Origin: an uncultured Gammaproteobacteria bacterium
GTDB lineage: Bacteria; Patescibacteriota; Patescibacteriia; 2-01-FULL-39-33
Length of the DNA: 64,000 nt
Direction of reading: 5' to 3'
Assembly: GCA_964512625.1 (NCBI GenBank)
Contig: CAZEKG010000003.1
Span: 22,953-86,952 of the forward strand
Shown: piece by piece, positions 1 to 64,000 of the stretch
Layout: the number at the start of each line of letters is the position of its first letter
Numbering within the stretch: position 1 is the first letter of the stretch
Notes under the pieces: model-generated
What the model saw: only the letters and a program-made list of their open reading frames with translations
What the model was told of the DNA's origin: nothing
The model's database searches: none
Program-made: the position numbers and the translations under genes

Positions 1-1385
1 ATAGAAGTATTAAAAGAAAAGCTAATATGAAACAACTAATAAAAAAAGTAACTCCCGGTTTTATTTTTCCTCTTTATCATAAATCCATGGCTATCTTGGC
101 TAATCTTTATTATAGACGGCCATCGGAAGAGTTGATTGTTATCGGCGTAACTGGAACTAACGGTAAGTCCTCGACTGTCAATCTTATTGCTCGGATATTA
201 GAGGAGGCCGGCTATAAAGTCGGGGCGACCGCTACCAATCTTTTTAAGATTGCCGATCGGGAATGGGTTAATGATAAAAAGATGACCATGCTTGGCCGGT
301 TTGCGCTCCAAGGCTTATTAAGAAAAATGGTTAAGGCTGGTTGCGCTTACGCGGTTATTGAAACTTCCTCTCAAGGCGTTGAGCAGTTCCGCCATTTAGG
401 TATTCATTATGACGCTTGCGTCTTTACTAATCTTACTCCCGAGCATATCGAGGCTCATGGCGGGTTTGAGAATTATAAAAAAGCGAAACTGAAATTATTC
501 AAGCATTTAGAGAAGCTGTCTAACAAGTCTTTTAGAAAAAAATTAATTCCTAAAGCGATTATTGTTAATGGCGACGACGAGCATGCTAAAGATTTTTTGG
601 ATTTCAGGGTTGACAAGAAGATAGCTTATTCAGTTACTAGTTATCAGTTACCAGTTACTAGTGGATTACAAAAAATCTCGGCGGAAAATATTGAATACGG
701 CGTAAGCGGAATCAGCTTTGAAGTTAATGATGTGAAATTCAATATTCATCTTTTCGGGCAATTTAATATTTATAACGCCTTAGCGGCAATTACGACAGCA
801 ATTTCCCAGGGTATCAACTTAGAGACTTGCAAAACGGCGCTGGAGAAAGTTAAAGGCGTTCCGGGCAGGATGGAATTTATTGAGGAGGGTTCCGGCGATC
901 AGGCTTTTACAGTCGTTGTTGATTATGGTTATGAACCGGAAGGTTTAAGGCAGGTTTTTAAAACTATAAAAGATCATAAATTGGTTTTAGAGAATGGAAG
1001 AATAATCCATGTCTTCGGTTCCTGCGGCGGCGGCCGGGATGTTTCGCGCCGGCCGATAATGGGTAAGTTATCAGCTGAAAATGCCGATATCTGTATTGTA
1101 GCTAATGAAGACCCTTATGATGATGATCCATTGGAAATTATCGAACAGGTGGCGAAGGGCGCCGAGGAAGCCGGAAAAATCCTTAATGAAAACTTATTTA
1201 AGATTATGGATCGGCGCGAAGCGATTAACTTCGCAATCAGTCTAGCTAAGCCAGGAGATTTAGTCCTTTTGACAGGCAAGGGTAATGAGCAAGTTATTTG
1301 CGTTGCTAACGATCAGAAAATAAAATGGGATGAGCGGGAAGTGGCGAGAGAAGAATTAAGAAAAATAAAAACCCTTACTCGGTAA
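1..1385 (+). CDS. murE: Mur ligase family protein (MurE-like UDP-MurNAc-tripeptide synthetase); reading frame open to window start, probably 5' partial
   Basis: GVTGTNGKSST P-loop, ETSSQG, FTNLTPEHIEAHG and NEDPYDDDP motifs are typical of Mur ligases. The P-loop lies only ~42 aa after the first in-window Met, which suggests the N-terminal domain starts upstream of the window. Confidence 0.7.
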   Translation, partial: RSIKRKANMKQLIKKVTPGFIFPLYHKSMAILANLYYRRPSEELIVIGVTGTNGKSSTVNLIARILEEAGYKVGATATNLFKIADREWVNDKKMTMLGRFALQGLLRKMVKAGCAYAVIETSSQGVEQFRHLGIHYDACVFTNLTPEHIEAHGGFENYKKAKLKLFKHLEKLSNKSFRKKLIPKAIIVNGDDEHAKDFLDFRVDKKIAYSVTSYQLPVTSGLQKISAENIEYGVSGISFEVNDVKFNIHLFGQFNIYNALAAITTAISQGINLETCKTALEKVKGVPGRMEFIEEGSGDQAFTVVVDYGYEPEGLRQVFKTIKDHKLVLENGRIIHVFGSCGGGRDVSRRPIMGKLSAENADICIVANEDPYDDDPLEIIEQVAKGAEEAGKILNENLFKIMDRREAINFAISLAKPGDLVLLTGKGNEQVICVANDQKIKWDEREVAREELRKIKTLTR

Positions 1386-1394
1386 GGGTCGGGA

Positions 1395-1937
1395 TTAGAC
1401 TCGGATTTTTCTCGGGTCTATTTGGAGATTCTCAGCATTGATCAGTTCGCTGATTTTCGACAGCGCTCTCGCGATGCCGCCAAAGTTAAGATATGATTCC
1501 ACACTGTCGCTAACGCCGGCGATGAGATTCCCGAGTTGATGGCACTCAGTAATCCTCTTCTGAGGGTCTTGATCGTCAAGGAAGCCGAGCGTTTTAGCTT
1601 CCGCTCTTTCCTCTTCCAAGATGGTCTCCTCCATGAAGTCTTCGGCGACTTCTGAGGCTTCTTGGAAATAGGCGGACTTGCTTAGTCGATCGTACATCCT
1701 TAGCTCCTGATCACGAAGCGCTCGGACGATCTTTTTGTTCAGGCCTAGCTTTTCCAGTTTGTCGATGGCTCGATGGAGCTGGTATAAGTCGATGGTCAGG
1801 TGACAGACGATATCGTAACTGTTTAGCCATTCGTAGATGATTTTATTCACAGGGCAATCTCCTAAGTTAAGGATGATGCGGTAATTGGTTGAAGGTACTC
1901 TAAATCTAAACTTACCCAGAGAATGTAATAATGTCAA
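1395..1937 (-). CDS. hypothetical protein on a GC-rich wedge between murE and rlmH
   Basis: Intact 180-aa ORF with clearly higher GC than its flanks. It has <=10 nt to the neighbouring genes on both sides, so its promoter would have to lie inside rlmH. It has no recognisable domain (weak HD-like LHRAID). Confidence 0.35.
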   Translation of the reverse strand: MTLLHSLGKFRFRVPSTNYRIILNLGDCPVNKIIYEWLNSYDIVCHLTIDLYQLHRAIDKLEKLGLNKKIVRALRDQELRMYDRLSKSAYFQEASEVAEDFMEETILEEERAEAKTLGFLDDQDPQKRITECHQLGNLIAGVSDSVESYLNFGGIARALSKISELINAENLQIDPRKIRV

Positions 1938-1947
1938 TCATAAAATT

Positions 1948-2415
1948 ATGCTAAATATAAAAATCGTGACTATTGGCCGGATCAAGGAAGCCGACTTCCA
2001 AACAATGGAAGGGGAATATTTGAAGCGCCTTAAGCCTTATGCCAAAATTGAAATTAGCGAGCTTAAGGCGGAGTCTTTTACTGATTCGACTAGGTTAAAG
2101 GCTAAGTCGGCCGAAGGGGAACGGCTTTTAGCGGCTTTAGCTAGTTACTCTAAGAGCCAGGTTTGGCTTTTAACGGAATTCGGTCAGGAGTTTGATTCTA
2201 TTGGTTTTTCGGAATTGATGAAAAAGAGCTTTCAAGAGCCCTTAGTTTTAGTTCTTGCCGGGACCTTAGGCTTCGATCAGGCGGTTTTAGAAGCTTATTC
2301 TAATCACTTGGCGCTCTCTAAACTGACTTTTACTCATGAAATGGCTCGGGTTATTCTTTTAGAGCAAGTTTATCGTTCCGCCACTATTATCAACGACAAA
2401 AGCTATCATTACTAG
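1948..2415 (+). CDS. rlmH: 23S rRNA (pseudouridine1915-N3)-methyltransferase RlmH (SPOUT family)
   Basis: ~155-aa protein starting MLNIKIVTIGRIK with the YbeA/RlmH architecture. Start chosen at the internal ATG matching the family N-terminus. Confidence 0.8.
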   Translation: MLNIKIVTIGRIKEADFQTMEGEYLKRLKPYAKIEISELKAESFTDSTRLKAKSAEGERLLAALASYSKSQVWLLTEFGQEFDSIGFSELMKKSFQEPLVLVLAGTLGFDQAVLEAYSNHLALSKLTFTHEMARVILLEQVYRSATIINDKSYHY

Positions 2416-2525
2416 TTGAAAAAATAAAACTTAAAAAATATCTAAAATAGGCTAAAATATAAAAATAGCCTATTTTATTTTGTCTTATTTTAGCTAAAAA
2501 AATCGTAAAAATGGGGCTTCGACCA

Positions 2526-2554
2526 TTGACTAAAATCATAAAATTTGCTATAAT
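2526..2554 (+). promoter_or_regulatory. sigma70-type promoter TTGACT-N17-TATAAT, followed by ~85-nt GC-rich leader
   Basis: TTGACT at 2526-2531, 17-nt spacer, TATAAT at 2549-2554; upstream of the 3D-domain gene. Confidence 0.6.
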
Positions 2555-2637
2555 GGTTAGTCCGGTTAAAGGCCGCTTAGTCAGTGGCCGTTGAGGGCTT
2601 AAACTCCCGAAAACTGGGCTAAACAACAACATTTAAT

Positions 2638-3207
2638 ATGTTCAACAAAAACAAGAGAATTATTGGGGGAATCATCGCCGTTTTCGTTTTCCAATTGCTC
2701 TTTCCGCAGTATTCTTATGCTCACGAGCTTACTTCTTCGGAAGTCGGTTTGAAAAAAAGCAATAAGAGTATGGCTAATTTAGTCCAGCCTATTATGTTTG
2801 ATGCCGTTAAAGGCGCTTCAACTGATTCAGTCAAGATGGCTGAAGTGGGTAAGGCTGAAGAAATTACAGCAGTTAACAATCAAAAAACTAACGATAATCA
2901 GGAATATAAAGTCGTAAAAACCGTTAATGTTTCTATGACTGCCTATTCTTCAACTGTTGACCAATGTGATGATGATCCGTTTACGACGGCTCATGGCACC
3001 AAGGTTAGAGACGGTATCGTGGCGGCTAACTTCTTACCTTTTCATACCAAAGTCAGAATCCCCGAATTATTCGGCGATAAGATTTTTGAAGTAGAGGATA
3101 GGATGAATAGCCGTTATACCAATCGAGTTGATATTTGGATGACTACTCGTCAGGAAGCTTTAAGCTTTGGCGTTAGGCGTTCAGTAACTATTGAGGTTTT
3201 AGAGTAA
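2638..3207 (+). CDS. secreted 3D-domain (MltA/YabE-like double-psi beta-barrel) cell-wall protein
   Basis: N-terminal signal/TM segment; C-terminal DDDPFTTAHGTKVRDGIVAANFLPF...DRMNSRYTNRVDIWM with three conserved Asp, typical of the 3D domain. Confidence 0.65.
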   Translation: MFNKNKRIIGGIIAVFVFQLLFPQYSYAHELTSSEVGLKKSNKSMANLVQPIMFDAVKGASTDSVKMAEVGKAEEITAVNNQKTNDNQEYKVVKTVNVSMTAYSSTVDQCDDDPFTTAHGTKVRDGIVAANFLPFHTKVRIPELFGDKIFEVEDRMNSRYTNRVDIWMTTRQEALSFGVRRSVTIEVLE

Positions 3208-3262
3208 AACTAATATAAAACTTAAAATCCCGCCTAGGCGGGATTTTAAGTTTTTCAAAATG

Positions 3263-3334
3263 AGGTCACGGCCGGATTTGAACCGGCGCATAGCGGTTTT
3301 GCAGACCGCTGCCTTACCACTTGGCTACGTGACC
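3263..3334 (-). tRNA. tRNA-Cys (GCA)
   Basis: Manual cloverleaf: acceptor GGTCACG/CGTGACC, anticodon stem GCGGT/ACCGC with loop CTGCAAA, T-arm GCCGG-TTCAAAT-CCGGC, discriminator U. Confidence 0.8.
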
Positions 3335-3451
3335 ACTTGTTTAGCAATATTATCAGAATTGAGGGAATATTTCAATACGCCCCTTGATTTTATTAGAATT
3401 TTATTGTAAAGTAAAGCCAACTTGTTTGCGATTAATACCTAATAAAACTTC

Positions 3452-5431
3452 ATGAATGTTTCAGAGCTGGCTCGACAATTAAAGATTACAACCAATGAAT
3501 TGCTGGAAAAAGCGCCGCAACTCGGTTTTGATATTGGAAGAAGAGCTATAAAAGTTGATGATCGGATAGCTCGCAAGATCATGGATGCCTGGAAGAAGAA
3601 ATCAAAGACTGATCGGGAAATGTCCCGTATTGCTGAGATTAGAGGCGAGGGTAATAAAGAAGAAGTTAATCAGGAAGAAGTTAAACAATTAGAAGTCGAA
3701 GTGCCGTCTATTATTGTCGTTCGCGAGTTTGCCGCTCTTTTAAATGTACCTGTCAATAAAGTTCTAATTCAATTAATGAAGAACGGCGTTCTAACTTCCA
3801 TGAATGAAAGAATAGATTTTGATACCGCTTCCATTATTGGTGAAGAGCTTGGTTTTAAGATTTTGGAAAAGGGCTCTATTAACAGCGAGGAAGCAATCGA
3901 TGAATCTCAGGAAAAATTAAAAAATATCTTAAGCAATAAAGAAGGCAATCTAATTGAGCGTCCCCCCGTTATTGTTGTTATGGGCCACGTCGATCATGGT
4001 AAGACAAAAATCCTTGATGCGATTAGAAAAGCGGATGTCGTTTCAACTGAATCCGGCGGTATAACACAACATATCGGTGCTTATCAAATCCGTAAGAATA
4101 ATCGTTTAATGACTTTTATCGATACGCCAGGCCATGAAGCTTTTACGGCTATGCGTTCTCGTGGCGCTCGTGTCGCGGATGTAGCGATTCTTGTCGTGGC
4201 CGCTGATGATGGCGTTCAGCCTCAAACTAAGGAAGCGATTAAGATCATTCAAGACGCTGGTTTGCCTTTTGTAGTTGCTATCAATAAGATTGATAAGCCG
4301 GAAGCTAATACAGAAAAGACTAAACAGGACTTATCAGCGCTCGGCTTACTGCCGGAGGATTGGGGCGGAGAAACGATTTGTATGCCGGTTTCAGCTAAGG
4401 AAGGTACGGGTATTAATGATTTATTAGAAACAGTTTTATTGGTAGCAGATTTAAATAAGGATACTTTAATGACTGATCCCGATCGCTTGGCTATCGGAAC
4501 GATTATTGAATCCCACATTGATAAGGGCGAAGGTCCGGTGGCGACGATTCTTGTCCAAAGCGGTACTTTAAGAGTTGGCGATGTTTTATGTCTTAAAGAA
4601 AGTTTTTGCGGCAAGGTTAGAATGCTTAAGGATTATAAGGGAGAACAAGTACTTGAGGCATCTCCAGGAACTCCGGCTAAGATTCTTGGTCTTAAGTTGG
4701 CGCCGGAAGTCGGAAGCGTTATGGAAGCCTCCGGAGACATTAAAAAGCTTAATCGCGATATCGAGGATAAAAGGACGAAGTTCGGAACGGATATTTCCCT
4801 TAAGACTTTCGGCAATGAGAGTGACAGCGATAAGATCAAAGCTATAAATCTTATCATTAAGGCTGATGTGCTTGGCTCTTTAGAGGCGATTCTTGAAAGC
4901 TTAGCTAAGTTGGAAACTGATATTATTAAAATAAAAATTATCGGTAAAGGACTTGGTCTTATTACTGAATCAGATATCGCTAAAGCGGAAGTTTCAAACG
5001 CCAAGGTTATCGGCTTCCATGTTAAGCCGAGCGTTGCCGTATCTAATTTAGCTCGCGATAAGAAAGTAGAAATAAAGCAATACGCCGTTATTTATCATTT
5101 GATTGAGGATATTAAAGGAGAAATGGAAACTATGGAAGTTAAAGAGTCGGTTAAGAAGTTAGTTGGAACCCTTAAAGTCCTTAAGATTTTCCGTAAAGAA
5201 ACCAATAGCATGATTGTCGGCGGTCGAGTCGAGGAGGGTCATATTGTTCCGACAGACACAGTTATTATTGTCAGGGATTCGAAAGCGGTTGCTTCCGGAA
5301 AAGTTAAGCGGATCGAATCAGGCAAGCAGCAAACCGAAAGAGTCTCTTCCGGTCAAGAGTGCGGTTTAGGCTTTGAAGGTAAGGCGATTATCGAAGAGGG
5401 CGATATGATAGAATTTTATATTGACGAATAA
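3452..5431 (+). CDS. infB: translation initiation factor IF-2
   Basis: GHVDHGKT G1 motif, [13 protein letters not shown]; 659 aa with the typical IF-2 domain order. Confidence 0.95.
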
Positions 5432-5432
5432 T

Positions 5433-5768
5433 ATGAGCGAGAGAACCATAAAAGTAGCCGAGTTGGTAAAAGAAACTTTAGGCCGGCTGATTATCCGGGA
5501 AATTGAATTTCCGTTAGGCGTTATTGTAACTATAACTAAAGTTAATGTCTCTCCCGATCTTCGCTTAGCTAAGATTTATTTAAGTATTATGCCGGTCGCT
5601 CAAGAAAGGGAAGCGATGAAGATCTTAATCAATGAGGCTAAGAATTTAAGGCATTTGCTCGGCCAAGAGATCGTCCTTCGCGCGACACCTCAGTTAAGGT
5701 TTTTTATTGACGAAGGTGAACGAAAGGCGACGGAAATTAACGAGTTGTTGGATAATTTGAAATATTAA
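5433..5768 (+). CDS. rbfA: ribosome-binding factor A
   Basis: MSERTIKVAELVKETLGRLI... is the RbfA family N-terminus; ATG lies 2 nt after the infB stop. Confidence 0.9.
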   Translation: MSERTIKVAELVKETLGRLIIREIEFPLGVIVTITKVNVSPDLRLAKIYLSIMPVAQEREAMKILINEAKNLRHLLGQEIVLRATPQLRFFIDEGERKATEINELLDNLKY

Positions 5769-5850
5769 TTTATTATATTGCATTAATTAAAGAGAGCCGG
5801 GAGGCTCTTTTTAGGTTGACATTTTACTCTTAATCAGCTAGACTGAAGGA

Positions 5851-6828
5851 TTGGAATTTAAAGAGATTATGTTGGAAAACAGTTTTAAAAATTTAAAAGC
5901 GGTTTTGGATAAAAGCGAGAAGCTGCTTCTTATTAGTCATAGAGGACCGGACGGCGACGCTTGCGGTTCGCTTTTAGCGATGAGAAATTATCTTGATAGC
6001 TTAGGTAAAAAAACCGCTATCTATACTTTTGATAAGCCGTCAGAAAATTATAACTTCCTGCCCGGCCTCGAATTGATTGAAGACAATCCGAAGATTCTTG
6101 AGGAGGAGTTCGATATCATTTTCTTTTTTGACGCTAGTGATTTAACTCATACAGGTACGGAGGCTTATTTTTATGATGGTTTTAAGAAGGCATTTTCTAT
6201 TTGCCTTGATCATCATTTCAGCAATAAGAGATTTACTGATCTTAATCTTATTGATGATAAGGCCAGTTCAACTTGCGAGCTTGTCGCGCGTTTTTTCAAA
6301 GCCGTTGATTATCAAGTTGATGCCAAAACTGCCACTTGTCTTTTAAACGGTATTTTAAGTGATACGGGCGGCTTTACTAACGGGGCGACTAATACCAAGT
6401 CGATGGAAATCGCGGCTGAGCTTATTCGCAGTGGCGCCAAGATGAGAAAAATCATGGATGCAGCTTTGAAGAATAAAACGCTAAGCAGTCTAAGGCTTTG
6501 GGGATTGATTCTTTCCCGTTTAAAGAAAAATAATAAGTATGATGTCGTCTATACTTATGTGACGGAAAACGATCTAAGGCTTTATCAGGCGGCAGAAAAA
6601 GATTTGGAAGGCTTTACTAAACTACTTAATGTTCTCTCCGGCGATAGTATGGTTATGTTTATCCAAATAAGTTATGACCGGGCCAGGTTCAGCTTAAGAA
6701 CGACTGGCAATAAGGTCGATGTCTCTAAATTTGCGTCTTTTTTCGGCGGCGGCGGCCATAAGAAGGCGGCTGGGTTTACTTTAAAGGCGGAAATTGTTGA
6801 AAAAGACGGGGGTTTGGTGGTAGTATAA
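5851..6828 (+). CDS. nrnA: DHH/DHHA1 phosphoesterase (NrnA-like oligoribonuclease/pAp phosphatase)
   Basis: HRGPDGDACGS and DHH-type N-domain plus C-terminal GGGGHKKAAG (DHHA1). TTG start at 5851 has a poorly spaced RBS; an ATG at 5869 is an alternative. Confidence 0.75.
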   Translation: MEFKEIMLENSFKNLKAVLDKSEKLLLISHRGPDGDACGSLLAMRNYLDSLGKKTAIYTFDKPSENYNFLPGLELIEDNPKILEEEFDIIFFFDASDLTHTGTEAYFYDGFKKAFSICLDHHFSNKRFTDLNLIDDKASSTCELVARFFKAVDYQVDAKTATCLLNGILSDTGGFTNGATNTKSMEIAAELIRSGAKMRKIMDAALKNKTLSSLRLWGLILSRLKKNNKYDVVYTYVTENDLRLYQAAEKDLEGFTKLLNVLSGDSMVMFIQISYDRARFSLRTTGNKVDVSKFASFFGGGGHKKAAGFTLKAEIVEKDGGLVVV

Positions 6829-7030
6829 TAGTATATTTACTTTTTCTTTTCTAGAAAAGAAAAAGCTAACAAAAAGAAAAGTCGTTCGCTGTAAAAAATC
6901 ATGGCCAAATTATTCGGCTTCGCTCCTGGAAATTATCTGACGCTCCGCTTGCGATAATTTCCTGTCGCTCTCGCCGAAAATTGGCACAATATTTTTTAAC
7001 GCTCACAATTCAATTCAATAAAATAACAAT

Positions 7031-7606
7031 ATGTATTTGATTCCAACCGTTTTAGAAAAGACCTCGATGGGAGAGCGGGCTTACGATATTTATTCGCGCC
7101 TTTTAAAGGATCGGATCATTTTTTTAGGCTCGCCGATTGACGATGCGGTTGCCAATACCGTTATCGCTCAGCTTTTATTTTTAGACAGCGAGGATAAGAA
7201 AACCGATATTAAGCTTTATATCAATTCTCCGGGCGGCTCGGTTTCGGCTGGTTTGGCGATTTACGATACTATGCAGTATGTTAAAGCTGATGTTTCGACG
7301 ATTTGTATCGGTTTAGCGGCGAGCATGGGGGCGGTTATTCTCGCCGGCGGCCAGCCGGGAAAAAGATCGGCTTTGCCAAATTCGGAAATCATGATTCATC
7401 AAGTCATGGGCGGAGCTGAAGGCCAGGCGAGCGATATTAAGATCCGCGCCGAACACATTTTAAAAGTTAAGAGCAAGCTCGATAAGATTTTAGTCAAGCA
7501 TACTAAGCGAACTCTTTCCCAAATTGAAAAAGATACTGATCGGGATTACTATATGTCGCCGGAAGAAGCGCTGACTTATGGCTTGATTGATAAGATTGTT
7601 AAGTAA
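7031..7606 (+). CDS. clpP: ATP-dependent Clp protease proteolytic subunit
   Basis: [20 protein letters not shown], catalytic GLAASMG Ser motif, MIHQ His. Confidence 0.95.
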
Positions 7607-7618
7607 TTACATTCTCAT

Positions 7619-7649
7619 TTAAAAATACCGGTTTAAGCCGGTATTTTTT
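7619..7649. terminator. bidirectional rho-independent terminator
   Basis: Hairpin ACCGGTTTAAGCCGGT flanked by A-run and T-run, between convergent clpP and the 7671..8357 gene. Confidence 0.6.
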
Positions 7650-7670
7650 TTTAAAATAAAAAACGGCTGA

Positions 7671-8357
7671 TTAGGCCGTTGGGTTTTTCGGAATCTGGAC
7701 TAGGGGAGGCGCTTGGATGAAAGCAAGTCCGAGGCTTATCTCGTCATAATTCGGATCGTCGGTGACTTCCATTAAGAAAGGAATATCCTTCGGTAGGGTA
7801 AAGTCGCTCGCCGCTTTTTCGTTTTCGAAATCGGCGCGGACGATCCAAAGCGCCTGCTTGTCTTCTAAAAGAAACTTGTCGAGGAAAAGGCCACCCGGCA
7901 ATATCCAGCGCACTCTGGTTAAAGCTTTAGCGCCCTCCTTGAGAGGATAGATATCCGCTTCTCTTGATAAGTCCTCGTAGAAACTCTTTTCCTTGATCCG
8001 GAGGAAGACTTGATTGCCACTAACCGATTCGATTAGGCCGAAGACTAGTCCCTCGACCTGTTTCAGGTCTTTAAGGCTGGCGGTTAGCGGAACCGGGAGG
8101 TCGCTTTGCTGGCAGACGGCTTTAAGGAAGCTGTCAGATATCGGAATCTCGACGGTCTCAACCTTCGGGTTGAGGTATTGGGTAGGCCGTCTTTTTACGG
8201 CCAAAAACCAATTATCGTTGTAGCGCCTCATCTCCAGCTTGTCTAGTTTTTCTTGCTCATAGGCATAGAGATAGACTGAGAGCCTAGCTATCTCCCGTTG
8301 TTTTAACTCTTCGGCTGTTTCACTATCAATACGAAAACTTCTTGTAAATCTTATCAT
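7671..8357 (-). CDS. hypothetical protein
   Basis: ORF trimmed to the ATG at 8357 (MIRFTRSF...). No recognisable motif. Confidence 0.45.
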   Translation of the reverse strand: MIRFTRSFRIDSETAEELKQREIARLSVYLYAYEQEKLDKLEMRRYNDNWFLAVKRRPTQYLNPKVETVEIPISDSFLKAVCQQSDLPVPLTASLKDLKQVEGLVFGLIESVSGNQVFLRIKEKSFYEDLSREADIYPLKEGAKALTRVRWILPGGLFLDKFLLEDKQALWIVRADFENEKAASDFTLPKDIPFLMEVTDDPNYDEISLGLAFIQAPPLVQIPKNPTA

Positions 8358-8456
8358 AGCCTCTTTTTCTCCTTGGTTAGAGGTCGAACGGTAAAGGTGC
8401 GTAAAAGACATTATATTAATAACAAAATAATCCCTAAATGTCAACTTCGGCTTGGA

Positions 8457-8485
8457 TTGACTGGCCAGCCTCATTATGGTAAGAT
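8457..8485 (+). promoter_or_regulatory. candidate promoter TTGACT-N17-TAAGAT with ~210-nt leader for rny
   Basis: -35 perfect, -10 4/6; inside a divergent intergenic region. Confidence 0.4.
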
Positions 8486-8697
8486 AAAGGCACATTAATA
8501 ATAAACAAACAAAGAGGAATTGGGACGGGAAAGATCGGGCTTGCCTTTTTGGAACGGAAAATAGACTTAAAATTGTGATTATATCTTCTCTATTTTATCT
8601 AAATTTAGGTAAATTTACTTTAACTCTTCAAGCTTAGCTTGTTTGGAGGTTTTTTGTTTGTCCGATCGCTCAAGCCTCTTTGGTAGAGGAAAAATAT

Positions 8698-10227
8698 ATG
8701 GATACGATACTGCTAGTTTTTGCAGCCGGGACTATTTTCCTGGTTTTTGGTGTTTTTTTAGGTTATTTAGCGAGAAAACAGTGGGCAACTAATCGTCAAG
8801 GTACGGTTGAGTCCACGATTGAAAAAATGTTGGCGGAAGCCAAAGCGAAGCAAAAGGAGATTCTTTTAGTCGCTCAAGAAAAATCCTTAAAGTTTCTTGA
8901 AGATGCTAAAGAGGAAGCTAAGCAATTAAGAAAAGAGACTGAGGAGGCAAAAAGAAGGCTGGAAAAGCGGGAATCGCTTTTTGATCAAAAATTGCTTGAT
9001 TTGGAAAATAAGAAACAGGAACTTATTGATAAGGGCGAGCGTATTAATAAGATGAAGGAGGAAATTGCCGCTATTAGGGAAGAGCAATTTGCCAAGTTAG
9101 AAAAAATTGCCGCCTTGACTAAGCCGGAAGCGGAAAAGATCTTAATGGATAATGTCGAGCGATCAATTTCCGAGAACTTGGTTCACAGGATCAATAAATT
9201 AGAAAACGAGGCTTCTGAGGAACTAGAAAAGAAAAGCAAGGAATTATTATCGACAGTTATCGAGCGCTGCGCTTCTTCGCATGCTCAGGAAACAACTTCT
9301 TCAGTTGTCGATCTTCCAAGTGATGAAATGAAAGGCAGGATTATCGGCCGAGAGGGTAGGAATATTAGGACGATCGAGCAATTGACCGGCGTCGAGATCA
9401 TTATTGATGATACGCCTAACGCCATTACTCTTTCTTCCTTCAGCCCGATTAGAAGACAAGTTGCTAAGAAAGCGATTGAGAAGCTTATTTTTGACGGAAG
9501 AATCCATCCGGCGAGAATCGAAGAAACAATTAACGAAGCGAAAAAAGAAATCGCTTTAGATATTAAGAAGGCTGGTGAAGCGGCAGTTTACGAACTTGGT
9601 ATTGCTGGGCTTGATCCTAAGTTGGTCCAAATCATTGGTCGCTTGAAATATCGAACTAGTTATGGTCAGAACATTTTAAACCATTCAATTGAGGTCGCTC
9701 ATCTTTCAACTTTATTAGCGGAAGAATTGGGGGCTAATATTGATGTAGTGAAAAAAGCCGGCTTACTTCATGACATTGGCAAGGCTGTTGACCATGAAAT
9801 CCAAGGCACTCATCCGGAAATTGGCCGTGATATCGCTAAGAAATTCGGTTTAAGCGAAGAGATTATCCTGCCGATCGTCGCTCATCATGAAGATCATCCG
9901 GGAAGCCTTGAGGCGGTTATCGTTAAGATCGCTGATGCTATTTCAGGCGCTAGGCCGGGAGCGAGAAAAGATTCTTATGAAAATTATTTACAGCGCTTAA
10001 GTGAGTTAGAAAGAATTGCTAAGACTTTCGACGGAGTTGATAAAGTTTATGCCATTCAAGCCGGAAGAGAAGTTCGAGTCTTTGTTAACCCTGATGGCGT
10101 TGATGATTTAGGTTCGATTAAATTAGCTAAGGCGGTAGCAGAAAAAATAGAATCAGAATTGAAATATCCGGGAGAAATTAAAGTTAATGTTATTCGAGAA
10201 AAGCGTGTTGTCGAATACGCTAGATAA
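8698..10227 (+). CDS. rny: ribonuclease Y
   Basis: N-terminal TM helix, coiled-coil, KH domain (GRIIGREGRNIRTIEQLTGV) and HD domain (LLHDIGKAVDHE...HHEDHPGS). ATG at 8698 preceded by GAGG; a TTG at 8680 is also possible. Confidence 0.9.
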   Translation: MDTILLVFAAGTIFLVFGVFLGYLARKQWATNRQGTVESTIEKMLAEAKAKQKEILLVAQEKSLKFLEDAKEEAKQLRKETEEAKRRLEKRESLFDQKLLDLENKKQELIDKGERINKMKEEIAAIREEQFAKLEKIAALTKPEAEKILMDNVERSISENLVHRINKLENEASEELEKKSKELLSTVIERCASSHAQETTSSVVDLPSDEMKGRIIGREGRNIRTIEQLTGVEIIIDDTPNAITLSSFSPIRRQVAKKAIEKLIFDGRIHPARIEETINEAKKEIALDIKKAGEAAVYELGIAGLDPKLVQIIGRLKYRTSYGQNILNHSIEVAHLSTLLAEELGANIDVVKKAGLLHDIGKAVDHEIQGTHPEIGRDIAKKFGLSEEIILPIVAHHEDHPGSLEAVIVKIADAISGARPGARKDSYENYLQRLSELERIAKTFDGVDKVYAIQAGREVRVFVNPDGVDDLGSIKLAKAVAEKIESELKYPGEIKVNVIREKRVVEYAR

Positions 10228-10235
10228 TTTAGTAT

Positions 10236-11033
10236 ATGATGAAGATTATTTTTCTTTCCGATATTGTTGGGAAGATAGGCCGGCAAGCAGTCATTAAACA
10301 ATTGCCGAAATTAAAAAAAGAATTCCAAGCTGACCTAGTTATCGCTAATGTCGAAAACTTAGCTCACGGGATGGGCTTTACTCATAAGACTTTAGCGGAA
10401 ATATTTTCGGCCGGGGTTGATATTTGTACTTCCGGCAATCACGCTTGGGAGAAAGGCGGTACGGATGATATCTTAGATGATCCGGAAACGAAAGTGATCA
10501 GGCCGGCCAATTATTCTTCTAAAAAATCCGGTAGTGGTTGGCAGGAAATTACGGTTGGCCAAAATAAGCTAATCGTGGTAAACTTATTGGGTAAGGTATT
10601 TATTGACGAAGAAGTTGCTTGTCCGTTTAAAACTCTTGAGAAAATATTAGCTAAATTTAAAGATCTTCCTGTTGTAGTCGATTTTCATGCGGAAGCTACT
10701 TCTGAGAAGGCGGCTTTGGCTAATTACTTCGATGGCCGGATTTCGGCTGTTATTGGAACTCATACCCATGTCCAAACTTCCGATGAGCGAATTTTAGAGG
10801 AAGGAACAGGATTTATAACGGATGCGGGCATGATCGGTTATTATGATTCCGTTATTGGGGCAAGAAAAGATCAAGTTTTTAATTTATTTCTTAATAAGGG
10901 CATAAGCTCGAAAAAGCATGATTTGCCTGATTCCGGCAAAGCCTTATTCAATGGAGTTTACTTGGAAATAAATCCAAAAACGAAAAAGACGGTTAAGATA
11001 GAAAGAATTAATAAAATCATAGAAATCAAATAA
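10236..11033 (+). CDS. ymdB: YmdB-family metallophosphoesterase (2',3'-cyclic-nucleotide phosphodiesterase)
   Basis: MKIIFLSDIVGKIGR...NVENLAHGMGFT...TSGNHAWEKGG is the TIGR00282-like signature; rny-ymdB synteny as in Bacillus. Confidence 0.85.
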   Translation: MMKIIFLSDIVGKIGRQAVIKQLPKLKKEFQADLVIANVENLAHGMGFTHKTLAEIFSAGVDICTSGNHAWEKGGTDDILDDPETKVIRPANYSSKKSGSGWQEITVGQNKLIVVNLLGKVFIDEEVACPFKTLEKILAKFKDLPVVVDFHAEATSEKAALANYFDGRISAVIGTHTHVQTSDERILEEGTGFITDAGMIGYYDSVIGARKDQVFNLFLNKGISSKKHDLPDSGKALFNGVYLEINPKTKKTVKIERINKIIEIK

Positions 11034-11068
11034 TTATATAGTGCAGCAAGATAATAACCATTAACTAT

Positions 11069-11353
11069 ATGAACAAAGCTGAACTTGCCGACAAGATCGC
11101 CCAAAAAGTCGGCATCTCTAAGGCGCAAGCTGAGGAAGCTTTAAACGCCTTTACTCAAATCACGACCGAAACCATGAAGGCCGGGAGTGAGGTAACCTTG
11201 ACCGGGTTCGGCACTTTTTCCGCCAGAGCCAGGAAAGGCAGAGAGGGAATCAATCCTCGCAATACCAGCGAGAAGATCGTTATTCCAACGGTCGTAGTTG
11301 CTAAATTCAAAGCCGGTAAGAATCTTAAGGATGCTTTGAAGAAAAAAGACTAA
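11069..11353 (+). CDS. hup: DNA-binding protein HU
   Basis: MNKAELADKIAQK...GFGTFSARARKGREGINPRNTSEKIVIP matches the HU/IHF fold signature. Confidence 0.9.
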   Translation: MNKAELADKIAQKVGISKAQAEEALNAFTQITTETMKAGSEVTLTGFGTFSARARKGREGINPRNTSEKIVIPTVVVAKFKAGKNLKDALKKKD

Positions 11354-11362
11354 ATATTAAAT

Positions 11363-11401
11363 AATCCCGCTTTCTTAGTAACAAGAAAGCGGGATTTTTT
11401 T
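11363..11401 (+). terminator. rho-independent terminator of hup
   Basis: AATCCCGCTTTCTT...AAGAAAGCGGGATT hairpin followed by a T-run. Confidence 0.8.
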
Positions 11402-11420
11402 ATCATATTAAAATTAAAAG

Positions 11421-11444
11421 GCTCAAGTCGGTTGACTTGAGCCT
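11421..11444 (-). terminator. terminator hairpin for GC-rich ORFan 1
   Basis: GGCTCAAGTC-GGTT-GACTTGAGCC followed (minus strand) by a T-rich run. Confidence 0.55.
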
Positions 11445-11451
11445 TGTGTTT

Positions 11452-12105
11452 TCAGTTGCGGAGCATTTCCAGCTCCGCGAGAAAGGTTTCGGGAATGAAG
11501 GGGATGTCCTCTTCGTGGCGATGGGCCTTTGCCCAAAGTTCCGCGAACTCCGGATGATCGAGAAGATAATCTTTCTCCTCCAGCTTCATAACGAAGGGGT
11601 AGCCGTGAGGCATATTGTCGCCTCCGATGTGCTCTTTTAGACTTTGCCCCGCAATTGTCCTTCTGTACAGGACGTCGATTTCCCAGCTCCCGCGACCGTA
11701 GCAGCCGGGGAAAGGATTTTTGCTTTCGCCGACAACGCATCCAAGGTAGAAAGTTGCTTCGGAGCAGAGGCTGAACTTGACCTGCGAGGGATTGCAGATT
11801 ACCCATTCATCCTCTTTGAAGAAATCAATCGGCCTGAGAAACGGGAAGAGCGGCTTTTCTTCGGCCGTCTCCTTGATTTCGAGAAGGTATCTAATGACCT
11901 GTTCGAGATGAGCCTTCTCCATCCGCCAGTCTTCAGGAACCCAGCCTTTACATCCGGATATCTTTCGGCCAATAATCTTTGCCTTTGACCTCCAGTGACG
12001 GATGACTGTTCTGAGGTTTTCTTTCCCCCAAAACTCTAATTCGGCGATGTCATCCGCCTTCATAAAGGACCACGTTATCGGAATTAGTTCTGTTGTTAAA
12101 ATCAT
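11452..12105 (-). CDS. hypothetical protein (GC-rich ORFan cassette 1)
   Basis: ~57% GC in a sample 60-mer. ATG at 12105 with AGGAGG RBS 7 nt upstream, own consensus promoter and terminator. No recognisable domain. Confidence 0.55.
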   Translation of the reverse strand: MILTTELIPITWSFMKADDIAELEFWGKENLRTVIRHWRSKAKIIGRKISGCKGWVPEDWRMEKAHLEQVIRYLLEIKETAEEKPLFPFLRPIDFFKEDEWVICNPSQVKFSLCSEATFYLGCVVGESKNPFPGCYGRGSWEIDVLYRRTIAGQSLKEHIGGDNMPHGYPFVMKLEEKDYLLDHPEFAELWAKAHRHEEDIPFIPETFLAELEMLRN

Positions 12106-12274
12106 CACAGATCCTCCTGTTGCGGCGACGGTTTCTTTACAAACTCGCTTTAGCCGCGAAGACCTCTCTTTTGCAATCCCAACGCAGGATTACAGCCGGT
12201 TAACAGCGGATTGATTCAAATTACTTTGAGCCACTCAGCTGTTAATCGGTTAATTTAAAAGAACTTTACTTATG

Positions 12275-12303
12275 ATAATAGCAGTTTTGTTGTTTTTTGT
12301 CAA
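12275..12303 (-). promoter_or_regulatory. consensus promoter TTGACA-N17-TATTAT driving ORFan 1 through a ~150-nt leader
   Basis: Reverse complement of 12298-12303 is TTGACA, exact 17-nt spacer, reverse complement of 12275-12280 is TATTAT. Confidence 0.6.
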
Positions 12304-12490
12304 GGAGTAGGGGGGGCGCATAAATAAAATAATCCGCTGAAGAGTTGGGTATTTCCTCTCTCGATTGGCGCCGGAATGCGCCAATCTCGCTCGTCCTGGG
12401 TCAGCGTCGAATGACTCCCTTTGGTCGCATCCGCCGACACTCGCTTATTCGCAAAATTTTCCAATTTTGCTCATAGCTCGTTTCTGACCC

Positions 12491-12536
12491 GCGCACAAAT
12501 AAAAAATACCCCTGAGGGTATTTTTTATTTGTGCGC
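12491..12536. repeat. 46-nt perfect palindrome abutting the tRNA-Arg 3' end (probable bidirectional terminator)
   Basis: GCGCACAAATAAAAAATACCC-CTGA-GGGTATTTTTTATTTGTGCGC; its last 5 nt overlap the tRNA-Arg acceptor 3' strand. Confidence 0.6.
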
Positions 12537-12605
12537 CCAGCAGGATTCGAACCCACAACCTTCTGGTCCGAAGCCAGACGCTCTATCCAGCTGAGCTATA
12601 GGCGC
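12532..12605 (-). tRNA. tRNA-Arg (UCG)
   Basis: Acceptor GCGCCTA/TGGGCGC, anticodon stem TCTGG/CCAGA with loop CTTCGGA, T-loop TTCGAAT, discriminator A. Confidence 0.8.
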
Positions 12606-12625
12606 ATTTTTTCATTTATTTTTTG

Positions 12626-12698
12626 TGCCCTCAGTAGGATTCGAACCTACGACCGTTTGCTTAAGAGGCAACTGCTCTACCGACTGAGCTATGGACGC
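12626..12698 (-). tRNA. tRNA-Lys (CUU), acceptor stem with two mismatches
   Basis: D-arm GCTC-AGTCGGTA-GAGC, anticodon stem GTTGC/GCAAA with loop CTCTTAA, T-arm GTAGG-TTCGAAT-CCTAC. Acceptor GCGTCCA vs TGAGGGC gives G3-G70 and C5-A68 mispairs. Confidence 0.55.
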
Positions 12699-12708
12699 TA
12701 ATTTTACA

Positions 12709-12731
12709 AAGTCGCCTAGAAAAGGCGACTT
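12709..12731 (-). terminator. terminator of pilT
   Basis: GTCGCCTAGAAAAGGCGAC hairpin followed by T-run on the minus strand. Confidence 0.55.
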
Positions 12732-12767
12732 TGATATATTAGCAATTTTTTTAAAAAATATCAAGAC

Positions 12768-13793
12768 CTAGGCCGTCAAATTAAGATTATAATCAAGGAC
12801 TTCTTTAGTAATCTTATTATCCTTATATAACTGCATGAGCGAATTATCCATAGTAATCATACCTTCTCTAGCTCCAGTTTGAATAGCGGTTTTGATTTGA
12901 GTAACTTTGTTTTCCCTAATCAAATTGGAGATGGCTGGATTATTGATTAAGATTTCTCTAGCCCCGACTCGTCCGCCGTCTTTTCCTGGTACTAATCTTT
13001 GGGACATGACGGCTTGAAGGGTGATGGAAATCTGCATCCTGATTTGATTTTGCTGATGAGGAGGGAAAGTATCAATAATACGATCAATGGTTTGAGAGGC
13101 GCTATAAGTATGTAAAGTCGCAAAGACTAAATGGCCTGTTTCAGCGAGGGTGATTGTTGTAGCAATTGTTTCTAAGTTTCTCATTTCTCCGACCATGATG
13201 ATATTAGGGTCTTGGCGAAGGACATGGACTAAGCCGTTTTGGAAAGTCAACATATCATAGCCGAGCTGTCTTTGGCGGATGATACTTTTTTCCGGCTTGA
13301 AGATAAATTCAATCGGATCTTCAAGAGTCATGATATTGACTCGGCGATTTTGATTGATGTAATTAATCATGGCGGCCAGAGTCGTTGATTTACCGCAACC
13401 GGTCGGACCAGTAACAAGAATCAAGCCTCGATCCAGTTTACATAGATCATAAGCGACTTGAGGCATGCCGATTTCTTCCATGGTCGGGATAATCGAGGGG
13501 ATTATTCTCGCAGCTAGTCCGATATTACCTTTTTCCCAAAATAAATTGATACGGAAGCGGTAGTTCTCGATTTCATGGGCGAAGTCCAGTTCTTTTTCAA
13601 TTAAGAATTTTTTAAACTGTAATTCGCTTAAGACGGCTTTGACGACATTCTCAATATCTTTCGGAGAAAAGACCTTGTTATCAAGCTCGACCAATTCGCC
13701 GTCAACTCTAACGAAAGCCGGCAAGCCGGCAATTAAATGAAAGTCGGAGGCTCTCATTTTTATGGCCCTTTCGAAAAGGCTGTCTAAATTCAT
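12768..13793 (-). CDS. pilT: type IV pilus retraction ATPase PilT
   Basis: Walker A GPTGCGKSTT, LILVTG, PilT/PilU family length (341 aa) and motif order. Confidence 0.85.
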   Translation of the reverse strand: MNLDSLFERAIKMRASDFHLIAGLPAFVRVDGELVELDNKVFSPKDIENVVKAVLSELQFKKFLIEKELDFAHEIENYRFRINLFWEKGNIGLAARIIPSIIPTMEEIGMPQVAYDLCKLDRGLILVTGPTGCGKSTTLAAMINYINQNRRVNIMTLEDPIEFIFKPEKSIIRQRQLGYDMLTFQNGLVHVLRQDPNIIMVGEMRNLETIATTITLAETGHLVFATLHTYSASQTIDRIIDTFPPHQQNQIRMQISITLQAVMSQRLVPGKDGGRVGAREILINNPAISNLIRENKVTQIKTAIQTGAREGMITMDNSLMQLYKDNKITKEVLDYNLNLTA

Positions 13794-13849
13794 ATGATAT
13801 TTTTTAAATTAAGACTGTTTTATGCCCCGAAAATTCCTAAACTTTTAAG

Positions 13850-14554
13850 TTATTTATTCCAATTCTTCTTTTCTAAACCGTTCTTAGCGGCTTCCGTTTG
13901 GGCTTCTTGCTTACTTAATCCTTCGCCGGTCGCGATTAGTTCGTTTTCAAGATAGACGCCGACTTTGAAAGTCTTGGCGTGATCGGGACCGATGGAGCTG
14001 ATTACTTTATAATTAGGAGTGATACCTAAAGCTTCCTGGGCTTTTTCCTGGAAGAGACTTTTAGCGTCAATGTATGATTTATTCATTAAGATTTCTTCGA
14101 GCTCGGAAACGATATGCTTCATGATAAAATCCTTGGCTTTAGCGATACCTAAATCAAGATAAATAGCGCCGATGATCGCTTCAATGGAGTTGGCGAGAAT
14201 GTATTGCCTAGCCTTGGAATTGCCGTCCTTGGATTCGCCCTTGCTTAAATAAAGGAAAGGTTCGACGCCGATTTCCTGAGCGATCTTTGCTAGGTTCGAG
14301 CCGTTAACTAAGCTAGCGCGCCAATTAGTCAATTCACCTTCAGGGTTCGGGTATTTTTTATAAAGATGCTCGGTTACGATCAGTTCTAAAACGGCATCGC
14401 CTAAAAATTCCAGTCTTTCGTTATGATCTAATTTGAATTCAGGATGTTCGTTGAGGTAAGAACGATGGACAACGGCTTGAGTTAAGAGGGTAGGGTTATT
14501 AAAATTAACGCCAATCTTTTTTTCTAATTGAGAGATGTCGGAAATGCGATTCAT
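13850..14554 (-). CDS. rnc: ribonuclease III
   Basis: ERLEFLGDAVLELIV signature plus C-terminal dsRBD. Confidence 0.9.
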   Translation of the reverse strand: MNRISDISQLEKKIGVNFNNPTLLTQAVVHRSYLNEHPEFKLDHNERLEFLGDAVLELIVTEHLYKKYPNPEGELTNWRASLVNGSNLAKIAQEIGVEPFLYLSKGESKDGNSKARQYILANSIEAIIGAIYLDLGIAKAKDFIMKHIVSELEEILMNKSYIDAKSLFQEKAQEALGITPNYKVISSIGPDHAKTFKVGVYLENELIATGEGLSKQEAQTEAAKNGLEKKNWNK

Positions 14555-14556
14555 GA

Positions 14557-15036
14557 TTATTCAGCTTTTATTTCTTCAGTGACGACGGTCGTCTGCTTTT
14601 CGGCGATTCTTTTATCAATTTCTTTTTCACCGCCGTCTTTATAAATAGCGCCTAAAACGCCGTTGACGAACTTGCCCGATGATTCGCCGCCAAAAGTTTT
14701 TGCCAATTCGATTGATTCGTTTATAGCAACTTTAGCCGGGATATTCTCATCAAAACGGAGCTCGAAGGTTCCGAGTCTTAAGATATTGCGGTCAATAGTT
14801 GTTATTTGGTCCAAAGGCCATTCCGGAGCGAATTTTACGATTAACTGGTCGATAGATTCTTTATTTTCCAAGACGCCGTTAATCAGATGCTCGATAAAAC
14901 CGGCATCGTCGAAGTCGGGCGCGAATTGCTCTTTATCCCGCTTCATGATTTCGATGGCATTGTCCACTTGACCGTTAAAATCCCATTGATAAAGAGCTTG
15001 GACGACGATAGTTCTCGCAAGATGTCGATTAGACAT
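14557..15036 (-). CDS. nusB: transcription antitermination factor NusB
   Basis: [14 protein letters not shown]...; 159 aa in the NusB family. Confidence 0.85.
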
Positions 15037-15114
15037 AGTTATTGTGGATTTAGAGTTGCTTCGTTGATAAGCCAGTCATCATGAATGACAACTGACATGG
15101 CAAAAAAACAATTT

Positions 15115-15381
15115 TTATTTAGTGGCTTTCTTTTTCTTAGTAGCGGCTTTTTCTTTTGTTGCCGTTTTTCTAGCCTGTTCTTTTTGTTTTAAGGTTTTAG
15201 CCTTGGTTTTAATCTCGATGACTTGGCGGCCCTTGTAAGTACCGCAGAAATCACAAGCTTTATGAGGAGCAACCGGTTTTTGGCATTTTGAGCATGTATT
15301 CAAAACTGCTTTCTTAAGGGCAAAATGGGAGGCTCTTCTTTTAGCAGAGGACTTCGTTCTCTTTTGGCTGGGTAAACCCAT
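15115..15381 (-). CDS. rpmF: 50S ribosomal protein L32 with Lys-rich C-terminal extension
   Basis: KRRTSKS..RRASHFALK and CSKC...CDFCGYYKGRQV zinc-ribbon are typical of bL32; a Lys-rich tail follows. Confidence 0.8.
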   Translation of the reverse strand: MGLPSQKRTKSSAKRRASHFALKKAVLNTCSKCQKPVAPHKACDFCGTYKGRQVIEIKTKAKTLKQKEQARKTATKEKAATKKKKATK

Positions 15382-15451
15382 ATCACTTATGAATTATTTT
15401 TTAAGACAATTGAGATGGAAAGTAAAAATAGTTCCTTTTCAATCTTTCTGT

Positions 15452-15480
15452 ATTCTAACAGGTTTTTGCTCGTTTGGCAA
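15452..15480 (-). promoter_or_regulatory. promoter TTGCCA-N17-TAGAAT for rpmF
   Basis: Reverse complement of 15475-15480 is TTGCCA, 17-nt spacer, reverse complement of 15452-15457 is TAGAAT. Confidence 0.45.
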
Positions 15481-15523
15481 GGGAAAAGTGGGGTGGGCTA
15501 TTTTCTGTGGTTAATAAAAATAA

Positions 15524-15548
15524 AAAGGATTGTCTTGCGACAATCCTT
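15524..15548 (-). terminator. terminator of GC-rich ORFan 2
   Basis: AAGGATTGTC-TTGCG-ACAATCCTT followed by a T-run on the minus strand. Confidence 0.55.
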
Positions 15549-15562
15549 GGTTTGAATCAGCT

Positions 15563-16789
15563 CTAGGCTTTCTTCTTGATCCTTATCATGTGTCCCTCGG
15601 GCACGGCATCTTCGGGAAGCAGGTTGCCGCCGACGAAATACTTTCGTACCTTGACGGTTCGAGGCGCGTCGGGGTTGTGGCCCTCGCCTGGCTTCCGTCT
15701 CTTGTGAGCCGAACGGAAGTGCGGCCGGATCAGCCCCGCAATATTGCCTGGACGGCCGGCTTGGCGGGCTTGAGCGAAGGCGTGCCTGGTTTCCGGCGAA
15801 AGGTTGGCGATACTGGTAATTTTACAGACCTCGGCCGGATCAGTTATATAGCCGAAATTCTTCGGTCTTTGAGCCGTGGCTGACTCAAGGAGGTGAAGCG
15901 TCCGGTTTCTTTCCCAAGGAGTCTTTAAGGGAGATCCCTCTGGTAAGACTTCGAGGTACATGCAGAGACTGGAGAGATACTTGAGAGCCAGGTCGAAAGC
16001 TTCGAACGGCAAGTCGCTGTTCGCAAAGTCTTCGTCGTATAAAATTTCCTGGACGGTTTTTGAAATCGCCGATTCCAGGAATCTTTCCTGCTCGAAGACG
16101 ATGACGGGGGCTAGGCCTTTGAGCCGTGCCGGCAACTTGATTATCTTTTCCTTCGCTTCTCTTCCGAGCTCGATCATTTTGCGGTTCTTACCGCTTTTTT
16201 TCGCCGCTTGGAAGTTCACCTCCAAGTCCTTGGCCTGCTTCTCAAGAAAAGAGCATCTCTCGGTCAGCTCTTTCGAAATCAAACGAACCATGATTAGGCT
16301 TTGTTCGACTTTGCAGTTGCGGGCCTGAGAAATTAGGATGCAATCATATTGTCCGGCAATCGGCACATCGAGCAAGAGTGCGAAGCCTTCAAATGGGAAC
16401 GATATGTCGGACCAGGTATGATCCTTTTGGTCCATGGCCTCGAAGAGACATTGCAAATCTTCCCCGACGCAATACATCTTTCTTGATATTCCCCAGCAAG
16501 TGAGGCAAACCGGCGTCAATACGAAATATTGCAGGATCTCCTTCATATCATCGTCGAAGACCATGAAAGGCAGGCGATCATCCCTGATGGTGAAATTCGG
16601 ATTAGTGGCTGCTTCATGGCCGACTTTGATTAGGAAGCGACGAAGCTGTTCGAAAGTCTCAAGCGGCCTGGAATAGCCTTTCTTTGCGCCTTGATTCTGA
16701 GCGAACTCGTCGCCGACCCGACAAATTCGGCAAGCTGCTTCCCAAGTTCTTAACAACTCATCGATTCGCTGTCTGACATGATAGCTCAT
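15563..16789 (-). CDS. hypothetical protein (GC-rich ORFan cassette 2), 408 aa with basic C-terminal tail
   Basis: High GC relative to flanks; ATG at 16789 with GGGAGGGAAG RBS; own terminator. No recognisable domain; C-terminus is KRRKPGEGHNPDAPRTVKVRKYFVGGN. Confidence 0.55.
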   Translation of the reverse strand: MSYHVRQRIDELLRTWEAACRICRVGDEFAQNQGAKKGYSRPLETFEQLRRFLIKVGHEAATNPNFTIRDDRLPFMVFDDDMKEILQYFVLTPVCLTCWGISRKMYCVGEDLQCLFEAMDQKDHTWSDISFPFEGFALLLDVPIAGQYDCILISQARNCKVEQSLIMVRLISKELTERCSFLEKQAKDLEVNFQAAKKSGKNRKMIELGREAKEKIIKLPARLKGLAPVIVFEQERFLESAISKTVQEILYDEDFANSDLPFEAFDLALKYLSSLCMYLEVLPEGSPLKTPWERNRTLHLLESATAQRPKNFGYITDPAEVCKITSIANLSPETRHAFAQARQAGRPGNIAGLIRPHFRSAHKRRKPGEGHNPDAPRTVKVRKYFVGGNLLPEDAVPEGHMIRIKKKA

Positions 16790-16942
16790 CCTTCCCTCCC
16801 CCGAGTTATAGACAATATTTTAATCACCGGCCAACCCGGCAATCATTTCTAAGGTGCGACAAATCAAAGTACAACTTTTCAGGATAACAAAATAAACTCT
16901 TTCAGTCAAGAGTTTATTTTGATGGCCGGTTAAAAGGCCGAG

Positions 16943-17926
16943 TTATTTTTCTTTCAGGGTTTTTAAGAAGGCTCCTAATTTTTCGGGCAGTTCACTAGCA
17001 TAGGTTTTTTCTTCTCCGGAGGGGTCAATAAAGGTTAATTGCCGAGCATGGAGAAAAATACGCTCTGGCAGGCCATTTTTGGCCTTAGAAGGCCCATACA
17101 GACGGTCAGAAACGACAGGATGGCCGTAAGCGAGCATATGGACGCGGATTTGATGGGTTCGGCCGGTCAGGATTTGGACCTCTAAAAGGGTATAGTTTTT
17201 TAATCTTTTCAGGACATGGAAAATCGTTAAAGCCGGCTTGGCCTGAGGATTCATTTCCATTTTACTTATCGCCGCAAAAAGTCCCGGCTTGGTTTTCGAG
17301 CGGGAGATCGGGAAGTTTATTTCGCCTTCGCCGGCAATAACTTCGCCTTCGACTAAAGTCCAATATTTTTTAATGATGGTTTTAGTTTTGAAAAGACGTT
17401 TGAAGTAATCGAACGCTTCCTGATTTCTAGGAATAAGGATTAACCCGGAGACATCCTTATCAAGTCGATGGACAATAGCTGGACGAGAAGGATCTTCGCC
17501 GATTTTTCTCAGTTCCGGATATTTTTCTAACAGCCAATCGACTAAAGTATTGGTTTCATTCTTATCGGTCGGATGGACGAGTAGTCCGGAGGGCTTGTTA
17601 AGGATCAAGTAATCTTTTTCTTCGGCGATTATTTCCGGAATAAGGGTAACGGTATTTTTCCTCGCCGTTTTTTTTGATTTTTTCTGATTCTCGGCGTTTG
17701 ATTTACTTTTTGTTTCTTCAGACTTCTCGATTATTATGATCTCATCGCCGTTTTTTAAAAAGCGGTGGACGCTCGCTTCCTTATTATTGACCTTAACGAG
17801 TCCGTCGAGAATCATTTTCTTGATTTGGGAGCGGGTAATTTCCGGTAAGTTTTCGGAAAGGAAAATATCCAGCCTCATTTTTCCTTCGGCTTCCTGATTG
17901 TCGTAGACAAATTTATTTTTTTGCAT
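16943..17926 (-). CDS. rluD: RluA-family 23S rRNA pseudouridine synthase (RluD-like) with S4 domain
   Basis: N-terminal S4 RNA-binding domain; HRLDKDVSGLILI catalytic motif of the RluA family. Confidence 0.85.
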   Translation of the reverse strand: MQKNKFVYDNQEAEGKMRLDIFLSENLPEITRSQIKKMILDGLVKVNNKEASVHRFLKNGDEIIIIEKSEETKSKSNAENQKKSKKTARKNTVTLIPEIIAEEKDYLILNKPSGLLVHPTDKNETNTLVDWLLEKYPELRKIGEDPSRPAIVHRLDKDVSGLILIPRNQEAFDYFKRLFKTKTIIKKYWTLVEGEVIAGEGEINFPISRSKTKPGLFAAISKMEMNPQAKPALTIFHVLKRLKNYTLLEVQILTGRTHQIRVHMLAYGHPVVSDRLYGPSKAKNGLPERIFLHARQLTFIDPSGEEKTYASELPEKLGAFLKTLKEK

Positions 17927-17930
17927 ATTT

Positions 17931-19451
17931 TTAGTTTTCAGGCTTTGTATTTTTATGTAACAGCCGTTTTCTTTCTTCTCCGTAATATTTAAGATCGGGA
18001 TTCATTTCTTTTAGAGCTTCATTTTCCAAGCCGTTAAGCTCAATCGCCTTAGCGCTTAAATATTCCTTATCATTTTTCTTTGGATCCTCGAGTACCTCGC
18101 CTAAGAGGGCATTAAGGATTAAACCGACCCGCGGTCCTGGAATGATTTTTAAGAGCTCCATCAGTTCGGTACCGTTTAGTTTTAGCATCTTCGGCGCAAT
18201 CGGATCGAGTTGGACTTCCTTTAAGCGTCTTTCTAACTCGATAAGTTTCCAGGGCTTGGCTTTAGGCCGGCCCATACCGAGTCGGTCGCAAATTCTTAGG
18301 TTGATAAAGTCCTCGATATTCTCTTTCCCTAATCGGCTAAGCAATCTTCGGACTCCGGCGTCTGATACGGTATCCATAGCGTAATAAAACATATGATAAC
18401 GGACAAGATGATAAACGGAATTGATAAGCTCATTAGAGTAGCCCAATCTTTTTAAGATATGTTTAGTCATTTTGGCGCCGACCTGGTCATGGTTATGGAA
18501 AGAAGAATCGACACCTTCGCCCTCTTTTGTTTTCGGTTTGCCGATATCATGAAAGAGCGCCGCTAATCTTATTTCCAATTTATAGTCTCGAGCGGCTCCT
18601 GCGCCTAACGCCCGGACGCTATGTTCATATACATCATAAATGTGGGCTTTGTTTTGGGTTATTCCTGCGGCCGAATCAAGTTCCGGAATCAGGATTTTTA
18701 ATAAGCCGATTTCTTTCATTAGCCTTATACCTTCTTCCGCTTTAGGGGAGAGGATAATCTTAGTCAGTTCTTCATTTATTCTTTCAGCCGGGATAGTCGC
18801 GATCTTTTCCGCTTTCTCATTTATAGTTTTTAGAGTATAGGCTTCGATTAAAAAATCCAATTGGCAAGAGAAGCGGATGGCGCGCAGCATGCGAGTATAG
18901 TCTTCTTGAAATCTTTTTTCCGGCTCGCCGATGGCTTTGATGATTTTATTTTTTAAGTCGCTTAAGCCGTTAAAGGGATCGATCAATTTTTTATTCTTTA
19001 AGTCCCAAGCTAAAGCGTTTATAGTAAAGTCGCGACGACCAAGATCTTCTTCGATCGGCAGGTCTTTATCACTTTGGATTTCAAAGTCGCGATAGCCGCC
19101 GCTCATCCCGGCGTTCTCGGTTCGGGGCAGGGCGATATCGAAGGCTTCGAATCTTTCTTCTTTGTTTAACAGGCAATCAGGCATGAATTTAAAAACGCCG
19201 AAGCTTTTGCCGACTAAATTGACTTGGCCTTTACCGGTTAGGAATTTTTCTAAGGTTTTGGGTTCGACTTTGGAGATGACGAAATCGTAGTCTTTAGTCG
19301 GCCTCTCAATAATCAGGTCACGGACAGCGCCGCCGACGAGGTAGATGTTTGCTTCAGGAAATTCTTTAATCAGATCAAAAATAAAACCGAACTCAGCGGA
19401 GCCCTGAATTGATTTTTGCCAAGCGATTAATTTTTTTTCGGCGTTTTTCAT
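17931..19451 (-). CDS. cca: CCA tRNA nucleotidyltransferase / poly(A) polymerase family protein with HD domain
   Basis: GGAVRDLIIERPTKDYDFV head domain, LFHDIGKPKT HD motif; 506 aa. Confidence 0.8.
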   Translation of the reverse strand: MKNAEKKLIAWQKSIQGSAEFGFIFDLIKEFPEANIYLVGGAVRDLIIERPTKDYDFVISKVEPKTLEKFLTGKGQVNLVGKSFGVFKFMPDCLLNKEERFEAFDIALPRTENAGMSGGYRDFEIQSDKDLPIEEDLGRRDFTINALAWDLKNKKLIDPFNGLSDLKNKIIKAIGEPEKRFQEDYTRMLRAIRFSCQLDFLIEAYTLKTINEKAEKIATIPAERINEELTKIILSPKAEEGIRLMKEIGLLKILIPELDSAAGITQNKAHIYDVYEHSVRALGAGAARDYKLEIRLAALFHDIGKPKTKEGEGVDSSFHNHDQVGAKMTKHILKRLGYSNELINSVYHLVRYHMFYYAMDTVSDAGVRRLLSRLGKENIEDFINLRICDRLGMGRPKAKPWKLIELERRLKEVQLDPIAPKMLKLNGTELMELLKIIPGPRVGLILNALLGEVLEDPKKNDKEYLSAKAIELNGLENEALKEMNPDLKYYGEERKRLLHKNTKPEN

Positions 19452-19545
19452 CTTATATCAAGTTTATCATATTATTAGCTGATTTGTTATTATAGCTTAA
19501 AAATCGGGAAAAATCAAGGATAGGGGAAAAGAAAGAAGAAAAATA

Positions 19546-19566
19546 AAACCGCCACTTTTAGTGGCG
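19546..19566 (-). terminator. terminator of GC-rich ORFan 3
   Basis: CCGCCAC-TTTTA-GTGGCGG hairpin overlapping the stop codon, T-run downstream on the minus strand. Confidence 0.5.
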
Positions 19567-20028
19567 GGAGTTTGCTTGGCCCCTTCGGTCAGCGAATTTA
19601 GCGAGGCCGAGTGTCTGAAGTGCAGACCTAAGCCATCCAGGACGAGGCTCTGGCGGCGAAGTATCGTGTTTACCAACCTCTTTTTCCAGTTGTTCTTCGC
19701 GGACTTGTCGCCTCTCTTCCTCTTCGAGTTCGTAGAGATGATCTTGGTCAATCGCGACGAACCAAACCTTGTCTCTTCGCCTCATGAAGAGGGCAGCCTT
19801 CACCTTCGGAAAGCCGCAGTACGACACAAAACCGTAGATCACCCTGGCATTACCTGAGCGGAGATTTTTAATGCAGAACCCCCGATCGACAAGGAAGTCG
19901 TAAGGTCCGGCGCCGTCGCAGGTTCCGACCGAAAGAACTTGACCTTTCTCGGCCGCAAGGAATCGGCTATAGACCGAGGGATTGAGAGAGTTAAGCACTC
20001 TCGAAGTCGAAGTGTAGTTATTTATCAT
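19558..20028 (-). CDS. hypothetical protein (GC-rich ORFan cassette 3)
   Basis: ATG at 20028 with AGGAGA RBS 6 nt upstream; high GC; 185-nt leader from a consensus promoter; lies immediately downstream of the tRNA-Val 3' end. Confidence 0.55.
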   Translation of the reverse strand: MINNYTSTSRVLNSLNPSVYSRFLAAEKGQVLSVGTCDGAGPYDFLVDRGFCIKNLRSGNARVIYGFVSYCGFPKVKAALFMRRRDKVWFVAIDQDHLYELEEEERRQVREEQLEKEVGKHDTSPPEPRPGWLRSALQTLGLAKFADRRGQANSRH

Positions 20029-20210
20029 GATAGGTCTCCTGAGAGCCGCTTGCCGCTTGTGCAGCCATGGCTCGTTGCGGGTTGTTCGTTACGGGATTCT
20101 GGTGCGTTGGTTCGGACTTAGTCTTCTTTGATTAATTTTTATTAAGGATCAAAGTTCTTCGCGGGCTAATATTTATAGCCCATTAAAGGTGTCTTAATTA
20201 AAGACTCCTT

Positions 20211-20239
20211 ATTCTAGTATACTATTATGGATGTGTCAA
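20211..20239 (-). promoter_or_regulatory. promoter TTGACA-N17-TAGAAT for ORFan 3
   Basis: Reverse complement of 20234-20239 is TTGACA, 17-nt spacer, reverse complement of 20211-20216 is TAGAAT. Confidence 0.55.
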
Positions 20240-20257
20240 GATTTTTAGTTTGTTAAA

Positions 20258-20290
20258 TAAAAAAGATGCCTTGAGCGGCATCTTTTTTAT
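20258..20290. terminator. bidirectional terminator after tRNA-Val
   Basis: GATGCC-TTGAGC-GGCATC hairpin flanked by A-run and T-run. Confidence 0.6.
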
Positions 20291-20299
20291 TTTTATCGG

Positions 20300-20373
20300 T
20301 GGACGGCAGAGAATTCGAATCTCTGACCTTCTCGACGTCAACGAGATGCTCTAACCAACTGAGCTAGCCGTCC
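20300..20373 (-). tRNA. tRNA-Val (GAC)
   Basis: Acceptor GGACGGC/GCCGTCC, anticodon stem TCTCG/CGAGA with loop TTGACGT, T-arm AGAGA-TTCGAAT-TCTCT. Confidence 0.8.
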
Positions 20374-20433
20374 TTAAATTTATAGACCAAAGAAATTATA
20401 TGCTTAATAAGGTCTTTTGTCAATCGATCCAAG

Positions 20434-20506
20434 TAGGCCTGGGTGGAATTGAACCACCGACATCTACGTTATAAGCGTAGCGCTCTAACCCCTGAGCTAC
20501 AGGCCC
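20434..20506 (-). tRNA. tRNA with anticodon UAU (putative tRNA-Ile reading AUA)
   Basis: Perfect acceptor GGGCCTG/CAGGCCT, anticodon stem CTACG/CGTAG, loop CTTATAA giving anticodon UAU, T-arm GGTGG-TTCAATT-CCACC. Confidence 0.7.
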
Positions 20507-20645
20507 AAACTAATATTTTTATCGTTAACTAAATGGAATATTAAACCATTTTGGGTATTTTTTCAAGGTCTAATTCTTTTAAAAATTAAAAAAGCCAGCA
20601 AAGTGACATAGTCACTGCCGGCTCTGCGCATTGTACAGTGTAGCC

Positions 20646-20912
20646 CTAATAAAACAGGCAAAGAACGAGTGTTGTCAGGGAAACAATGGCACTGCCTCCC
20701 ATACCTAAAAACATTGATTTAGAGCGCAGGTTCAGAAGCCCATGTAGGCTGATTGCTGCCTGAAATACGAAAAAAAGCAGCCACATCCAAATGGACACGC
20801 CCTCAGTATTTCCGGACTTGATTATCTGAATGGGCTGTGGCAGAAGAGCCACGACATTCAGATACATTCCGAGTCCGAAGATTATCTCGAGTACCTTTTT
20901 GAAAGTTCTCAT
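20646..20912 (-). CDS. SemiSWEET / PQ-loop sugar transporter
   Basis: 88 aa with three predicted TM helices and the LPQPIQIIK PQ-loop motif. Confidence 0.7.
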   Translation of the reverse strand: MRTFKKVLEIIFGLGMYLNVVALLPQPIQIIKSGNTEGVSIWMWLLFFVFQAAISLHGLLNLRSKSMFLGMGGSAIVSLTTLVLCLFY

Positions 20913-21025
20913 TTCCAGAAATCCTCACTAGCTGTTGATTGTAATGTTCCTCGTCATTTTTCATAATAACATATATATCGATTATTGTCAATAGAAGAAA
21001 AAGAAAGTTTAAAGCATGAATTAAT

Positions 21026-22165
21026 TTAAACCAATTTCTTTCGTATCTCCCCAATAACCTCGCGCTCCGCTTCCGGCAGGGAAGTATTGGTAAGCTCGAA
21101 TTTCGCGAACTCCTTATTCCCTTCCGGATTGAATCTTTGGACTAACTCAACGGCGTTGATATTCTTAATCGAGTAGATTAGGGCGTTAATAGTGTTGGAG
21201 CCGTTTAGGCGTTTTTCGTAAAGAAGAACGACGATCTCGGTTTTCGGCATAGAAACAATCAACTCATCGACGACATCGACGATCTCTTCAGGCGTCGTTG
21301 AAGTCTCTAAGAAATCTTGAGTTGAAATTGTCGACCAAACGATTCGATCATTCAAGTCGTTATTAAGTCGAGCTAAGACGCGTCCCCAAAGCTTTAAGGT
21401 TGAAAGGTAACGTGATTGATAGAGGGCTCGGATTATTTGTTCGCGTCTGGCGCCGAGAGCGTTTAAAAGGCTGGCGAGATGGAGCGTTTTGGGAGTCAGG
21501 TTAGCAGTCTTGAAATTCTTGGTGGCCATGATTATTCCGGCGAGGAGATAGGTTGCTATATCTTCGTCAATCAAGCGACTATCCATTTCGCCGATCATTT
21601 CATAAACGATTTCAGCGGTAGCGGCCGCCGTTAAATTGACTAGGTTGATATCGCCGAAGTATTCATTGCCGTTTGAATTGTCGATGTTGATTTTTGGCGT
21701 GTTGTAAAAAAAATCGGCGTTATTAAAATAAGCTTCGCCGAGTGATTCGAGATCCGGCGAATTAATAATGATGATCAAGTCGTATTTATAATCGGCGTAA
21801 GAAGCGCTGATGTCTTGAGTTGAAAATTCGCCCGACAAAGGCGTTAAAAAGAAATCGAAGCGGTTATCTTTTTTCTCATAAGTAAAGTCCTCGAGGGGCG
21901 CTAAGCTTGTATCAATGCTAACGATGAATTGCCTGAGCGGTCCGATCTTATTCTTGACTTCAGTAGTCGGCAGGAACTTTAGATTGCTCGTCGGTTTAAA
22001 ATCCTGACAAACTAAATCAACTTGGCGATCCATTTTTTTAAGGGCCTCACTCAAAGCTAAAGCGCTGGTGAGAGCGTCGCCGGTATAATCTTTTTTAAAG
22101 ACGATAAGGATGGAACGATTTTTTTTAATCAGTTCGAGAGCTTGCTGGTTTTCGGAGAGAGCCAT
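21026..22165 (-). CDS. DHH-family-like protein with degenerate catalytic motifs
   Basis: N-terminal DYTGDALTSAL resembles the DHH metal-binding region, but no DHH triad or GGGH DHHA1 motif. Probable inactive NrnA paralog. Confidence 0.45.
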   Translation of the reverse strand: MALSENQQALELIKKNRSILIVFKKDYTGDALTSALALSEALKKMDRQVDLVCQDFKPTSNLKFLPTTEVKNKIGPLRQFIVSIDTSLAPLEDFTYEKKDNRFDFFLTPLSGEFSTQDISASYADYKYDLIIIINSPDLESLGEAYFNNADFFYNTPKINIDNSNGNEYFGDINLVNLTAAATAEIVYEMIGEMDSRLIDEDIATYLLAGIIMATKNFKTANLTPKTLHLASLLNALGARREQIIRALYQSRYLSTLKLWGRVLARLNNDLNDRIVWSTISTQDFLETSTTPEEIVDVVDELIVSMPKTEIVVLLYEKRLNGSNTINALIYSIKNINAVELVQRFNPEGNKEFAKFELTNTSLPEAEREVIGEIRKKLV

Positions 22166-22347
22166 GAGTAATTTTCATTAACGATTTATGAGCCGAGTCT
22201 TAGCGATTAAGGCAATACCTAAATATATAGGAAAAAGAGAGGCTTGTCAACCTTATGATTTATAGGTTTAATAGCTTGATTTTTAAGCCGATTTTTGTTA
22301 AAGTTTTACCAAGCAAAACCGAATCTTAAAGCAAGAATTTAACATTT

Positions 22348-25017
22348 ATGCCTAAAGTTAAAACCGAATTGGCCAAAGCCTATCAAGCCGAGGAAACCGA
22401 AGACAGGATTTATAAGATCTGGGAGGAGTCGGGTTTTTTTAAGCCGGAAAATCTTCCTAACTCCGCAGCAAAAAAACCGTTCGTCGTTTGCATGCCGCCA
22501 CCTAACGTTACCGGCATCCTTCATCTCGGACACGCTTTAGAAAATACGATCATGGATATCGAGCTTCGCTACCAAAGAATGAAAGGGCGAAGAACGCTTT
22601 TGATTCCCGGAACTGATCACGCGGCAGTCGCGACTCAAGCGCGCGTTGAAAGCGAATTGAAAGCTAAGGGCGTAGCTAATCCGCGCCAGGAGTTAGGCCG
22701 AGAAGGATTGCTTAAAGAAATCAGGACTTTCGCCGAGGAACATAAGTCGATTATTTTAAGTCAGATAAAAAAGATGGGAACGAGCTGTGATTGGACTCGC
22801 TTGGCTTATACTTTTGATGAAACAAGATCGAGAGCGGTAAACGAATTATTTAGAAGAATGTTCGAGGACGGCCTTATTTATAAAGGTTATCGAGTTGTTA
22901 ATTGGTCAGTTAAAGGACAATCGACTTGCTCGGATGATGAGTTGGAATATATCGATCAAAAAACCAAGGTTTACACTTTTAAATACTCAAAAGATTTTCC
23001 GATTCCGATTGCGACGACTCGTCCGGAAACTAAGCTCGGCGATACGGCGGTGGCGGTCAATCCTAAAGATGAAAGATATAAAAAATATATCGGAGAGAAA
23101 TTTACCATTGATGTCGGCGCTAAGAATCCTTTGACAATTACGATTATCGCTGATGAAGCAGTTGATATCGATTACGGTACCGGCGCCGTCGGCGTTACGC
23201 CGGCTCATAGTGCCATTGATTTTGAGATGTATCAAAAGAATAAGGAAATCGGATTGATACAGGTTATCGGTACGGACGGCAAAATGACAGAAAACGCCGG
23301 CGCCGAGTATCAAGGCTTGACTATCCTCGAAGCTCGAGAGAAATTCGTAGCTTGGCTTAAGGAAAACGATTTATATATTTCCGAAGAGGAGATTACCAAT
23401 AGCGTCGGAACTTCCGATCGCTTTAAAGATATCGTCGAAGCCTTGCCGATGGAGCAATGGTTTGTTGATGTTAATAAGACAGTTCCAGAAAGGGGCAAGA
23501 GCCTTAAGGAATTGATGCGCGAAGCGGTAACGGTCGGCCATAACGGCGACGGAGCGCGAAGAGTTAATATTACTCCTGAAAGATATCATGACACTTATCT
23601 TCATTGGATTGATAATCTTCGCGATTGGTGCATTTCCCGCCAGATTTGGTGGGGTCATCGGATTCCGGTTTGGTATTGCGACGATTGCCAGGCGGTTTTT
23701 TACGGCGAAACCAATCCTCTTAGTTGCCCGAAGTGCAGCTCTTCCAATCTAAGGCAGGATGAGGATACGCTTGATACTTGGTTTTCTTCCGGGGCTTGGA
23801 CTTTCTCGACGATGGGTTGGCCGGATGAAACTTCCGATTTATTGGATTATCATCCGACGGATTGGATGCAGATGGGCTATGAAATTCTTTTCTTTTGGAT
23901 GGCTAGGATGATTTTAATGACGACTTACGCGCTCGATGATATCCCTTTCCGCGAAGTTTATATCCATGGCATCTTGCGCGACAAGAACGGCAAGAAGTTT
24001 TCGAAGTCTCTTGGTAACGGCCTTGATCCTTTGGAAATCATCAAGGATTACGGAACGGACGCTTTAAGGCTAAGTTTAATTAAAGGAACGACGCCGGGCA
24101 ATGATTCAAGATTCTATCTTGAGAAAGTTGAAGCGGCTAGGAATTTTATTAATAAATTATGGAATATTTCGCGTTATATCTTCCAATCAGTTTCCGAGGT
24201 TAAAACTGTCGATAACGCGCCGGAAGCGAAGACCTTGTCCGATAAATGGATCTTGAATGAACTTAATCAAGTTATTGCGGTGACGGAAGAAGCGATGAAA
24301 CAATATGAATTCTCTTATGCTGTCGATAAACTCCAGGAATTTACTTGGACGAAATTCGCCGATGCTTATCTCGAGGTGGCGAAAATCGAAGGCGGAAAAG
24401 ATGAAATCCTGCTTTATGTCTTAGAAAATATTTTAAAGCTGTGGCATCCTTTAATTCCTTTTGTGACGGAAGAGATTTGGAGCCAATTCCAATCGGAAAC
24501 GCTGATTATGGTTGAAAATTATCCGACTAATCTTTTAGAAAAAGCGGAAACGGGAGAAGAGTTCGAGTTATTATTAGAAATCAAAACCGCAATCTTGAAT
24601 CTTAGGACGGAAAATAAGATTGAGCCGGCTAAGCTGGTTAATGTTACAATTATAGCAGGCGATAAAAAGGAATTGATCGAGGATCAGGCGGCGATTATTA
24701 AGAAATTGGCTCGCTTAGAAGAATTGATCATCGAAAAACGAGCTGAAAAGCCGGAGGGCAGCGTCGGTTCGGTTATCGGCGGCGTAGAAATTTATCTTTC
24801 TCTTTCCGGACTGATCGATTTAGAGGCGGAAAAGCGAAGGCTGGCTAAGGAAATAGCGGAAATGGAAAAATATCTTAAGGGCTTGGAAGGAAAGTTATCG
24901 AATCAGGAATTTATCTCTAACGCCCCGGAAGTAGTCGTTTCAAAAGAACAGGAAAAGCTTTCTATCGGACGCGATAAGTTGGAAAAGCTTGGCGCTCAGT
25001 TAAAAGATTTAAAATAG
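22348..25017 (+). CDS. valS: valine--tRNA ligase
   Basis: HLGHALENT (HIGH), KFSKSLGN (KMSKS), C-terminal coiled coil; 889 aa. Confidence 0.95.
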   Translation: MPKVKTELAKAYQAEETEDRIYKIWEESGFFKPENLPNSAAKKPFVVCMPPPNVTGILHLGHALENTIMDIELRYQRMKGRRTLLIPGTDHAAVATQARVESELKAKGVANPRQELGREGLLKEIRTFAEEHKSIILSQIKKMGTSCDWTRLAYTFDETRSRAVNELFRRMFEDGLIYKGYRVVNWSVKGQSTCSDDELEYIDQKTKVYTFKYSKDFPIPIATTRPETKLGDTAVAVNPKDERYKKYIGEKFTIDVGAKNPLTITIIADEAVDIDYGTGAVGVTPAHSAIDFEMYQKNKEIGLIQVIGTDGKMTENAGAEYQGLTILEAREKFVAWLKENDLYISEEEITNSVGTSDRFKDIVEALPMEQWFVDVNKTVPERGKSLKELMREAVTVGHNGDGARRVNITPERYHDTYLHWIDNLRDWCISRQIWWGHRIPVWYCDDCQAVFYGETNPLSCPKCSSSNLRQDEDTLDTWFSSGAWTFSTMGWPDETSDLLDYHPTDWMQMGYEILFFWMARMILMTTYALDDIPFREVYIHGILRDKNGKKFSKSLGNGLDPLEIIKDYGTDALRLSLIKGTTPGNDSRFYLEKVEAARNFINKLWNISRYIFQSVSEVKTVDNAPEAKTLSDKWILNELNQVIAVTEEAMKQYEFSYAVDKLQEFTWTKFADAYLEVAKIEGGKDEILLYVLENILKLWHPLIPFVTEEIWSQFQSETLIMVENYPTNLLEKAETGEEFELLLEIKTAILNLRTENKIEPAKLVNVTIIAGDKKELIEDQAAIIKKLARLEELIIEKRAEKPEGSVGSVIGGVEIYLSLSGLIDLEAEKRRLAKEIAEMEKYLKGLEGKLSNQEFISNAPEVVVSKEQEKLSIGRDKLEKLGAQLKDLK

Positions 25018-25035
25018 ATTATAATTATCTATCAT

Positions 25036-26265
25036 ATGAAATTGAAAAACCCAAAAATAATCACGGATGAGAAAATAATCGACTCAATCCTTGAGCGAGG
25101 AGTAGAGAATGTTTATCCGAATAAAGAAGCGCTGAAGAAATTGCTGATGAGCGGTAAGCAGATCACTCTTTACGGCGGTTTTGATCCGACTTCGCCGACG
25201 CTTCACATCGGCCACGGCATCCCGATCCGTAAAATGGCTAAATTCCAAGAGCTCGGCCATAAGGTTATCTTTCTTTTCGGAGATTTTACGGCTCAAATCG
25301 GCGATCCGGATAAGTTAAGTGTTAGAAAACCTTTGACTCATAAGGAAGTCTTGAATAATTTAAAGAGCTGGAAAAAACAAATTGCTAATATCATTGATAC
25401 TAAGAAAATAGAATTCCGTTTTAATTCAAAATGGCTTTCCAAGCTTAACTTCGAGGATTTGATCTTCATTGCTAAGAATTTTACGGCTCAGCAAATGATG
25501 GATCGCGACATGTTCCAGGAAAGGATAAAGCAGGAGCGCCCGATTTATCTTCATGAGTTCTTTTATCCGCTGATGCAGGCGTATGATAGCGTCGCTATGG
25601 ATGTCGATTTGGAAATCGGCGGCAATGACCAGACTTTCAATATGTTAGCTGGTAGGACTTTAATGAAGGCGATGAAGAATAAGGAGAAAATCGTCTTAAC
25701 GACGAAGCTTTTAGCTGATCCGACAGGAACTAAGATGGGTAAGACGATGGGCAATATGATTACTTTAGAAGATTCGGCGGAGGATATGTTCGGAAAAGTC
25801 ATGAGTTGGTCCGACGGTATGATTATGCCGGCTTTCGAGGGCTTAACTGATATTTCCGAAGAGACTTTATTGGAAGTTAAGGATCAGTTGGCGCTTAATA
25901 CGGTTAATCCGAAGGAAATAAAAATGAAGTTAGCTCATCAAGTCGTTCAAGTTTATCTTGGCGCCGCTGCGGCGGATAAAGGCCGCGATTATTTCAAGCG
26001 GGTTTTCGAAGATAAACAGAAGCCGGAAGAAATCAAAGTTGTTGAGATCGAGGATCAGGACGGCAAGCTGGGAGTTCTTGACCTTTTCGTCCGAGCTGGA
26101 CTAGCTTCGTCTAACGGCGAGGTAAGAAGGCTGATTAAAGAGAAGGGGATTAAGATTGATAATGAAATCATTGAACAGGAAAATTCAATCATTGAGCTTA
26201 GTGATAAGGAAATATTGCTCCAAAGAGGGAAGAAGCAGTTTGCGAAGGTGAAGAAGAAAAAATAA
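25036..26265 (+). CDS. tyrS: tyrosine--tRNA ligase
   Basis: HIGHG, KMGKT, C-terminal S4 domain. Confidence 0.9.
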   Translation: MKLKNPKIITDEKIIDSILERGVENVYPNKEALKKLLMSGKQITLYGGFDPTSPTLHIGHGIPIRKMAKFQELGHKVIFLFGDFTAQIGDPDKLSVRKPLTHKEVLNNLKSWKKQIANIIDTKKIEFRFNSKWLSKLNFEDLIFIAKNFTAQQMMDRDMFQERIKQERPIYLHEFFYPLMQAYDSVAMDVDLEIGGNDQTFNMLAGRTLMKAMKNKEKIVLTTKLLADPTGTKMGKTMGNMITLEDSAEDMFGKVMSWSDGMIMPAFEGLTDISEETLLEVKDQLALNTVNPKEIKMKLAHQVVQVYLGAAAADKGRDYFKRVFEDKQKPEEIKVVEIEDQDGKLGVLDLFVRAGLASSNGEVRRLIKEKGIKIDNEIIEQENSIIELSDKEILLQRGKKQFAKVKKKK

Positions 26266-26306
26266 GATAAAATAAAAAAATAGCAGGCTTTAAACCGGCT
26301 ATTTTT

Positions 26307-27035
26307 TTATTTCTTCAGCCAAGCCTTTCTCTCCGGCTCCGGAAATTTTTCAATCGCGTACCTGAGCATGGTTCTTGGCATTTTTCTAATATGTTTATCT
26401 AAGAAGCTCACAAGCTTTTTCCTATCCTTCTTACCTGCTTCCCGTAACATCCAGCCCGTCGCCTTATGCATCAGGTCATGATCTTCGCTAAGGTATTTCT
26501 CGGCTAAGAAGTAGGTCATTTTTAAATTGTTATTCCTAATGAAGGCGAAAGTGGCGAGGATGGCAATTCTTTTTTCCCAAAGATTCTTCGAATCACTCAA
26601 CTTGATCAGGAGCGCTTCGCCGGGGTTATCGATAAGGTAATCGCCGACAATCTTCGGCGCCGTTAAATCGACTAAATCCCAGTTATTTATTTTCTTAGTA
26701 TGCTTAAGATAAAAATCAAAAATTTCTTTCCGTTTCTTAGCGGAGTTTGGGTCAGTTTTCTTTTTCAGGCTTTCATATTTAGCGACCAGGATAAGCAGGG
26801 CGGTCAGGCGGTATTCATGGATTTCACTTGATAGGAGGTTCTTAACTTCCTCTAAACTTAACTGGTCATGAAATTCTTTAGTCGTCTTTCTTTGATCAGG
26901 AACCATAACGCCGATAAACTTATCGCCCTCGCCGTATTGGCCTTTGCCTGTCTTAAAGAAGCGGCTCAGTATTTCGGCCTTATCTTTTTTAGCGTAAGAT
27001 TGCAGTGATTTTTTAATATCTTGAGCAGTAACCAT
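26307..27035 (-). CDS. DNA alkylation repair protein (AlkD/AlkC-like HEAT-repeat glycosylase family)
   Basis: 242 aa with the characteristic conservation pattern of the DNA_alkylation family (WDLVD, ATGWMLRE). Confidence 0.6.
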   Translation of the reverse strand: MVTAQDIKKSLQSYAKKDKAEILSRFFKTGKGQYGEGDKFIGVMVPDQRKTTKEFHDQLSLEEVKNLLSSEIHEYRLTALLILVAKYESLKKKTDPNSAKKRKEIFDFYLKHTKKINNWDLVDLTAPKIVGDYLIDNPGEALLIKLSDSKNLWEKRIAILATFAFIRNNNLKMTYFLAEKYLSEDHDLMHKATGWMLREAGKKDRKKLVSFLDKHIRKMPRTMLRYAIEKFPEPERKAWLKK

Positions 27036-27093
27036 TTTGACAAAAAGTTATTTTTCTTTTGTTACGTAGCAAGTTACGTAATAAAGGCAAGAT

Positions 27094-27756
27094 TTATTTT
27101 TTCTTTTCTTGGCGATAGATAAGATAAGAGTAGGCGAAGGTTCCAAATACTACTCCGAAAACTGAGAGTCCAAATAGGATGCCGGCTAGCATTTCGGGCA
27201 AGTAAGGCGCAATAATAATAATTAAACCGAAAAGCATGAAGAGGTAACCGCCAAGGCGATGGGTTTTATTCCAAACGACTTCTGAAGATAAAGTCCAGGG
27301 CGTCCTAATACCCATAAACCAATTATTTTTTATCTTTCCCATATAATTACCCAAGACGATCATCATCAAACCGATAACGCCGGCGACAATAGCCCCGACA
27401 TTAATATCATAACCAAGATTAAAAATGCCCATAGTGAAATAGACAACAGCCATCACGGCGATAATCATTGTCCTAAAGATTAGGTAAATGCCGGAAAATT
27501 CCGCATACCTTTCTCTTTTCGGATCAAAATAAGGTAGAACGGTAAAAAGAAGATACATGGCCGCTAAAAGTCCGGGAAAGAAAAAGGCGTTGAAAGTCTT
27601 TGAGGAATAAGCGTCGACTTCGCCTTTGAAGTTCCAATGGGAGGCGACTAAATCCGGCCAGTGGGCGTTAAAATAAAAACTGGCGACGAAACAAGCGAGG
27701 ATAATCGCTAGCGGGGCGATTTCTTTTTTGAAGCTAGTTGGTACGGGGTTGCTCAT
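27094..27756 (-). CDS. sdpI: SdpI/YhfL-family membrane protein (DUF1648 + SdpI domain)
   Basis: Multi-TM protein with the GIRTPWTLSSEVVWNKTHRLGG motif conserved in SdpI/YhfL. Confidence 0.65.
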   Translation of the reverse strand: MSNPVPTSFKKEIAPLAIILACFVASFYFNAHWPDLVASHWNFKGEVDAYSSKTFNAFFFPGLLAAMYLLFTVLPYFDPKRERYAEFSGIYLIFRTMIIAVMAVVYFTMGIFNLGYDINVGAIVAGVIGLMMIVLGNYMGKIKNNWFMGIRTPWTLSSEVVWNKTHRLGGYLFMLFGLIIIIAPYLPEMLAGILFGLSVFGVVFGTFAYSYLIYRQEKKK

Positions 27757-27761
27757 ACTTT

Positions 27762-28037
27762 TTATTTATTTTTCTTAGGTTTTAAAAATTTCATTATTTG
27801 CTCGGTAATCTCTTCCATGACGCTTAGATTAAGGGAATAAAAAACCTGCTGACCTTCTTTTCGGCCGGAAATTAGGTTTGATCTCTTAAGGATATCGAGG
27901 TGATGGGAGAGAGTCGGCCCGGTAATGGCTAGATGCCGGCCGATTTCGGAAACCGTCAACTCTTTTTTCTTTAAAAGATCAAGGATCTTGCGGCGGTTTT
28001 CGTCCGATAAGGCGGCAAAGGTCTTAGTCAGCGACAT
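27762..28037 (-). CDS. sdpR: ArsR/SmtB-family transcriptional repressor (SdpR-like)
   Basis: LSDENRRKILDLLKKKELTVSEIGRHLAITGPTLSHHLDILKRSNLI winged-HTH; 5-nt gap to the sdpI-like gene. Confidence 0.75.
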   Translation of the reverse strand: MSLTKTFAALSDENRRKILDLLKKKELTVSEIGRHLAITGPTLSHHLDILKRSNLISGRKEGQQVFYSLNLSVMEEITEQIMKFLKPKKNK

Positions 28038-28054
28038 ACGATAATATTAGATAG

Positions 28055-28070
28055 TTAGATATATATCTAA
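28055..28070. promoter_or_regulatory. 16-nt perfect palindrome TTAGATATATATCTAA, candidate ArsR/SdpR operator
   Basis: Sits ~20 nt upstream of the arsR-like start codon within its promoter region. Confidence 0.45.
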
Positions 28071-28164
28071 TTATATATCAAGGCGGAAAAAATGTCAAGA
28101 GCCTTGAGATAATATTCGTAAAATCATCTAATTAGCTCTTTAAAAAGTCTTTAATTATTAAAAA

Positions 28165-28200
28165 AAAGCCCCGGAAGATCTTCCGAGGCTTTAGGCATTT
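28165..28200 (-). terminator. terminator of the 28209..29801 gene
   Basis: GCCCCGGAAGATCTTCCGAGGC hairpin with flanking T-run on the minus strand. Confidence 0.6.
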
Positions 28201-28208
28201 TTCTTTTT

Positions 28209-29801
28209 TTATTCTACGATTTCTTCCCGTTTTTCTTTAATGAAGGAAACCGCTTTTTCCAGGAATTCTACTAGCATCTTAAAAGGAGTTTCAATAATGA
28301 AGTCTAAAATGTAAATGAAGATATTGACTTTAGAGAAATTGGAAGAGAAGAAGCGGCCGACTCTTACGACCGGCAAGGTTAGGAAGTCGACGAGGAAATT
28401 AGCCAGGTTGTCTTTTCGCGGAATAACCGAAAGTTGATTGGCGATCGTCCTTAGACGGAAGCCGAAGAAACTGATGATCGTTAAGAAGAAGATGAATAGG
28501 GCGCCGCTTAGGATGTTGAAATGGATTTTATTTAGGAAATAAATGACAATACCGAAGGAAATGCCGAACATGATAAGATAAAGGGTATTAAAGACGATGT
28601 AGCTGAGTGAGCCGCGCTTCATCGCTTTCTTCGGTTTAAAAATGACTTCTCTTTCTTGTCCGAAAGCGATCTTTTTCATTTCCTCGATAATGATCTTGGT
28701 ATTTTTAACGCCCGGGACGCGGATTGTAACCGCTACTAAGAACATCAAGATGGGATGAAAGACGACATTTATGCCTAGCGCTTGCCAGTTGATTTCTTTA
28801 GCGATGAAATAGTCATAAGGTAACTCTAATAAGAAGGCTAGGATCGTTTTAGTGAATAGAATATAAATAATGACTCGGAAAATGCTACCGATTAAGCGCG
28901 ATCTGATTCTTTGGTAGTTGTTTTGACAGACATTGCGAATACTCTCTTCCAGGAAAGCTTCTTCCTCAAAAAGAGAATCAATCTTTTCGGAGTTCTTGAT
29001 GATAGTCTCTCGCAATATAGTGAAGAAAACGGATTGAAGCTTGACGATATGAGTCAATTGATAAGCTAACGGATGTTTTAGATGGCCTTCGATCTTATTC
29101 TTAATGACTAAGAGCTGTTCACAGAAATCCATCGTCGCTTTCGTATCGAAGGAACCCCAATTAGGATAGTAAAGCTTAAGAAGTCGGTATCTTAGGGTAG
29201 CAGGGTCGGCTTTGGCGTAGGTTTTTAAAGTAGCGATGTAGAGTTGGAGATTTTTTTCTTTCTCCTCTATCTCCATTTTAACGAATTTAACATCCTTAAC
29301 CATTTCCGCATACATGAAGTTGGTAATAGCTAAATCGCGTTCATTAGGGAAAAGGAATTCATCAAGCTCGCAAATCGCCAGGCCCAAAAACCAATCGGCA
29401 ACTTTTTTCGAATCGTATATTTCACGGCTTTTTAAATATTCAAAGATGGTTAGGTATTTCTTGACAACAACCGCGAGTTCCTCGATAACGGTTTCCGGCA
29501 GGGTATCATTAGGCAAGTATTGAGCTCTAATAAATTCATAAACCAAGGTTTGGGCGATCTTAGAGCTATCTTTTTCGTTTAAAAAAAGCATTTGGCGCCT
29601 TAATAAGCGACCTAAAGAATTGCGCCTGACGAGATGTTCTTCGTTATAATCAATGGCGTTACGGAATTTTTCGTAAAAAAAGCCTAGCTTGGAAACAAGC
29701 TGGTTTAATTTTATTTTTTCGACTCCCTCGGGTACCGGTTTAGTATGATCCTTTTGGTAAGCCTCGAGGAGCCATTGCATTTCTCCTGTGATTTTAGGCA
29801 T
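28209..29801 (-). CDS. hypothetical membrane protein (soluble N-terminal ~300 aa plus 4-5 C-terminal TM helices)
   Basis: 530 aa; hydrophobic C-terminal half; no recognisable motif. Confidence 0.5.
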   Translation of the reverse strand: MPKITGEMQWLLEAYQKDHTKPVPEGVEKIKLNQLVSKLGFFYEKFRNAIDYNEEHLVRRNSLGRLLRRQMLFLNEKDSSKIAQTLVYEFIRAQYLPNDTLPETVIEELAVVVKKYLTIFEYLKSREIYDSKKVADWFLGLAICELDEFLFPNERDLAITNFMYAEMVKDVKFVKMEIEEKEKNLQLYIATLKTYAKADPATLRYRLLKLYYPNWGSFDTKATMDFCEQLLVIKNKIEGHLKHPLAYQLTHIVKLQSVFFTILRETIIKNSEKIDSLFEEEAFLEESIRNVCQNNYQRIRSRLIGSIFRVIIYILFTKTILAFLLELPYDYFIAKEINWQALGINVVFHPILMFLVAVTIRVPGVKNTKIIIEEMKKIAFGQEREVIFKPKKAMKRGSLSYIVFNTLYLIMFGISFGIVIYFLNKIHFNILSGALFIFFLTIISFFGFRLRTIANQLSVIPRKDNLANFLVDFLTLPVVRVGRFFSSNFSKVNIFIYILDFIIETPFKMLVEFLEKAVSFIKEKREEIVE

Positions 29802-29880
29802 ATGTTTTCAACAATATCTTAGCATAAATAAGCCCCTAGGGGAAGAGGCTGGCCGGTAATCTTGCAACTTTTGGCCGATT

Positions 29881-29909
29881 TTGACAATTTATGCTTTTTA
29901 TAATATAAT
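29881..29909 (+). promoter_or_regulatory. consensus promoter TTGACA-N17-TATAAT for pflB
   Basis: Exact -35 and -10 hexamers with 17-nt spacer, ~110 nt upstream of pflB. Confidence 0.6.
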
Positions 29910-30020
29910 GAAGCAGTTACAATCGAATTTTAAGCTAAATCTCCGGCTTGGCGCTGCGGGATTTTAGTTTTACTTCTTGGCGGTGAAAATAGCCGATTAA
30001 TAACTTAAATTAATATAGAG

Positions 30021-32246
30021 ATGTCAAAAAAAGAATTTAAAAGCGGTAAATGGGCTGAGGGAATCGCGGTGCGTGATTTTGTTTTTAATAATTTTACGCC
30101 CTATGACGGCGAGGCCTCTTTTTTAGTCGGACCGACGAGAAAAACTGAAAAACTTTGGAAAGAATGTCAGAAATTAATAAAAAAAGAAATTAAGAAAGGC
30201 GGCGTCCTTGATATCGATACGGAAAACATTTCTAATATTGTCAGTCATAAAGCCGGCTATATCAAGAAAGAGCTGGAAGTTATTTTTGGCTTGCAAACTG
30301 ATGCGCCACTTAAAAGAGGCATCAAGCCTTTCGGTGGCGTTCGAGTCGTAGAGAGAGCTTGCGAAGAGAATGGCCGGAAACTTAATAAGGAAGTAGTTAA
30401 GATGTGCGAGCAATATCGCAAGACTCATAACGATGGCGTTTTTGATGCTTATACGGATGAGATAAGGACTTATCGCAGCGCCGGAATTGTTACTGGCTTA
30501 CCGGATAACTATGCTCGCGGACGCATTATCGGCGACTATCGACGCGTCGCCCTTTATGGTATTGATCGCCTGATCGAGGCGAAAGAAGCTGATCGGAAAA
30601 AACTTGACGGGCCAATGGTTGATGAGCTTATTAGGCTAAGAGAAGATGTTGGCGAACAGATTAAGGCGCTTAAGATGATGAAAGAAATGGCTTTGACTTA
30701 CGGCTTTGATATATCTAGGCCGGCGAAAAATGCCAAGGAAGCCGTTCAATGGACTTACTTCGCTTACCTTTCAGCTTTAAAAGAACATGATGGCGCGGCT
30801 ATGAGTCTTGGCAATGTCAGTAATTTTTTTGATGCTTATATTGAAAGAGATTTGGAAGACGGAAGTTTGACTGAGGAGCAGGCCCAGGAACTTATTGATC
30901 AATTCATTATTAAACTGCGACTAGTCAGGCATCTAAGAATGGATGAGTACAATAAATTATTTGCCGGCGATCCGACTTGGCTGACGGAATCCTTAGCTGG
31001 AGTTTGGCTTAATGGCCAACATAAAGTAACGAAAACCAGTTACCGCTTCCTGCATACTCTTTATAATCTTGGGCCGTCGCCGGAACCGAACTTGACCGTT
31101 CTTTGGTCGGAAAAATTGCCGGAGAATTTTAAGAAATATTGCGCCAAAGTTTCTATTGATACTTCTTCCGTCCAATACGAGAATGATGATCTTATGAGGC
31201 AGGTCAGCTGTTCTGATGATTACGGTATTAGTTGTTGTGTTTCCTTGCTTCGAACTGGAGAGCAGATGCAATTTTTCGGTGCTCGCTGCAATCTTGCTAA
31301 AACTTTACTTTTAGCTATCAATCAAGGCTACGACGAAATAACAGGCAAGCTTATTGTTAAAGATCTTAAGCCGCTTATTAATGAAACCCTTGAGTATGAG
31401 GAAGTTTTAGAACGCTTTAAGGCAGCGATGGCGGAAGTGGCGCGCACTTATGTTAATACTATGAATGTCATCCATTACATGCATGACAAATATTATTACG
31501 AGCGGGCACAGATGGCTCTTTTAAATACTAATGTCGATCGAGTCATGGCTTTCGGGATCGCCGGTCTTTCTGTTGTTGCTGATTCACTTTCAGCTATGAA
31601 GTACGCTAAGGTTACAGCGATTAGGAATGAGAATAAGATCACGACTGAATTCAAAGTTGAAGGCGAGTATCCGAAGTACGGCAATGATGATAATCGAGTT
31701 GATGATATCGCGAAAATGCTCGTCGACCTTTTTAATGAAGAGCTAAAGAAGCATCATATTTATCGCGACGCTAAGCCGACCCTTTCCGTCTTAACTATTA
31801 CTTCTAATGTAGTTTATGGAAAGAAAACCGGTTCTACTCCTGATGGCCGTAAAGCGGGGGAAGCCTTTGCTCCCGGCGCTAATCCGATGCATGGCCGGGA
31901 TACTTCCGGCGCCATCGCTTCGCTTAATTCCGTCGCTAAGCTAAGTTATGAAAATGCTCAGGACGGCATTTCTAATACTTTTTCCATGGTGCCTCAATCC
32001 TTAGGTAAGAATGAAGAGGAGAGGATCAATAATCTTTGCAGTTTGCTTGACGGTTATTTCAATAAGAAAGCCCACCATCTTAATGTTAATATTTTAAATA
32101 AAGAGACTTTGCTCGATGCTATGGCGCACCCGGAAAATTATCCGCAATTAACGATTCGGGTTTCTGGCTATGCGGTTAATTTCATCAAGTTGACGCCGGA
32201 ACAGCAACAGGAAGTCTTAGCTCGGACCTTTTTTGAAAAAATGTAA
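30021..32246 (+). CDS. pflB: formate C-acetyltransferase (pyruvate formate-lyase, glycyl-radical enzyme)
   Basis: 741 aa with C-terminal RVSGYAVNF glycyl-radical motif and the active-site Cys-Cys region. Confidence 0.9.
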
Positions 32247-32248
32247 TT

Positions 32249-32974
32249 ATGTTAAAGGTCCATTCTATAGAAACTTTCGGTACACATGAAGGCCCGGGCA
32301 TCCGTTTGGTCATTTTTCTCCAAGGTTGCAATTATAAGTGTCTTTATTGCCATAATCCTGATACTCAAAGCCTTGAGGGCGGAAAGGAAATGGCGATTGA
32401 GGAAATCGTCGAGTTAGCTTTAGGCGAACAGCCATATTTTAAGAACGGCGGCGGCGTTACTATTTCCGGCGGCGAACCCTTGTTGCAAGCGAAAGAGTTG
32501 ATAGAGTTGTTTAAGAAATTAAAGGAGGCGGGAATAAGTACGGCGCTCGATACGAACGGCTCGATTCTTTCTCAGGAGGTTAAGGAACTGCTCGATTTGA
32601 CGGATTTGGTCTTATTGGATATAAAGCATATCGAGGAAGCGGGGCATAAGAAGATTACCGGCGCTTCAAGGGCGGTTCCGGAAGCATTCGCTAAGTACTT
32701 AAAGGAAGTTGGTAAGCCGGTTTGGCTTAGGTATGTCCTAGTTCCCGGCTATACCGATAAGGCTCAGGAGATGGAAGCGACGGGATTATTTTTCAAGGCT
32801 TTTGAGAATATCGAGCGCTTGGAAGTCCTGCCTTACCATACTCTCGGGATTCATAAGTACGAACATCTAGGAATGGATTATGCTCTTAAGGATTCAGCGG
32901 TTCCGACGAAGGCGGAAGTTGAAAAGGCGAAAGAGATTTTTGATAGATATTTCAAGAAGGTTTTAGTCGGGTAA
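32249..32974 (+). CDS. pflA: pyruvate formate-lyase activating enzyme (radical SAM)
   Basis: CNYKCLYCHNPDT radical-SAM cluster motif; 2 nt after pflB. Confidence 0.9.
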   Translation: MLKVHSIETFGTHEGPGIRLVIFLQGCNYKCLYCHNPDTQSLEGGKEMAIEEIVELALGEQPYFKNGGGVTISGGEPLLQAKELIELFKKLKEAGISTALDTNGSILSQEVKELLDLTDLVLLDIKHIEEAGHKKITGASRAVPEAFAKYLKEVGKPVWLRYVLVPGYTDKAQEMEATGLFFKAFENIERLEVLPYHTLGIHKYEHLGMDYALKDSAVPTKAEVEKAKEIFDRYFKKVLVG

Positions 32975-33004
32975 AAATAATTAGATAAAAATGAAAAACG
33001 CAAA

Positions 33005-33532
33005 TCAGCGTTTTTTATTTTTCTTTATTTTTAAGGGTTCGAATTGCCGGCCAAGATCGAATGATTTTTTTGATATGATCATGAGCCAATGGCCGTGTTT
33101 TTCAAAGCCACTATGCCAGCGAGCTAAGAAGACGGTTTCATCTAATTTGAAATTCTTGCCATTCCAAGGATCATTAAGGGTTAGGCTTTTTGTAAAACGG
33201 TTATAGCCAGAGATGACGGCGAAATGGCCCTGATCATCGGATGGTTCTATATAATTAACTAAGATTGGTAATTTCAAGTTAATGTAATATTTTATCTCCT
33301 CAAGATTGGATTTTGAATTGACATAAACGAAGAATTTGGAATTTCGAGCGGCTTCAATCATCTTTTCATTATTAATGCCATTTTTCTTTATCTCAGTCAG
33401 GGTCAACCCTGTCATTTTAGCCAATTCTTTTTGAGATTTGAATTTGCCGAAGAAAGACATTAGCATTTGAAGCGAGGCAGCGCCACAAAAATAATCTCTC
33501 TTTTGTCGGTAATAAGGTACTTTTATTTTCAT
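33005..33532 (-). CDS. peptidase C39-like (papain-fold) domain protein
   Basis: YYRQKRDYFCGAASLQM (Cys) and GHFAVISGY (His) in the spacing of C39-like peptidases. Confidence 0.55.
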   Translation of the reverse strand: MKIKVPYYRQKRDYFCGAASLQMLMSFFGKFKSQKELAKMTGLTLTEIKKNGINNEKMIEAARNSKFFVYVNSKSNLEEIKYYINLKLPILVNYIEPSDDQGHFAVISGYNRFTKSLTLNDPWNGKNFKLDETVFLARWHSGFEKHGHWLMIISKKSFDLGRQFEPLKIKKNKKR

Positions 33533-33613
33533 AAAGCATTTATTTAACTTTCTTTGATATCTTATTATATTTTATTTTAAATAGATCTTTAATACAAGGG
33601 TTTTTTGTCTATA

Positions 33614-33642
33614 TTGACAAGAATTTTTTTCAATGATACGAT
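33614..33642 (+). promoter_or_regulatory. promoter TTGACA-N17-TACGAT for ORFan 4
   Basis: Perfect -35, 17-nt spacer, 4/6 -10; ~55-nt leader ends in an AAGGAGG RBS. Confidence 0.5.
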
Positions 33643-33697
33643 TACTAGCGCATTTTGGTTTCTATGGAGTTGGTTCTTTAGAAGGAGGATTTGCCCT

Positions 33698-34228
33698 ATG
33701 ATTGCAGTTCGGGGGGAAGCGAAACAATCGCCAATCATTCAATCACCAGAGAAGGGAGAACGGAAAAGCAGGATTATTGAGCAGATTGTCGATCACTTGC
33801 AAACTTCGCACAGCAGTGCGCACGAAAGTTTGCGAGTCGTACAATCTCATATCGCCCAACGGGGAGACAAGCACCATGAAGAGGATAGTAGCGGAGCAAA
33901 CTCCTCTTTGCCTAATACCCTTGAGGTATGTGGAAAGAGAAGAGTCTTCATCTCTCGTCAGATTGAAGCTTTAAACCGTCGGGGAGTAACGCTTCACTCT
34001 GTGGTCGAGATCGGCGCTATTGTTAAGTTGGACAATGGCGGCCAGGTTATCCATCTTCTCATTACCGAGCATCTTGGCGGGGAGCAGATTGAGATCGTCG
34101 ACGATCCGATCGGAACTCTCAACCTGGTCAAGGTCGATGCGCCGATCGCTGTTTCTATCGCCGGCCTCGCTCAGGGAGGGCAAGGCGGATTCCGGGATCA
34201 TTCCATCAAAGTCCTGGAAGTCTTCTAG
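33698..34228 (+). CDS. hypothetical protein (GC-rich ORFan cassette 4)
   Basis: ATG 9 nt after AAGGAGGA; elevated GC; own terminator; no recognisable domain. Confidence 0.55.
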   Translation: MIAVRGEAKQSPIIQSPEKGERKSRIIEQIVDHLQTSHSSAHESLRVVQSHIAQRGDKHHEEDSSGANSSLPNTLEVCGKRRVFISRQIEALNRRGVTLHSVVEIGAIVKLDNGGQVIHLLITEHLGGEQIEIVDDPIGTLNLVKVDAPIAVSIAGLAQGGQGGFRDHSIKVLEVF

Positions 34229-34243
34229 GCTTCGAACAAATAC

Positions 34244-34271
34244 AATCCATCGTTGATTCGATGGATTTTTA
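34244..34271 (+). terminator. rho-independent terminator of ORFan 4
   Basis: AATCCATCG-TTGATT-CGATGGATT followed by TTTTT. Confidence 0.7.
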
Positions 34272-34330
34272 ATTTGCCAATTAAGCCATTTAAGTGATAA
34301 TATGCGCTTAAGAGTAATGAGATAAAAAAT

Positions 34331-35449
34331 ATGTCTCAAAAAGTAAAAGATTGGGTCAATTATGTAATTGAGCCGACGGGCGTAGTTATTGACGGTCCCA
34401 ACCCTTGGGATCCGCAAGTTAAGAATCAGGAGTTGTTCAATCGCGTTAAAGCCCAGGGATCTCTCGGTCTCGGCGAGGCTTATATGGAGGGTTGGTGGGA
34501 GTGTGAAAAGCTGGATGAATTTTTTTATCGGCTGCTCTCGACTGATATTTATTCGCGCCTTGGATTATCGCTGCCGGTCGTTCTAAGTTTCTTAGAAGCG
34601 AAGCTTATTAACATGCAGGCGAAGCGCCGGGCTTTCCAAGTCGGAGAAAAGCATTACGATATCGGCAATGACTTGTTTGTTGCTATGCTGGGAGAAAGCA
34701 TGACTTACAGTTGTGGTTATTTTAAAGAAACAGCTGATTTAACCGAAGCGGAATATGCCAAGTTGGATTTAATTTGTCGCAAGCTCGATCTTAAGCCCGG
34801 CCAGCGCGTTTTGGATATCGGTTGCGGTTGGGGCAGTTTCGCGCGTCATGCGGCCAAGAATTATGGCGTTAAGGTTGTAGGTATTACTATTTCCAAGGAA
34901 CAGAAAAGGTTAGCCGAAGAGTTGTGCGCCGGATTGGATGTGGAAATAAGATTGACTGACTATCGAGAAATGAATGAGAAGTTCGATCATATCGTTTCAG
35001 TCGGCATGATCGAGCATGTTGGCGTTAAGAATTACAGGACCTATATGGAAGTGGCGAGAAGATGCTTAAAAGAAGACGGCCTATTTCTTCTTCATACTAT
35101 CGGCAGTTTAAAATCGGGCAATAATACCGACCCATGGATTGGCAAGTATATTTTCCCTAACGGCATGTTGCCGTCCTTGAGGCAATTGACTGAGAGTGTT
35201 GAAAAATTATTTGTTATTGAAGATGTCCATAACTTTGGCGCTGATTACGATAAGACTTTAATGGCTTGGCATAAGAATTTCGTCGTCGCTTGGCCGGAGT
35301 TGAAGAAGGATTATGATGAAAGATTTTATCGCATGTGGGTTTATTATCTTCTTTGCTGCGCTGGCGGCTTTAGGGCGCGTTCAATCCAGCTTTGGCAGAT
35401 TGTTTTATCGCCTAAGGGCGTCCCGGACGGGTATAGGTCGGTGAGGTAG
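34331..35449 (+). CDS. cfa: cyclopropane-fatty-acyl-phospholipid synthase
   Basis: VLDIGCGWGSFARHAA SAM-binding motif and CFA synthase family architecture. Confidence 0.9.
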   Translation: MSQKVKDWVNYVIEPTGVVIDGPNPWDPQVKNQELFNRVKAQGSLGLGEAYMEGWWECEKLDEFFYRLLSTDIYSRLGLSLPVVLSFLEAKLINMQAKRRAFQVGEKHYDIGNDLFVAMLGESMTYSCGYFKETADLTEAEYAKLDLICRKLDLKPGQRVLDIGCGWGSFARHAAKNYGVKVVGITISKEQKRLAEELCAGLDVEIRLTDYREMNEKFDHIVSVGMIEHVGVKNYRTYMEVARRCLKEDGLFLLHTIGSLKSGNNTDPWIGKYIFPNGMLPSLRQLTESVEKLFVIEDVHNFGADYDKTLMAWHKNFVVAWPELKKDYDERFYRMWVYYLLCCAGGFRARSIQLWQIVLSPKGVPDGYRSVR

Positions 35450-35490
35450 GGGGATCGCGCTCGCAAATACGAATAAGGATAAATTAAAAG

Positions 35491-35523
35491 ACCGCATGGA
35501 AGAACCATGCGGTTTGTGTTTTT
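35491..35523. terminator. bidirectional terminator (cfa and ORFan 5)
   Basis: ACCGCATGG-AAGAA-CCATGCGGT with T-runs on both strands. Confidence 0.7.
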
Positions 35524-35534
35524 CTGATTTCGAG

Positions 35535-35945
35535 CTAGTTGTTACTCGCGTTGTCGCTGGAGAGCTGTGGGCCGAAGACGAGCGATACGGAATTTTCGGG
35601 AGCGCCATTGACTCGGACATCAGTACTCTCGAAGAAAAACCAGACATCGAGAGTTCCTTTAGGCATGAGGCTCATGAGGAGTTCGAGGCTGGCGACATCA
35701 TCTCTACTGATGACGGCCGTGAGGACGAGCTTTTGAATAGTGGGTTCGTCGCGATAAATGTGGATCAAGACACTCTTTCCCCTGTTCTCTTTTCGCATAT
35801 GATAAGCTGATTGAGCCTTCATATTCTCCGCTAGGCGACTCGTAACTTCTGCGCCCTTTTCGTCTATGGGCGCGAAATGGAAGAGCTTGTCAAGCATATC
35901 ATTCTCTTCCATGACCATCTTAATTTCTGGTGCGGTTTTTGGCAT
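35535..35945 (-). CDS. hypothetical protein (GC-rich ORFan cassette 5)
   Basis: ATG at 35945 with AGGGAG RBS 7 nt upstream; ~50% GC; shares the hairpin terminator. Confidence 0.5.
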   Translation of the reverse strand: MPKTAPEIKMVMEENDMLDKLFHFAPIDEKGAEVTSRLAENMKAQSAYHMRKENRGKSVLIHIYRDEPTIQKLVLTAVISRDDVASLELLMSLMPKGTLDVWFFFESTDVRVNGAPENSVSLVFGPQLSSDNASNN

Positions 35946-36036
35946 TTTTCTTCTCCCTCTTGTTATCCCGTTTTTGGCGTGAAAATGTGCTGTGCTTTTA
36001 GCTGACTTCTCATATTAGCACTTTACTGCTTTTTTG

Positions 36037-36912
36037 TCAATATCTCCTAGTATGATTAATATTAAAACTAATGCTAAAATCAACGCCATCCGCGTAATCG
36101 ACTATGCCTTCATGGCCATTTAAATTCCTCTTTGATGATTCTTTGGCGTATTCTTCAACTCTTTTTTTCTTCTCTTTTTCCCCCAGCGCTTTATTATTCA
36201 GGCATGGTCCGCCGATGCAGCCGCCCGGACAGTTTAAGATATCAATGAAGCGATAAGGGCTTTGCCCGGATTTTATTTCTTCAAGAGCTGTTTTAATATT
36301 AGTTATTCCATCGGTAATTAAAATTTCCTCAGGCTTGAAAAAATGATTGATGTGAGCGGTATTGGCTAGGCCGCCGGAAATGGGATAAACCTTAGTATAT
36401 TCACGAATGAAAGAATCAAAAAAATAATCTCGATTGAAGTCCTCGTTTTTAATTCCCTCCGCCTCAAAAATATTTTTTAATTCCTCGAAGGTTAGGACGA
36501 GGTCAACAAAGCCGGGATATTTAGGGGCTTCGACATTTTTCTTAGCTAGGCACGGGGAGACAAAAACCACCTTATGATCAGGGTGATGTTTTTTATAAAT
36601 CTTGGCCATGGAAGCCATCGGAGAAACTATAGGTATCAGATATTTTTTTAATTCGGGATATTGATTTTCGATAAGAGAGACGACCATCGGACAAGGGGAG
36701 GCGATGAAATACTTTTGATCCTTATTATCCTCGATGTATTTCGCATAACTCCAATTGACCATCCTAGCGCCGTAGGTTAGTTCAGTCACAAAATCAAATC
36801 CTAGTTCGCGAAGCATACCGATGATACTTGGATATTTAAAATCAATCGGAAAAGCCGGTGCTAACATGACGATTGATTTGTGATTTTTTATAGTATTGAT
36901 TATTTGATCCAT
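36037..36912 (-). CDS. [FeFe]-hydrogenase H-domain-like protein (minimal, altered L1 motif)
   Basis: L2-like SPCLAKKNVE and L3-like NCPGGCIGGPC H-cluster motifs. L1 reads ASPCPMV rather than TSCCPxW (single Cys). Only 291 aa and no ferredoxin-like domains. Confidence 0.6.
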   Translation of the reverse strand: MDQIINTIKNHKSIVMLAPAFPIDFKYPSIIGMLRELGFDFVTELTYGARMVNWSYAKYIEDNKDQKYFIASPCPMVVSLIENQYPELKKYLIPIVSPMASMAKIYKKHHPDHKVVFVSPCLAKKNVEAPKYPGFVDLVLTFEELKNIFEAEGIKNEDFNRDYFFDSFIREYTKVYPISGGLANTAHINHFFKPEEILITDGITNIKTALEEIKSGQSPYRFIDILNCPGGCIGGPCLNNKALGEKEKKKRVEEYAKESSKRNLNGHEGIVDYADGVDFSISFNINHTRRY

Positions 36913-37002
36913 GGCTTTTAGACATTTTTAGTTAGGGTTATCTTAGCATAAAATCGGCGGAAGCTCTATAGCTTATTGAAAGGATTTAGTTCATATCTAA
37001 AT

Positions 37003-37032
37003 TAAAAAAGAGCCTGTTTAAGAGGCTCTTTC
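37003..37032. terminator. bidirectional terminator
   Basis: AGAGCCT-GTTTAAG-AGGCTCT hairpin with flanking A-run and T-run. Confidence 0.55.
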
Positions 37033-37124
37033 CAGTATTTTCGATCGTAATTTATTAATATTAAGGTTATTAGTGAAAATTGGCTTATTGAAAATTACTT
37101 TTAGATATTTTTATGTTCTTGATT

Positions 37125-38135
37125 TCATTTCCATAAGCTCATGAAATCAATCCATTGACTTAGCTCGCTTTTATTTTGGACATAACCGAGAATGTTTACG
37201 GTCGCGCCCTTATGGACACCTAGGTGTAGATGTTTTCTCTCGCCGCCAGTTTCCGTACTGTAGCCTTTGCCGAGAATGCCGATCAGATCGCCTTGATTTA
37301 AGTTTTTATTTAAGGAAATGGTGATGCTTTCTAGTTTAAGATGGCCGTAAATAACAGTAATATTTTCTTGATTAATCTTGCAAGATTGGACGGCGACGCC
37401 GCCATAGCCAGTTGCAGATTTTTTTAGGATTAAAGGTCCGGAGCATATGGCATAAATCGGTACATCAATATTTTGTTCTGATGGTGTTGTCTCAAAGTCA
37501 ACGCCCGTATGGTAGCCGGTAAAATGTTCAGGATTTATTGGTGAATTATCGGGCGTAGTGTAGATGCCGAAAGGTTTTTTAGTAACGCGGGTTAAAGCGT
37601 CACTTATTGGTAGAGAAATATCGGAACTTGAAGATGAGATTGCTTGATTATTTACGATTGGTAAAGCAATTTTGAATCTTACAGGAATTTGTAGTTCGTT
37701 ATCATTTTTTGGCAAACCGGAGGGATTGTCTTTTTGCAAAATAATTTCTCCGGAAGTTGAACTGCCAGGATTAAAGTCGATTGTTGAGGTAAAGGAGACA
37801 TAATCATTAGTCATCCAATCACTCTCAGTCATACCTTGGCCGCGTCCTATTATTTCTTTTTTATCATTGATAATTTGAATCGGGAAAACCGCTTCAAAAT
37901 ACCAAACGCCTCTGGCCTGGCCTTTTATAGTTATTGGGCTGGTTATTTCCTGATTCGGTAAAATATTAGTAACTTTTATTAAGTCATCTTTAGCGGGATA
38001 GGTTGGTGGAGTAGTAGTTTGATTTTGACTTGGAAGGATGGGGGGAATCGGTTTAAAGAGGTTATAACTAAGCAGTCCTAAAATGATTAGAATAGCTAAA
38101 ATAACTATAATTATAATAATATTGGCTATTTTCAT
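37125..38135 (-). CDS. M23-family (LytM-like) peptidase with N-terminal TM anchor
   Basis: HTGVDFE and HLHLGVHKG zinc-binding motifs of peptidase M23; N-terminal hydrophobic helix. Confidence 0.8.
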   Translation of the reverse strand: MKIANIIIIIVILAILIILGLLSYNLFKPIPPILPSQNQTTTPPTYPAKDDLIKVTNILPNQEITSPITIKGQARGVWYFEAVFPIQIINDKKEIIGRGQGMTESDWMTNDYVSFTSTIDFNPGSSTSGEIILQKDNPSGLPKNDNELQIPVRFKIALPIVNNQAISSSSSDISLPISDALTRVTKKPFGIYTTPDNSPINPEHFTGYHTGVDFETTPSEQNIDVPIYAICSGPLILKKSATGYGGVAVQSCKINQENITVIYGHLKLESITISLNKNLNQGDLIGILGKGYSTETGGERKHLHLGVHKGATVNILGYVQNKSELSQWIDFMSLWK

Positions 38136-38317
38136 ATTTTTAACTTAATTTATGTAATTAGGTCTTACTGCCTGGTAATACCTTTAGCTGAGCGGTTTTG
38201 TTTTAAATTAAAATAAAAAGGGGCTATTTCTTCTTTTAAGGGTTTAATTGTGTATAATTGAAACTTTTGGCTACTTTCAGCAATATTACCGATTATTAAC
38301 TAAAACTAAATAAATTT

Positions 38318-38467
38318 ATGTTAGTTACTATCGCCATTGTTTTAATCGTTTTGTGGCTTATAGGATTAGTTACATCTTACACTATTGGAGGCTTTATCCA
38401 TGTCCTTCTCGTTCTGGCCATTATTATGATCTTAATAAGGTTGATTAGGGGCCAGAGAGTTATTTGA
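38318..38467 (+). CDS. lmo0937-family small membrane protein (49 aa)
   Basis: MLVTIAIVLIVLWLIGLVTSYTIGGFIHVLLVLAIIMILIRLIRGQRVI matches the lmo0937 family pattern. Preceded by an extended -10 TGTGTATAAT. Not in the ORF track because it is <60 aa. Confidence 0.55.
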   Translation: MLVTIAIVLIVLWLIGLVTSYTIGGFIHVLLVLAIIMILIRLIRGQRVI

Positions 38468-38501
38468 GATTTTTTTGTGATTAATCCTTAAAAAACAAAA
38501 A

Positions 38502-38531
38502 CCCCGCCGCGAGAAATCGGGCGGGGTTTTT
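38502..38531. terminator. bidirectional terminator
   Basis: CCCCGCCGCGAGAAATCGGGCGGGG followed by TTTTT, between the small membrane protein gene and cspA. Confidence 0.75.
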
Positions 38532-38545
38532 GTGAGTTTAGGCTA

Positions 38546-38749
38546 TTAAGCGGCCATTTGGACGTTAACGGCATTCATACCCTTAGGAGATGATTCTGTT
38601 TCGAAAGAAACAGCATCGCCTTCGTGTAAATCAGAGAATTGAACTCCGACCAATGAATTGGCGTGGAAGAACAAATCTTTCTCTTGGCCTTCGGCAGTAA
38701 TGAAACCGAAGTTTTTCTCTTTTAATAGGGTTTTGATAGTACCTGTCAT
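38546..38749 (-). CDS. cspA: cold-shock protein (CspA family)
   Basis: GTIKTLLKEKNFGFITAEGQEKDLFFH RNP1/RNP2 motifs; 67 aa. Confidence 0.9.
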   Translation of the reverse strand: MTGTIKTLLKEKNFGFITAEGQEKDLFFHANSLVGVQFSDLHEGDAVSFETESSPKGMNAVNVQMAA

Positions 38750-38950
38750 AGAGTTGAGGCTTAGTTTTTAAAATTGTTTAAATAAAGATTTTAAAACCGA
38801 CAATTTTAAAACGCGATATTTCTCAGTTATTCTAGCATTTAAAGCTGGGAGTGTCAATGTTAATTTTTTTTGATTTTAGGCTAGCTTAAAAAAGTTTGCT
38901 TGATTTGACAAATAAGAGGTAAGATACTATTCTATTAAGATGGTTATTTT

Positions 38951-40702
38951 ATGGAATCAGAGACTAAAAAAATAAAAATTCAACCCAATCCAGGCTTGGT
39001 TAGCTTATTAAAAAGGTATTCCGGGCTGATTTTGTTATTGATTTTTTTAGCTCTTTTAAGCAATGGTTTGACTTTATGGGTTCCGATAATTATTTCCCGC
39101 GGCATCGACAGTTTTCTTCGCGGGCAATTCGCTTTTGCGAGCGTCATGACAGAGTTTTCTTTAGCCGCTATTTTAATTTTTATCTTTACTTATCTTCAAA
39201 GTATAGCCCAGACTTACGCTTCGGAGAAAGTGGCTCGCGATTTGCGCCGGGACTTGTCGGATAAGATCGCCGGCCAAAGCTATCTTGCCGTCCAAAAGAT
39301 TACGCCGGCTAAGCTCCTTACCAACCTGACTTCCGATATCAATGCGGTTAAGAATCTTGTTTCCCAGGCGATTGTCAGTATTGTTTCCTCAATCTTTATA
39401 ATTATTGGAACAACGATTCTATTGCTGATGATCGATTGGCAATTGGCTTTAGCTGTTTTAACGATTGTCCCGATTATCGGCGGAACTTTCTTTTTTGTCC
39501 TTTCTAAGCTCAGGCCGTTATTCCTTAAGACTCGCGAAGTCATCGATTGGCTTAACAAGGTTATTAATGAGAGCATTTTAGGATCGTCGCTTATCCGGGT
39601 TCTTAATTCCCAACAGCCGGAATACGAAAAATTCTTGGCGGCTAATACGGAAGCGAAAAATTTAGGTTTAAAAATTTTAATGCTTTTTGCCAGTATGATT
39701 CCGATTATTATGTTCGTTTCCAACCTGGCTATTTTAATCATCTTGGTTTTAGGCGGCCATTTTGTTATGACTGGCGACCTGACTTTAGGCAACTTTACCG
39801 CATTTAACGGTTATTTAGCGATTCTAATTTTCCCGATCTTAATTATCGGTTTCATGAGTAATGTTATCGCTCAAGCCCAGGCTTCATATAGCCGAGTAGC
39901 CGCCGTTCTTATATCGCCGGAGATAAAAAGGCGAGGAAAATTATCCGGCCAGTTGCGCGGCGAAATAAAATTAACTGAAGTAAATCTTAATTATGGCGAA
40001 AAGCCGGCTTTGAAAGATATTTCCCTAATAATTAAGCCGGGAACAAGGACGGCGATTATTGGTCCTGCGGCGGCGGGAAAAACTCAGTTATTATATCTTC
40101 TAATCGGTTTGATCGAACCTGATTCCGGCCGTATTGAGTATGACGGCCAAGATATTAAGGAGTATGATCAGGAGAATCTTCATAAACAGGTAGGATTAGT
40201 TTTTCAGGATAGCATTATTTTCAATATGAGCTTAAGGGAGAATATCGCTTTCAATAGCGAAGTTAAAGAAGGCGATTGGCGTAAGGCGATTGAAACCGCC
40301 GAGCTCCAGGATTTTATCGAAGCTTTGCCGGAGGGATTGGAGACGATTGTTTCCGAAAGGGGAGCTAGTCTTTCCGGTGGCCAAAAACAGCGAGTCATGT
40401 TGGCTCGAGCTCTCTCTCTTAATCCTAAGATATTGCTCCTTGATGATTTTACGGCGCGAGTCGATAGTATTACCGAACAGAAGATTTTAAGCAATATCAG
40501 TAAGAATTATCCCGGACTCACTCTCTTATCCGTTACTCAAAAAATCTCGGCCGTAGAAAATTATGATCAGATTATCCTACTTATGGAAGGGGAGATAATC
40601 GCCTCCGGTTCGCATGATCAGCTATTAGCTACTTCGCCCGAGTACGCTCAAATTTACGATTCACAGCAAAGCACCAGTTCTTATGAATTACAACCTGAAT
40701 AA
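38951..40702 (+). CDS. ABC exporter, fused permease/ATP-binding subunit (heterodimer partner 1)
   Basis: Six-TM N-terminal domain, Walker A GPAAAGKT, signature LSGGQKQR, Walker B ILLLDD. Confidence 0.85.
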   Translation: MESETKKIKIQPNPGLVSLLKRYSGLILLLIFLALLSNGLTLWVPIIISRGIDSFLRGQFAFASVMTEFSLAAILIFIFTYLQSIAQTYASEKVARDLRRDLSDKIAGQSYLAVQKITPAKLLTNLTSDINAVKNLVSQAIVSIVSSIFIIIGTTILLLMIDWQLALAVLTIVPIIGGTFFFVLSKLRPLFLKTREVIDWLNKVINESILGSSLIRVLNSQQPEYEKFLAANTEAKNLGLKILMLFASMIPIIMFVSNLAILIILVLGGHFVMTGDLTLGNFTAFNGYLAILIFPILIIGFMSNVIAQAQASYSRVAAVLISPEIKRRGKLSGQLRGEIKLTEVNLNYGEKPALKDISLIIKPGTRTAIIGPAAAGKTQLLYLLIGLIEPDSGRIEYDGQDIKEYDQENLHKQVGLVFQDSIIFNMSLRENIAFNSEVKEGDWRKAIETAELQDFIEALPEGLETIVSERGASLSGGQKQRVMLARALSLNPKILLLDDFTARVDSITEQKILSNISKNYPGLTLLSVTQKISAVENYDQIILLMEGEIIASGSHDQLLATSPEYAQIYDSQQSTSSYELQPE

Positions 40703-42449
40703 GTCATCGGATGGCTTAAAAAATAAAACCTCTAACTTGGAAGCGGCGAAAACGATTTGGCCGTTCATTCGGACTGAGAGAAAAATAATCCTAATCGCTT
40801 TAGTTGCTATTATTATTAATGCGGGCATGAATTTATTGGCGCCGCGACTAATCGCTCATGTGGTTGATACTTTTATTCCGTCTAAAGATTATCAAAGCCT
40901 CTTGATGTATGCTGGTATTATCTTAGTCATGTATTTATTATCTTTGGTTGCCAGTTACGCCCAAACAAGATTGATGGGCAGTGCCGGCCAGCGAATGATT
41001 TTCCGCTTGCGCAATGCCATTTTCGGTAAGTTGCAGGAATTACCAGTCGCTTTTTTCAATCAAAACAAGGCCGGAGACCTTATCTCTCGCATCAATAATG
41101 ATACGGAAAATATCAATCAGTTCTTTTCCCAGTCTTTAGTCCAATTTATGGGCAGCATTTTCTTGATGTTCGGCGCTGCCATTTTTTTACTTAGTATAAA
41201 CCTTGAATTGGGAGCGGCTTCTTTAACACCGGCTGTGTTGTTGATAATTTTTACGCAAGTCCTTTCGCCTTGGGTTAAGAAAAAAAATCTGAAGAGTATG
41301 CAATCTTTAGGCGGCCTCAGTTCCGAGATCCAGGAAAGTCTCAATAATTTTAAGGTTATCATCGCTTTCAATCGCCGCGATTATTTTAAGAAGCGATTCC
41401 AGGAAGTTAATGAAGATAATTACCATGCTTCGGTTAAGGCGGGCATTGCTAATAACATCTTCGCGCCTGTTTACGGCTTAGCGGCGAGCGTCGGGCAGCT
41501 GATTGTTCTTGGCTTCGGCCTTTATCTTATTTCGACCGGCCAATTTACTATTGGCTTATTGATTAGCTTCCTCGTTTATATTAATAATTTTTATAACCCT
41601 TTGCGCCAGTTAGCGGCTCTTTGGGCTAGCTTCCAAGCTTCCTTGGCTAGTTGGGATCGTGTCAATGAAATACTAGCTTTAGAAACAGATTTAACTTTAT
41701 GGCCGGCGAGCGAATCGATTAGGGCTGAGGCACCTTTATTGGAATTTAAGCATGTTAATTTTAAATATCCCGACGGCAATGAAATTCTTCATAATATCAA
41801 TCTTGAATTAGAGCGAGGAAAAACTTATGCCTTAGTCGGGCCGACTGGCGGCGGAAAAACGACGACGGCTTCTTTAATGGCTAGGCTGTATGACCCGACT
41901 TCGGGCGAAGTCAGTCTCTTAGGGCGGGATATCCGCTCTTACGAGTCGAAGGCAAGAACGAAGAAAATCGGCTTTATTCTTCAGGAGCCTTTCCTTTTCA
42001 GCGGAACCATTCGCGATAATATAGTATATGGCAATGAAACTTATGCCGATTTTTCAAACGAGGAATTGGAGGCGGTTATTAAGCAAGCCGGGCTGGAATC
42101 GCTGTTGTCGAGGTTTGATCAGGGCTTAGAAACTAAAGTCGCGGCTTCCGGCGAAACGATCAGTTTAGGCCAGAAGCAACTCATCGCTTTTATTCGCGCT
42201 TTTTTACGACAGCCGGAACTTTTAATTCTCGATGAGGCGACCGCCAATATCGATACGGTGACGGAGAGCTTATTGGAAGAGATTCTAAAAAAATTGCCGG
42301 CTTCGACGACGAAAGTCATTATCGCTCATCGCCTTAATACGATTGCTAGTGCCGATGAAATATTTTTTGTTAATGCCGGCCAGGTTATAAAAGCCGGGTC
42401 GATGGAACATGCGGTTGAAATGCTGCTTCATGGGAAGCGGGGGAGTTAA
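40683..42449 (+). CDS. ABC exporter, fused permease/ATP-binding subunit (heterodimer partner 2)
   Basis: Walker A GPTGGGKTT, signature ISLGQKQL, Walker B LILDEAT; 20-nt overlap with the upstream partner. Confidence 0.85.
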   Translation: MNYNLNKSSDGLKNKTSNLEAAKTIWPFIRTERKIILIALVAIIINAGMNLLAPRLIAHVVDTFIPSKDYQSLLMYAGIILVMYLLSLVASYAQTRLMGSAGQRMIFRLRNAIFGKLQELPVAFFNQNKAGDLISRINNDTENINQFFSQSLVQFMGSIFLMFGAAIFLLSINLELGAASLTPAVLLIIFTQVLSPWVKKKNLKSMQSLGGLSSEIQESLNNFKVIIAFNRRDYFKKRFQEVNEDNYHASVKAGIANNIFAPVYGLAASVGQLIVLGFGLYLISTGQFTIGLLISFLVYINNFYNPLRQLAALWASFQASLASWDRVNEILALETDLTLWPASESIRAEAPLLEFKHVNFKYPDGNEILHNINLELERGKTYALVGPTGGGKTTTASLMARLYDPTSGEVSLLGRDIRSYESKARTKKIGFILQEPFLFSGTIRDNIVYGNETYADFSNEELEAVIKQAGLESLLSRFDQGLETKVAASGETISLGQKQLIAFIRAFLRQPELLILDEATANIDTVTESLLEEILKKLPASTTKVIIAHRLNTIASADEIFFVNAGQVIKAGSMEHAVEMLLHGKRGS

Positions 42450-42473
42450 AATTATAAAAAAGAGATATATAAA

Positions 42474-42500
42474 AATCCCCGTTGAGAGGGGATTTTTATT
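42474..42500 (+). terminator. terminator of the ABC exporter operon
   Basis: AAAATCCCCGTTGAGAGGGGATTTTT hairpin followed by a T-run. Confidence 0.7.
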
Positions 42501-42812
42501 TTTGGGTCAGGCACTGTCGGGTCTTATAACAGTGCTCGAGGATAAAGAGTATATGGTTACTTTACGGGAAAAAATGAATAATATCAAGAAAGTTGCCAAG
42601 TTTTACAATTACGACCTCCTGCTAGCCAAAAAGTAAAACGTTATTGCCCCTTGTCTGCCCTTGGGGCGAGCTTTGTACCCCGGGTAGACCTTTGACACCT
42701 CCTGCGACATAGCCCACCGGTTTGACGAATTTTGAAAGCTTGGGACGATTTGCTTAACTTCGGAAAAGTTAAGCAAATATGACTCCGCTAGACTTGTTCT
42801 CCGGGCGAGCGT

Positions 42813-43136
42813 ATGTTCTTGCTTGCTATGGAAGACGATGACATTGAGGCGATCCTTCGGGACGCTAAAAACATAAGAATGCCACATCGACGCGGATCAT
42901 TTAATCCGTTATCTTCACTTCCGGAACCTAAAGCCAAGATCAAACAAGCGATTAAAGAACGAATCAGACTCTTGGCTGGTGCTTATATCTCGCTCGCTGG
43001 ATTTGTTGATGATGACGATATCAGGTTTGCCGAGGATAATCCAAAGTCAAAGAAAACTCGAGCAATATATCTCAAAGTGCTCGAGGACATGGAAATAGCA
43101 AAGAAAGAGATGCGGGAGTTCAAACTGTTAAATTAA
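42813..43136 (+). CDS. hypothetical protein (GC-rich segment at the left edge of the defense/mobile island)
   Basis: 107-aa ORF in a ~500-nt GC-rich patch; weak RBS; converges on the STAND gene with a 33-nt gap. Confidence 0.3.
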   Translation: MFLLAMEDDDIEAILRDAKNIRMPHRRGSFNPLSSLPEPKAKIKQAIKERIRLLAGAYISLAGFVDDDDIRFAEDNPKSKKTRAIYLKVLEDMEIAKKEMREFKLLN

Positions 43137-43169
43137 ATACCCCTTAGTTTAATCGTAATTTGTTTCTTT

Positions 43170-46100
43170 CTAAATTATATTTTCCCTCAAAATATATCCA
43201 ACAACAGAGCCTTTTACTATTAAGAAATCTAGTACCACCAAAACCTCGTCTTTCAATTTTTTGGTTTCTCTTATTTTTGTGCGGTTTTTATAAATATACT
43301 TTCTGATCAGATTTTCAATATAGAAAAGAGTATTGACTTCAAGCTTAACAGTAAGCAGATTTTGATTTTTTACCAGCATATCTGACACCCAGAGTACGCC
43401 ATCATCCATATAATTACTTCCGATATCGTTCAGTAGTTTTGAAATTGCGTAAAGGGTTGAGGCACATTGTCCTATACTCTCTGAAATTTCTTTAAAAAAA
43501 ATTTTATCGTCATCTCTGAACGTATGCCATTCGGTAGCAGATTCCTTCCACGGATTTTGAGCAAAAAGATAGCTTTTAATAATTTTATCAACGTACCAAT
43601 ATCCATCTCCCTTTTTGCAAACCTCAACTATCTTCTCCTTAAACATTCTCCAGACTTCCCAAAATACCTCATACGAATTTAAGTAATCCTCAGCAGATAT
43701 AAATTCTTCAAAGAGATTAGCGATTGCCTCTGAACTATTAAATTTATCCAGAAATGGTTTAAGATATTCTCGAATTTCTTCTTTTGGAGAACTTAAGACG
43801 AAATAGGCTAATTTTTCTAGAAAACCATGCCTGACCTCATAATCAACCCTGTCTTCTCTGTCGCTTGAAATTAATTTTTCGGCAAAAGCAGAAATAATTT
43901 TTTTGACTATTATTTTATGTTCTTCATTTTTTGTTTTTAGAGGAACTAATTGGAAAGCTGTTTTTAATGTATGCAAATCTACCTGCTCAATATTTCCTAC
44001 ATCACTGATTAATAATTGATTGTTTTGGATTTTCTCTAAATAAGCCTTGTTTTCTTTCAAGAACTTTTTCATTACATCACCGTCTTTTATATCGTACTGA
44101 TTCTTTTTATATTTTTCTTGGCGTATCTTTTCTCTCAGGCCATCAAATTTTGGTTTCAATAATAGATAACCCAATAATACTGACTGGGTATCATCAAAGT
44201 TGGTGCCCCATAGTTTATGAATGGCTGTAATTGAAAATGCGTTAAAACTTGTACCAGCCATATCAATTGGGTAATAGTTGAACAAGTTAAACAACAAAAT
44301 TTCTTTTATTTTTGCTTTTTCTTTTGGAAATTTCTCAAATAGAAGTGGTAATACCGAGATTGCAGATTGTGCACCATCGATTGTCTGATATCGGTAATTG
44401 GGTCCAGAAGACAAAGACACTACTTCTAAAACGATTCGGTTGCAAAACTCAGCTTCTTCTTTTGAAAGCTTTTCAAAAAAATCTCTAATCATGACAGAAC
44501 AAACTTCTACTGGGATAGAATTATTTAAAAGATAGAAACCTTCTTCTTCAGAATGCTGAAGTTTAAAAGACTCGGGTTTCTTTGATGCTTTTAATTTTGC
44601 AAGGATTTCTTCGGCTTCTTTAAGCGCAAGGCTTGGGTTGTCTTCATACTGTTTGTACTGCTTATATTTTTCATCATTTACGAACCTAAAATTTGCCCAT
44701 AATTTTAATTGCAGGTATTTAGAAGATTCGGAATTCTTTTCTAAAGATTTTTCACTGTACTCTTTTAATTCCGGATCAATTTGAGGATTAAAATTAATCA
44801 AATATCCATCGTCAGTTTTTTCTGAGACAAGATTCATCTTCCTTCTATCCATTCTTGCCAAATAAAGTCTCCAGGTTTTATCCTGTTCTGTCTCCGCTGA
44901 TGGATTGGGTAATTTTTTATAGTAATCATCCAAAATTTCCCATAATACCCGTTGTCTGTTTTTTGACTCTTCTTCGTTTAAACCCTCGTTTCGAAATAAT
45001 TGGTAATTTAAAAATAGATTTTCTAAAGACAATTTTCTGTGCTTATCATCACAAGCCTGTAGTCTTTCTGACTCATGAAATTCATTCTTTGAGTTACCAC
45101 CAAATGCTTTTAGTGATAAAAGCATACTCTTGTGCCCTTGGTCTAAAACCAACCTACTCGTATCGTAAAGGAAAAAGTTTTTCGTTTTAAAAAGAATTTT
45201 AGCGATATTAAAGGTCTTTTCAGGATATGCCAAAACAATGCTTGCTATTATGCCTGAGATAGAAGCTGATTTTGAATTTCTGAGAAGATACAAGAGCCAG
45301 CTTTCCAAGGTCTCTGAATTGGCAACCTTCCCATTTTCAAGAAAAAACTTTTCTAAAGCCATATGAATGGATTCTAGAACATGGGGAGAAGTTTGCGTTC
45401 CTCTGAATGTACACCAAAGTCTACAACTTATGTATTGCTTTATTGATTTATCTTTTTCAATAATAACTTCAACTTCTTCGACTTCGTATTTAGCAAATTC
45501 GGACTTAGCAAAATATTCGACTGTTTTATTTGTAAATTTTAATATGAAGTCTATTGTTTCTTGAAGCGAGGATTGAAGAAGCCAGTAAATCGGAGTCTGA
45601 TATGAACTGGCTGGGAAATAATCCAAATGGTCGTCTTCCATGTCAAAATACTCTTCTACTCCCATCCCCGAACGGGTATGGAAATGATCTTTAGGGGGCG
45701 TAAAAGACCAAAAAAGATCGGCTATTTGCAAAACATATTTTGGAAGGATCTTGGCAATTGTTGCACCTTCGAATTTAGTCAAAATAATTTCAGACAAATC
45801 ATGATATGGATCCCTATGGTTTTTCCACTTATTTTTTACGACTTCTTTAAAAATCTCCTCTAACTCATTTTTAATTTCAGCAGAGCTATAAATAATAGTT
45901 TGTAAGAGATTATTTTTTGTATCATCATCGGAAATATAAACATCTTTTTCTATAGTCCATTGATAGTATTTTAGTGCCATTAAGCCGGAATATTTTGTCG
46001 TTTCTCCCTCTTTAAATTTACTAGTCCAGTCGTGGATTATCGGTAAGATAAAATGGATATTTTGAATACCAACTTGATCAAAATTATCAAAAACAAATTT

Positions 46101-47975
46101 AATAAGGCATTTCCACCCCTGTCCTTTCGGTCTCGTTAAAATGTATTTGAGAGAAAAGATATTTAAATTTTGAACTCCTAATTGTTTGAAAAAGTCATCG
46201 TCAACTTCCTTACAAGCAATCCTTAAAAGGAAAAATATTCTATGTAATAAGCTTTCTTCGTATTTATAGTTGACGGTTAGAGATTGTACGACTTTGGATG
46301 AATTGTCGTACTTAACTACTTTTTCAGGTACACTTAGCAATTCATTTTTAAACAATTCAAAGAAAACAGAGGAGAAATCGGAAAGTAAAACCGAGACCAA
46401 TATTTCATCTTTCCAAAAAGATTTTATATCTTTATCCTTAATAGTTTGTTCGATAAAACTTTTGATCTCACTATTTTGTAACAACAACTTTTCCGATACC
46501 CATTTCCTGAAAGCACGACGCAAAGGCAAAGAGCTGCCTAGATTTTGAAAAAAAGTTTTATTGTCAGTCTTTTTCCCGAATTCAATCTCAATATTTTTCT
46601 CAAGTGCCCACTCCTCATAGATATCATGAGTGATGAAATATCCGTGAGGTGACTCATATCCTAAAATCCCGTCCTTCTTTAGCTCGTTATCTAGAATCCC
46701 TGATTCACAATCTGTATTAATAAAGAATTGTCCATCAGTTGCTCTCTGCAATGCCATTTTTAAAAAGCATTGTTCTCTCGCGGGTTTAGATTTAATGATT
46801 ATCTTATTCCACAGTTTGTCTTTAAAATCAGTATAGTTTATTTGTTCACCGTCCTTGTAGTATTTCAAATATTCGTTTAAGTAAAATGGATTTTTAATAA
46901 GGTCTACTAATTTTTCATCGTTGGGGAGAGAAAAATGATATATTTCAGAAAGTTTACTTAGTTCTTTTGCTTCTAAATTTTGTAAATTGATGTTTAAAGG
47001 GGCAATTTTATAAATCTCAAAAAACTGATAATTTAAATCTTCTAGATAATTATCTCTTGTTGTAAAAATAACTTTCCAATTTTCCTTAACCGCTATAGAT
47101 AAAAACTCCTTAAAGGGATCGGGGTTTTTTAAATCCAACAGTTTTTCTGCGGAATCAATTACGATAATTTTATCGCCATCATTTTTATGCCCATCTAGAA
47201 AATTCTGAAAACTGTATCCTGTAAAAAATTCGCTTATATTTCTCAGCTCAAATTCGGTTGCCTTAAAAATATAGAAGGGCATCTTACCTTTTGTTTCTTC
47301 ATAGAAGTCTTTGATGGTCGCTGTCTTTCCAACCCCACCAACACCACTTAAAATTAAAACTTTTTCTGGGCTGACCTTTATTTTTTCCAAGTCGCCACTT
47401 CTGTCTATTTTAATATTTTGACCATTAAAGATTATGGCCGTTTGTATCTCATTTAAAATATTTTCTGAATGTTCCTGTTGATTTTTTATGAGGTCAAATA
47501 TACTTTTGTCTAAACTAAAAAAATGTTTAGCTATTATTTCATTATCAACAGAAACAAAATTTGATTCAAAAAAACTAGCAGTTCTCCATTCTAATTTGAT
47601 ATTAAGTGTATTCGCCTTGCTTTCTATGTCTTTTTTCCCTTGAGGTTCTTTGCCTTTATTTTGTCCCCACTCCTCATTGGTATACAAGATTAATTTCGTA
47701 ATATTTATATAATCTCTCTTTGTCTTTTCAAGGATATTGATTAATTCAGTTGAGTGATTTGATAATGATGTACTATAAAATTTAGCCTGCCAACCTATTA
47801 CTTCTTCTTTTTCTTGAATAGGATCTGTTTCTATGGCAGATTGATTTTTATAACGAAAAATCCCAGTTGTTTTATTAAACTCTCTACAAAACAACGAATA
47901 GCAAAACCACTCAAAGTTATTTTGAGGATTTTCGCTAAATTTTGCTCTAAAGATGTCCCATGATGGCTTAATCAT
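43170..47975 (-). CDS. NB-ARC/STAND NTPase, 1601 aa: N-terminal putative nuclease-like effector + P-loop NTPase + ~1100-aa helical C-terminal region (Avs/bacterial-NLR-like antiphage candidate)
   Basis: Walker A GVGGVGKT (aa 211-218), Walker B KIIVIDSAE (aa ~270), RNBS-B-like VIFTTRD (aa 302-308), GLPL-like NPFYL. N-terminus has E22...D51...Q63-A-K65, reminiscent of PD-(D/E)xK. Last gene of an RM operon, 5-nt gap to the upstream gene. Confidence 0.7.
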   Translation of the reverse strand: MIKPSWDIFRAKFSENPQNNFEWFCYSLFCREFNKTTGIFRYKNQSAIETDPIQEKEEVIGWQAKFYSTSLSNHSTELINILEKTKRDYINITKLILYTNEEWGQNKGKEPQGKKDIESKANTLNIKLEWRTASFFESNFVSVDNEIIAKHFFSLDKSIFDLIKNQQEHSENILNEIQTAIIFNGQNIKIDRSGDLEKIKVSPEKVLILSGVGGVGKTATIKDFYEETKGKMPFYIFKATEFELRNISEFFTGYSFQNFLDGHKNDGDKIIVIDSAEKLLDLKNPDPFKEFLSIAVKENWKVIFTTRDNYLEDLNYQFFEIYKIAPLNINLQNLEAKELSKLSEIYHFSLPNDEKLVDLIKNPFYLNEYLKYYKDGEQINYTDFKDKLWNKIIIKSKPAREQCFLKMALQRATDGQFFINTDCESGILDNELKKDGILGYESPHGYFITHDIYEEWALEKNIEIEFGKKTDNKTFFQNLGSSLPLRRAFRKWVSEKLLLQNSEIKSFIEQTIKDKDIKSFWKDEILVSVLLSDFSSVFFELFKNELLSVPEKVVKYDNSSKVVQSLTVNYKYEESLLHRIFFLLRIACKEVDDDFFKQLGVQNLNIFSLKYILTRPKGQGWKCLIKFVFDNFDQVGIQNIHFILPIIHDWTSKFKEGETTKYSGLMALKYYQWTIEKDVYISDDDTKNNLLQTIIYSSAEIKNELEEIFKEVVKNKWKNHRDPYHDLSEIILTKFEGATIAKILPKYVLQIADLFWSFTPPKDHFHTRSGMGVEEYFDMEDDHLDYFPASSYQTPIYWLLQSSLQETIDFILKFTNKTVEYFAKSEFAKYEVEEVEVIIEKDKSIKQYISCRLWCTFRGTQTSPHVLESIHMALEKFFLENGKVANSETLESWLLYLLRNSKSASISGIIASIVLAYPEKTFNIAKILFKTKNFFLYDTSRLVLDQGHKSMLLSLKAFGGNSKNEFHESERLQACDDKHRKLSLENLFLNYQLFRNEGLNEEESKNRQRVLWEILDDYYKKLPNPSAETEQDKTWRLYLARMDRRKMNLVSEKTDDGYLINFNPQIDPELKEYSEKSLEKNSESSKYLQLKLWANFRFVNDEKYKQYKQYEDNPSLALKEAEEILAKLKASKKPESFKLQHSEEEGFYLLNNSIPVEVCSVMIRDFFEKLSKEEAEFCNRIVLEVVSLSSGPNYRYQTIDGAQSAISVLPLLFEKFPKEKAKIKEILLFNLFNYYPIDMAGTSFNAFSITAIHKLWGTNFDDTQSVLLGYLLLKPKFDGLREKIRQEKYKKNQYDIKDGDVMKKFLKENKAYLEKIQNNQLLISDVGNIEQVDLHTLKTAFQLVPLKTKNEEHKIIVKKIISAFAEKLISSDREDRVDYEVRHGFLEKLAYFVLSSPKEEIREYLKPFLDKFNSSEAIANLFEEFISAEDYLNSYEVFWEVWRMFKEKIVEVCKKGDGYWYVDKIIKSYLFAQNPWKESATEWHTFRDDDKIFFKEISESIGQCASTLYAISKLLNDIGSNYMDDGVLWVSDMLVKNQNLLTVKLEVNTLFYIENLIRKYIYKNRTKIRETKKLKDEVLVVLDFLIVKGSVVGYILRENII

Positions 47976-47980
47976 CGTAA

Positions 47981-48745
47981 TTACTTTATTTTTTGAAATA
48001 CAAAAAGGTGCTCGTGCATTATTAATAAAAAGTTAGCGGCCTTAGACTTATCTACCCAGAAACCTGTCGCCTTGCAGTTAAACTGTCTCTTAATTATGTC
48101 CTCCTTTAAAAGAAAGCCTGCTTTCAAGAAACGGTCCATAACCTTATAAGCTAGTGGCTGATACATCTTATTTCGTCTGGTATCTCCCATTAAAATAGAA
48201 CAAAATTTGCCGGGCTTCAAAACCCTAAAAAATTCCTTAGCAACCTTTTCCATTTCATCACAAAAAGCTTCGATGTCGTGGATATTTGATAAATCATCAA
48301 CCAGCTTGCCCTCGCTGTATTTGATGATATCTACATACGGAGGATGAGTAAGAACAAAATCAACGGTATTGTCTTTTATTTTCTCAAGATTGCGAGAATC
48401 CCATTTAAAGCCTCTTTGCCAGCTTTTATTCTCAACTTTAAAATCCAAACATTTCTTTGTCCGGTCCAAAGCTTCTTGATTTACATCAGAGTAAACAATA
48501 TTCCTATTGAGAATTTTTGCTTCGATTGCGGTCGTGCCACCACCAATCATAGAATCGAGCAAAATATCACCTTCCTTTGAATATCGCAAAATGAGATTTC
48601 GAGCCACTTCAGGCGACCAATTTCCTCTCCAATCTGAAGTATGTGTTGCCCAATTACCTCGGCGAGGAAAAGCCCAAACCGTGGTACATTCTAGCTCGAA
48701 GTCATCAGGATGTAATTTTATTTCTGTATCCTTTTTCGTTGTCAT
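47981..48745 (-). CDS. SAM-dependent DNA methyltransferase (N6-adenine/N4-cytosine type; motif I GGGTT before motif IV HPPY)
   Basis: ILLDSMIGGGTT (motif I) ~75 aa before LTHPPYVD (motif IV). Third gene of the M-R-M cassette, analogous in position to M.MboC/DpnA. Confidence 0.7.
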   Translation of the reverse strand: MTTKKDTEIKLHPDDFELECTTVWAFPRRGNWATHTSDWRGNWSPEVARNLILRYSKEGDILLDSMIGGGTTAIEAKILNRNIVYSDVNQEALDRTKKCLDFKVENKSWQRGFKWDSRNLEKIKDNTVDFVLTHPPYVDIIKYSEGKLVDDLSNIHDIEAFCDEMEKVAKEFFRVLKPGKFCSILMGDTRRNKMYQPLAYKVMDRFLKAGFLLKEDIIKRQFNCKATGFWVDKSKAANFLLIMHEHLFVFQKIK

Positions 48746-48751
48746 AATGAG

Positions 48752-49609
48752 TTACCATGTTAGTTTGTCCAAGGCACCAGCCTCGAGCATGTTCAAATTA
48801 AAAACATACTCATTATGGTTATAAGTTTCTTCAAGAGGTCTCTTCGTTGTGTTCCAACCCAAGCCATCAGTTATCCAAATGAAGTCGATATTTTGTTCTT
48901 TAAGTTCGCTATACAAACTTTTGAATTCACCGCATACGGCTTTTAGCTTTGATCCGCCACCATTATAAAAATTGGTTTCAAATAATTTAATCTTTTTATT
49001 TTTAGGGTTATATACGGCGAAATCAAAACTTCTTTCTGATTTATCTATTTTTACATCCACGCCCCACTTACTTTTTATATTAGTGGCACGAGCCTGTGCC
49101 ATGTATTCAAACCCGTTTTTATTACAAAAATCACTGATGAATGTTCCAACAATTTCTTCCATCAAAGAACCGCCCCGGTTCTTTCGGCCATTACTATCAA
49201 GACCGACTTCAACTCCCATAACATAATCGACTAAGTTTTTAACGCCGTCTTTTTTGAATAAACGAGCGAGACCAGATTTATCTAAAAATTCATAATATTT
49301 CTCTGAATCTTGTTCCTTACCTGAAAAATCAAAGAAGTCTGAGTTCTTAGTAACCTTATCAAATACCTCAAGCTTGTTTTCTCTGACCGCCAAAAGCACG
49401 GGCAAAGCCTTAACAATGTCTGGGTTAGAGCTATAGAGTTTCTTAAATTCGCCCTCGAGGTCATCTTTACCAAGAAGATAATTGAGTTTATTAAGAGCAA
49501 TTTCTAAATCCGAGCTGTTTGAAAAAACCTTCTTCCAGTTTACGAAATAATCCCAAGTCTTAATTGAGCTTTTAAAGGTAGCTATTAGGTTATTAAAATC
49601 TTTTTGCAT
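48752..49609 (-). CDS. type II restriction endonuclease, DpnII/MboI family (GATC)
   Basis: NLVDYVMGVEVGLDSNGRKNRGG, FDFAVYN...TNFYNGGGSKL, FIWITDGLGW closely track the R.DpnII family sequence as I recall it. Confidence 0.8.
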   Translation of the reverse strand: MQKDFNNLIATFKSSIKTWDYFVNWKKVFSNSSDLEIALNKLNYLLGKDDLEGEFKKLYSSNPDIVKALPVLLAVRENKLEVFDKVTKNSDFFDFSGKEQDSEKYYEFLDKSGLARLFKKDGVKNLVDYVMGVEVGLDSNGRKNRGGSLMEEIVGTFISDFCNKNGFEYMAQARATNIKSKWGVDVKIDKSERSFDFAVYNPKNKKIKLFETNFYNGGGSKLKAVCGEFKSLYSELKEQNIDFIWITDGLGWNTTKRPLEETYNHNEYVFNLNMLEAGALDKLTW

Positions 49610-49616
49610 ATTATAT

Positions 49617-50573
49617 TTAGTAATTAGTTATTAAGACTTCCGTGACTTTTCCTCTTCCTGAACCATTGGAATTAATGGCTCGGCCAGCCTGAACCTTATT
49701 AATGCGTACCCCTTTAATTCCAGAATATATTTTATTGATGAATGGAGTGTCAGAATTTGAAAGCATAACGAAACAACCTCTTTTATTTAACTCAACAAGA
49801 GTATTACGAAGTTCTGTCTGCTCTTTATCCAAAAATGATTCAGCCGTGTACGAAGTAAAAGAAGCAGTCTTACTAACTGGGTAATATGGTGGATCAAAAT
49901 AAATAAAGTCACCCTTTTTTGCTTTTTTAAGAACTTCTTTATAATCCTGATGTTTTATATCAATATTCTGAAGTGCCTTTGATACCTTTCGCAAATTATC
50001 TTCATCGCAAATAAGAGGATTGGTATATTTACCAAACGGCACATTAAATCCTCCCTTACTATTTACCCGATACATTCCATTAAAACAGGTGCGATTGAGG
50101 AATATAAAACGAGAAGCTACTGCAACATCGCTTAGCTTGTTTGGGTCCTGAGCACGAACTTCCAAAAAGTAGTCCTTATCGGTTTTGTGCTTCTTAAGTG
50201 AAACGATTAATTTTTCAAGGTCATTTTTTATGACATTATATGTGACAACAAGTTCTTTGTTTAAATCAGAGAGAAACCCTTCTTCTGGGAGAAGATCAAA
50301 GAATACCGCACCACCACCGACAAACGGTTCAAAGTACCTGCTTTTCTTAGGATCAAAGTTTTCTGGTGGATAAAGATTCATCCTTCTGAATTGAGCGAGA
50401 AGTTGTCGCTTGCCACCAACCCATTTAACAAACGGCTTCGGCTTCTCTGCAATGATGCGTGCCGAATCATCGAGTAGGTTTGTTTTATCAGCAAGAGAAA
50501 AAACTCTGCGAGCAAAAATCGCATTTATATCGAAAGTTTTTTGAATAGTTAGAATTGATTGTTTTGTTGTCAT
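49617..50573 (-). CDS. Dam-family (D12 class) N6-adenine DNA methyltransferase, GATC-type
   Basis: KWVGGKRQLL, FEPFVGGGAVFFDL (motif I), DFIYFDPPYYPVS (motif IV), and overall colinearity with M.DpnII/Dam. Confidence 0.85.
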   Translation of the reverse strand: MTTKQSILTIQKTFDINAIFARRVFSLADKTNLLDDSARIIAEKPKPFVKWVGGKRQLLAQFRRMNLYPPENFDPKKSRYFEPFVGGGAVFFDLLPEEGFLSDLNKELVVTYNVIKNDLEKLIVSLKKHKTDKDYFLEVRAQDPNKLSDVAVASRFIFLNRTCFNGMYRVNSKGGFNVPFGKYTNPLICDEDNLRKVSKALQNIDIKHQDYKEVLKKAKKGDFIYFDPPYYPVSKTASFTSYTAESFLDKEQTELRNTLVELNKRGCFVMLSNSDTPFINKIYSGIKGVRINKVQAGRAINSNGSGRGKVTEVLITNY

Positions 50574-50581
50574 AAATCTTT

Positions 50582-50782
50582 TTACTTTTTATTTGACTTA
50601 CCAGAAATGTTGCTGGTATTTTCCAAAAACTTTTGCAAATCCACTTCCGTTATTCTCCAACTTCCAATTTTTGATGCCTTTAGTTTCCCAGAGTCAATAT
50701 AACGGTTTATAGAGCGACAACTAACTCTTAATATTTTGGCGGTTTCCTCGATAGTGAAGAGTTTATCAATTTTGGTAGTCAT
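50582..50782 (-). CDS. excisionase-family (AlpA/Xis-like, MerR-superfamily) HTH protein, first gene of the RM-STAND operon
   Basis: 66 aa, IEETAKILRVSCRSINRYIDSGKLKASKIGSWRI is the typical excisionase-family HTH; 8-nt gap to the Dam gene. Confidence 0.6.
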   Translation of the reverse strand: MTTKIDKLFTIEETAKILRVSCRSINRYIDSGKLKASKIGSWRITEVDLQKFLENTSNISGKSNKK

Positions 50783-51015
50783 AAAAGATTTCTTTGCTTA
50801 TAAGTTTATACTTACATTTTACCGCTTACGGATTTCATTGTCAAAAGTGGCAGATTTTGTCATAATACACTTGTAAGCTTTGTTAATCGGATATAATCAA
50901 CTACATACGATTATATTCATAAGTATCCGAAAGTTAGTGAATGGGAGGCATAAAATGGGCCCGATTCACTAAAAAGCTAACTGGAAGTAAGGATTAAGCT
51001 TATATCCAGTAAAAA

Positions 51016-51696
51016 ATGAGTATGAAAATGAAAAAGGCCTCCATGGCCACTAAATACAAATTTAATATAAGAAAAGCGGTGGAATTTGCATCGACCTATC
51101 GGTTATCTATTGCCACCACTGAAAAGATTTTGCGATCTTCAATGAAGTCTGCTGGCATAGCTGATGGCGATCAGATTATAAAGCACAACCAACCGGCGAT
51201 CGGACTTCTTACCAAAGAAATCATTGAGACGAAACTCGAAGTAAAAGGTATCCGGTCCCTCTTGGAACGCCGAACCAGTAAATTTGAGGGGCTGACCGAA
51301 TATGATCAGCAATTTATAAAAACATTTGCTCGGGAGGCGGCGATTTCTTTTGCTGAATATTTTGCAAAGAGCACAAATACTCCAGCCGGCAAGACCATCG
51401 TATACATCTCATCCGACTGCGAACTGTATCGTGAGCCAAAGAGTCAGTATTGTTTTAGAATGGAAGCCCCGAGTAAAAGAATGAAGCTAATCACCGCAAT
51501 GATGGCCACCAAAAAATACATACCGACCCAAACATTGGCTGACATCACTGGATTGGCAAGCATTAAATCGGTTCAAAGTGCGGTCCAAGCAATAAGGCGA
51601 TCCGCAGAAAAGAAACTTGGGCTCTTAAAATTTATCGACGGCTGGCAGGATTCCGGGTACCGCATCAATCCAAACATAATGTTGAAAAAAGAATAA
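51016..51696 (+). CDS. putative winged-helix (OmpR/CadC-type C-terminal) DNA-binding protein
   Basis: C-terminus TQTLADITGLASIKSVQSAVQAIRRSAEKKLG...GYRIN resembles the trans_reg_C winged helix. Confidence 0.4.
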   Translation: MSMKMKKASMATKYKFNIRKAVEFASTYRLSIATTEKILRSSMKSAGIADGDQIIKHNQPAIGLLTKEIIETKLEVKGIRSLLERRTSKFEGLTEYDQQFIKTFAREAAISFAEYFAKSTNTPAGKTIVYISSDCELYREPKSQYCFRMEAPSKRMKLITAMMATKKYIPTQTLADITGLASIKSVQSAVQAIRRSAEKKLGLLKFIDGWQDSGYRINPNIMLKKE

Positions 51697-51839
51697 AGCT
51701 CGTAAGGTACTCTTAAGACCCCTGTTAATAACTTTTTACAAAAGCGACCAAAGCGGTCGTTTTTTTGTTTTGAAAATTCAATCAAAGAGTATGTAAAGAG
51801 GCGCAACTCGATTGGTATAAAGAATATGCAAACATCTTT

Positions 51840-52022
51840 ATGCCGAAGCCAATAATCACAAAGAAAATACCGCCTCTCACCCCAGCTCAAATGGAGGAAA
51901 TTTTCATGGACAGATTAGCCGATCTGATTGTCCGACTTTTGGATTATCGCTACGAGCAAAAAGAGAAAGAAAAACAATCTAATAATCAAAATGAATATGA
52001 AAAACCAAACACCAGACAATAA
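51840..52022 (+). CDS. small hypothetical protein (60 aa)
   Basis: ATG ORF with protein-like helical composition; overlaps the next gene by ~30 nt in another frame. Confidence 0.3.
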   Translation: MPKPIITKKIPPLTPAQMEEIFMDRLADLIVRLLDYRYEQKEKEKQSNNQNEYEKPNTRQ

Positions 52023-52254
52023 TTTTATTACCAGCGACTTCTACACGGCCTGTCTGCTCTTGGCCAACGACTATCACCTTGTCGGCATAAACAAGACCGA
52101 CAGCCGACGCTTCCGCTTTATCTTCACTGATGAACCGGATCGGGTCCAAATCGTTGCCGGATACTTTGACGGCCTAACGAGCGTTAACACTCGCAAGTTT
52201 GTAAACGCCATTAAAGAGCTGAAGTCGCTCATGTATAACGACGCGATCAGTTGA
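51991..52254 (+). CDS. small island-associated protein (DUF5659-like by memory)
   Basis: MNMKNQTPDNNFITSDFYTACLLLANDYHLVGINKTDSRRFRFIFTDEPDRVQIVAGYFDG; start placed at the internal ATG because the upstream part is Lys-rich junk. Confidence 0.35.
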   Translation: MNMKNQTPDNNFITSDFYTACLLLANDYHLVGINKTDSRRFRFIFTDEPDRVQIVAGYFDGLTSVNTRKFVNAIKELKSLMYNDAIS

Positions 52255-52273
52255 AAATAATCAAATATGAAAT

Positions 52274-53050
52274 ATGGAAAATTTGCCATTCGAAATAGAT
52301 AACAATGATTACGTAAAGCTTCCACGAAGCATCAAAACCGCCCTTGTGGACGGCTATTTGAGTTTTGAGGAATACTCGGTCCTCGTCTGGCTGTGGATCA
52401 CTGCCAACCCACGAATGGGTAAAGCACACGTAAGTTATGCCGGGCTGTCCAAGGACTTCAAAGAAAAGTATTCCAAGAATCACATCAATCGACTAATGCT
52501 GAACTTGAAGCATAAGAAGTGGGTATGGTTTGCTGGACAGCAAGGTCGCAGAAGTTCGTTCCATGTTGATATCGCCAATTACCCCTTATCAAATGGTGGT
52601 TTTGTCAACATTGAAGTACGACAGAAACAGAAGTTCGGCAGAAGTGAGGATGATATTACAGAGCATTCACCAGCAGAAGTGCCGACAGAAGTTAGCGACG
52701 TTCAGCAGAAGTTGAAAGACGACAAAAACGCTTTAGTGGATAGGTTTTCTTTCAATTCTGAAAGTTCGCTCGGCAGAAGTTCCAAGAACGATAACGAAAA
52801 AGAAAATAAAAACAACCGATCGAATCGTGGTCGACAGCCGGTAAGAGAATTCTCTCCCAAGTCTTACGAGGAACAAAAATGCTGTGAGATCGCCCAAGAG
52901 CTGGGAGAAAAGGATATGACCTTCATCCTATCGGCTCTGAAAAGGTACGGACTGACGAGAATTGAGGAAGCTTACCGGTCTGTAATGGATCAACCGAGCG
53001 ATAAGGTTAAAAACAGGGGTGCATACTTTAATCGTTTGCTAAATCTTTAA
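52274..53050 (+). CDS. putative replication-initiator-like / winged-helix DNA-binding protein
   Basis: N-terminal LSFEEYSVLVWLWITANPRMGKAHVSYAGLSKDF...NHINRLMLNLKHKKWVWF looks like a rep/replisome-organiser winged helix; sits next to iteron-like repeats. Confidence 0.35.
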   Translation: MENLPFEIDNNDYVKLPRSIKTALVDGYLSFEEYSVLVWLWITANPRMGKAHVSYAGLSKDFKEKYSKNHINRLMLNLKHKKWVWFAGQQGRRSSFHVDIANYPLSNGGFVNIEVRQKQKFGRSEDDITEHSPAEVPTEVSDVQQKLKDDKNALVDRFSFNSESSLGRSSKNDNEKENKNNRSNRGRQPVREFSPKSYEEQKCCEIAQELGEKDMTFILSALKRYGLTRIEEAYRSVMDQPSDKVKNRGAYFNRLLNL

Positions 53051-53051
53051 A

Positions 53052-53447
53052 ATGCCCAAGCTTAATTACTTAAGACCAAAACATAAGCGAGCGATTGAGA
53101 TGAGGTGGCAGAGTATTCACTACGATGAAATTGCTAGTGAGGTGGGAGTCACTCTTGATGCGATTAAGTCGTGGTTCAGAGCCAATGGATTTTTGAGAGA
53201 AGCCTACAACCAATACGCCGAGGATCAGATTTTGATCCGAAAACTTCAGGACAAACAGGAAAGAATAAATACACTTAACAGCAACAATCAGCAACAGGAC
53301 GCAACAAATTCGGCTAATTTGCCGGTTTTCAAAGCCTTTCAGAAACTGTCGCCAAAAGATCAAGATGATGTTATGAAAAGATTTAACGAACTAAACAGAG
53401 GGGCCGAAAAGAAAATAAATACACTAAATGGAATTAAACGGAACTAA
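53052..53447 (+). CDS. HTH protein (terminase-small-subunit-like / sigma70 region-4-like N-terminus)
   Basis: LRPKHKRAIEMRWQSIHYDEIASEVGVTLDAIKSWFRANGFLREAYNQY helix-turn-helix pattern; 2 nt after the upstream gene. Confidence 0.35.
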   Translation: MPKLNYLRPKHKRAIEMRWQSIHYDEIASEVGVTLDAIKSWFRANGFLREAYNQYAEDQILIRKLQDKQERINTLNSNNQQQDATNSANLPVFKAFQKLSPKDQDDVMKRFNELNRGAEKKINTLNGIKRN

Positions 53448-53614
53448 AGTACACCAAATCACACCAACTTACACTAACTAACACCAAAAAATGAAAAGAA
53501 TAAATACACTTAGACCCGATAAAATCCAACATTATCCAACAATAGAGCGGAAAAATCGCCAGGCCACCTAATCCGATCCTAAATAACCGGTGAAAGTGGA
53601 AATAAATACACTTA
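53264..53614 (+). repeat. four iteron-like direct repeats GAAA(GA)ATAAATACACTTA
   Basis: Copies at 53264-53277, 53414-53427 (one mismatch), 53499-53512, 53601-53614. Also CAGTTAAAT(G/A)CAG x2 and ACACCA-rich motif at 53450-53490. Confidence 0.6.
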
Positions 53615-53760
53615 GATACAGTTAAATGCAGTTAAATACAGCGTTTAGAGAAAAATCTGAACTGTGGGCAACTCAAGCTTAGCTTGTCGACAAAATTAGT
53701 ATAGGGTGTCAGTGAAAGGTCTCTTAATAAAAATTAAACGATAATTAAAATGAAAATAAT

Positions 53761-55461
53761 ATGGAACATGCATTAATTTACTGCCGAGTCTCAACTGAGG
53801 AACAAGCCGAGGACGGCCACCATTCCCTAGCGACTCAGCTCAAGCTCTGCAAGCGAGCGATCGAGGAAAGCAACAAATATAAATTAGCCGAGGACGGCGT
53901 CTTTGAAGACCCGGGCCGATCAGCCACCAATATGAATCGCCCCGGACTGCAAGATATGCTACTGCGAATTCAAGACGACAAAGCGATCAAGGCAGTTTTT
54001 ATTCAAGACACTGACCGACTGGCGAGAAATGCTCTTGATCACATGCAGATCAAGGCAATCATGAAAAAGCATGATGTTGAATTATTTTCTGTCTCCCAGC
54101 CGGGCATTACTGATAGCCCCGAGGGAAACTTTATGGACTTGGTTATTGCCGGTGTGAACCAACTCCAATCACAAATAACCTCCAGAAAGACCCTGAAAAG
54201 CCTTGAACAAAAATTCTGGGAGGGTTGGTGGCCGACTGGTGTGGCCGTTGGATATTTAAATGCTGGCGAACCGGACGATGAGAAAAAGAGAATTATTATT
54301 GTAGACGAAGAACGAGCCCCACTTATTCAAGAGGCATTTAAAATGTATGTGACCGGAGATTATTCAGTCTTTGAAGTTCGTGACGCTTTATACAAAAAAG
54401 GTTTTAGAACTCACGCCGACAAACGACTGGCTCACAGCAAGATGATTGAGATCTTAAAAAATCCTTTTTATTACGGTGAGATGAGGTGGCGAGGATTAGT
54501 TAACACCGGAAAACATAAACCACTTATAGATAAAGATTTGTGGGAACGAGTCCAGCTGGTTATGGCCGAACATAACCGCTATGCCTGCCGACGGCAAAAG
54601 TTTAACTTTATTCTGCGAGGCCTAACCTTTTGTGCCAACTGCGGACAAAGATACACCGCCGAACACCACCCTAAGAAAAATAAATCTTATTACCACTGCA
54701 ACCGGTCCGGAGATCAGATTAAATGCAGTGATAAATACGTGGAAGTTTGGGATATAGAACAGCAGGTCGCTGATTTATTTAAGTACATAGAATTTACTCC
54801 TGATTTTACCGACAGACTGGTGGCCAAAATTGAAAAGATTTACAGCGGTCGCAAAGAAGTGATTAATAAAGATAAGAAAGCCCTGAACACTCAAAAGATG
54901 ATGTTTGAAAAGAAACGAGACACTGCCGAGGAAAAACTATTTGCCGGACTTATCACGGATGACGACTTCTCCAGAGTAAAAGTAAAAATCAAAGAACAGC
55001 TCGAGTTATTGCAAGACGAACTGTACGCTCAAGATAAAAAGCTAAACATGAGAATAGACGAATTGCAGGATATGCTTTTATTCGTCCGCAACGCTTACGA
55101 AGCCTATACCAAATCGCCGGATGAAATGAAGAGATTATTTCTCGGTCTTTATTGGGAGAGGTTTGAAGTAGCCGACAAAAAAATCCAAACCGTAATACCA
55201 TCACCAATCATCAGAGGTCTGATGCAAGCGGAGGATCTAGTCTTTACCAAGAAATACAAGGAGATTGCCGGTCCGAGGATAATAACCGACTTAGCCGTAG
55301 AATTTACACCATTCATAGCTGGTAAATCAAAATCCAAGATTGCCCCTAAAACGCAAAAATCCCGACAAATTGCCGAGATTCCTGCAATGATATCCAATCA
55401 ACCGAACTCGGTTATATTAGATACCGTTTGGGGTGGCTATCGAGAATTGAACTCGAGTTAA
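53761..55461 (+). mobile_element. large serine recombinase (integrase)
   Basis: Resolvase catalytic domain ALIYCRVSTEEQ (Ser nucleophile), recombinase domain, zinc-ribbon CANCGQRY...YYHCNRS, C-terminal coiled-coil; 566 aa. Confidence 0.85.
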
Positions 55462-55535
55462 CGGTACCACAAACCGCTGTGTTAACCACTACACCATAGC
55501 CACCAAATTATTACATCGGCATAGACCGATATTTG

Positions 55536-55607
55536 TGTCCCCGCCAGGAATCGAACCTGGATAGCCAGCTTAGAAGGCTGGTGTTCTATCCATTGAACTA
55601 CAGGGAC
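55536..55607 (-). tRNA. tRNA-Arg (UCU)
   Basis: Acceptor GTCCCTG/CGGGGAC, anticodon stem CCAGC/GCTGG with loop CTTCTAA, T-arm CCAGG-TTCGATT-CCTGG. Its 3' end faces the recombinase gene 75 nt away. Confidence 0.8.
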
Positions 55608-55774
55608 TTATTCTGATCTTGAGTAATTTACGGTTGTTTTTATTATTGCCGGCAAATATAGTCAATAGCCTCATAATAGCAGGAAATTTCGTTAAAGTCA
55701 ATAGTAATAAGGTTGCTATCACTCTAGTAATCTGCTATTATAATCTTGTTTAATCTTTATTATTAGATAAAACT

Positions 55775-56275
55775 ATGATTGAAGCCATAAAAAAGCGTCG
55801 TTCTGTTCGCGGTTATTTGGCGGAAAATGTGGGAGAAGAAAAAATAAAAGAAATCCTTTTGGCAGCTTCTTATGCGCCCTCAGCTAACGCCAAGTATCCT
55901 TGGAAGTTAGTAGTCGTAAAGGATCCTCAAACGAGGGAAATCCTTTCTAAGGCGACGCCTTGGTCGCTCCATGTTAAGGATGCGCCAATCGTCATTGTCG
56001 TTATTGGAGATGAGAAAGAGAGTCCCGATTGGGTGGAGGATTGCTCGGTTGTAGCTGAACATATTTGGTTGGAAGCGGAAAATCAAGGTTTAGCTAGTTG
56101 CTGGACTCAAATCAGGGGCAATGAGAACGCGGAGAAAGAAATTAAGAAAACCTTGGAATTGCCCGAGGAATTACGGGTTCTATGTCTTATGCCTATCGGT
56201 ATTCCGGCAAGCGTTGAGCCGGAACATAACGAAGAAGAGTTTGATAAAAGCCGTATAAGTTACGAGAAATACTAA
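55775..56275 (+). CDS. nitroreductase-family protein
   Basis: KKRRSVRGY...LLAASYAPSANAKYPWK FMN-binding nitroreductase signature. Confidence 0.8.
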   Translation: MIEAIKKRRSVRGYLAENVGEEKIKEILLAASYAPSANAKYPWKLVVVKDPQTREILSKATPWSLHVKDAPIVIVVIGDEKESPDWVEDCSVVAEHIWLEAENQGLASCWTQIRGNENAEKEIKKTLELPEELRVLCLMPIGIPASVEPEHNEEEFDKSRISYEKY

Positions 56276-56366
56276 AAATCAGCTGAAATAGTAAAAAATC
56301 CCTTCTCGAGGGATTTTTTAATTGCCTAAATTTAGATATTTTAATAAATAAAATGGCTTAATAATA

Positions 56367-56395
56367 TTGACACAATATTGCAAATATGATATAAT
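56367..56395 (+). promoter_or_regulatory. consensus promoter TTGACA-N17-TATAAT for ORFan 7
   Basis: Exact hexamers at 56367-56372 and 56390-56395. Confidence 0.6.
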
Positions 56396-56456
56396 AAGAG
56401 TGAGTATTTATGAGTACCTTTGTAATTTAAACCGGGCTTGGCCCAAGGAGGAAAAG

Positions 56457-56804
56457 TTGTCTAATCAACTTTACGACTTTGAGATCAGGCGCCGGGTGGA
56501 TGATTTACTAGCATTGGATCGTTCCGGCCAGCCGGTTCCCCGAATAGCCGCTTTTTCCGAGGAGCAGGCAGTTGGTCACTATGTGACCAATATACTTAAG
56601 GAAAGGCACCGGCGGGCCGAATTTTATGCTAAGAGGTTGGCCCTCTCGTCGCATAAGCTGAGCAAAGGCAAGTCTCCTAAGGTTGATAAGGATAGCTGCC
56701 CGAATTGTGGATACCTTGACCCGGCTCTGGCGCCGACCTGCCCGATGTGCGACCTGGAGATTGAGCGGCCCTTTAAGCCGTTTAACCCCATGCCGCTTCG
56801 ATAG
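56457..56804 (+). CDS. hypothetical zinc-ribbon protein (GC-rich ORFan cassette 7)
   Basis: TTG start 4 nt after AAGGAGG; CPNCGYLDPALAPTCPMCD CxxC-N9-CxxC; ~55% GC; hairpin terminator at 56820-56847. Confidence 0.5.
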   Translation: MSNQLYDFEIRRRVDDLLALDRSGQPVPRIAAFSEEQAVGHYVTNILKERHRRAEFYAKRLALSSHKLSKGKSPKVDKDSCPNCGYLDPALAPTCPMCDLEIERPFKPFNPMPLR

Positions 56805-57036
56805 CCCCTCGCTCTTACGGCGCAGGTTCTCCAACGAGGACCTGCGCTATTCATTTTCCCTGATTTTTACCTCGCTTTTCTCCCTTTTATAGCAAGGCCT
56901 TAAAAAGGCCAATATTTCCCAGCTTCATTGACTTTTTTCGATTTTTGTAATAGAATGAAAGCACTAATTATTAAGGCGATTTTCTTGGTTGCGGCCTTTT
57001 GGCCGAGTTACTGGGAGATTCGTGACAGGAGTCAAC

Positions 57037-57381
57037 ATGATTGACAAAAAGAAAAAGGCGCAGCTTATTAAAAAGTATGCGACTCATGACAAGGATACCG
57101 GTTCTTCCGAGGTCCAAATCGCTCTTCTAACCGAAGAGATCAAGAACTTAACCGACCATTTGAAAATTCACAAAAAAGATTTTTCTTCAAGGCGCGGTTT
57201 GTTACGCAAAGTTTCCGAGAGAAGAAAATTGTTGAAATATCTCGAAAGAGAAAATCCTGAAAGCTTTGGCGAATTAGCCAAGAGGTTAAAGCTTAAGGTC
57301 GCTAAGAGATTAGGGGAAACCCCGAAGCTTTTAGAAGAGATGGAAGAAACCATGGACGAGATCGTAAAAGAGGAGGAATAA
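57037..57381 (+). CDS. rpsO: 30S ribosomal protein S15 with acidic C-terminal extension
   Basis: DTGSSEVQIALLTEEIKNLTDHLKIHKKDFSSRRGLLRKVSERRKLLKYL; start trimmed to MIDKKKK. Confidence 0.85.
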   Translation: MIDKKKKAQLIKKYATHDKDTGSSEVQIALLTEEIKNLTDHLKIHKKDFSSRRGLLRKVSERRKLLKYLERENPESFGELAKRLKLKVAKRLGETPKLLEEMEETMDEIVKEEE

Positions 57382-57613
57382 TTTTATTTCTCCTTTTTTG
57401 CTTTTTCGCCGTTCTTAGATAAGAATTCTATTCTCCGCGGGGACATGTTAATCGCATGTCTTCGCGAAGTTTGGAAAAATAGCAACTTAAAATTAATAAT
57501 ATTAAATTATCCGGGCAGATGTTTATTTGAATGCAAGCGTTTTGGAAATCAAGAGGATTCCAGGCCGGCTGTTTTCAAATAAAACTCAAGCTCCGGAAAT
57601 GAAGGAGAATCGT

Positions 57614-59851
57614 ATGTTTAAAAACCAAGTTTTTGAAACAGAGTTTGCCGGGCGAAAATTCAGCGTTGAAGTCGGCAAGCTGGCTTTGCAAACCAACGCT
57701 TCCTGCTTAGTCAGGTATGGCGATACCGTCGTTCTCGCTACTGCCGTTATGGGCAAGGAACCGAGAATGGGAATTGATTTTTTTCCGTTGACTATCGAAG
57801 TCCAGGAAAAAATGTATGCTGTCGGAAAAATCAAAGGCTCGCGCTTCGTTAAGCGTGATGGCCGACCGACCGATAATGCCGTTTTAGACGGCCGTATGAT
57901 TGATCGAGGCCTTCGGCCGCTTTTCAATCCTGAAATGAGAAACGAAGTCCAGGTCGTTTCCACTATTCTTTCTTATGATGAAGAAAATGAAGCTGACTTA
58001 TTAGCTATTACTGCTTCGGCGATCGCGCTTCATATTTCTGATATTCCTTGGAACGGTCCTTTGGCCGGAATTTGTGTTGGCCGAATCAATGGCGAATTAT
58101 TTATCAACCCGACTATCAAGCAATTGGAAGAGTCTGACTTGAAGTTAGTTTTTTCAGTCGGTTACGATAAGGTTTTAATGGTTGATGCGGAAGCGGCAGA
58201 AGTGTCTGAAGTGGATATGGAAAAGGCTTTTGCTTTTGGCCTTGAAAAAGTAAAGCCGCTTTTGGATTTCATCGAGAAGATAAGAAAAGAAATCGGCTTA
58301 GAAAAACAGGATGTTAACGCACTGATCGAATTGGCTCAGGCGACCGGAGAGATTTCCATTGCCGAGAAGAAATCCGCTTTTGAGGAAGCTAAAAAATTCT
58401 TTGCGCCTCAGCTTGATAAATATTTATTCAATCAGCCAAGAGGTACTAAGCGCGAAAGGAAAGAAATTGCTAAAGAGCTTTTGAAAAAGTTAGTAGAAGA
58501 ACTTAAATCGAAAGAAACTAACGAGGAAATAATCAGTTACATCAAAGATAATTTCGAAGCCTATCTTGAGGAAGAAGTGACGAAAGCAATCTTAGATAAA
58601 GATTTAAGAATCGACGGAAGAAAGATTGATCAAATCAGGCCGCTTAGCTCGGAAGTAAGTATTCTTCCAAGGACTCATGGTAGCGCTATTTTTATGCGCG
58701 GAGAAACTCAAGTTCTTTCTATTGTTACTCTTGGTTCGCCGGGCGATGCTCAAATATTAGATGAGATGACCGAGAGCGATACGAAAAAAAGATATATGCA
58801 TTTTTATAACAGCCCGCCTTTCGCTTTCGGCGAGCCTGGAGCTTTCCGTGGCGCTGGCCGAAGAGAAATTGGCCATGGGGCTTTAGCGGAGAAAGCTTTG
58901 ATACCGGTTTTACCGGAGAAGGAAGTCTTTCCTTATACGATCAGCTTAGTTTCTGAGGTTATGGGCTCTAATGGCTCATCTTCTATGGCCTCGACTTGCG
59001 CTTCGACCTTAGCTCTTATGGATGCTGGCGTACCGATTAAAAAACCGGTGGCTGGAATCGCGATGGGCTTAGCCTCAGACGGCAAGAGATGGAAGGTTAT
59101 TACTGATCTTCAAGATCTTGAAGATGGCCAAGGCGGTATGGATTTTAAAGTTACCGGAACTAAGGACGGCGTAACCGCTATCCAAATGGATACGAAGACG
59201 GAAGGCTTGAGTCTTGATATTTGCACTCAAGCTTTAAACCAAGCTTTGGCTGCTAGATTGACTATTCTTGAGGATATGGCGAAAGCGATTGCCGAGCCAA
59301 GGAAAGAATTGTCGCCTTATGCTCCAAGGATTGTTTCCTTCATGATTAATCCGGAAAAAATCCGCGAGGTTATTGGTTCAGGCGGGAAAGTCATTAACGG
59401 CATTATTGATGAATGCAAAGTTGAAATCGATATCGAAGATGATGGTTCAGTCGCGGTTACCGGTACGGATGCTCGCGGCGTAGAAAATGCTGTTAATTGG
59501 ATCCAGGCTATCGTTAAGGATGTTGAAGTTGGAGAAATCTATAATGGTACCGTTACTAGACTGATGGATTTCGGCGCTTTCGTTGAAATCTTGCCGGGCA
59601 AAGAAGGTTTAGTCCATATTTCCGAATTCTCTAATGAGAGAGTTGATAAGGTTACTGATGTCGCTAAAGTCGGCCAGGAATTAACTGTTAAAGTTTTTGA
59701 AATAGATTCTCAAGGAAGAGTAAATCTTTCCGTCAAGCGCGCTAGGCCGGATTACAATCCGGATAATGATCAAAGAGGCGGCGGCAGTGATCGCGGTAAT
59801 GGTTCCAGAGGCGGATTTAATGCCGCTCCGAGAAGAGACCGAAGGTTCTAA
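57614..59851 (+). CDS. pnp: polyribonucleotide nucleotidyltransferase (PNPase)
   Basis: Two RNase PH domains, KH and S1 domains; ATG with AAGGAGA RBS; Gly/Arg-rich C-terminal tail. Confidence 0.9.
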   Translation: MFKNQVFETEFAGRKFSVEVGKLALQTNASCLVRYGDTVVLATAVMGKEPRMGIDFFPLTIEVQEKMYAVGKIKGSRFVKRDGRPTDNAVLDGRMIDRGLRPLFNPEMRNEVQVVSTILSYDEENEADLLAITASAIALHISDIPWNGPLAGICVGRINGELFINPTIKQLEESDLKLVFSVGYDKVLMVDAEAAEVSEVDMEKAFAFGLEKVKPLLDFIEKIRKEIGLEKQDVNALIELAQATGEISIAEKKSAFEEAKKFFAPQLDKYLFNQPRGTKRERKEIAKELLKKLVEELKSKETNEEIISYIKDNFEAYLEEEVTKAILDKDLRIDGRKIDQIRPLSSEVSILPRTHGSAIFMRGETQVLSIVTLGSPGDAQILDEMTESDTKKRYMHFYNSPPFAFGEPGAFRGAGRREIGHGALAEKALIPVLPEKEVFPYTISLVSEVMGSNGSSSMASTCASTLALMDAGVPIKKPVAGIAMGLASDGKRWKVITDLQDLEDGQGGMDFKVTGTKDGVTAIQMDTKTEGLSLDICTQALNQALAARLTILEDMAKAIAEPRKELSPYAPRIVSFMINPEKIREVIGSGGKVINGIIDECKVEIDIEDDGSVAVTGTDARGVENAVNWIQAIVKDVEVGEIYNGTVTRLMDFGAFVEILPGKEGLVHISEFSNERVDKVTDVAKVGQELTVKVFEIDSQGRVNLSVKRARPDYNPDNDQRGGGSDRGNGSRGGFNAAPRRDRRF

Positions 59852-59933
59852 GACTTTTTCTTAGCTAGGCTCCGATTGGGATCGGAACAACTTGTTTTTT
59901 ACATAAAGAATTCGATTAAATTTTAATTTAGGA

Positions 59934-61319
59934 ATGTTTCTTTTATTTCTAAAAGTCATCGCCAGTCTAAAAAAAATCTCCTTGCGCCGCACCGGCTTAA
60001 TCGCCCTTGCGGCGGGAGGGATTTTTTTATTATTGAGCTCGATTTATTGGCAAAAAAATGTCGGTGATAATTTAACCGGTCGAATCCCTTCCGGCGTTGA
60101 GGTTTATTTTCGCTTGAGCTATCCGCGGACCGCAATCATGCCTCAGCTTAAGGCGTTAAACCGCCAGATTTTTAATGACTTAGGGATTGGAGAAATTCCT
60201 GATTGGCAATTAGCTCGTGAACTGGGAGTTTTTAGTTTTGATGCCGCCAAGGCTGATAAGTATTATCTTATTTTAACGACTGATTCGAAATCGGCGCTGG
60301 AAGATTTTATAAAAAGCAAAAATTGGTCTTATTATTTTTTAAATCGGCGGACGGTTTTAGTTTGTTTCAGTCCTGATTGCCTTAATCTTTATAATCAGGC
60401 GTTAGCTAAGGGCAGGCTTATTAAAACGGCTAAAGTTGGTAAACCTCTTAGCTTATCAACGATGAATCTTTATCTTAATTCTTCGGCAACTCAATACTTT
60501 TCTCTTGAAAATGGCGGCTGGCCTCAGCTACTTTGGCAATTATATGGCAATGATCAGGGGTTTTGGTTAAATGCTAAGGCGCAAAAGACGGGTTTGAAAA
60601 TTATTTTGTCTAATGCTAAATCTGAAAGGAAGGTAAGGTTGCCTCAATCGGCCGATAATTACGATTTGATTTATAGCCTTGATCACTCTAAGCAGGCAGG
60701 GTTTTTAGGGGATTATTTTAGTTTGACAGCTAAGCAAAGCGGTTTGGAGGTTGATAGCCAATTAGCAAAGAAATTAATGTCTGGCCAAGCCTTATTTTTA
60801 ATTAGTAAGAAGGCTTTCATATCAAGTTCGACTCTCGCTTCTTCAACATCTTCGACGGCCGTATCATTAGCGACTTCGACTAGGTTTTTTGTGGAAAATG
60901 ACTTTTGCTTAAAGTTTAAGCCGGGAGAAGTCGTTTTAAACGGGGAAATCAAGGAGTTGGAGGAAAGTCTTAAGTCTTTGATAGCTTTGGGTAGGGTAGG
61001 TAGGAAGCGGGTTTGGCTAAGCGATAATTCCTCGGTTATAGAATTAGTCCCAGATAAGGAGGGTATCGCCTTTAATCTCGAGAATGGTTATTTTATGTCC
61101 GATTTTAAGGATCAGGCTTTTAAGCTTGGCTATAAAACAGAAAAAGGGGAGGTTTATGTGACTAATAACTCAGAATTTTGTAATAATAGCCTAAATTACA
61201 TAAAATATGATTATTGGCAATTAAAAAAGGCGCTCTGGCCAAATAGTCCTATTTTTACTAAATATTTAAGCCAGTTTAATGTTTTAAGTGTGAACGGTGA
61301 GTTCATTTATTTAAAGTAG
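59934..61319 (+). CDS. hypothetical membrane-anchored protein with Ser/Thr-rich linker
   Basis: N-terminal TM helix, SSSTLASSTSSTAVSLATST low-complexity tract; no recognisable domain. Confidence 0.5.
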   Translation: MFLLFLKVIASLKKISLRRTGLIALAAGGIFLLLSSIYWQKNVGDNLTGRIPSGVEVYFRLSYPRTAIMPQLKALNRQIFNDLGIGEIPDWQLARELGVFSFDAAKADKYYLILTTDSKSALEDFIKSKNWSYYFLNRRTVLVCFSPDCLNLYNQALAKGRLIKTAKVGKPLSLSTMNLYLNSSATQYFSLENGGWPQLLWQLYGNDQGFWLNAKAQKTGLKIILSNAKSERKVRLPQSADNYDLIYSLDHSKQAGFLGDYFSLTAKQSGLEVDSQLAKKLMSGQALFLISKKAFISSSTLASSTSSTAVSLATSTRFFVENDFCLKFKPGEVVLNGEIKELEESLKSLIALGRVGRKRVWLSDNSSVIELVPDKEGIAFNLENGYFMSDFKDQAFKLGYKTEKGEVYVTNNSEFCNNSLNYIKYDYWQLKKALWPNSPIFTKYLSQFNVLSVNGEFIYLK

Positions 61320-61468
61320 TTTTATAAACAGGTTGTGGATAAGTTGTTTAAAATCAGTCATATACCTGAGGTTAAACTGTTGATAACTTTTGTTGTTATG
61401 ACAATTTTATCTAAAATTAGATAAAGTTAATTATTGTTGACATGTTCAAAATATGCTATAATTACTTA

Positions 61469-61919
61469 TGTAAGAAAGTTCTTTAAATTGATTCCAGCCA
61501 GGAAGTTGCGAAAAAGGGAAGATAAACTTTTTTCTCAGGTTCCTATCATTTACTCTGCGAGACGTAAACGGGAGACAACAGGCTTATCCCACGCCTTTTA
61601 TGCATTTTGCATATACGTCTTTCAGTTAGCACTGATTTAGCTCTCAGCCCACAAAGAGGCTTGCTTGATCCTTGCAACTGTTGCGAGGTAGATGATACGT
61701 ACATGTCCAAACGATGTATACCGCCTGAGTATACCCAAGACAATCCCAAGATTTGAATCCTTTGGCCGTTGCCAACGACCTTTTCCGCTCCCCCTAGGAG
61801 CAACTCCAGTCGGCGATAGCCAAAGCAAATCCGCAAGGATTTCGAAGGCGTCATGAGACCCTCACAAAGTAATACTTAGGAGGCTAGCTCTCGGGCGCCT
61901 ATTCTTTTTCTTTTTTTTT
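61469..61919 (+). ncRNA. candidate structured non-coding RNA (unassigned family), GC-rich
   Basis: -10 TATAAT at 61457-61462 (with TTGACA/TTGTTG -35). ~450 nt with no credible ORF or RBS, GC far above flanks, T-rich terminator tract at 61903-61919. Contains a T-arm-like CCAAGA-TTTGAAT-CCTTTGG element and several short hairpins. Confidence 0.4.
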
Positions 61920-62018
61920 AAAAACTATTGTGCTATAATCCGGTTATGAATCGCGGTGCTCAGTAGGGCATCAATAAGAAAAGGGGAAGGCCTTTTCCAA
62001 TATGAATAATTAAAAATC

Positions 62019-62387
62019 ATGGATCAACAAACTCTAAGCGAATTTAAAGCTTTATTGGAAGCTAAGAAGGCTCGCTTGAAAGAACAATTGGAAAGCGTAA
62101 GCGTTAAGTCGGAAAACGGCGATGGATATGAGGCGGAGTTTCCTCAGTACGGCGATTCGATGGAAGACAACGCGAGCGAAGTCGCTGATTATACTAAGAA
62201 CCTGACTTTCGAAAGGGATTTATCTAAAGAGTATGAAGATGTTGAAAAATCCTTAAAAAAGATCGAGGAAGGCAAGTACGGCATTTGCTCTCATTGCGAA
62301 GAAGAAATAGAAATCGAAAGGTTGCGCGTCCGCCCCGAGTCCAGTTCCTGCGTCAAATGCAAGATGAAGCTCAAGGGTATTGCTTAA
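62019..62387 (+). CDS. DksA/TraR-family C4-type zinc-finger protein
   Basis: CSHCEEEI...17 aa...CVKC zinc finger at the C-terminus after a coiled-coil; own TATAAT at 61933-61938. Confidence 0.75.
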   Translation: MDQQTLSEFKALLEAKKARLKEQLESVSVKSENGDGYEAEFPQYGDSMEDNASEVADYTKNLTFERDLSKEYEDVEKSLKKIEEGKYGICSHCEEEIEIERLRVRPESSSCVKCKMKLKGIA

Positions 62388-62393
62388 TTTAAT

Positions 62394-62861
62394 ATGTCTG
62401 ATTATAAAAAGCTTCTCTTAGTCAGTATCGTTCCTGCGTTGCTTTTTATAGTCGATCGTTTTTTTAAATATCTTTTCTTAGTCCCGCTTTATGATTCAAA
62501 CGGGATTTTGATTTTTCAGGATTGGTTTCGTTTGAAATTGGCTTTCAATCCGGGCATTGCTTTCGGTATTGGGGTTAATTTTTATTTGATTATCATCTCG
62601 TATATTTTTATCTTGAGCGGTTTGGGATTTTTAACGATTCGAGCCGTTAAGGAAAAGGCCTGGTCGGAGATATTTTTTCTTTTCTTGATTATTCTCGGCG
62701 CGCTCTCCAACCTTGCCGATCGGCTGGGCGCGGGCGCGGTTATCGATTATTTTGATCTTAAGTATTATAGCGTTTTTAACCTTGCCGATGTGATGATCGT
62801 CGGCGGAGCGATTGGGGTTTTTGTATTGTTATTCAAGCGGGATAGGCTGAAAAAAAGTTAA
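62394..62861 (+). CDS. lspA: lipoprotein signal peptidase II
   Basis: FNPGIAFGIG and NLADRLGAGAVIDYFD...FNLADVMIVGGAIG signature regions. Confidence 0.85.
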   Translation: MSDYKKLLLVSIVPALLFIVDRFFKYLFLVPLYDSNGILIFQDWFRLKLAFNPGIAFGIGVNFYLIIISYIFILSGLGFLTIRAVKEKAWSEIFFLFLIILGALSNLADRLGAGAVIDYFDLKYYSVFNLADVMIVGGAIGVFVLLFKRDRLKKS

Positions 62862-62942
62862 GATATTTTTCAACAAGAAGCTCGGAATTTTCCGAGCTTT
62901 TTATTATGTTATAATTAAGTAAAATAAAGTAATTTTAATCTT

Positions 62943-64000
62943 ATGTCAGTCAAGGTTCTGTCCGCAGCCGCGATCGGCTTGGACTGTGAACTGGTGGAGG
63001 TTGAAACTGACAATTCTCCTTTCGGTAATCCGGGAATTTTTATTGTTGGCTTGCCGGATAAGGCGGTTGATGAGTCGAAAAGCCGGGTTCGCAGCGCCAT
63101 AAAAAATTCTGAGCTCGATTTTCCTCGGGGCAATGTAACAGTCAATTTAGCGCCGGCTGATTTAAGAAAATACGGAACGCATTACGATTTACCAATCGCT
63201 ATCAGCTGCTTACTCCAGGCCGGCGAGATAAAAGCGGTTTTCGACTATCTTAAGGCTGGAGTTTTTGCTGGCGAGTTAGCGCTTGATGGCGGCCTGCGAT
63301 CGGTTAACGGCGTTCTTTCAATGGCTTTAATGTGCCAGAAAAACGGCATCGCTAATTTATTCATTCCCGAGAGTAACGCTCGGGAAGCCTCTTTAGTTGA
63401 AGGCTTGAATATTTATCCAGTTAAGAATCTTAGACAGTTATTCGAGCATTTGATCGGCCGGCAGGAAATTCCAGTTTACGAAAATGAATTGAGCGCCGAA
63501 ACTATTGCGGATGAATTTTCTTTTGATATGGCTTTTGTAAGAGGTCAGGAAATGGTTAAGCGGGCGCTTGAGATTGCCGCCGCCGGCTCTCATAATATTC
63601 TCATGTCTGGTTCGCCCGGATCAGGCAAATCACTTTTAGCGAAAACTATGCCTTCGATTTTACCGAAAATGACTCTCGCTGAAAAATTGGAAGTAACAAA
63701 GATTTATAGCGTCGCCGGCGCTCTACCCTCCGGCAAAGCTTTATTGACTCAAAGGCCTTTCAGATCGCCTCATCATACGGCTTCGGGCGTCGCTCTAGTC
63801 GGCGGCGGAGCTTGGCCGAGGCCGGGAGAGATTTCCCTTTCCCACCGAGGGGTCTTATTCCTTGATGAATTTTTGGAATTCCCGAAAATGGTTTTAGAGA
63901 ATTTACGCCAGCCGTTAGAGGACGGGATTATTTCTGTTTCCCGCGCCAGCAGTTCGGTAAGCTTTCCAGCTAAGTTTATTTTAGTCGCTGCCATGAACCC
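62943..64000 (+). CDS. comM: YifB/ComM-family Mg-chelatase-like AAA+ ATPase (3' partial)
   Basis: Translated by hand: N-terminal Lon-like domain, Walker A GSPGSGKS, VLFLDEFLEF Walker B; ORF runs off the window end. Confidence 0.8.
   Translation, partial: MSVKVLSAAAIGLDCELVEVETDNSPFGNPGIFIVGLPDKAVDESKSRVRSAIKNSELDFPRGNVTVNLAPADLRKYGTHYDLPIAISCLLQAGEIKAVFDYLKAGVFAGELALDGGLRSVNGVLSMALMCQKNGIANLFIPESNAREASLVEGLNIYPVKNLRQLFEHLIGRQEIPVYENELSAETIADEFSFDMAFVRGQEMVKRALEIAAAGSHNILMSGSPGSGKSLLAKTMPSILPKMTLAEKLEVTKIYSVAGALPSGKALLTQRPFRSPHHTASGVALVGGGAWPRPGEISLSHRGVLFLDEFLEFPKMVLENLRQPLEDGIISVSRASSSVSFPAKFILVAAMN

Follow-up and report, generated by a model that had tools for sequence, protein, structure and literature searches.

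A probable site-specific mobile island with a large serine recombinase at tRNA-His(GUG) genes of Parcubacteria

Genes and features of the locus

The window, that is, the whole analysed stretch of 64,000 nucleotides, comes from an ultra-small bacterium (Parcubacteria/CPR) and contains a minus-strand cargo operon, a divergent set of small plus-strand genes and a gene for a large serine recombinase (LSR) whose final 33 nt overlap a tRNA-His(GUG) gene (Table 1). The latter lies between the LSR gene and tRNA-Arg(UCU) (55535-55607), and it was overlooked in a preliminary description of this DNA that took tRNA-Arg(UCU) as the landmark; all ORFs listed in that description are present. The cargo operon, over which GC falls to 0.30-0.37, encodes a DpnII-type restriction-modification (R-M) system and a 1601-aa AAA/STAND-like protein. 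This position, flanked by the backbone and the left end, is taken up by different defence genes in relatives, and the cargo of the family is mostly defence: when the regions upstream of the backbone were surveyed in 30 loci, their 84 protein clusters were mostly type I, II and III R-M, and also included AbiEii, reverse transcriptases, Fic, NUDIX, DUF4143/AAA_14 and S24-LexA.

The backbone order is conserved (small ORF, DUF5659, 258-aa winged-helix protein, TerS-like HTH protein, LSR), and the early recognition of the DUF5659-like gene is borne out by Pfam. The first gene, encoding 226 aa, is allelic; by tblastn of related loci it was found only in L114, L123, L153 and L154, and weakly in L126, and most relatives encode an unrelated protein of 193-197 aa in its place. 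L114, L123, L153 and L154 have also kept the divergent intergenic region, as well as the HTH_17 and 226-aa genes on either side of it. Neither the 226-aa protein, for which the proposed winged helix thus finds no backing, nor the 107-aa left-end protein matched anything in Pfam, PHROG, NCBIfam or PDB. In a circular form, the 107-aa gene would fall downstream of the full-length integrase gene.

As had been proposed, the 566-aa protein is a large serine recombinase, with three Pfam domains (Resolvase, E = 2.3e-25; Recombinase, E = 1.9e-17; Zn_ribbon_recom, E = 2e-10); it further matches the PHROG integrase (E = 3e-82) and the catalytic domain of the TP901-1 integrase (E = 2.8e-9), and has 810 homologues. 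Its N-terminal resolvase domain is common to invertases (phrog_125, E = 1e-20), but the domain set of a complete LSR, recombinase and zinc ribbon included, the failure to find flanking inverted repeats, and the recurrence of the same enzyme where element and host DNA meet in dozens of hosts make a resolvase or invertase acting on a local invertible segment extremely improbable. The same holds for a cryptic prophage remnant, given that the scanned backbone proteins and the most frequent cargo families of the relatives include no phage structural genes.

Table 1. Coordinates of the features in the window
Feature	Coordinates	Strand	Evidence or content
attL	42470..42545	+	Host arm, GGGT core 42504-42507, element arm P' = CAGGCACTGTCGGGTCTTATAACAGTGCTCGAGG
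Detached 3' end of integrase gene	42505..42636	+	Junction Gly codon, 42 codons (QALSGLITVLEDKEYMVTLREKMNNIKKVAKFYNYDLLLAKK) and stop; in frame with LSR across attP
GC-rich conserved spacer with perfect 11-bp hairpin (42750-42776)	42637..42812	+	86-90% DNA identity to L125, L139
Conserved left-end gene, 107 aa	42813..43136	+	90-94% aa identity in L116, L122, L125, L139
Variable cargo operon	43170..50782	-	Pfam; low GC
AAA/STAND-like protein, 1601 aa	43170-47975	-	Pfam
N6_N4 MTase	47981-48745	-	Pfam
DpnII endonuclease	48752-49609	-	Pfam
D12 Dam-type MTase	49617-50573	-	Pfam
HTH_17	50582-50782	-	Pfam
Divergent intergenic (regulatory) region, cargo operon vs. backbone	50783..51015	.	ORF map
First backbone gene, 226 aa, allelic	51016..51696	+	tblastn
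Small conserved backbone gene, 60 aa	51840..52022	+	55-73-aa genes at same position in L002-L004, L166
DUF5659 backbone gene, 87 aa	51991..52254	+	PF18903, E = 3.5e-8; found in 48 related loci
258-aa backbone protein, with N-terminal winged helix and C-terminal helical domain joined by disordered linker	52274..53050	+	AF2 model
TerS-like protein, 131 aa, HTH and long helix, allelic among relatives	53052..53447	+	PHROG; AF2
Repeat region	53264..53641	+	Four exact AATAAATACACT copies (53264, 53414, 53499, 53601), all on the + strand
LSR, integrated-state form, 566 aa	53761..55461	+	Three Pfam domains; PHROG integrase
attR	55385..55470	+	Element arm P ...TCGGTTATATTAGATACCGTTT, GGGT core 55431-55434, host arm = tRNA-His acceptor and T arm
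tRNA-His(GUG), integration target, intact	55429..55503	-	ARAGORN; Rfam tRNA, 62.7 bits

Element ends and their comparison across hosts

Comparison with about 80 related metagenome loci placed the element ends at the two GGGT cores and gave a length of 12,927 bp. The integrated mobile element of about 12.5 kb with its own defence cargo that had been proposed is thus recovered, at 12.93 kb, driven by the LSR and beside a tRNA gene; its left boundary, sought at 42.6-43.2 kb, was nearly right, with the actual end slightly further to the left. GGGT is the sole sequence common to both ends, in agreement with the earlier failure to find a direct repeat of the tRNA 3' end on the left, and a serine integrase would not be expected to leave a long direct repeat. 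Within GGGT, GT is favoured as the crossover dinucleotide, as inferred from dyad symmetry only.

At attR, the P arm is unchanged in 64 junctions, and host-specific sequence begins at the base after TGGGGTG; the constant arm, TCGGTTATATTAGATACCGT(T/C)TGGGGT, gives way to tRNA-His bodies that differ from host to host. Among the 60 usable right junctions, 53 have the element arm adjoining a tRNA-His 3' end, with 42 distinct tRNA sequences, and 7 are not beside tRNA-His; the proposed mechanism does not account for L096/L119 and L125. A position next to tRNA-His is also seen for LSRs at 64% and 55% identity. The integration target is therefore tRNA-His(GUG), and tRNA-Arg(UCU) is merely a neighbour. 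On the host side of attL stands the rho-independent terminator that belongs to the ABC-transporter gene upstream; this arm ends in ...GGGGATTTTTATTTTT. The identical P' arm stands behind unrelated host flanks in L125 and L155 (three unrelated flanks overall), and the blastn homologues of window positions 42495-43136 map to the far end of related elements. In L139, the P' arm comes directly after the LSR-side P arm; together with L117, this locus forms a single 45.5-kb contig with two different elements in tandem, which ends at tRNA-His and contains this attP-type (P-P') joint. We recovered no empty tRNA-His site from the source host or a near-identical strain, and saw no free circular form, the attP-type joints stemming from the tandem array and from short ORFs.

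These comparisons bear on whether the locus is a fixed, immobile defence island, a domesticated remnant whose LSR became inactive through the tail loss that integration causes. Decayed copies do occur beside tRNA-His in relatives (the 3.6-kb relic L155, LSR 3' fragments in L157, L158 and L145, and an N-truncated LSR in L125), and the integrated LSR lacks its conserved tail. However, the LSR ORF in the window is intact and has the conserved RVST motif with the catalytic serine, both att arms, the tail ORF and the full backbone are intact, and LSRs that are 96-98% identical lie beside many different tRNA-His alleles, which implies recent movement. Far from being one block fixed at one locus, the family is found at differing tRNA-His sequences and between unrelated flanks, with differing cargo, as relics and in tandem. 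We consider a fixed island unlikely. Taken together, the findings make it highly probable that the window, from about 42,508 to 55,434, holds one copy of an integrative element, a site-specific mobile island with an LSR whose family is widespread in Parcubacteria (CPR/Patescibacteria); this degree of confidence covers the explanation as a whole. The family is previously undescribed; its backbone is fixed, and its anti-phage cargo can be exchanged.

Displacement of the integrase gene's 3' end

The final 8 residues of the integrated LSR and its stop codon are supplied by the antisense strand of the host tRNA-His. As read from the aligned junctions, insertion removes the last 42 codons of the integrase gene, which come to lie at the other end of the integrated element. 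The LSR-tail frame is unbroken in the P-P' joint of L139 and in the annotated protein P0268, which, like the annotated protein P0284, reads LSR...DTVWG-QALS...AKK; 24 clusters of short ORFs with unrelated N-termini each have the tail as their C-terminus. The stop falls at the identical codon in all four left ends, and in the left-end comparison the pN/pS of the tail is 0.15-0.43, with most changes in the third position. Since the integrase frame spans attP, a 600-aa integrase can be encoded by the excised or tandem form only. In the more distant clade of L163 (55% LSR identity), no homologue could be detected for either the tail or the 258-aa gene, so neither is a universal feature of the family at large. 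No recombination directionality factor was identified.

In the mechanism that we propose, the LSR would recombine the element attP with the host tRNA-His(GUG) gene at its extreme 3' end, with the crossover inside GGGT, at acceptor positions 71-72/discriminator, a position that would leave the tRNA intact; the discriminator/CCA region and the 3' trailer would then be supplied by the element. Between hosts, the target is conserved in its tRNA-side half only, and the other half is any sequence that happens to stand downstream of the tRNA, often a terminator. As this half is free, the occupied site (attR) is probably reusable, which would account for the tandem arrays. The circular or tandem form encodes the 600-aa enzyme with the conserved 42-aa tail, and the integrated gene ends in a few arbitrary residues from the antisense tRNA.

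Repeats, TerS-like protein and transfer in relation to known systems

The preliminary description viewed the 258-aa protein as rep-like and the four direct repeats as iteron-like, and raised an integrated plasmid. In such a replicative element, the excised circle would replicate itself, with the 258-aa protein as Rep initiator and the AATAAATACACT copies as its iterons. The repeats are real and non-random: at up to one mismatch, AATAAATACACT was found 6 times vs. 0.51 expected, none of 100 shuffles reached six, and the exact copies are accompanied by phased 10-nt tandem repeats (53423-53488, two adjacent TRF arrays, and 53603-53641). The N-terminal winged helix of the 258-aa protein is likewise found in many Rep proteins. 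However, this protein has no family match in Pfam, PHROG, NCBIfam or PDB, even by a 29-sequence profile, its AF2 model gave only generic MarR-like winged-helix matches in Foldseek (E > 0.08), and its 164 homologues are without exception unnamed Parcubacteria proteins. The repeats are not adjacent to the 258-aa gene but begin within the gene that follows it and extend beyond that gene, two of the four copies encode INTL in frame within the HTH gene, and most relatives that keep the 258-aa gene have no repeats, which are limited to loci with the window allele of the TerS-like gene. The exact copies noted earlier thus stand, but their iteron role finds no support. Neither a Rep family nor helicase, primase or partition genes were detected in the element, and we regard the plasmid reading as very unlikely.

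Relaxase, conjugation and capsid genes were not detected in the element either, and in the absence of detectable replication, conjugation and capsid genes, cell-to-cell transfer must use a helper. The leading guess for this inferred route is that of a phage satellite (PICI/PICMI-like), with helper-induced excision, in which the element's own TerS-like protein would direct the large terminase of the helper to package island DNA; this concerns the transfer step only and is compatible with the proposed LSR integration. The HTH protein, rightly described as such before (sigma-70 region-4-type), appears to be small-terminase-like, an assignment resting on PHROG E-values of 1e-6 to 1e-9: it matches PHROG TerS families over its full length (E = 1.1e-6 and 6.3e-5), and other, divergent alleles match phrog_2538 TerS (E = 8e-10 and 3e-9). 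In the PDB fold comparison of its AF2 model (pLDDT 80.9), the putative nonameric TerS 2AO9 supplies all of the best 8 matches with its chains, but these are not significant by E-value (0.02-0.03); matches to Terminase_5 and DUF1804 are weak. Consistent with a satellite are also the co-variation of the TerS-like gene with its downstream repeats, a size of 10-20 kb with an end-placed integrase, a divergent regulatory region and defence cargo, and the Bro-N and S24-LexA-like genes among some relatives' cargos; PICMIs, too, are minimal and carry TerS (PMC10803314). Packaging by a helper phage might thus be steered by the TerS-like protein, with the repeats of the window allele as a pac-like site. 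Against this, we found no relatives among IMG/VR viral contigs and no primase/Rep, capsid-remodelling or other phage-interference genes, the repeats are missing from other TerS-like alleles, L166 lacks the TerS-like gene altogether, and no helper phage is known. The satellite route is hence possible, at somewhat less than an even chance.

In SSV-type archaeal integrases and in the integration-dependent immunity of mycobacteriophages, attP lies within a coding sequence and the form of the protein differs by state. Both are tyrosine recombinase systems; the SSV gene is split into two large parts, and the mycobacteriophage repressor loses a C-terminal tag. The present element resembles them in that the integrated and excised states encode differing protein forms, but here the enzyme is a serine integrase, and what it loses is a 42-aa C-terminal tail. 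Tn4451/Tn4453 are LSR elements with TnpX, and the circular joint of Tn4451 creates the tnpX promoter; there, too, the circular form is functionally unlike the integrated form at the joint, with the coupling at the promoter and not, as here, at the 3' coding end.

Islands of the Islander/TIGER type, which use tyrosine integrases, likewise enter a tRNA gene site-specifically at its 3' side, keep it functional and have the integrase gene at the junction, but in their case the tRNA 3' fragment that is displaced is restored by the island, which creates a direct repeat tens of bases long, whereas here there is GGGT only and nothing is displaced. Serine integrases were 'not known for targeting tRNA genes', with only 14 of 297 cases predicted and none proven (PMC7192596). 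PICI/PICMI share with the present element the small size, end integrase, divergent regulators, own TerS-like gene, defence cargo hotspot and integration beside a conserved gene (PMC10803314), but use a tyrosine instead of a serine recombinase; the present element has no recognisable primase/Rep or capsid-redirecting genes, and no relative was found in viral contig collections (IMG/VR). In NCBIfam, the LSR comes closest to CcrB and CcrC, though its scores are far under the Ccr cut-offs (122 vs. 900 bits). SCC/SCCmec, with the LSRs CcrAB/CcrC, differ in their target (rlmH there, tRNA-His here), and the present element in its single recombinase gene, located at the element end and spanning attP, its backbone with DUF5659 and the TerS-like protein, and its CPR host; both are LSR-driven cassettes without transfer genes of their own that target the extreme 3' end of a conserved housekeeping gene and leave that gene active, combine a conserved recombinase region with variable cargo including anti-phage defences, and accumulate in tandem at one site (PMC11470126).

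Recombinase class and the tRNA-His target

In the 566-aa recombinase of the element, Pfam searches identified a resolvase catalytic domain at residues 4–152 (PF00239, E = 2.3 × 10−25), a recombinase domain at residues 183–270 (PF07508, E = 1.9 × 10−17) and a zinc ribbon at residues 284–339 (PF13408, E = 2 × 10−10). The sequence contains the serine nucleophile motif YCRVSTEEQ, it matches the catalytic domain of the TP901-1 integrase (E = 2.8 × 10−9), and the gene has the full large serine recombinase (LSR) architecture (Resolvase, Recombinase, Zn_ribbon_recom). A small serine resolvase or invertase (~180–200 aa, with a C-terminal HTH only) is ruled out by the length of the protein and its three LSR domains, and no flanking inverted repeats were found; the alternative named in the preliminary description, a resolvase/invertase acting on a local invertible segment, is dropped on these grounds. 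We found 810 LSR homologues in the protein collection, those with names coming from Parcubacteria/Paceibacterota-type CPR bacteria, and a scan of metagenome contigs added 76 loci with LSRs 64–98% identical; a scan of IMG/VR with the LSR yielded no relatives.

Features of the element and its target (window positions)
Feature	Position	Strand	Basis or detail
Left GGGT core	42504–42507		shared with attR
Integrase tail frame	42505–42636		42 codons
Spacer	42637–42812		conserved, GC-rich
Spacer hairpin	42750–42776		perfect 11-bp stem, TTGCTTAACTT cggaa AAGTTAAGCAA
107-aa gene	42813–43136	+	
226-aa gene	51016–51696	+	first backbone gene
60-aa gene	51840–52022	+	small ORF
DUF5659 gene	51991–52254	+	Pfam
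258-aa gene	52274–53050	+	
131-aa TerS-like gene	53052–53447	+	Pfam, sigma-70 region-4-type HTH
AATAAATACACT repeats	53264, 53414, 53499, 53601		four exact copies
Phased 10-nt tandem repeats	53423–53488; 53603–53641		TRF; two adjacent arrays in the first
Consecutive 10-nt units	53420–53490; 53603–53641		seven of TACACnAAnT; four of TAAATACAGT
LSR gene	53761–55461	+	Pfam
Right GGGT core	55431–55434		shared with attL
tRNA-His(GUG)	55429–55503	−	ARAGORN and Rfam (62.7 bits)

Over its final 33 nt the LSR ORF overlaps a tRNA-His(GUG) gene that the preliminary description had overlooked; the tRNA-Arg(UCU) which it took as the landmark is merely the next gene beyond. A minus-strand tRNA-His is overlapped by the LSR 3' end in all three relatives whose neighbourhoods were examined, and alignment of right junctions revealed a near-invariant element arm, TCGGTTATATTAGATACCGT(T/C)TGGGGT, followed by tRNA-His bodies that differ by host and carry compensatory changes in the acceptor stem. 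Among the 60 junctions with enough downstream sequence, 53 abut the 3' end of tRNA-His, and these comprise 42 distinct tRNA sequences. In the 43 distinct junction sequences, positions 2–7 (TGGGGT) are invariant, position 8 (G) is nearly so and the next position is four-way variable, indicating that the crossover lies at the extreme 3' end of the tRNA (acceptor positions 71–72, discriminator or CCA). More distant LSRs also abut tRNA-His (loci L166 and L163, 64% and 55% identity). Target recognition by the LSR is apparently one-sided, via one conserved half-site.

At some joints the LSR-side arm (P arm) does not directly precede tRNA-His. In the related loci L112/L140 (11648–12900) it is followed by an arm resembling that at attL (P'), CAGCAACTG, then 1.1 kb and tRNA-Phe, and in L141:2020–2162 and L096/L119:11648–12400 by unrelated sequence; additional tandem or hybrid joints are one possible reading, secondary sites another. 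In close relatives, short-read contigs are interrupted either 33 nt inside tRNA-His or in the stretch separating it from tRNA-Arg (L005 and L006 at their ends, L001 starting at window 55528), which would fit population heterogeneity there, with occupied versus empty or tandem sites. At L003:12001–12963, on a contig shared with L118, a tyrosine integrase and four small unnamed genes lie on the host side directly past tRNA-His/tRNA-Arg, and the tRNA cluster may there be flanked by a second, unrelated island.

Left boundary, attachment sites and copies

Comparison of the window to all related loci (blastn) shows that 42495–43136 is 86–90% conserved at the far end of four other elements (L116, L122, L125 and L139). 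In L139 the homologous segment follows directly after the end of the LSR gene, joining the equivalents of window 55434 and 42500. Motif extraction yielded left junctions in three independent cases, the window, L125 and L155; their host flanks are unrelated, mostly terminator hairpins, and end in GGGT or GGGGT, followed by the common element arm CAGGCACTGTCGGGTCTTATAACAGTGCTCGAGG. The L139 joint consists of P arm, GGGGT and P' arm without a tRNA and is, by its sequence, of attP type. Since L139 and a further locus, L117, are overlapping pieces of one 45.5-kb contig, that contig carries two different elements in tandem; their LSRs are 98% and 86% identical to that of the window, and the second element ends at tRNA-His.

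In the window the shared cores delimit an element of 12,927 bp, and only GGGT is common to attL, attR and the attP-type joint. By eye, the att arms have the symmetry ACCGT-TTGGG-GT-CAGGC-ACTGT, with an outer GTTATA/TATAAC pair offset by 1 nt, and this dyad favours GT as the crossover dinucleotide. The preliminary description had found by eye no direct repeat of the tRNA 3' end at the left boundary. When direct and inverted tRNA repeats were sought with exact 11-mers and by local alignment, all matches were judged to be chance, among them a 13-nt match at 38634 to the tRNA-His T arm (38630–38646), inside a cold-shock protein gene (38546–38749). An LSR is not expected to leave a long direct repeat at the ends of its element. 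Searches for an empty site returned, for the exact nitroreductase protein, only a 1-kb contig stopping between tRNA-His and tRNA-Arg, and no record for the exact ABC-transporter protein; by ABC-transporter synteny in GTDB genomes, the best match had 69% identity and no locus had tRNA-His downstream of the transporter.

Decayed copies also lie beside tRNA-His. L155:6844–10503 is a 3.6-kb relic with both ends, and L157 and L158 (10002–10406) and L145 (10001–10847) hold bare LSR 3' fragments with the last 120–270 codons left. In L125 (11400–12580) the LSR is N-terminally truncated, and ~1 kb of AT-rich DNA separates the P arm (…ACCGTCTGGGGTG) from tRNA-His, whose 3' flank is of an 'unoccupied' type (TTTTTTTTATGGGTGCC, CCA not encoded) and is similar to the host-side arm at attL of that element (TATTTTTTTATGGGT).

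Integrase gene and tail across attP

The core GGT is codon 558 of the LSR. At attR the LSR frame continues into the antisense tRNA, adding GYRELNSS before a stop, and the LSRs of relatives have equally arbitrary ends of 1–70 residues. At attL this GGT leads into a frame of 42 codons, QALSGLITVLEDKEYMVTLREKMNNIKKVAKFYNYDLLLAKK, with the stop at an identical position in 4/4 left ends available, a pN/pS of 0.15–0.43 among them and changes mostly in third positions. At the tandem joint the LSR reads straight through into this tail, the C-terminus of the NCBI-annotated protein P0268 is …SVILDTVWGQALSNLITVLEDKPYMVTLREKMNNIKKVAKFYNYDILLAKK, and P0284 has the same LSR–tail fusion.

An exhaustive phmmer search of the tail against 1.84 billion representatives returned 28 matches, of which 24 are short ORFs (41–160 aa) with unrelated N-termini, all ending in the tail. 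These 24 are gene-caller read-throughs that cross attL and start in no fewer than 20 different host flanks. Just ahead of the junction Gly they mostly have W, L, V or M, which fits host flanks with (T/G)G before GGT. Public gene calls (P0279–P0306) include at least 24 spurious short 'proteins' that start in host DNA and end in the integrase tail; they mark attL junctions and could serve for mapping them.

Because the element starts at the core, the first 15 tail codons are conservedly translatable only from the LSR, in a circular or tandem configuration, so that the excised form encodes a 600-aa enzyme and the integrated form one of 566 aa. The 107-aa gene, 90–94% identical in four relatives, would in the circular form follow the integrase in the same orientation. 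The spacer between the tail and this gene contains a hairpin (see table) and might act as a regulatory element, in RNA or DNA; Rfam gave no match in the spacer. In a distant clade (L163–L165, LSR P0021, 55% identity), the tRNA-His end and DUF5659 are kept, and no homologue of the 258-aa gene, of the 107-aa gene or of the tail is detectable. A candidate left core in L163, TTGGGA (568–573), would add just one codon to the LSR and thus no long tail; the cargo of this clade is a DUF4143/AAA_14 ATPase and a 1516-aa helicase-nuclease.

A tentative and rather doubtful proposal is that the integrase is itself switched by integration, with the 600-aa tailed and the tail-less forms differing in activity, stability or directionality. 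Since attP is part of the LSR coding sequence, the 600-aa enzyme with its conserved 42-aa tail can be made from the excised or tandem form alone, and the integrated form makes a tail-less enzyme ending in arbitrary tRNA-antisense residues; for example, the full-length LSR might be integration-competent and the truncated one locked or excision-prone. If true, the element would have a built-in device for directionality or commitment, undescribed for serine integrases, combined with a target read through a single conserved half-site (the tRNA-His acceptor/T arm); such a target would let CPR bacteria capture defence cassettes in tandem time after time. We found no report in the literature of a serine integrase gene that spans attP. 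Such a gene, together with the apparently one-sided recognition, is relevant to the serine integrases used in genome engineering (directionality control, relaxed half-site needs).

Backbone, cargo and known systems

An ORF map reproduced the ORF coordinates of the preliminary description, and Pfam supported its DUF5659-like, HTH and large serine recombinase assignments. Three relatives share the plus-strand backbone of a first gene of 193–226 aa, a small ORF, DUF5659, a 235–258-aa protein, an HTH protein and the LSR. The reading of the 258-aa gene as rep-like, and of the element as a plasmid, did not hold. All 164 homologues of the 258-aa protein are unnamed, and it had no match in Pfam, PHROG, NCBIfam or PDB, including a 29-sequence profile searched against PDB. 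Its AF2 model (mean pLDDT 58) contains a winged helix at residues 18–100, a disordered linker and a helical C-terminal domain, and Foldseek returned generic MarR-type winged-helix folds only (E > 0.08), so that the name Rep was rejected. Pfam, PHROG and NCBIfam searches found no primase or Rep family, and hence no such replication module, in any backbone protein; the 226-aa and 107-aa proteins had no match in any library searched or in PDB, and we found no paper on this element family or on DUF5659.

The 131-aa HTH protein appears to resemble a small terminase subunit (TerS), by its sequence and its model. It matches PHROG small-terminase families over its full length (E = 1.1 × 10−6 and 6.3 × 10−5), and divergent 144–146-aa alleles in other elements match another TerS PHROG (E = 8 × 10−10 and 3 × 10−9), again along the whole protein, and, weakly, Terminase_5 and DUF1804. 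In the AF2 model (pLDDT 80.9) an HTH is followed by a 40-residue helix, and in the PDB fold search the eight top-ranked structures (probability up to 0.99, E = 0.027) are chains of 2AO9, a putative nonameric small terminase (PMC7672466). A Foldseek search of BFVD gave nothing significant, with a few terminase and phBC6A51-type names among the weak matches, and no Pfam TerS family scored above its cut-off with the protein or its alleles. The TerS-like gene and the first backbone gene each have several unrelated or divergent alleles.

The four iteron-like repeats previously described are real, as exact copies of AATAAATACACT; with up to one mismatch, six matches occur in the whole window, vs. 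0.51 expected. They are not iterons of a Rep. The region from the 258-aa gene to the LSR has length variants of ~713, 543 and 300 nt, and the repeats occur only in the 713-nt variant, where they encode INTL in frame twice within the TerS-like gene and in two degenerate downstream frames; the homologue P0262 reads through a third copy. They lie in and after the TerS-like gene and are missing from most loci that keep the 258-aa gene, and no repeats were found in the other TerS-like alleles, so that a family-wide feature was rejected; the repeats are genuine, but as partners of the TerS-like gene they are specific to one allele. The 10-nt units are helically phased in the A/T-rich stretch after that gene, which suggests bent DNA or a multimer-binding array.

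The earlier reading of a mobile island with its own defence cargo was right, and its ends are now exact. The divergent cargo operon in the window encodes, besides HTH_17 and DpnII, two methylases (D12 Dam-type and N6_N4) and a 1601-aa AAA protein, at a low GC content of 0.30–0.37. The minus-strand cargo differs across the three relatives (SNF2, Bro-N, methylase and ResIII in one; AbiEii, DpnI and HEPN_AbiV in the second; a LexA-like protein, methylase and HinfI in the third). In a census of cargo across 30 loci, which took 84 protein clusters from upstream of the backbone, components of type I, II and III restriction-modification systems were the commonest families, with AbiEii, reverse transcriptases, Fic, NUDIX, DUF4143/AAA_14, RmuC and S24-LexA-like proteins also present.

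The element is a site-specific integrative island. CPR/Patescibacteria have tiny genomes and few described mobile elements, and this family shows how they exchange anti-phage systems, with a compact backbone, interchangeable defence cassettes and one safe site, the tRNA-His end, across dozens of host lineages. Targeting of tRNA genes by serine integrases has been described as not known, with 14/297 cases predicted and experimental proof still required (PMC7192596); the present family is a large, clean natural example of it. The element resembles PICI/PICMI in size, in having an integrase and a TerS-like gene, and in use as a defence hotspot (PMC10803314), and differs in having no replication module; as an indirect check on packaging by a helper phage, the IMG/VR scan gave no relative. 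A satellite lifestyle in CPR bacteria is possible, and should the small-terminase-like gene prove functional in that role, the family would be the first set of phage satellites to be proposed for them. Like SCC, the element uses an LSR, is targeted to the 3' end of a housekeeping gene, carries variable cargo including defences, forms tandem arrays and lacks transfer genes (PMC11470126); it differs in its recombinase, for which Ccr membership is ruled out by score (NF047343 CcrB 122.5 bits and CcrC 95.5 bits, both vs. a cut-off of 900), and in its target, tRNA-His (53/60 junctions) and not the 3' end of rlmH (orfX). Classical tRNA islands use a tyrosine integrase and leave a displaced tRNA fragment at the far end, whereas this element has no Phage_integrase domain and no tRNA repeat of at least 11 nt at its left end. 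An iteron-type plasmid replicon is rejected as well, since the 258-aa protein matched no known Rep family and the repeats are neither adjacent to nor co-inherited with its gene. An attP inside a gene is known from SSV-type archaeal integrases and from the integration-dependent immunity of mycobacteriophages, both with tyrosine recombinases; the element recalls these systems, here with a serine integrase.

Follow-up and report, generated by a model that had tools for sequence, protein, structure and literature searches.

Large structured bacterial RNAs such as OLE, ROOL, GOLLD and raiA are hundreds of nucleotides long, contain many covarying helices as well as tertiary contacts, and are restricted to certain lineages. 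They are independently transcribed, were found by comparative genomics and, in the case of OLE, lie next to a fixed partner gene. New classes of this kind are rare, and earlier ones were ribozymes, scaffolds of ribonucleoproteins or global regulators. Here we analyzed a stretch of 64,000 nucleotides of DNA (the window) for which a promoter-to-terminator segment without coding function had been predicted to encode a structured non-coding RNA of an unassigned family. The results support this prediction, and we estimate a probability of about 0.8 that the region from about 61468 to 61905 on the + strand encodes a stand-alone, highly structured RNA of a family absent from Rfam. By analogy, it appears closest in kind to OLE, ROOL, GOLLD and raiA, with which it shares the properties listed above. 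In contrast to these RNAs, its host belongs to the Patescibacteria/CPR, its topology is different and it is located next to a dksA-like gene and lspA. At the gathering threshold, the window and 20 related loci showed no Rfam 15 match to OLE, ROOL, GOLLD, raiA or HEARO.

Genomic context and transcription signals

The RNA is encoded within a 699-nt stretch between an ORF of 461 amino acids without Pfam match (59934-61319) and a gene for a DksA/TraR C4 zinc-finger protein (62019-62387, + strand; Pfam PF01258). The latter is followed by lspA encoding signal peptidase II (62394-62861, + strand; Pfam PF01252), and the assignment of both genes agrees with synteny. The pnp gene for polynucleotide phosphorylase is located farther upstream (57527-59851).

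The promoter of the RNA (61434-61462, + strand) was assigned from its sequence and its conservation in relatives. As described in the original prediction, a -10 region TATAAT (61457-61462) is preceded by two overlapping candidates for the -35 region, namely TTGTTG (61434-61439) with a 17-nt spacer and TTGACA (61437-61442) with a 14-nt spacer. In addition, a TGn motif (TGC, 61454-61456) is present, which makes the -10 region an extended one. Transcription is predicted to start at about 61468-61470. The RNA unit is closed by a T-rich tract (61901-61919), and the boundary is marked by the extended -10 region TGCTATAAT of the DksA/TraR-like gene (61931-61939, + strand), which lies outside the RNA. 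Both the T tract and the separate promoter of the dksA-like gene had been predicted and are present. A simple consensus scan listed neither the promoter nor the terminator of the RNA. The -35 region is weak in this genome and the loop of the terminator is long; both elements are backed by their conservation in relatives.

Related loci were fetched via the DksA-like gene with a protein-profile scan, which yielded 80 metagenome and 59 genome loci. The homologues of the DksA-like protein showed up to 64% identity, and the order pnp, unknown gene, gap of 550-630 nt, dksA, lspA recurred on their contigs. The named loci belong to Candidatus Buchananbacteria, Uhrbacteria, Magasanikbacteria and the Parcubacteria/Patescibacteria group. 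In an initial four-way alignment, promoter, internal blocks and terminator were all conserved. A single-sequence nhmmer search with the window RNA against the fetched loci gave nothing useful, and a profile was required. The nucleotide profile built from 28 relatives returned 50 matches with E-values from 1e-74 to 8e-4, 46 of which (35 distinct sequences; E-values from 1e-74 to 1e-17) span most of the RNA. These approximately 46 full-span loci are Buchananbacteria-like, and in all of them the RNA is located on the + strand directly upstream of the dksA-like gene, which is followed by lspA. The window itself was matched over positions 61468-61907 with an E-value of 3.7e-38. The predicted RNA is about 440 nt long in the window and about 340-400 nt in the relatives. 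Some Buchananbacteria-like loci contain dksA without room for the RNA upstream. As all loci were retrieved by way of the dksA-like gene, the finding that the RNA always lies beside dksA partly reflects ascertainment.

The transcription signals were found at equivalent positions in the relatives. The pattern TTGnnn-16..18-TAnnnT was present in 30 of 34 relatives, mostly as TTGAC(A/C)-17-TATAAT, and the extended -10 region TGnTATAAT in 33 of them. A T-run follows the last hairpin in 33 of the 34 relatives, and a -10-like sequence T[G/A]nTAnnnT, in most cases in the TGn form, is located between the terminator and dksA in 28. The promoter and the T-run of the RNA, together with the separate promoter-like site of dksA, therefore suggest that RNA and dksA are neighbouring units that are transcribed separately, apart from possible read-through. 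The assignment to the + strand is based on the conserved orientation of promoter and terminator and on the many G-U pairs of the helices, since the - strand would have A-C at these positions.

The GC content of the region 61468-61900 is 0.462 compared to 0.236 and 0.322 in the immediate flanks and 0.407 in the whole window, which places the RNA segment in the top ~10% of 433-nt windows. Its description as far richer in GC than the flanks holds, whereas it exceeds the genome average only moderately. The + strand folds better than shuffled sequences with a z-score of -3.9, and the - strand has a z-score of -2.0. The sole long ORF of the segment is a frame of 102 codons on the - strand (61546-61854), which had no BLASTP match among the frames of 35 relatives, whose longest stop-free frames comprise 32-126 codons on either strand. 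The view that the segment contains no credible ORF and only implausible minus-strand frames was borne out, as the frame is not conserved in these relatives.

Conserved helices and a covarying contact between two hairpin loops

The secondary structure was analyzed by a column-pair scan and a mutual-information scan, both of which indicated the same helices. In alignment A3, which comprises 34 sequences, 50 pairs were named that belong to the helices P2, P3, P7, P8 and the basal terminator helix T1. Standard pairs were found in 93.1% of the cells of these 50 pairs compared to 45-47% when the 3′ partner was slid by 1-3 columns. Compensatory changes on both sides occurred in 41 of the 50 pairs, and 247 cells with both-side changes were observed compared to 81 expected. 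None of 500 shuffles reached any of the observed covariation measures; this shuffle control ignores phylogeny, for which the slid controls and the count-type measures do allow. RNAalifold, which was applied blind to A3, returned the same five helices with 46 pairs, 38 of them compensatory. Covariation and conservation in relatives, which had been named beforehand as a check of the prediction, were strong.

Close to the 5′ end, the RNA contains the conserved single-stranded motif GUUCUUU (61478-61484, + strand; GyWCYUU in relatives), which is evident from alignments A3 and A4 and from the Magasanikbacteria-type loci. Pairing of this motif with the loop of P5b (see below) did not differ between cognate (-5.34) and non-cognate (-5.26) combinations to a relevant extent, as 3961 of 10,000 permutations were as good. 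A striking single case of such pairing with 11 bp was seen in locus L003. The motif is followed by P2, an irregular 15-bp hairpin (61500-61516 with 61528-61544, + strand) supported by covariation and RNAalifold, in which 12 of the 15 pairs are compensatory and 93.6% of the cells are paired. A covariance model of the 5′ domain, R1, scores the window at 54 bits.

P3 is a long-range helix that closes a junction. Its 5′ strand (AUCAUUUACU plus UGCGA; 61545-61560, + strand) pairs with its 3′ strand (UGCG plus GGUAGAUGAU; 61682-61696, + strand), again supported by covariation and RNAalifold. This helix has 14 pairs with an invariant UAC/GUA core, and up to five pair types are found among the outer pairs. 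P3 encloses the P4 hairpin, variable hairpins, some of which are specific for the window, and the P5b hairpin. P4 (61570-61590, + strand) has the sequence GGGA-GACAACAGGCUUA-UCCC and carries the loop sequence CAGGC (61579-61583). P5b (61643-61665, + strand) exposes the loop CCACAAAGAG (61649-61658), which is conserved while its stem varies among the relatives. Directly 3′ of P3, the P6 hairpin GUAUAC-CGCCUGA-GUAUAC (61716-61734, + strand) carries the loop sequence GCCUG (61723-61727). A window-specific hairpin at 61700-61718 competes with P6.

The loops of P4 and P6 are complementary in nearly all members of the family, and this complementarity is realized by at least 13 sequence variants. Besides the pair formed by CAGGC and GCCUG in the window, these include UCGAAC/GUUCGA, GGAGC/GCUCC, UGGGC/GCCCA, UGAGCU/AGCUCA, UAGGC/GCCUA, UGGAC/GUCCA, CUGACUA/UAGUCGG, and GCUUGC/GCAAGU. 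For 29 curated members, the mean energy of the loop-loop duplex was -8.3 kcal/mol for cognate compared to -3.5 kcal/mol for non-cognate combinations, and 0 of 10,000 permutations were as good as the cognate mean. In loci L004 and L046, the P4 loop is absent and there is also no matching P6. Judged from these sequences, P4 and P6 probably form a covarying kissing loop, which might possibly represent an intermolecular contact instead.

The 3′ half of the RNA contains P7 (61760-61764 with 61821-61825, + strand), which encloses P8 (61767-61773 with 61812-61818, + strand), the latter carrying a window-specific insertion (61774-61811). All 12 pairs of P7 and P8 are compensatory and 90% of the cells are paired, in agreement with RNAalifold. 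Two elements of the original prediction have to be revised in this region. The T-arm-like element CCAAGA-TTTGAAT-CCTTTGG is located at 61746-61766 rather than at about 61735-61755 and is not part of the conserved fold, as the string falls into J6/7 and P7, where its CUUUG (61760-61764) covaries with CAAAG (61821-61825). The proposed hairpin CGTTG-C-CAACG (61767-61777) would have a loop of 1 nt, whereas covariation pairs 61767-61773 with 61812-61818 to form P8. The next element, P9 (AAAUCC-GCAA-GGAUUU; 61827-61842, + strand), was assigned from the sequence, and a short hairpin is present at the same place in relatives. The terminator hairpin is formed by a 5′ strand (61846-61863), a loop (61864-61878) and a 3′ strand (61879-61900) on the + strand and runs into the T tract described above. 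In its basal helix T1, eight of the nine pairs are compensatory and about 95% of the cells are paired in relatives. The row of the window is one column out of register at the terminator in A3 and its own pairs were checked by hand; the kissing duplex and the terminator of the window were assigned by homology.

Distribution, known RNA families and alternative readings

Many loci without profile match have an ORF-free gap of 500-900 nt in front of dksA. With the covariance model R1, the distant loci L113 (E = 5.6e-5), L139 from Uhrbacteria (E = 0.011) and L080 (E = 0.051) were detected. Because R1 recovered only these three distant loci with E-values up to about 0.05, the wider distribution rests on a helix descriptor of P3 (…UACY, 55-190 nt, RGUA…, at least 9 of 10 pairs). 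This descriptor matched 26 of 71 loci of the gap-bearing kind on the + strand compared to nine on the - strand and about ten expected from shuffles. About 18 of the 26 matches show a consistent distance from dksA and covarying flanks, for example CCUUGCUACU/GGUAGCGAGA. Several of these loci keep a strong P4-P6 kiss (ACUGGC/GCCAGU, CGCCGA/UCGGC) with energies of -8 to -12.7 kcal/mol, and distant homologues contain the A-rich tract GAAACAAAAACAAAA in place of the CCACAAAGAG loop. P3 and the kiss are kept in Uhrbacteria-type loci, in one Parcubacteria-group genome and in other Patescibacteria loci. Magasanikbacteria-type loci keep the 5′ GUUCUUU motif, P2, and P3, and no convincing P4-P6 kiss was found in them. 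Upstream of the RNA, the distant loci contain carA on the opposite strand, a gene of the AP-endonuclease-2 family (AP_endonuc_2), an unknown gene, or pnp as the immediate neighbour. While this gene changes, the RNA is still followed by the dksA-like gene and lspA. Viral contigs were also scanned with the P3-signature pattern; all of the 120 matches were attributed to chance and nhmmer gave no match.

Comparison of the whole 64-kb window with Rfam 15 at the gathering score revealed only seven tRNAs, and at E ≤ 10 nothing credible was found between 61200 and 62100. Likewise, the relatives gave no match in 20 loci at the gathering score or in 12 loci at E ≤ 10. The Rfam scan that had been proposed for the segment hence ended without a match in the window and 32 related loci. 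Our literature search found no description of such an RNA. The option of a lineage-specific RNA, which had been raised before, is supported, since the lack of an Rfam match coincides with very strong conservation and covariation. The RNA looks like a new class, and so far its occurrence is confined to a subset of CPR lineages. The other options raised, a 6S-like RNA or a leader or riboswitch of unusual length, received no direct support; there is no 6S-type rod, and a separate promoter-like site is present in 28 of the 34 relatives.

Of the alternative readings, a cis-acting leader or attenuator of dksA-lspA, in which the structured domain would sense a signal and decide on the formation of the terminator, survives best, and we consider it improbable. 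In its favour, the RNA lies on the same strand directly upstream of dksA even when the upstream neighbour is different, and the sequence of the 5′ strand is conserved in the terminator at its end. Moreover, a helix-closed junction with a kiss to a 3′ hairpin is also found in large aptamers such as the cobalamin riboswitch, whose topology would correspond to the P3-closed junction and the P4-P6 kissing loop. However, the RNA shows no match to the cobalamin riboswitch model, contains an additional large 3′ domain and is followed by a separate promoter-like site in front of the downstream gene. The -10-like site between T-run and dksA argues against a leader in general, and so do the size of 340-450 nt, which is far bigger than that of known leaders, and the dksA-like genes that lack the RNA upstream. 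In addition, inspection by eye revealed no alternative antiterminator pairing, and riboswitch and T-box models gave no match at E ≤ 10 in the window region and 12 relatives. The idea of a T-box relic had been prompted by the B. subtilis gene order ileS-ylyA-lspA and was dropped as no T-box match was obtained.

A very divergent member of a universal RNA family (RNase P RNA, tmRNA, SRP RNA, or 6S RNA) that was missed by the Rfam models is very improbable. The size of 340-450 nt and the strong promoter are similar to those of rnpB and ssrA, but none of the respective models, including those for the small and large SRP RNAs, matched at E ≤ 10 in the window region and 12 relatives. ARAGORN, which also covers permuted tmRNA, detected no tmRNA in the window or 26 relatives. 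The reported lack of RNase P, tmRNA and SRP hallmarks agrees with this outcome. An RNase P RNA had been considered from the strings GACAAnnGGCUUA, which resembles helix P4 of RNase P in its 3′ strand, and GGUAGAUGA, which resembles CUAGAUGAAUGA; both resemblances are short and at chance level. We discarded this candidate since GACAAnnGGCUUA is nothing but the variable kissing loop, the two strings occur in the wrong order and none of the models gave a match. The P4 strands of RNase P, GGAAAGUCC and ACAGAAnCCGGCUUA, do not occur in this order in the RNA, and any GGAAAG-like string is located 3′ of the only string resembling RNase P P4, which is again the variable loop of the P4 hairpin. Furthermore, neither the covariation scan nor RNAalifold revealed a helix joining the 5′ and 3′ ends like the terminal helix P1 of RNase P, and the 3′ end of the RNA is a self-contained terminator hairpin.

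The T-arm-like string, the presence of A-rich tracts and, in locus L065, a hairpin loop with stop codons had suggested a tmRNA. This reading was rejected, as the RNA lacks a tRNA-like end with CCA as well as a conserved tag frame, and ARAGORN detected no tRNA-like domain with acceptor stem and T-arm. No smpB gene is present within the window. With respect to 6S RNA, the multi-junction RNA of 340-450 nt does not form a rod with a central bubble. Any similarity to RNase P RNA, tmRNA and the cobalamin riboswitch is superficial.

Least probable of all is a small protein gene, or coding or mobile DNA that is in decay and has no function as RNA, for which the 102-codon minus-strand ORF and stop-free frames of more than 100 codons in a few relatives could be quoted, but these frames vary in position, length and product among the relatives, the substitutions in the helices are compensatory, promoter and terminator are conserved on the + strand, and neither repeats nor mobile-element genes were found near the RNA locus.

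Possible function and significance of the RNA

According to the model of a stand-alone structured RNA, P2 abuts P3, which closes a multi-helix junction of P4, a variable P5 and P5b. The P4-P6 kissing complex of 5-7 bp would clamp this junction, and P7, P8 and P9 together with the terminator hairpin constitute the 3′ half. The conserved unpaired bases of GUUCUUU, of the P5b loop or the A-rich tract, and of the sequences UAUGAAU, CAGAC and CCGUAG may be presented to a partner. The RNA would then act in trans as RNA component or scaffold of a ribonucleoprotein.

The adjacency to dksA persists across very divergent lineages with changing upstream neighbours, and the pathway of the DksA-like protein is therefore the most likely one for such a role. 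One may guess that, similar to 6S or Ms1 RNA, the RNA binds RNA polymerase or else the DksA-like protein, an idea that we regard as rather unlikely. 6S and Ms1 RNA are abundant RNAs that, like the RNA described here, stand alone and have strong promoters, and the sole link to them is the adjacent gene for a DksA/TraR-type RNA polymerase factor. In contrast to the multi-junction RNA with its kissing loop, 6S RNA is a rod of about 180 nt with a central bubble. The pair tmRNA-smpB offers a precedent for an RNA gene and a single protein gene that stay adjacent over a large distance while the other flank changes. Unlike that pair, the RNA has neither a tRNA-like domain nor a tag frame, the window contains no smpB, and the partnership with the DksA-like protein is conjecture. 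We tentatively propose that the RNA is either an undescribed large class, conserved in several candidate phyla of the CPR/Patescibacteria, that works with the DksA/TraR factor on RNA polymerase or a subunit of a new ribonucleoprotein or ribozyme, although we hold this to be doubtful. In the first version, the RNA would be a structurally unrelated functional analogue of 6S/Ms1 RNA; in the second version, it would be part of a new ribonucleoprotein or ribozyme specific to CPR bacteria with reduced genomes.

A structural model of the RNA is available, and its size is suitable for cryo-EM. With this RNA, Rfam would gain a family, and thousands of CPR genomes could be annotated better. A testable lead is provided by the fixed linkage of the RNA to a gene for a DksA-like RNA polymerase factor. 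The genomes of CPR/Patescibacteria are tiny and contain little non-coding DNA. Despite this, several CPR lineages keep an RNA gene of about 400 nt with a near-consensus promoter, a multi-junction fold and a covarying tertiary contact.

Gene neighbourhood of the structured RNA

Immediately downstream of the predicted structured RNA (~61468-61905, + strand), a DksA/TraR-like zinc-finger gene and lspA form a pair (62019-62861, + strand) resembling the ylyA-lspA pair of Bacillus subtilis, which is located downstream of ileS. The place occupied in B. subtilis by ileS and its T-box leader is taken in the window by the structured RNA, which gave no match to T-box models. Between pnp and the RNA lies a 461-aa ORF (59934-61319, + strand) without a Pfam match and with an apparent hydrophobic segment at its N-terminal end; it is kept at this location only in the closer, Buchananbacteria-like relatives.

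Within the Buchananbacteria-like group, several loci (L018-L021, L032, L034, L043, L094, L109) have less than 125 nt upstream of the dksA-like gene (around position 2501 of each locus), and at that site the RNA is absent. Their upstream context differs: it includes one gene of ~240 aa, together with one of ~410 aa that is encoded on the opposite strand.

Other features of the window

ARAGORN identified a tRNA-Ile gene with the anticodon UAU (20433-20506, - strand). This tRNA is uncommon, since AUA is decoded in most bacteria by a tRNA whose CAU anticodon is modified with lysidine. ORFs of at least 110 codons are also missing from four other segments, each 450-815 nt long (15037-15529, 27757-28208, 38136-38950, and 42450-43169), and none of these matched Rfam at the gathering score.

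Structural variation of the RNA

The apical loop of hairpin P2 (61500-61544) accommodates large additions, as 60-100-nt insertions are found there in two relatives (L106:1503-1942 and L026:1953-2430). A window-specific hairpin, UACAU-GUCCAAACG-AUGUA (61700-61718), overlaps the 5' strand (61716-61721) of the conserved hairpin P6, and the two are mutually exclusive. Within the long-range helix P3 (61545-61560 with 61682-61696), a single-stranded, A-rich tract resembling GAAACAAAAACAAAA is conserved in distant homologues (L065, L120, L131, L118, L139, L080, L050, L060), in the interval from 400 to 300 nt ahead of dksA. The corresponding position in the window is occupied by the CCACAAAGAG loop. 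Tract and loop may represent two forms of one functional site.
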